From assembly GCA_016926735.1 (NCBI GenBank), contig JAFGOA010000081.1, positions 1 through 20,308 of the forward strand: 20,308 bases of DNA, written 5' to 3'. This document shows, piece by piece, positions 1-20,308 of the stretch; within the stretch, counting starts at the first letter, position 1, and each line of letters opens with the position of its first letter. The notes under the pieces are model-generated. The model had not been told where the DNA came from. It did not search any database and saw nothing but the letters and a program-made list of their open reading frames with translations. The translations under genes were made by a program, and so were the position numbers. Source of the DNA: Promethearchaeota archaeon. GTDB lineage: Archaea; Asgardarchaeota; Lokiarchaeia; Sigyniarchaeales; SOKP01.

Positions 1-38
1 CATTGATGAATTATTGATTTATAGATATCCTCACTCAA
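1..38 (-). CDS. Possible 5' end of a gene running off the left edge (TTG start, MSEDIYKSIIHQ...)
   Basis: The minus strand reads GGAGG-gaatgaa-TTG AGT GAG GAT ATC TAT AAA...: an SD-like GGAGG 7 nt before a TTG, with the frame open to the edge. Only 12 codons are visible. Confidence 0.4.
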   Translation of the reverse strand, partial: MSEDIYKSIIHQ

Positions 39-232
39 TTCATTCCCTCCATAAAGGTAGGGGTCTTCTTGAGTGATAAAAGATAAATTAGCATATAATA
101 GAATTTTAATACAAAAGCCTTTAAAAATTATTAAATAACAGTACAGTCAAAATTAATTTTAAATAGTTGTATTTTTATTTATATAATTGATAGAGGCTTT
201 CCTTATCTAAAACCATGATATAGCAGGTTAAA

Positions 233-526
233 ATGAAAGTTAATTGTAATGAGATTAATATCTATAATAATTTGCTAGATTTCTATGAGTCTCCTAAATA
301 TAAAAGATATCTTGAAAAATGGAGCTATAGAATATTAAATAATCTCATTAAAATTCCCGAAGTTCAAAACAATATAGAGCTTTATACAAATATATTATTA
401 CTGTTTATTGCTTTTTTACGCGAGAATTTAATTTTTGAATTTTCAGATTCAAGTACTACAAAAATAAATGATCTTCCCTACAAACAAAAAAAGATTGCTC
501 AAAATCTTTTAAAATCATGTATCTAA
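233..526 (+). CDS. Hypothetical protein (97 aa), possibly a gene remnant
   Basis: ORF track; composition plausible, no recognisable motif. Followed by about 260 nt containing only short open frames. Confidence 0.4.
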   Translation: MKVNCNEINIYNNLLDFYESPKYKRYLEKWSYRILNNLIKIPEVQNNIELYTNILLLFIAFLRENLIFEFSDSSTTKINDLPYKQKKIAQNLLKSCI

Positions 527-791
527 TGGATTACCACTCTAAAAAATTATGTGTATATTTGAATGGAAAAATATTTTCTAAGATTTATAATTAAATTTCT
601 TAAAATTTATAATCTAATTCAAGGATTCATTTTTCCTAATAAAGAATATAAAATAACAATATAAAATGATATAATTTTTCTCATCCTGAGGATATTTGAT
701 TCCAATTTCGCCAATAAACTTTTTTTCTAATAAAAAAAAAGAAACGATTATTTTTGTCTTATATATAGTCTCTATACTGAATAACAATTTC

Positions 792-1442
792 TTAATCTAA
801 AGCTTGTTTTTTAAATAATCGCTTTTTAAGTTTTACCTGTCCTGTATCCTCGTTATATTCAACAACATCTATATTTGATAATTCATGAACTGCTCTTAAA
901 ACCATAGCTCCAGAAATTCCTGTAGAATTCTTAAGATCTTCACGGGACATCTCTTCTTTACCGCCATGCAAATTAAGTAATATTCGATAATGTGGTTGAC
1001 CTTGCCAAATTTCTTTTATTAATAATTTAGTTATAGATAATAAAGCCTTAACTCTTTCAAAATTAAATTCCGTTTCCTCTTGATCTTCTACAAGTTTATT
1101 TAATTGACTTAATTCTTCTTTTAGGTTCTGATATTCATCTAATAGTCTCATTTGCTCAGAGGTTAAATCCCCTATTTTATCATCTCTTTCTTTTTTTTCT
1201 TTTTCTAATTGAATCGTTGCTTGTTCCAGCTTTATCTTATCTTGTTCCAACTTTTTTTTTTCATCCTCAAGTTGTTCTTTCTCACGTTCAAGTGATTTTG
1301 TTTCATTACTTAAATCTTCTTTATCTTGTTCTAGTTTCATGAATGATTGTTTTGCCGTTCTTAATGAGTTTTTAATGTTATCAATATCCTTTATCGTCTC
1401 ATCTATTTCATCTATTATATTTTTATCTAGCGTAGATTCCAT
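792..1442 (-). CDS. Coiled-coil protein with C-terminal winged helix-turn-helix domain
   Basis: Heptads LEREKEQ-LEDEKKK-LEQDKIK-LEQATIQ-LEKEKKE. The C-terminus PHYRILLNLHG...MSREDLKNSTGISGAMVLRAVHELSNIDVVEYNEDTGQVKL has the helix-helix-helix-hairpin pattern of a wHTH. Confidence 0.8.
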   Translation of the reverse strand: MESTLDKNIIDEIDETIKDIDNIKNSLRTAKQSFMKLEQDKEDLSNETKSLEREKEQLEDEKKKLEQDKIKLEQATIQLEKEKKERDDKIGDLTSEQMRLLDEYQNLKEELSQLNKLVEDQEETEFNFERVKALLSITKLLIKEIWQGQPHYRILLNLHGGKEEMSREDLKNSTGISGAMVLRAVHELSNIDVVEYNEDTGQVKLKKRLFKKQALD

Positions 1443-1655
1443 GATTATAATTATAATTATATTATTTATAATAATTGTGATTTTTTATATTAAATAAAAT
1501 CTTATGAGAAATTCTTTTTTTTTTTAATTACATTATATTTTTTATTACAAGAAGACAATTAAAATAATTATTAAAATTAATTGTAAAAGTGTTTATTGAT
1601 ATTCTTTTCATATTTGATTTATCCAATTCCTAAAAGAAGATATCTTCTTGTATTA

Positions 1656-2930
1656 TTATGATAATTGATAATTATCTTTACCATATAACAAAATTAGATT
1701 AAGGATAACTTCAGTAGCTTTTTTTAGCGCAATAGTTGGGATAAATTCTTTTTTTGAATGATATAAATACCCTCCTGCAAAAATATTTGGAGTAGGAATC
1801 CCTTTTTGGCTTAAATAGGCACCATCAGTTCCACCTCTAATTATTCGAATGATTGGATCTAAATCTGCCATCTTTATTGCTTTTTTTGCAAAATTAATTA
1901 TGTATGGCGTTTTTTCTATATACCTTTTCATGTTGGAATATTGATGTTCAATATTAAAAGTAATTTTAACTCCTTTGTATTTTTCTTCAAATTTTTTTCT
2001 GAGTTCTTCTAGGTAAGATATTCTCTTTTGATTAATTGATTCCTCAAAATCTCGTATTATCAAAATTGCCTCAGATTTTTCTTCATTTCCCTTTAAAAAA
2101 TTAAGATGATAAAAACCTTCTCTTTCTTTGGTCTTTTCTGGTCTCTCTAATTTTGGAATTTCATTAAAAAATTCACATGCTATTTGAATAGAATTAACCA
2201 TAATATCTTTTGCATAACCTGGATGGACATTTAAACCATTAAATATTATTTTTATCTTCCAGGCATCAAAACATTCAATCTGTAGTAATCCCATTTCAGA
2301 ACCATCAATAGTGTAACAAATTTTTGGGATTTTTGAAATATCAACATATTGAGTTCCTTTTCCTATTTCTTCATCTGGAAATAAAGCAATAATGATAGGA
2401 CCATGCTCTATTTCTGGATAATTTAATAAAATTTCACAAGCTGTTATAATTTCGGCTATCCCTGCTTTATCATCAGCACCTAAAAGAGTATCTCCTTTTG
2501 ATGTTATGATATCAGAATTAATATAATTTAATAATTCTGGGTTCTCTTTGGGTGATAAAATTAATGACGGATTTTTTTCAAAAGATATATCTAATCCAGA
2601 ATAGTTCCTATGAATAGTGGGTTCTATATTTATTCCACTTACAGATGGAGATGTATCTAAATGTGCAACAAACCCAATTTCTGGTTTATCTTCATAACCC
2701 TTAGTAGGAGAGATTTTCGCATAAATATAACCGTGTTCATCATGAATAATTTCTTTAATACCTAATTCTTCCATTTCATCTATTAATAATTTACCAAATT
2801 TAACTTGACTATCAGTTGAAGGGGATTCATTTGATGTTTCATCAGATGTTGTTTCAATTCTCACATATTTTAAGAATCTTGAAATTACTTTTTCAGTTAT
2901 AAGGTTAATTATTGAATTTGGGACTTTCAT
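1656..2930 (-). CDS. pepT: Peptidase T (tripeptide aminopeptidase, M20B family)
   Basis: Motifs RFLKYVRIETTSD, GFVAHLDTS, TLLGADDKAGIAEI, PDEEIG, YTIDG, VHPGYAK..MVN, IRGGTDGA, PTPNIFAGG..HS are all characteristic of PepT. Confidence 0.95.
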   Translation of the reverse strand: MKVPNSIINLITEKVISRFLKYVRIETTSDETSNESPSTDSQVKFGKLLIDEMEELGIKEIIHDEHGYIYAKISPTKGYEDKPEIGFVAHLDTSPSVSGINIEPTIHRNYSGLDISFEKNPSLILSPKENPELLNYINSDIITSKGDTLLGADDKAGIAEIITACEILLNYPEIEHGPIIIALFPDEEIGKGTQYVDISKIPKICYTIDGSEMGLLQIECFDAWKIKIIFNGLNVHPGYAKDIMVNSIQIACEFFNEIPKLERPEKTKEREGFYHLNFLKGNEEKSEAILIIRDFEESINQKRISYLEELRKKFEEKYKGVKITFNIEHQYSNMKRYIEKTPYIINFAKKAIKMADLDPIIRIIRGGTDGAYLSQKGIPTPNIFAGGYLYHSKKEFIPTIALKKATEVILNLILLYGKDNYQLS

Positions 2931-2947
2931 GGCACTTATACGATATC

Positions 2948-3493
2948 CTAAAGTTGATTACTTAACTCCATTACGTTTTCATTAAATTTTATTAACTTAT
3001 CCAAGTTGATTTTTAATGCTTGTAGAAATTGTGAAGTAATTAAGAAATCTTTTTTATCTTTTTCAGACATTTGTTTATGAATATTTTGTATTCTCTCTTT
3101 AAAAAATATTGTTTGATTAATTATCTGTTTATATTGGTCAATTGTTAATTCTTTTAAATTTAATGTAACATAATATCTTCTCTCTCTATGATGATTTTCA
3201 TTTATAACTTCGATATAATGACATTTACCTGCTTTTAATAATGATGATAATGAACGAGACACGGAACTTACTGAACGATTAATAAATTTAGCAATTGATT
3301 CTTGAGTTAAACCATATTGAGGGTTAAAAGCACGTAAAACAAGAACTCCAAATATTTTACCTATTATAAAATATAAACCTCTCATTTCCCATAGTTTGCC
3401 ATAGGTATCAATTATACTTTTTTCATATTCGTTTAATTTCGATAAATTATTATCTAATATGATTTCTTTATTACTATTTTTTTTTTGACTCAT
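2948..3493 (-). CDS. GbsR/MarR-family winged-helix transcriptional regulator
   Basis: Pattern G.LWE.RGL....GKIFGVL...LTQESIA..INRSVSSVSRSL..L...G...ERRYY matches GbsR/MarR-like regulators. Lies 17 bp upstream of pepT on the same strand. Confidence 0.8.
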   Translation of the reverse strand: MSQKKNSNKEIILDNNLSKLNEYEKSIIDTYGKLWEMRGLYFIIGKIFGVLVLRAFNPQYGLTQESIAKFINRSVSSVSRSLSSLLKAGKCHYIEVINENHHRERRYYVTLNLKELTIDQYKQIINQTIFFKERIQNIHKQMSEKDKKDFLITSQFLQALKINLDKLIKFNENVMELSNQL

Positions 3494-3558
3494 ATCTCTT
3501 AAAAAAGGAATTTGTATAAGTAAAAAAGAATAAAAAACTTTTTAAATATTTTCTCACT

Positions 3559-3582
3559 TGCACCATTGTGCGATTATGCACA
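3559..3582. promoter_or_regulatory. Candidate operator: overlapping inverted repeats GCAC-N4-GTGC and TGTGC-N6-GCACA
   Basis: TGCACCATTGTGCGATTATGCACA is a GC-richer patch in an AT-rich intergenic region between the divergent regulator and membrane-protein genes. Confidence 0.5.
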
Positions 3583-3610
3583 TAAACCAATAATAAAAGT
3601 GATAAAAAAA

Positions 3611-4012
3611 ATGAATTTTTCTGAATTTTTAATCATATTTGGAGGTATTTTTTCAATAGTTATGAGTATTTTTCATACTCAATTTTCCAGAATTTTTAAA
3701 TGGAAAACTTCTTTTAAAGAAAAGGCCATTGCTAACTATAAAATATTATATACAATAAATCTTGCCTTAATTCTTTTTTTATTTTGTTCTGGTATTTTTT
3801 CTATAACTTTTGCATCAAGACTAGCAGGAAAAGGAAGTATAGAACTATCCATTCTTATTTTCCTTTCTTTATTTTGGATATGGAGAACAATATGGCAAAT
3901 TCTCTATTTTAAAGTACCTAAAAACATAGAAAAGAGACCCATAATACATTATATATTCGTTATATATTTTCTTCTGTGTTCAATTTTTTACACATTATCA
4001 GTATTCTTTTGA
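3611..4012 (+). CDS. Small integral membrane protein (about 4 TM helices), function unknown
   Basis: Four hydrophobic segments with FH..F...FKW and FWIWRT.WQ..YF motifs. ATG at 3611 is preferred over the track's TTG at 3566, which lies within the palindromic site. Confidence 0.75.
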   Translation: MNFSEFLIIFGGIFSIVMSIFHTQFSRIFKWKTSFKEKAIANYKILYTINLALILFLFCSGIFSITFASRLAGKGSIELSILIFLSLFWIWRTIWQILYFKVPKNIEKRPIIHYIFVIYFLLCSIFYTLSVFF

Positions 4013-4038
4013 ATTGGAGAAGAAAATTCAATTTTTTT

Positions 4039-5403
4039 TTATTTCAGCAGATTTTTTTCTTTTGCATTTAAATCTAACCAATCGCTTAAATTTTTTAAAT
4101 TTCTACGACTAATAGCACAATAAATCTTTAAAAAAGGAATAAAGTCTCTAAACAATTCAGATTGAGATACAGGATATTTTTCTTGGATTTTCTCGATTAA
4201 ACTTGATTCTGCTGCATTTAAAGAGAAGAAACTAGAGGTACTATATCTAGGAAAATTTACTGGTTTATATCCCTGTGTTCTATTTTCTTTTCCAACAATA
4301 GCTACTCCGCCAGCAAATAAATCATAAAAATAGGGTAATAATGACCAATCCATATTTTTTTTGATTCTCCCAAAAATTTCATCGGCGATTGATAGATATT
4401 CAAAAGCATTTGAAAGATCTCTTTTATTATAAACAAACATTGGAAGATTTTCATTTATCCATTTATATAGAAAGTTATAATCCACATCAGATTTGTTTGT
4501 TATTGCACGAGCTTCATTTAAAGTGTTTACTTTTTGAAATAAATCTCTTATTATACTAAATATTTCTTCTGTTGTATCTCTATGAAGACTCATTATTATT
4601 TTGTTTCTCTCTTCAGGAGTTTCATTAGAGATTTGACTTAAAGCTTGGAGGTCATTAAGAATTCCTCGTAAATCTCCCTCATTTTTATTTATTATAAGTT
4701 CTAAATCTAATTGTTTAATATTATCTATATTCTCTAAAGATAATATTTTAGTTATGATTTTCAAAATTTCATCTTTTGAAAGAGGATTGACCTCATATCG
4801 AGGGATTGCATTATATAATGATTGTAAATTAAGTTTATATTCATTAGCACACATGATTATAGGAAATTGTGTGTCTTTAGCTAAATCTAAAATGGTAGGT
4901 ACTGCACCTCTATCTTTTGTACCATATATCCCATCTATCTCATCAATTAAGATTAGTTTTCTTTTTGTTTCAGAAATAAAATCCATGATTCCTTTAGATT
5001 TGGTAGTTTCTTTTAATTTTGATTCTAATGCTTCTCTTGTTCTAGTATCAGATGCATTGGTCTCAATGACTTCCATATTCATATCATTTGCAAGAGCATA
5101 AACTATAGATGTCTTTCCAATTCCCGGTTGACCTTCAAGTAAAATAGCAGTTTTTTCTTGTGGCAATTTTATTATTTCTTTTTTTTCCTTCTCCAGACAT
5201 CCTCTATTAAATACCTTTATTTCTTGATTTTTGTTATTTATATTTTTTATTTCTCTAAAAAAAATATCAATAAATTTAGTCAATTCTTCTACTAAATTCA
5301 CTTTTTGACGATTTAATTTAGCCGTTGGTAGTGCCATGTCTTTGATACTTTTAGGTCGATATTTTTCAATCCACGGTATATTATCATTTTTCTTTTTAAC
5401 CAT
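4039..5403 (-). CDS. rfcL: Replication factor C large subunit
   Basis: PWIEKYRP, Walker A GQPGIGKT, ETNASDTR, Walker B LILIDEIDG, GDLRG, and collar motifs WINENLP..LS.AD..FGRI...W.LLPY. ATG at 5403 avoids overlap with the upstream gene (track start 5433). Confidence 0.92.
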   Translation of the reverse strand: MVKKKNDNIPWIEKYRPKSIKDMALPTAKLNRQKVNLVEELTKFIDIFFREIKNINNKNQEIKVFNRGCLEKEKKEIIKLPQEKTAILLEGQPGIGKTSIVYALANDMNMEVIETNASDTRTREALESKLKETTKSKGIMDFISETKRKLILIDEIDGIYGTKDRGAVPTILDLAKDTQFPIIMCANEYKLNLQSLYNAIPRYEVNPLSKDEILKIITKILSLENIDNIKQLDLELIINKNEGDLRGILNDLQALSQISNETPEERNKIIMSLHRDTTEEIFSIIRDLFQKVNTLNEARAITNKSDVDYNFLYKWINENLPMFVYNKRDLSNAFEYLSIADEIFGRIKKNMDWSLLPYFYDLFAGGVAIVGKENRTQGYKPVNFPRYSTSSFFSLNAAESSLIEKIQEKYPVSQSELFRDFIPFLKIYCAISRRNLKNLSDWLDLNAKEKNLLK

Positions 5404-5410
5404 ATCTATT

Positions 5411-6457
5411 TCACATATACTCTCCAAAAGCATTTAATTTTGATATAAAGGCTGATATTTGAATATCTGAATCAATTCCATCTAAGGCTCGAAAATCTGC
5501 ATCTCCTATTAAATTTATTAACTTACATTTTTCGAACCTAGAAATTGGTAGATCAATAATAACTTCAAGCATTTTTTGAAATAATTCATTTGCATTATAT
5601 TTATAATTTGATAGAATTTCTCTAAACATGATTCTAGATTTTTTAAAATCTCCTTTAAAACTATTGAGAATCAGTTTTTCAATATCTTCATTTTTAAATT
5701 TCTTTACACTTTCAAATATTATCTTCTCATCGATAATATTAGAGTTTATACTGCTTAATTGCAGTATATCAATTGCTTTGGATATTCTACCTTCAGTAAT
5801 TCTATATATTATTTTAATAATATCAATATTCACATCAATTGACTCTTTTTTGGATATTTTGAGAATTAATTCTTCGAATTTATTATATTTCAATGGAGGA
5901 ATTAGAAATAATTGACATCTTGAAATGATAGGATCAATTATACCTGATATCTTAGTTGTTAACAATATCATTCGACAATTATTACCATAGATTTCCATTA
6001 ATCTCCTAAATCCTTGTTGATTAGATCCTAATGCTTCGAAATTTTTTACAATTAATATTTTAAAAGGAACATCTCCTAATACTTTTAATTGAACAAAAGG
6101 TTTAATTTTGACTTGAATAAATACCGGAGTGGTTATACTTTTACCTGCCATACTCCCAATTTTATTTGTTGAGATATAAGACTCCGATTTAGCTTGGGAT
6201 CGTTCTTCTTGGGTTAAGGGGAGATCAGCATAAACTAATTTAAGATTCGCATCAAAATAATCCCCTAAAAATTCTTTAGAGAAAAGATTTGCTATTGTTG
6301 TTTTTCCAATTCCACTAGAACCCACGAATAATAAATGAGGGAAATTCTTACTCTTAATAAATTCTTTCAATCTTGAAATTAATAATTCTCTTCCATATAT
6401 TTCATCTAAAGCTTTTGGCAGATATTTAAGGCGCCAAATTGGGTTTTCTTCAGTCAT
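5411..6457 (-). CDS. Divergent second RFC small subunit, probably ATPase-inactive
   Basis: W.LKY.P, PHLLFVGSSGIGKTT, QQGFRRLME, IIDPIISRC and the collar motif IGDADFRALDG..SDIQI are RFC-S features. Walker B reads IVKNFE and sensor 2 reads GRISKAI. Confidence 0.88.
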   Translation of the reverse strand: MTEENPIWRLKYLPKALDEIYGRELLISRLKEFIKSKNFPHLLFVGSSGIGKTTIANLFSKEFLGDYFDANLKLVYADLPLTQEERSQAKSESYISTNKIGSMAGKSITTPVFIQVKIKPFVQLKVLGDVPFKILIVKNFEALGSNQQGFRRLMEIYGNNCRMILLTTKISGIIDPIISRCQLFLIPPLKYNKFEELILKISKKESIDVNIDIIKIIYRITEGRISKAIDILQLSSINSNIIDEKIIFESVKKFKNEDIEKLILNSFKGDFKKSRIMFREILSNYKYNANELFQKMLEVIIDLPISRFEKCKLINLIGDADFRALDGIDSDIQISAFISKLNAFGEYM

Positions 6458-6477
6458 ATCATTTCTATTTTATATTT

Positions 6478-7476
6478 TTACTCATTATCCTTTTTATTAA
6501 TTCTTAAAAATATATCTGATAATAATGCAATAAGTTGTATATATTCGTCTGCTCCTTGAGAAATTCGATAATCAATTTCTCCAAAATAAGTTTTTATTTT
6601 TATAATATCCTTTTTGTCCATATTATCAATACTTAAGATTATTTTATTTAATTGTCTAAGGAAATTTCTACTATCAATATTTGATATGGAATCAAAAATC
6701 ATTTTAACTTCTTTATAATTTCCTTTTATTAAAGATATTATTAGTTTCTCCATAGTAGGTTTTTCTACAAAACCAGAAATCTTTAAAATCTCATCAGTAT
6801 CCAAATCCTTTAAGAGATGAAGTGCTACCGACATTTGTAATGTATTAATTGCTTTTCTCAAATCACCTCCAGAAATAAAATAGAGCATTTCAAAAAACTC
6901 CTTTTCTTTTCCTTTTGGAAGAGCTAATTTTTCTTGTTTTGCTATATATTTTAATCGTTCTATTATCTTTTCTTCCGAAAGTTTTAAAAATCTAAATACT
7001 GCACACCTAGATATTATTGGATCAATTATTTCATTAATATAATTGCACATCAAAATAAATTTTACATTTGGGGGAGAACTTTCAATAATCCTTCTCAATG
7101 TTTGTTGTACTGTTTTTGGAATATTATCTGCTTCATCTAAAATTACGATTTTAACTTCCTTTTCTTTTAAAATCATATTTTGATTAACAAAATTATTCAA
7201 TTCATTTCTAACATAATCCATCCTTACAGTGTCTGATGCATTTAACTCTAATACATTTCTGTAATATTTATCTCCTTTAAGTAATTTTTTTGCGATTATC
7301 AGTGCTGTACTTGTTTTGCCTGTTCCAGCAGGACCAGTAAAAATCATATGAGGCATATCATAACTTTTTTTGATAAATTCAGCCAAATTAGTAGTAGATA
7401 TATCTTGACTAACAATCTCTTCAAAACTTTTAGGGCGATATTTCTCAACCCAAGGAGTTTCTAAATCCGTACTCAT
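6478..7476 (-). CDS. rfcS: Replication factor C small subunit (canonical)
   Basis: PWVEKYRP, GPAGTGKT, LELNASD, ILDEAD, QQTLRR, IIDPIISRC, GDLRKAINTLQ: all RFC boxes intact. Confidence 0.96.
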   Translation of the reverse strand: MSTDLETPWVEKYRPKSFEEIVSQDISTTNLAEFIKKSYDMPHMIFTGPAGTGKTSTALIIAKKLLKGDKYYRNVLELNASDTVRMDYVRNELNNFVNQNMILKEKEVKIVILDEADNIPKTVQQTLRRIIESSPPNVKFILMCNYINEIIDPIISRCAVFRFLKLSEEKIIERLKYIAKQEKLALPKGKEKEFFEMLYFISGGDLRKAINTLQMSVALHLLKDLDTDEILKISGFVEKPTMEKLIISLIKGNYKEVKMIFDSISNIDSRNFLRQLNKIILSIDNMDKKDIIKIKTYFGEIDYRISQGADEYIQLIALLSDIFLRINKKDNE

Positions 7477-7661
7477 TGTTATACTTTAAATAATTTTTTC
7501 TTTTCTCTTAATCTATACTTGCAAGCATAGAATTTAAATTTTTTTTGCTGTAAATTAACAGAATAATAATTTTTTAAATTTATTGACTGAGATAAATTTT
7601 AATAAATATATTAAAAAAAACACAAATATTTAATAATCAGATTATAAATAATATCCTTATT

Positions 7662-8180
7662 ATGATAAAAAAAAAGATAGTTATGTTTTTTTCATTATTC
7701 TCTTTTGTATTAATATTAATTATACCTATGGTTAGAGGAAATATGGCCTTCCCATGGATATTGTATCAAAATTTTTGGGATTTTATAATAATAATTATTC
7801 CTGTAATTTTTGTTATTTCGCTTACTCTTGAATTATTTATATTATTTATATTTGAAAAAAAAAATAATATACTAAATCATAGTAAATTTATAAAATATAT
7901 ATTATTTGCAAATCTGATATCGTTTCCATTTACGCAATTTTTTGTTATTTTTCCATGGGGATTGGGAATTGGTTATTATTTTTCTCTTTTACCTACTTTA
8001 GCTACGATTCAGATAGTTCCTATGACAATAGAGTATCTTATACTCAGTTATTTATTCAAAAAATTATATAATAAGGGAAATATTGAATATGAAATTACTA
8101 ATTGTGGTCCTGTAATTGTTCTAGCAAATTTATTTTCTTTTTCAATAGGATGGCTTATATATTCTTTTATTCCAGTATAA
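7662..8180 (+). CDS. Hypothetical multi-pass membrane protein (172 aa)
   Basis: Five to six hydrophobic segments; internal repeat E...ANL.SF occurs twice (ANLISF, ANLFSF). Confidence 0.8.
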   Translation: MIKKKIVMFFSLFSFVLILIIPMVRGNMAFPWILYQNFWDFIIIIIPVIFVISLTLELFILFIFEKKNNILNHSKFIKYILFANLISFPFTQFFVIFPWGLGIGYYFSLLPTLATIQIVPMTIEYLILSYLFKKLYNKGNIEYEITNCGPVIVLANLFSFSIGWLIYSFIPV

Positions 8181-8229
8181 TATTTATTTTATAATACTTA
8201 AATTTTAAAAAAAGATAATATTGAGAATA

Positions 8230-8732
8230 ATGTCAAAAAAAAATCTCTATCCAATAATAAGTATTATTGTATTGTCTTTAATTATACCTTTAGTTAAGCT
8301 AATATGGTATTCCCAGGTAATATTTATCAAATTTATCAAGATCATATATTATTCATTTTGTCTTTAATCTTTATGCTAACTTATTCTATTGAATTAATTG
8401 TAATCTATCCCTTCTTTAGAAAAAAATTTATATTAAATTTTAAAGAATTTCTTTTATATGTCCTTTTTATAAATCTTATAACCTTCCCTATAACCCATTT
8501 TATTATTTTTTTAAGTGGAATTTAGATTTCTACTTCAATATATTATCTTTTCTTTTTTGAAGGTTTTCCTATTTATTTAGAGTTTTAACTGTTAAAATAT
8601 TTTTTTCCTAAATTTTATTTTAATAAAATACTAACAGAAGAAAAACCAGATTTTTTTTTTATATCTATTATTGCAAATCTAAGTTCATATATCGTAGGAG
8701 TTATAATAATTTCATTAACTTTAGGTATTTAA
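8230..8732 (+). pseudogene. Disrupted tandem paralog of the 7662-8180 membrane protein
   Basis: ATG 8230 gives ...LIIPLVK, then a 1-nt frameshift near 8299 into NMVFP...INLITFPITH. After in-frame TAG (8523-8525) and TAA (8586-8588) the frame continues FEGFPIYLEF*LLKYFF...IIANLSSYIVG to TAA 8730-8732. This is collinear with LIIPMVRGNMAFP / ANLISFPFTQ / IVPMTIEYLILSYLF / VLANLFSFSIG in the upstream gene. Confidence 0.85.
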
Positions 8733-8798
8733 CAAGTAATATATAAAAGAATTGTTTAATGCTATAATTCTATCGATTCTTATTAAAATTTACAAATA

Positions 8799-9266
8799 TT
8801 AATCTTCTGATAAATCTAATTTATGAACTTCATATGCTTTCTTAAAATTCATTTGTTTATAAAGTTCGGATGTTTTTGTTGCTTGTTCTCGGATATTAAC
8901 TTTTACCTTCTCTACCTTGATCTTTTTTAAATGCTCTAATGCTTGTTCTAACAATATCTTACCTATATTCTTTCCCCTATATTCGTCTCTTAAATAAAAT
9001 TGCTTTATATATCCTTCTGATTTGCCAAAAGGATCAATTCTTAGCTCAGCAATAATCATTCCTACCACTTTACAAGTGTCTTCATCTATTGCTATCAAAA
9101 TTCCATGGCGTTGCAAAGGATCATATAACCTTCGACGAATTCCCCAATCAAATCTTTTAGACTCAAATTCTTGACCTAGGCTTTCAACCAAAAGTTTGGT
9201 TAATTCTCTTAAAGAATCAATTTGTTCTGGTGAAGCTATCTCTACTTTAATATTAGTATCTTCCAT
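8799..9266 (-). CDS. GNAT-family N-acetyltransferase
   Basis: Acetyl-CoA-binding motif A YIKQFYLRDEYRGKNIGKILL and motif B LYKQMNF; typical 155-aa size. Confidence 0.9.
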   Translation of the reverse strand: MEDTNIKVEIASPEQIDSLRELTKLLVESLGQEFESKRFDWGIRRRLYDPLQRHGILIAIDEDTCKVVGMIIAELRIDPFGKSEGYIKQFYLRDEYRGKNIGKILLEQALEHLKKIKVEKVKVNIREQATKTSELYKQMNFKKAYEVHKLDLSED

Positions 9267-9483
9267 AATAGAACAACATAATATTTTATATTCTTCTTAT
9301 TTTATATTTACATTAGTGTACACATAGTTTTAAATATTCTTTTAATAAAAAAATGAAATACCTTTAATGATAACTTGAGCAATAATTATCTATGAATTTG
9401 ATAATTTTAAAATTTTCTTTGTGAAAATATTGCAAAAAATAGTATCATGAAAATATTTTTTTTGTTAATGATAAATTTAAATT

Positions 9484-9771
9484 CTAATAATGTCTTGCTG
9501 ATGTTCCGTCCCAAGCTTTCACTTCAGGATCAACCGCATTACATACGGGACAAGATTGAGAAACTTCCCATGGCTCTAAAGCGGGATGAACACGGGTATA
9601 GAGATTTCCACATTGCTGACAAACAAGATATTTAGCTCCACATGAACTACACATCTTTAATTGACCCTTTTCAACAAAAAAAAAGGTTCTACGCATCCAT
9701 TCATCATGAACAGCAGAGAAGCTATCACCTCCGCACTCACTACAATGTTTTCCATCGAATTGTTCTGCCAT
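9484..9771 (-). CDS. Small zinc-ribbon protein with four CxxC pairs (95 aa)
   Basis: CSECG, CSSCG, CQQCG, CPVC; SD-like GGTGG just upstream of the ATG. Confidence 0.88.
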   Translation of the reverse strand: MAEQFDGKHCSECGGDSFSAVHDEWMRRTFFFVEKGQLKMCSSCGAKYLVCQQCGNLYTRVHPALEPWEVSQSCPVCNAVDPEVKAWDGTSARHY

Positions 9772-9992
9772 TTTACCACCATTTTAAATAATATATTATC
9801 TAAATTAAAAAATATAAGACTATTAAATATTTATAATTATTAAAAGATTTTTTATATTTAATTTTGATTTTTTATTAAAATAAAGATTGATACACTAATT
9901 AACATAAACAAATTAGATATTTTTAAAATTTCTTATTTGGAAAAAGCATAAAAAGTGTTTAAGAAAACAAAATAAAAAAGCAAAAAAAAAAA

Positions 9993-10313
9993 TTACATCT
10001 TAAGTTTTTTTGTTTTTGATGAACTTTGTTCTGGGTTTATTTCTTCAATTTCTTTTACTAACCTTTGAACTCTATCATCTGCTAATGCTTCGTAAAATTT
10101 AACATACATTTCATTGCTTCCTATAAAAAGACCTTTTCTTTTCATAGGATTTCCATCTTCTTTTAATGGATTTATCTCAAGATATAAAAGTGCAGGTTTG
10201 GTTTTAGTGCCTGGAGCTTTTACTACAAATACTCCTGGTACTGGAGTCTCCATTTTTTCCCATTCTTTTGCATTAGCTAAATGGTCTTCTAGTTGTGATT
10301 GTATATTACTCAT
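9993..10313 (-). CDS. Archaeal hypothetical protein, possibly a PC4/Sub1-like nucleic-acid-binding fold
   Basis: Beta-rich core GVFVVK...LYLEINP...GNPMKRKGLFI followed by a helix, resembling the PC4 'P.KKGI.L' strand-then-helix layout. The fold call is inference. Confidence 0.7.
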   Translation of the reverse strand: MSNIQSQLEDHLANAKEWEKMETPVPGVFVVKAPGTKTKPALLYLEINPLKEDGNPMKRKGLFIGSNEMYVKFYEALADDRVQRLVKEIEEINPEQSSSKTKKLKM

Positions 10314-10342
10314 AATTTTATAATTTTTTATTTTTTATTATA

Positions 10343-10372
10343 ATGTTACATGTAACATGTATGTAGTTACAT
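10343..10372. promoter_or_regulatory. Palindromic operator: perfect 16-bp ATGTTACATGTAACAT plus imperfect ATGTAGTTACAT
   Basis: 10343-10358 equals its own reverse complement, and 10361-10372 is a near-palindrome. It lies 30-60 nt upstream of the 9993-10313 start, in the interval divergent from the RHH gene. Confidence 0.7.
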
Positions 10373-10600
10373 ATATATTTAATTAATTTTTTAACTAAAT
10401 GATTTTTTAGATATCAATTCTTAAATTAAATAATAATCTGAAACAAGATTTATTATATACTTTCTTATATTAAGTTTAATTTTTAATAAGGCTTCAATAC
10501 TATTTCTGTCGGATTTCTTGGGGTTATCTTCCACTGAATACTTAAATATCACCGAGATATATATTAGTTATCATAATTACATCTAAATTAGTGGTGATAT

Positions 10601-10828
10601 ATGAAATTAATCTCAGTAAATTTACCTGAATCTTATCTAGAAGTATTAGAAATTTTAGTAGCAGATGGGAAATTTCCTAATCGATCTGAAGCTATTAGAG
10701 TTGGAATAAGAGATCTTATAAAAACAGAGTATTTAATTGAAGAAAAAATTAAGAAAAATTACAGTAAATATTTCGAATCTGAAATTAAGGAATCTTCTTT
10801 AGAAGATGTTATTGCAGAAGAAAATTAA
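10601..10828 (+). CDS. Ribbon-helix-helix transcriptional regulator, CdrS/CopG-like
   Basis: MKLISVNLP (ribbon)...LEILVADGKFPNRSEAIRVGIRDL. G.FPNRSEAIR is the signature seen in archaeal CdrS-type RHH proteins. SD-like GGTGAT at 10593-10598. Confidence 0.9.
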   Translation: MKLISVNLPESYLEVLEILVADGKFPNRSEAIRVGIRDLIKTEYLIEEKIKKNYSKYFESEIKESSLEDVIAEEN

Positions 10829-10862
10829 TGAAGATTCTTTATATTCCTCCAACAAAATTTTA

Positions 10863-13800
10863 TTATTCTTCTTTTTTTAGTTCCTTAACTCTTTTCCTTC
10901 TTTTTGCCCGAGTTTGTGCAATTTTTAATTTTAAATCTTCTAATTGTTGATTTTCTGTAATAATATCTGACGGTTCAACTATATCTATACCTATTTGATT
11001 TCTATAAATGTTAATTGTATCTTCAATTTTATTTAAAATTGTATTTTCAGCATTAATTTTTTCTAAATTGTATTTAGCTTCATTTAATTCTGATATTGCT
11101 TTCATTAAATTATTTTTCATTATAGATTTTTGAGCACGATCAAGAGCTTCATAGCTTATTTTAAATTCCTTTGTATTCTTTAAATGAGATTTTTCAAGAA
11201 CTATTAATGGAACTTTTGTTTGGTTTTTAAGATGATTAATTATAGATTTAATTTTTCCAATTTGCTTTATTTTATTCGTTTGCTCTAATTTAACAAGTCT
11301 TTCTGATAATTTTAAAATGGTTTCATTGTATCTATAATTTTTTATAAGGATCTCTGCTAATTCTAACTCATTTGGAAGTTTTTTTTGTTCTTTGGCAATT
11401 TTTTTTCTTCTTTCTTCAATTTCAATTCTATTTAGCTCTTTTTTTTGTTCTTCAGCTATGTTTAATAATTGTTTTAAGTCTTTCTCTTCTTTTTCTTTTT
11501 TTCTTTGATATTTCTCCAATCTTAATGCCTGATCTCTTTTTTTATTCAGATTAACTAATAACTCTTGATCAATTCGATTAACCTCTGTCTGCCAATCTAT
11601 TTCTTGGAAAAGTTTTCTAGCTTCTATATATAATTTATAAGCATCGTTAAAATTTTTTGTTTCAACTAATTTGGATCCTTTTTTTAATAACGTATATGCT
11701 CTATCTGATATTTCTTCTTGCTTTTCCTTTAGAGCGTTTCTTTTTTTTATTTCATCTTCTTTTCTAATTTTTTCAAGCTTTTCCATTTCATTAATTTTAT
11801 TTATTTCTTTTTCTAAATTCTGTTCTAGTTTTATCTGTTTAGACTTTAATCTTTCCATTTCTTTTTGTTCATTTTCATGACTTAATTTTTTATTTTTTAT
11901 TAAATCAATAGAATCTTTTATTAAGGAAATTCCTGCCTTCCATTCTAAATTCTCGAAGATATTTTCACTCTTTTTATATAAATTTAAAGCATTATCAAAA
12001 TTATTATCTTCTAACTCTTTTTTTGCTCTGTCCATAAACTCAAAAGCCCGCTTCTTTTGAATTTCAAATTCTTGGCTTTGAAGTTTTTCTTTTTGTTCTT
12101 GTTGTTTTTCCTTTTTTAATCGTTCTTCCTTTTCTTTTATGGTTTTTTCAATTAATAATTCTTCTTCGAGTTTTGCTTGCTCTTTCTCCTTTATTTTCTT
12201 TATTTCATTTTCTCTTATCTTTTTATCTTCTTTAATTTTTTTTTTAAAATATTCAATAGACTCATCCAATTTTTTAGCTTCAATTAACCATCTATTTTGT
12301 TCGAATTTCTTTTTTGCGTTATTATATATCTCAATTATTTTGTCATAAGGACATTCTAAATTTAAAATTCCTTGTTTGAGTATCTCATCATCATAACTTT
12401 TCGAGATTTGATCAGCTTTATTAATCATTTCAAATATATCGTTAAAGATCTTTTGGTTTTGTTTTTTTTTATTTTCAATATCTAAAAAAAGATTTTTATT
12501 TTCTTTTTCAATCTCCTCTAAAATATTTTTATCCAAGGGATAATGAATAACTTTTTCTTCTTTTTTTTGAATTTCTAATTTTCTGATCCTATCATCTTTT
12601 TCTTTCTTTTCAGTATAGTATTGGATCGTATTATCAATATTGTCTGCTTCATTATTCCATCCTATATCTAATAGAAGGATTTTTGCTTCTTTATAGTAAT
12701 TAATAACTTCAGAGTATGGACTCTCAAAATCTGTTAATTTTGATTTTAATTTTAATTCATAAGATTTAGCCTTTTTTTCAGCTTCATTTATAATATTCAT
12801 CGCTTTTTCTAATTTCTCTTCTTTTTCCGCTTCAATTCTTTTGATTTCTTGAATATTTACATCATAATTATCTTTTTGTTCTATATTTGCATTTATTTGC
12901 ATGTCTTCAATTTCTTTTTGTCGTTTTAATTTTTGTACTTCAATTTCTCTTAATTTTTGCACTTTTTCTATTTTTTCTTTATATATTTGAATTTGATTCA
13001 AGTAAATTGCTGCTTGGTCTTTCCAACCTTTATCTAAAAGTTTTTTACGAATTTCTCTGTAAATTTTTATTACTTCTGGATAGATTGGTTCTGTCTCAAA
13101 ATCGCCTTTTTTTAATTTATTATCATATTCTCTCGCTAATTTTTCAGCGTGGTCAACCATCTTTGTAATCTTATCCTGAAAAATTTCATCTCTTTCCTTT
13201 TGTTGGATACCTTTGGAAATCTTAGGTTCTGTCTCTTGAATTAATTTATCATTAAATCTATATATCTTTTCTAATTTTTGTTTTTCTTCTGATTTTTTCT
13301 TTTCAATTTCTCTTAATCTTATATCTTTTTCAAGTTTGGTTTTATATAGTTTTATTTGATTAGTATAAATTAAAGATTCTTCATTCCATCCATATTTATG
13401 AAGTTCGTCCCTTATTTTTCGATATATATTCATTATTTCTTCATAAGGACATTCAATATCAAAATTACCTCTCTTTAACTGTATTTCATATTCTCTTGCT
13501 ATTCTTTCAGCGTGATTAACTTGTTTATCTATATACTCTTCAAAGTTTTTATCATCTATTTCTTGTTTTTGTTTTAATCCTATATCTTTTGAAGTTAATA
13601 CATTCTCTGATTCTTTTATAGATATTTTATGAAGGGAGGCTGTATTTTCTTTATCTTGGTTTTTTTTTTTTTCTATTTCTCTAATTTTATTATGATTCTT
13701 AAGCTTTTTTTGATATATTCTGATTTGATTGTTATAAATGGATATTTGATCATTCCATCCTCGTTTTATCAATGCATTTTTGATATCCTCATATATTTCT

Positions 13801-13988
13801 ATAATCTTATAATAGGGATGCTCTTCAAGAAAAGTACCCTCTTTCAGAGCCTTTTTAAAATCAATATTAAAATCTCTTACCATTTTCTCAGCATTGTTTA
13901 CTAATTCAGAAATTTCTTCTTGAAACTCTTCATCATCCAATTTTTGAATTTCTAATCTCTTATTCTCTTCCTCATTCATTTTTCTCAT
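10863..13988 (-). CDS. Large all-helical repeat / coiled-coil protein (1041 aa) with MIT/TPR-like units
   Basis: At least seven Trp-marked helical units (AE..A..Y...PY..I..IY......L...GW......I..Y) separated by E/K-rich coiled-coil linkers. Confidence 0.88.
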   Translation of the reverse strand: MRKMNEEENKRLEIQKLDDEEFQEEISELVNNAEKMVRDFNIDFKKALKEGTFLEEHPYYKIIEIYEDIKNALIKRGWNDQISIYNNQIRIYQKKLKNHNKIREIEKKKNQDKENTASLHKISIKESENVLTSKDIGLKQKQEIDDKNFEEYIDKQVNHAERIAREYEIQLKRGNFDIECPYEEIMNIYRKIRDELHKYGWNEESLIYTNQIKLYKTKLEKDIRLREIEKKKSEEKQKLEKIYRFNDKLIQETEPKISKGIQQKERDEIFQDKITKMVDHAEKLAREYDNKLKKGDFETEPIYPEVIKIYREIRKKLLDKGWKDQAAIYLNQIQIYKEKIEKVQKLREIEVQKLKRQKEIEDMQINANIEQKDNYDVNIQEIKRIEAEKEEKLEKAMNIINEAEKKAKSYELKLKSKLTDFESPYSEVINYYKEAKILLLDIGWNNEADNIDNTIQYYTEKKEKDDRIRKLEIQKKEEKVIHYPLDKNILEEIEKENKNLFLDIENKKKQNQKIFNDIFEMINKADQISKSYDDEILKQGILNLECPYDKIIEIYNNAKKKFEQNRWLIEAKKLDESIEYFKKKIKEDKKIRENEIKKIKEKEQAKLEEELLIEKTIKEKEERLKKEKQQEQKEKLQSQEFEIQKKRAFEFMDRAKKELEDNNFDNALNLYKKSENIFENLEWKAGISLIKDSIDLIKNKKLSHENEQKEMERLKSKQIKLEQNLEKEINKINEMEKLEKIRKEDEIKKRNALKEKQEEISDRAYTLLKKGSKLVETKNFNDAYKLYIEARKLFQEIDWQTEVNRIDQELLVNLNKKRDQALRLEKYQRKKEKEEKDLKQLLNIAEEQKKELNRIEIEERRKKIAKEQKKLPNELELAEILIKNYRYNETILKLSERLVKLEQTNKIKQIGKIKSIINHLKNQTKVPLIVLEKSHLKNTKEFKISYEALDRAQKSIMKNNLMKAISELNEAKYNLEKINAENTILNKIEDTINIYRNQIGIDIVEPSDIITENQQLEDLKLKIAQTRAKRRKRVKELKKEE
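12200..13930 (-). repeat. Five diverged intragenic protein repeats of about 120 aa
   Basis: Recurrent HPY/CPY/PIY/SPY/CPY ... RGW/YGW/KGW/IGW/NRW ... IREIE/LREIE/LREIE/IRKLE/IRENE in the translation. Boundaries are approximate. Confidence 0.85.
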
Positions 13989-14119
13989 CTCAAAGAGGGA
14001 AAATTAATGATTAATATTGATAACTTGAAAAAAATTATCTAAAGATAATAAAGTTAAATTAATTATTAAAATTCATTTTTGATGGTTTTTTTATTTTTAA
14101 AAATAGAAAATCCAACTTT

Positions 14120-14512
14120 TTATTCGGATTGTTTTATAAATCGGGTAAGAAAATCATCGCAAATTTTTCCACCTTCATGAGTTAAGATCCATCCTTTTTG
14201 AGTTTTCTCAACAATATCCAATGTAATTAAGTTATCTAAAATTTCTTTTAGCTCTTCTTCTGATTTTCTTATATTAAAATCATTTTTTAAACAATAAAGG
14301 ATATCATTTATAGGAACAGATTCTCCTAATTCATCTTCCATTATTCCTAAGGCTGCTACAATTTGTTGCTCATTTTCCATTAATTCGTTCATTTCGCTAG
14401 AAACTTCCTCTAATAACCATGGATGTTCATTTAACATGGCCTTTATCTTTTTTTCATCCCCTGTTTTAAATATTTCATCAAAATCTTCTCGAATTTTCTT
14501 TTTCTTTACCAT
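14120..14512 (-). CDS. Hypothetical protein with probable C-terminal winged-helix domain (130 aa)
   Basis: ...VPINDILYCL...SEEELKEILDNLITLDIVEKTQKGWILTHEG has the wH 'L...G.V......W.LT.EG' pattern. Confidence 0.7.
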   Translation of the reverse strand: MVKKKKIREDFDEIFKTGDEKKIKAMLNEHPWLLEEVSSEMNELMENEQQIVAALGIMEDELGESVPINDILYCLKNDFNIRKSEEELKEILDNLITLDIVEKTQKGWILTHEGGKICDDFLTRFIKQSE

Positions 14513-14692
14513 CCAATATCACAATAATTATGAATTTTAATTGAATTATGATTCATTCTTTACATTATTTATTAATTTTTTGAAATAAATCATTTATGTC
14601 TTAACTTTAAAAAATAATAATAATTAATATATTTAGATTTTACATTTTATCATTTATTATTTTAAAAAAAACAAGAAATTTAATGATATTTT

Positions 14693-17600
14693 ATGGTATT
14701 TGAAAGATTTAGAGAATCAAGATTATCAAATTCTCGGCGAGATGATGATTTAATTGAAATTGATGGCCCCCCTGGAAAAGGGAGGTTTAAATATCGGCCA
14801 TTTAAAAAAAAACCAAAAATGAAAATATTTTATATAATCGCAATTATTTCTGCAATTGTTCTTATCATATTGACTATTTTTTGGTGGTGGCCTGCTTGGC
14901 ACGCTGGAGTTAGTCTTAATTCTCAACTATATAATAATAAAGCAGGAGGTCTTGATTATCAAGAGTTCCAATTTCTCAATTATTGGTCAAATTTTTTCTT
15001 TTTGAATAAATCTGCATTGATTGGAGCATTAATTGGAACAATAATAATGAGTCTCCCTCCAGATAGAATATTATTGACTGCGATTGGAACTCGTTTGAGA
15101 TTTGGAAAACCATCAAGAAAAAAGGCATTATTGTTTTGGTGGACTATAGGATTTGCAATATTTTATGGCCTTGGATTTTTAATAGATCTCTCTGGTCAAT
15201 TTTCATGGAATATGTATTTATTAGAAAATGGAGAACTTGAATTTAATCCTTTCACTCTCATTTTTGATGCTTTTAATGTCTTAATGAATCCTAATAATAT
15301 GGATATGACATCCATATACATTTACCAGAGTCTCTATGTACCAATTATTAATTTTATTATTGGGGTTCTTATATTTAGAGCTGCTTTAAAAATACTTCAG
15401 AACATATATATCCGAAGAAATGATTATGAAGTGATTATGAGCTCATTATTTGTCGTTACACTTTTTTTTGGTTTAATCTTCCTAAACATTCCAATGATGG
15501 CTCTTGACGGTATTCAGGTAACTCAAATATGGACATTTATTGTAGGATTCTTTAGTTTAATGACATTAAGTATAATTTTATTTATATATGGAAAAATAAA
15601 ACTATCTCAAAATTCAAGAAATTATATTCTATATAGTAAGGAGAGACGAAAGGTAATAATAATGTCGATAATAACATTATTTATAATTCTTATCCCTCTT
15701 TTCATTAGTATTGGACCATCAATTAATTTAAGTAATGCTTCCGTATATGAGCAAGAAATATGGGTAAAAAAATATAACCGTCAGATTGAATGGACTCATG
15801 TCTCAGCGGATTTAAATATTTTTGAAGAACGTCCTATTGAAAACTTTACAACTTCAACAAATAGTACTTACGATGATCTAATGATACCACAGATTAGGCA
15901 GTTTGATCAAACATATGCTGTAAAGACCCTTTCGGCTAAAATAGGAACTACTTATGAAGGATTAGCAGATTCGGATATTGTATATATAAATGGTACGGAA
16001 TATTGGGTTGCACCAAAAACTATACGAATTGATCAATTCTCTGGGGATTCCGTGGCAATTCATACTGAACTTTATGATCATGTAGAAGGAATTATGGCAA
16101 TTAATTCATTTAATGGGACATTGGTTAATATTACAGACATATTTTCAATTTCAGAAAGTTATCCTATCTTCTTTGGAGAATCTGAAAGTAGTAAATTCCT
16201 TATGGAACAAGGTCTTTCTTCTTATGGAAGATTAGGTGCATATGATTCAGATATTCTTCTCGATACGGAATGGAGTGGAGGTATTGAAAAAAATATTCAT
16301 GTGTATAACGGCTCTTCTGATGGTACTCTTTCTGGTTTAGAAGGATTTTGGTATACTGTTGGAATGGGTCTTTGGGGATATTCTTCTCAATCTGAATATA
16401 ATTTTTTAATTAATAGAAACGTAAAAACAAGAGTAGCAAATATTTTACTTCCTAACATGAAAATAGACAACGATCCTTATCTTGTATTTGATCATATGGG
16501 AAAGATGTATTATGCTGTTTCAATTTATACATCTATCAATGTAGGATCTTATTCAGCTACTCCAATATATAGGTTTTTAGGTATATGTTTAGTTGATGTG
16601 GAGTATGGAACTCTTGAATTCTATGAAAATCCTTCCCTAGAAGCGTCTTCTTTAGATCCAACATTCAATCTATGGGAAATATATATAGAAAAATATAATT
16701 GGCAAAGTGTTCCTAGTTGGTTGCTTGCACAAATGAGATATCCTGAAGATCTATTAGAATTACAATTAGAAGCAAATTATATTTATCATGTAGATGATTT
16801 AAAGAGTTGGAAAAGAGGAGATGATTTTCAAGAACGCCCTCAAGATGGTGATTTATTCTACATTGAAACTATACTTGGAGATGGAATTGTTGAGCTTGTT
16901 GGATTAGATATTGTTGAATATAAGGGACAAGATGCAAGAACTCTAGCTGGTATGTATGTTATGCGACATGGAACTCATTTAGGTGAAGCAATATTCTATC
17001 ATACAAGAGATCTTGGGACAAATCAATTAATAGGGCCACAAACAGCTCGAGATAGTTATATTAACGAAGCAGCCAAAACCAATCCTTTAATTGAAGATTG
17101 GACCAGTGGTAATACTTTATTATATCCTCTGTTAAATTCAATTTATTATTATATTCCATCTTATAGTACTATTGGTGATGTACAAAATCTTAATTTAGCT
17201 GGTTTTGTAGAAGGTTTCACTAGAGATGTGGGAATTGGGGCAGATGCATATGAAGCTTATGAAGATTTGGGAAAATTCAGTCCAACAGCATTTACATTGA
17301 ATTCAAATGCTAATGATCCAGACCTTGATGGAAAATTTACATTATCATGGACAAAATCAACATATAGCGATACATATTCAATATATCAAAATGAAACTTT
17401 ACTTGAGGAAGTAAGTTCTTCAGAAGAATTATCATATGAAATATCAGGTCTAAGTAATGGATATTATAATTATCATATAGTAGCAGAAAATGATTATGGA
17501 ACTATCAGTTCAAACTATCATGATGTGAATGTTAGTTTAATCCCTATTAATTATGATTTCTCATTAGAAGATTCAATAATACTTCCTAGTGATTTTTCTA

Positions 17601-17953
17601 AACTAAGAGTAGAACTTGAGAATTTTAATGATAATCCTTTAGAAGGATCTGTTGATAATATAAGTGTGATTCTAACACTTTATACTGCCCATGATGATAT
17701 AGATATTACGTTACTTGGTCTTGATGATTATTCAATCAACAGTACTTTAATTATAGACACAGATTATTATGAAATTACCTATACTTTGATAAATCAAACA
17801 AGTTTGCTCCCAGGAAGAGGAATAATTCTAAATGGTTGGTTAAATTGTACTGACTCTGATATAATTATTCATTATGTTTGGAGATTGATAATTCAAGGAA
17901 TAGAGTTATATGTTTCTGATATTGGAGATATTATCGTATCCTCAGAAATTTGA
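14693..17953 (+). CDS. UPF0182-family integral membrane protein with C-terminal FN3-like extension
   Basis: About 8 N-terminal TM segments, then UPF0182 motifs I..T....DL, IRQFD, YPIFFGE, RNVKTRV..I.P....D.DPYLV, RYPEDL..LQ, GNTLLYPL. From about 17315, FTLSW...YSIYQN...ISGLSNGYYNYHIVAENDYG is FN3-like. Confidence 0.85.
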   Translation: MVFERFRESRLSNSRRDDDLIEIDGPPGKGRFKYRPFKKKPKMKIFYIIAIISAIVLIILTIFWWWPAWHAGVSLNSQLYNNKAGGLDYQEFQFLNYWSNFFFLNKSALIGALIGTIIMSLPPDRILLTAIGTRLRFGKPSRKKALLFWWTIGFAIFYGLGFLIDLSGQFSWNMYLLENGELEFNPFTLIFDAFNVLMNPNNMDMTSIYIYQSLYVPIINFIIGVLIFRAALKILQNIYIRRNDYEVIMSSLFVVTLFFGLIFLNIPMMALDGIQVTQIWTFIVGFFSLMTLSIILFIYGKIKLSQNSRNYILYSKERRKVIIMSIITLFIILIPLFISIGPSINLSNASVYEQEIWVKKYNRQIEWTHVSADLNIFEERPIENFTTSTNSTYDDLMIPQIRQFDQTYAVKTLSAKIGTTYEGLADSDIVYINGTEYWVAPKTIRIDQFSGDSVAIHTELYDHVEGIMAINSFNGTLVNITDIFSISESYPIFFGESESSKFLMEQGLSSYGRLGAYDSDILLDTEWSGGIEKNIHVYNGSSDGTLSGLEGFWYTVGMGLWGYSSQSEYNFLINRNVKTRVANILLPNMKIDNDPYLVFDHMGKMYYAVSIYTSINVGSYSATPIYRFLGICLVDVEYGTLEFYENPSLEASSLDPTFNLWEIYIEKYNWQSVPSWLLAQMRYPEDLLELQLEANYIYHVDDLKSWKRGDDFQERPQDGDLFYIETILGDGIVELVGLDIVEYKGQDARTLAGMYVMRHGTHLGEAIFYHTRDLGTNQLIGPQTARDSYINEAAKTNPLIEDWTSGNTLLYPLLNSIYYYIPSYSTIGDVQNLNLAGFVEGFTRDVGIGADAYEAYEDLGKFSPTAFTLNSNANDPDLDGKFTLSWTKSTYSDTYSIYQNETLLEEVSSSEELSYEISGLSNGYYNYHIVAENDYGTISSNYHDVNVSLIPINYDFSLEDSIILPSDFSKLRVELENFNDNPLEGSVDNISVILTLYTAHDDIDITLLGLDDYSINSTLIIDTDYYEITYTLINQTSLLPGRGIILNGWLNCTDSDIIIHYVWRLIIQGIELYVSDIGDIIVSSEI

Positions 17954-18131
17954 GATTGCATTCAACTTTAAATTTCAATTTTTTTTCTTTTTCTATTTTT
18001 ATTTTAATTGAAAAGTAATTTTTCAATAAGTATTTTTTTTTTAAAAAAAGATTTATATTCTGATTTTCATCTTCTTTTCAATCTAATATATTATATAATA
18101 TTCTAAAAAAAAAATTAATAGGAAGAAAGAT

Positions 18132-19277
18132 ATGAAAAAATCAGCTTTATTTTTATTGTCTATTATTGCTATTGGAACAATCGTAGGTGTTTTATCATAT
18201 TTTATTATTTTTTATAAGCCAAGTACACAAACCACTACTAAATATGTTCGAATTTATGTAAATAGTACTATTTATGGAAGTATATCCACAGAAATTTCCC
18301 AATATGAGCAAGATGTGAAGAATCAAGGATATTTAACTGATGTAATAAGTTGGTCAAATACTGATGTCGTTCAACTAAAAGGGGATCTAATAAATGCCTA
18401 TAATAATTCTTTTGTTGGTGCAGTCTTCATTGGAAAAATACCCTATGCTCTTTATGATAATCTTAGTATTTCAGACACAGAAGCATTATATCCCTGTGAT
18501 TTATTTCTAATGGATTTGGATGGACTTTGGTTAGATTTAAATCCCACAGGTGATGGAATTTTTGATGGTCATACTACAGGAACAGGAGATGTTTATCCAG
18601 AAATATGGATTGGAAGAATTAATCCTGAATGTCTCAATAATCTAGGATTTTCCTATATTCAAGCTTATAAAGATTATTTTAAAAAAAATCATGATTATAG
18701 AACGGGAAGTTTAACTCGTCCTGATCAAGCTTTACTCTATATTGATGATGATTGGGCTAATATACAATCTTCTATGTATAATGATTTTAATTCCGCTAAT
18801 TGTTTCTCATCAATCACTAATATATATAATCTTTTAATGACAACTGATATTGATTATGAAAATAACCAAATAACAAATGCATCTTATAAATGGGTCCATC
18901 TTATGGCCCATTCATGGGCATATAGACATCAATGGGGACCTGGAGGAACTGGTTCTGAAGGATATACAACTAATACTGAAATAAATTCGATTGTAACCCA
19001 ACCACTTTTTTACAATCTTTTCTCATGTTATGCTTGTGATATAAGTTATACAAATAATATGGGAACTCAATATCTTTTCTCAAATAACACCTTAGCTGTT
19101 GTGGGATCTACAAAATCAGGAGGTATGTGGATGATAAGCTCTTTCTATAGCCCCCTTGGTCAAGGAAAAACAATTGGAGAATCATTTCGATTATGGTGGT
19201 GGAATAGTCTTCACGGTCCCTTAGATAAAGTATCTCGAGGATTAACTATTCTTGGAGATCCTCTTCTTACAATATAA
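18132..19277 (+). CDS. Membrane-anchored/secreted C25 (gingipain-like, clan CD) cysteine peptidase
   Basis: N-terminal hydrophobic anchor; motifs FIG.IP, CDLF.MDLDG, PEIWIGRI, putative catalytic His (HLMAHS) and Cys (LFSCYAC), G.TIGE, and terminal LGDP.L. Confidence 0.8.
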   Translation: MKKSALFLLSIIAIGTIVGVLSYFIIFYKPSTQTTTKYVRIYVNSTIYGSISTEISQYEQDVKNQGYLTDVISWSNTDVVQLKGDLINAYNNSFVGAVFIGKIPYALYDNLSISDTEALYPCDLFLMDLDGLWLDLNPTGDGIFDGHTTGTGDVYPEIWIGRINPECLNNLGFSYIQAYKDYFKKNHDYRTGSLTRPDQALLYIDDDWANIQSSMYNDFNSANCFSSITNIYNLLMTTDIDYENNQITNASYKWVHLMAHSWAYRHQWGPGGTGSEGYTTNTEINSIVTQPLFYNLFSCYACDISYTNNMGTQYLFSNNTLAVVGSTKSGGMWMISSFYSPLGQGKTIGESFRLWWWNSLHGPLDKVSRGLTILGDPLLTI

Positions 19278-19335
19278 AACTCTTTTTTTTTTATTTTGAA
19301 TAATAGAAAGAAAATTAAAAAGATAATATATTAAT

Positions 19336-20064
19336 TTAATCAGTTTCAGATTTATTTAAGAACTGTTTAATTTCATCTTTTGAAGCAACTGTGAATTTTT
19401 TATCTTCAGATTTTATATAAGAAAGTCTGATATTTTCTTCAGTCGATTCTTCATCGTTAGCTTCTTTAACAGAGTTCAGAGCTAATTGAACAAGATCTTC
19501 AAATTCTAAATCTTCACTATAATTAGTTCTTAAATATTCACGAGCAGTAGCTTCACCACTACCCATTGCATAAGCTTTAAATGATCGGTAGATTCCACTT
19601 GGTGATGTTGTGTATATTTGAGTACCATCAGAATCAATTCCAATAAAGAATAAAGCACATCCCCATGGTCTTATTCCTCCATATTGAGTATATTGTTGCA
19701 TAACATCTGCAATCACTTTTACTAACATATTAAGACGAACTGGTTCGTCATAGGTTAATCTAAATGATTGTGATTGAACTCTTGCATAATCTACTAATAC
19801 ACGAGAATCTGCATGAAGTCCTGAAATTGCTACACCAATATGTCCATCAACTTGGAATATCTTATCAATTTCATTTGCATCCATTAATTTGGAAGGTATT
19901 TTTATTTGAGCAACTAAACATACATCTTTTTTAGATTTTACAGCAACTGCTAATGTTCCTCGTCGAACTGCTTCTAAAGCATATTCTACTTGATAAAGGC
20001 GACCCTCTGGACTAAATACAGTAAGTGCCCTATCATATTTTATTTGTCCGCCACCACCAAACAT
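19336..20064 (-). CDS. psmA: Archaeal 20S proteasome alpha subunit
   Basis: YDRALTVFSPEGRLYQVEYA signature, SGLHADSRVL, QQYTQYGGIRP.G, PSG, A.AMGSG. Confidence 0.97.
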   Translation of the reverse strand: MFGGGGQIKYDRALTVFSPEGRLYQVEYALEAVRRGTLAVAVKSKKDVCLVAQIKIPSKLMDANEIDKIFQVDGHIGVAISGLHADSRVLVDYARVQSQSFRLTYDEPVRLNMLVKVIADVMQQYTQYGGIRPWGCALFFIGIDSDGTQIYTTSPSGIYRSFKAYAMGSGEATAREYLRTNYSEDLEFEDLVQLALNSVKEANDEESTEENIRLSYIKSEDKKFTVASKDEIKQFLNKSETD

Positions 20065-20176
20065 AGATAATTCAGCTCTTTAAAGTATAAGTAATTAATA
20101 TTTTTAATTGATTATTATAATCTAATATTATTTACAAATTTAAAGTCTAATTTTAATTTAATGTTTATGGAACAAA

Positions 20177-20308
20177 TGATAACCTTCAAATTATTTATAA
20201 AAAATTGGTAATTTCTACAACATTCCAAAATTTATTCCAATCATCAACCTTTCCCGTAGAGGAAAGACCAGCCCTAAGGTTATCAGACTGTGCGCTCGGA
20301 CTCGATAC
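20177..20308 (-). other. Unassigned GC-enriched, potentially structured segment (ncRNA candidate or 3' end of a truncated CDS)
   Basis: 10-bp inverted repeat TGATAACCTT (20177-20186) / AAGGTTATCA (20276-20285); hairpin CTTTCC-N6-GGAAAG (20249-20266). One minus-strand frame is also open from the edge to TAA at 20195-20197. Confidence 0.3.

Follow-up and report, generated by a model that had tools for sequence, protein, structure and literature searches.

A Lokiarchaeales rfcS3-rfcS2-rfcL operon that probably encodes three of the four proteins of a eukaryote-like clamp loader

The stretch of DNA analysed here, the window, is 20,308 nucleotides long and belongs to a Lokiarchaeia (Asgard) genome, and its open reading frame list contains three adjacent RFC genes, all on the minus strand (Table 1). 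The original prediction had described them as three co-oriented RFC genes with spacers of 20 and 7 nt, and both the reading frames and the matches to RFC models confirm that description. The genes form one tight cluster that is probably co-transcribed, since the 20-nt spacer is too short to hold a promoter of its own. Reading of the flanking letters points to the intergenic region upstream of gene 1 as the likely promoter region. TATA-like, A-T-rich strings occur 10-60 nt upstream of the gene 1 ATG; at the 25% G+C of this DNA such strings are not significant. The longest reading frame of the large subunit gene is 4039-5433 (464 aa), and a start at 5433 would produce a 23-nt overlap with gene 2. 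The ATG at 5403, from which the protein reads MVKKKNDNIPWIEKYRP..., is favoured as the start because the RfcL orthologue of a genome from the same genus (G158) begins at the equivalent methionine (MAKKKIYDIPW...).

Table 1. Features of the RFC gene cluster and its upstream flank, in window coordinates
Feature	Coordinates	Strand	Description
Divergent ORF beyond the upstream intergenic region	7662-8180	+	Read directly
Intergenic region, likely promoter	7477..7661	-	Upstream of gene 1; shared with the divergent ORF
Gene 1 (RfcS3; S1 of the original prediction)	6478..7476	-	332 aa; RFC small subunit, divergent, catalytic motifs complete
Spacer, gene 1/gene 2	6458..6477	-	20 nt, read directly
Gene 2 (RfcS2; S2 of the original prediction)	5411..6457	-	348 aa; insertion-bearing small subunit
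Spacer, gene 2/large subunit gene	5404..5410	-	7 nt, given a start at 5403; read directly
Gene 3 (RfcL)	4039..5403	-	454 aa; RFC large subunit

Gene 1 contains the Pfam domains AAA and Rep_fac_C and matches the model NF001679 at 294.5-295.1 bits (E 5.7e-88), just below the equivalog cut-off of 303. In an alignment of the four RFC proteins of this genome (see below), its Walker A (GPAGTGKTS), Walker B (LDEADN), SRC and sensor-2 (GDLRK) motifs are all intact. Gene 1 is a divergent RFC small subunit that, by its motifs, is catalytically complete. Gene 3 matches NF003229 at 289.8 bits (E 2.8e-86), which passes the equivalog cut-off of 280, and its closest solved structure is human RFC1 (67 bits). 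In the same alignment it retains Walker A (GQPGIGKTS) and Walker B (IDEID) and has no SRC arginine finger. Apparent truncations of RfcL in two relatives were rejected as biology and attributed to assembly: one locus (L041) contains 100 N, and the other (L034) belongs to a single-contig genome with a completeness score of 63%.

Of particular interest is gene 2, the second small subunit, which had been predicted to be specialised and is so in both its motifs and its architecture. Walker A (GSSGIGKTT) and the SRC arginine finger are retained in the four-protein alignment; KNFE stands in place of the Walker B DEAD and GRISK in place of the sensor-2 motif GDLRR, with loss of the sensor-2 arginine. 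With neither Walker B nor the sensor-2 arginine, RfcS2 should bind ATP without hydrolysing it. The Walker B replacement is widespread: among 128 aligned relatives of gene 2, the 12 commonest strings at this site (112 rows) are all KNF(E/D), and the six orthologues at the same locus in genomes of the same order carry KNFH, KNFE or TDF(E/D) and retain SRC. Midway through the gene lies a conserved insertion of 26 residues, so that Walker A and Walker B are 80 residues apart whereas this distance is 54 in each of the other small subunits. The length of the insertion is fixed, with a spacing of 79 by the script's count in every row of the order that was listed (three database relatives, the window's own protein included, and the six locus orthologues). 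Within the insertion, ER, S..IGS.AG and F.Q are conserved in 90% or more of 33 order-level rows. In an AlphaFold2 model of gene 2 the insertion is predicted to form a helix and a disordered loop rather than a beta-hairpin, with residues 93-107 at a pLDDT below 50.

The insertion also shapes the matches of gene 2 to known families. Canonical models and chains align to it in two stretches, skipping residues 72-113; the NF001679 match, for instance, totals 241.8 bits (E 9.5e-72) from stretches of 171 and 69.6 bits, below the cut-off of 303. By the NCBI cut-off, genes 1 and 2 are both NF001679 homologues and not equivalogs. The model NF009067 ('small subunit 2') aligns in a single stretch (residues 5-342 on model positions 2-337 of 340) at 177.8 bits (E 2.7e-52), far below its cut-off of 317. 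A search with gene 2 returned 608 homologues at E<=1e-5; the best 120 of the 608 are 61-100% identical and are Asgard proteins only. Homologues of gene 2 carry the names Lokiarchaeota or Promethearchaeota.

A fourth RFC gene is present elsewhere in the same genome (G000:C131:7268-8209). It encodes a protein of 321 aa with every motif intact that, alone among the three small subunits, scores above 303 with NF001679, at 436.8 bits. Gene 1 is 41% identical to this canonical copy. The genome thus has four RFC genes in total, one for the large subunit and three for different kinds of small subunit. The canonical gene (rfcS1) lies away from the cluster in all five genomes of the same order that were searched, three of which are single-contig.

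An arrangement of this kind has been described by Feng et al. 2025 (Nat Ecol Evol, PMC12680538), who report a Lokiarchaeales operon rfcS3-rfcS2-rfcL with rfcS1 encoded elsewhere; this matches the report of expanded RFC in Lokiarchaeales that the original prediction had mentioned. In that account, RfcS2 has a Walker A motif and an arginine finger, no Walker B and a mid-gene insertion, likewise described as a helix and disordered loop with no beta-hairpin, and RfcL is without the arginine finger. The orthologues of Ca. Harpocratesius repetitus were tagged and pulled down, upon which all four proteins co-purified, and AlphaFold3 models built in both stoichiometries, 1:2:1:1 and 1:1:2:1, place RfcS2 opposite RfcL (PMC12680538). 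The clamp-loader system is real, eukaryote-like and, through that paper, already known. The window agrees with the system as described there in gene order, in the separate rfcS1, in the motif losses, in the insertion and in lineage, the last because of the names of the homologues and because strong orthologues occur in the window's order only (see below). We find no difference of substance, and the window represents another genome of the same order; the published biochemistry is that of Ca. Harpocratesius repetitus, not that of the source organism.

Our reading, which we hold at a probability of roughly 0.85, is that the window contains this known operon and that its products, together with RfcS1, form a loader of four different proteins, a pentamer of about 1,800 residues, with RfcL at position A and RfcS2 at position E. 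RfcL, having no arginine finger, would occupy the A position. RfcS2 would occupy the terminal E position, where its Walker A would bind ATP and its SRC finger would serve the site of its neighbour. RfcS3 and RfcS1 would share the three catalytic middle positions in a stoichiometry for which both published models are candidates. The RfcS2 insertion probably projects into the DNA chamber, like the eukaryotic E-plug.

The original prediction, in contrast, envisaged a pentamer built from the operon alone, L:S1x3:S2 (L:RfcS3x3:RfcS2 in the names used here), whose small subunits arose by tandem duplication and for which the canonical gene is irrelevant or redundant. Tight linkage is in keeping with such a particle, and so is the gene order, which is small-small-large in 19 of 19 genomes of the same order examined (20 loci, two of which are the same place). 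Also, gene 1, with every catalytic motif, might in principle occupy positions B to D, and there is a precedent in Methanosarcina, whose three-component RFC contains three RFCS1 and a single RFCS2 (PMC2880001). However, this proposal omits the canonical gene, which is kept in 5/5 genomes of the order, is the best conserved of the small subunits and has an orthologue that co-purifies with L, S2 and S3 (PMC12680538).

The origin by tandem duplication also fails to agree with the phylogeny. In a tree of 51 sequences, all from Asgard archaea, the two small subunits of the operon are not sisters, and the gene 1 type makes up a separate clade (support 97/88). An AU test rejects a single clade of gene 1 and gene 2 (delta lnL 39.5, p 0.0035). 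Together, the non-sister placement and the AU rejection argue against tandem duplication, as does a genome outside the order (G128) in which a relative of gene 2 adjoins L without gene 1. With these results, an operon-only pentamer appears highly improbable. The RfcS2 type itself is characteristic of the order: of its 153 other genomes, 137 have a strong orthologue of gene 2 (E<=1e-60), and none of 246 genomes from the rest of the phylum has one. The remaining 16 of the 153 gave no strong orthologue with this query, and some of these are more than 95% complete. The single-contig genomes used for comparison are of another family than the source genome, whose gene 2 is only 34-41% identical to their orthologues.

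A second alternative is that there are two loaders, a canonical replicative L:RfcS1x4 and one made of the operon products, possibly with RfcS1, that acts in repair or unloading. This would account for a single large subunit alongside three kinds of small subunit. What the published double-tag pull-down (PMC12680538) proves is an association of L and S1 with S2 and with S3; as described, it does not prove that S2 and S3 are in one particle; in Methanosarcina, RFCS1-RFCL sub-complexes have some activity (PMC2880001). Against this, the L gene shares its operon with the genes of the divergent subunits and is not beside the canonical gene, an arrangement suggesting that L has the operon products as its main partners, and nothing points directly to two types of particle. 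A division into replicative and repair or unloading loaders therefore seems to us very unlikely, and the general form of the idea, in which the single L serves both L:RfcS1x4 and an operon particle with RfcS3 and the dead RfcS2, is unlikely. Such a scheme parallels the alternative RFC-like complexes of eukaryotes, with the small subunits rather than the large one exchanged. Eukaryotes specialise their clamp loaders by swapping the large subunit; if there were two loaders here, clamp-loader specialisation would have begun in Asgard archaea by swapping of small subunits, and it would be the strictly conserved IGSxAG loop in the insertion of RfcS2 that redirects the choice of substrate.

The four-protein loader that we prefer can be compared with several known systems. 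In canonical archaeal RFC (structures 1iqp and 2chq), one RFCL is joined by four identical RFCS. The Loki subunits have the same fold and domain order, and all three Loki small subunits have canonical archaeal chains as their best matches, in sequence as in fold; the three small subunits, however, are non-identical and one is catalytically dead by its motifs. The RFC of Methanosarcina and haloarchaea (RFCL, RFCS1 and RFCS2) is similar in having a specialised second small subunit at one terminal position (PMC2880001), and NF009067, to which gene 2 aligns end to end with a score under the cut-off, is the model of that subunit. All three RFC genes are essential in Haloferax volcanii (PMC7776575), and in the supplement of PMC12680538 copies from Halobacteriota fall in the RfcS-2 group. 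The Loki system differs in adding RfcS3 and in having the genes for S3, S2 and L linked as a single operon.

Eukaryotic RFC (Rfc1-5, positions A to E) is likewise a pentamer of distinct subunits, with five gene products where the Loki system has four. Its A-position subunit is without an arginine finger, as is RfcL, and its E-position subunit is terminal, nucleotide-binding and catalytically dead, as predicted for RfcS2 from its motifs. The motif states of RfcS2 and RfcL thus suit positions E and A, respectively, in a pentamer like the eukaryotic one. The intermediate character claimed in the original prediction, between the usual archaeal RFC with one large and one small subunit gene and the eukaryotic RFC with five, holds, and a paper of October 2025 already makes this point from phylogeny, predicted structures and co-purification (PMC12680538). 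As a living intermediate between the two-gene clamp loader of archaea and the five-gene RFC of eukaryotes, the system is among the clearest, and it bears on the origin of asymmetric subunits in the eukaryotic replication machinery. What is added here is another member of the order, the order of the operon genes in 19 genomes, the restriction of the RfcS2 type to the order, the rejection of an origin by tandem duplication, and some caution on the likeness to RfcE.

This caution concerns the claim that RfcS2 is the sister of eukaryotic RfcE and resembles it in structure (PMC12680538). In single-sequence searches gene 2 scores 172/167 bits with archaeal RFCS, 72-100 with eukaryotic B/C/D and 55/48 with human/yeast E (human RFC3, yeast Rfc5), and a 36-row profile gives the same ranking (302, 165-203 and 118-142 bits, respectively). 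A Foldseek search with the AlphaFold2 model of gene 2 has no E chain among the matches listed. Sequence and fold similarity, therefore, do not single out RfcE as the nearest relative of gene 2. RfcE is fast-evolving, and so its low similarity does not exclude orthology. The RfcE likeness of RfcS2 rests on the motif states and on the site of the insertion, not on overall similarity. That site is the one occupied in eukaryotes by the E-plug, which is a beta-hairpin rather than the helix and disordered loop predicted for RfcS2, and E chains are the only ones that align in one stretch through the gene 2 insertion. A comparison of the gene 2 model with solved chains by VIA-align does not discriminate among the small subunit chains, which lie within about 2.5 Z units of each other (B 26.7, archaeal RFCS 26.5 and E 24.2); E has the lowest Z yet also the lowest rmsd (9.7 vs ~12 A).

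The clamp-loader feature is real and correctly located: within the 20,308 bases of the window (G+C about 25%), genes 1 to 3 are consecutive minus-strand ORFs with the coordinates and spacers of the original prediction, 20 nt between genes 1 and 2 and 7 nt between genes 2 and 3. The longest ORF for gene 3 starts at 5433, which would give a 23-nt overlap with gene 2; the ATG 7 nt past the gene 2 stop, whose product begins MVKKKNDNIPWIEKYRP, is the likelier start because the equivalent methionine starts the orthologue from the same genus. Pfam matches to the three genes are concordant (AAA, DNA_pol3_delta2 and Rep_fac_C). Gene 3 passes the cut-off of 280 for the large-subunit equivalog NF003229 with 289.8 bits, and both small subunits fall under the cut-off of 303 for the NCBIfam small-subunit equivalog NF001679: gene 1 with 295.1 bits (E 5.7e-88), and gene 2 with 241.8 bits in two stretches (E 9.5e-72). 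Gene 2 is also matched by NF009067 ('small subunit 2') in a single end-to-end stretch, at 177.8 bits for a cut-off of 317.

Coordinates of the RFC genes and other features (C131, contig of the window's own genome; G and L numbers, compared Asgard genomes and loci)
Feature	Position	Strand	Description
Gene 1	7476-6478	-	ORF, 332 aa
Gene 2	6457-5411	-	ORF, 348 aa
Gene 3 (L)	5403-4039	-	Large ORF, 454 aa from ATG 5403
RfcL insertion	residues about 22-85 (in 4039-5403)	-	About 45 residues between PWxEKYRP box and Walker A
RfcL C-terminus	4039-4110	-	SDWLDL..KEK..LK motif
Flanking gene	1656-2930	-	M20-family peptidase
Flanking gene	8799-9266	-	GNAT acetyltransferase
Flanking ORF	10863-13988	-	1,041 aa; nothing in Pfam at E<=0.001; lies in a stretch where AT and GC skew are strongly negative
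Flanking ORF	14693-17953	+	1,086 aa; weak partial UPF0182 match only (E 6.5e-10, residues 569-718)
Flanking gene	19336-20064	-	Proteasome alpha subunit; Pfam Proteasome E 2.1e-51 and alpha N-terminal signature
Small flanking ORFs	233-526, 2948-3493, 3566-4012, 7662-8180, 9484-9771, 9993-10313, 14120-14512, 18132-19277		No Pfam match
Fourth RFC gene	C131:7268-8209		321 aa
L078 (G128:C5)	230-2529		Gene-2-like gene and RfcL
L036 (G316:C3)	4250-5377		Lone RfcS2-like gene
L037 (G335:C1)	4415-5530		Lone RfcS2-like gene
L075	G335:C2:405343-406284		Canonical RfcS match with one in-frame TAG

The feature has already been described in print. Feng et al. 2025 (PMC12680538) report that Lokiarchaeales have RfcL, a canonical RfcS1 and two further paralogues, with an rfcS3-rfcS2-rfcL operon and rfcS1 elsewhere; by that operon naming, gene 1 is thus RfcS3 and gene 2 RfcS2. 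The general reading of a three-gene RFC cluster was right, and it matches the system as set out in that paper. The same authors describe an RfcS2 in which Walker A and the arginine finger are present and Walker B is missing, with an insertion where the eukaryotic E-plug is, and an RfcL without an arginine finger. In Candidatus Harpocratesius repetitus all four proteins co-purified after pull-downs with His-RfcL and Strep-RfcS1, and AlphaFold3 placed RfcS2 opposite RfcL at 1:2:1:1 or 1:1:2:1 (PMC12680538). A 2026 review (PMC12993045) restates this account.

A search of the window's own assembly (3.88 Mb, 238 contigs, 99% complete) found a fourth RFC gene, on C131, and no second large subunit; the C131 copy shares 41% identity with gene 1 and 32% with gene 2. 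Among the three small subunits only the C131 copy, at 436.8 bits, clears the NF001679 cut-off; in the same scoring gene 1 reaches 294.5 bits and gene 2 171+69.6. Alongside its single L the genome thus has three S types instead of two, which contradicts the predicted pentamer of L, three copies of gene 1 and one of gene 2. In the older three-component RFC, three RFCS1 are joined by a single RFCS2, which fills one position and cannot prolong the small-subunit chain (PMC2880001); in Haloferax volcanii there are three RFC genes, all essential (PMC7776575).

Motifs of the four RFC proteins and their scores, in bits, against solved chains
Protein	Walker A	Walker B	SRC	Sensor-2 arginine	Walker A-B spacing	Archaeal RFCS	Eukaryotic B/C/D	Human / yeast E
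C131 copy	intact	LDEAD	present	kept	54	329 / 310	217-244	126 / 100
Gene 1	intact	LDEAD	present	kept	54	207 / 204	149-182 (yeast Rfc2 182, human RFC4 174)	64 / 76
Gene 2, single sequence	intact	VKNFE	present	lost (GRISK)	80	172 / 167	72-100	55 / 48
Gene 2, 36-row profile						302 / 295	165-203	118-142
L	intact	IDEID	absent	kept	51			

The Walker A-Walker B spacing of gene 2, compared with 54 in the other small subunits, places a 26-residue insertion in this protein. In an alignment of 128 sequences, made up of 120 database relatives plus 8 translated loci, the 12 most frequent Walker-B strings account for 112 rows and all read KNF(E/D); the six rows from loci of the same order have KNFH, KNFE or TDF(E/D), and SRC is kept. 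Conserved residues of the insertion, present in at least 90% of 33 order-level rows, are ER, S..IGS.AG and F.Q. The AlphaFold2 model of gene 2 has a mean pLDDT of 84.9 and a pTM of 0.66, with residues 93-107 below 50. By analogy with established RFC architecture, gene 2 is predicted to be an ATP-binding, non-hydrolysing donor of an arginine finger, which would fit the E position at the end of the spiral, and L, without the finger, would fit position A.

As a proxy for eukaryotic affinity, each protein was scored against solved chains. Archaeal RFCS also came out on top when the gene 2 model was searched with Foldseek, and no E chain was among the matches listed. The VIA-align Z scores were 26.7 (B), 26.5 (archaeal RFCS), about 24.9 (D) and 24.2 (E), and rmsd was lowest, at 9.7 Å, for the match to E. 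Single-stretch alignment through the insertion was obtained with E chains only, plus yeast Rfc2 for the single-sequence query alone. The chain scores and fold comparisons indicate, then, that the visible E-likeness comes from the lost motifs, the site of the insertion and the predicted position, and not from overall similarity. Feng et al. give RfcS3 and RfcS2 as sisters to eukaryotic RfcB-D and RfcE (PMC12680538), a relation on which long branches could have an influence.

The original prediction also derived genes 1 and 2 from tandem duplication. Maximum likelihood on 51 Asgard sequences (LG+C20+F+G4 by PMSF, 327 columns, with the 15 large subunits as root) gave a tree in which gene-1 types (97/88) and gene-2 types (100/100) each form a clade, the latter grouping with gene-2-like proteins from beyond the order at 100/98, and the two genes are not sisters; support is weak (82/50) for the deeper node that sets gene 1 apart from every other small subunit. 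Forcing them together, a hypothesis fixed ahead of the tree, cost 39.5 log-likelihood units and was rejected (p-AU 0.0035), subject to the usual long-branch caveat. The non-sister placement and this rejection argue against a tandem duplication that yielded both genes. Feng et al. report an origin of the S3-S2 pair by recombination, not duplication (PMC12680538).

A survey of 400 genomes of the phylum recovered a strong gene 2 orthologue (E<=1e-60) in 137 of 153 other genomes of the order: 121/134 in the window's family, and 1/1, 12/14 and 3/4 in the three other families. None was found with this query in the remaining genomes of the order, some of them >95% complete, or in the 246 genomes outside it (best E 5.3e-46). 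Source names of gene 2 relatives include Lokiarchaeota and Promethearchaeota and, for a few, Thor-, Heimdall- or Hodarchaeota. All 19 same-order genomes read at this locus have the genes in the order gene 1, gene 2, L (20 loci, L026 and L040 being the same place); the L frame is interrupted at two loci, by 100 N at one and, at the other, in a genome with a completeness score of 63%. In 5/5 same-order genomes, three of them single-contig, a canonical small subunit that passes the NF001679 cut-off lies elsewhere.

Five genomes outside the order were searched for RFC genes. Besides a canonical copy, G128, from the same class, has a gene-2-like gene immediately upstream of L (Walker B NNSH, Walker A ending GKMS); gene 1 was not found there, and the arrangement looks like a simpler three-component stage. 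G316 and G335, from another Asgard family, carry a canonical S-L pair and, elsewhere, a gene-2-like gene that stands alone (371-375 aa), with an intact Walker B (DEAD), a longer insertion and a spacing of 101. The other two have S and L only. The supplement of Feng et al. lists RfcS-1 plus RfcS-2 also in Hel-, Thor-, Halobacteriota and some Poseidoniales, and all three RfcS types together in Lokiarchaeales only (PMC12680538).

Most genomes of the window's family carry the RfcL insertion, and a second family of the order has one that differs in sequence (L020-L033 compared); in G149, in a third family and outside the order the insertion is short or missing. The C-terminal motif of RfcL, which may be a non-canonical PCNA-binding tail, is conserved in the family, and other Asgard families have looser xDWLxh versions; only in G085 was RfcL seen to end in a canonical PIP box (QASLDQYF).
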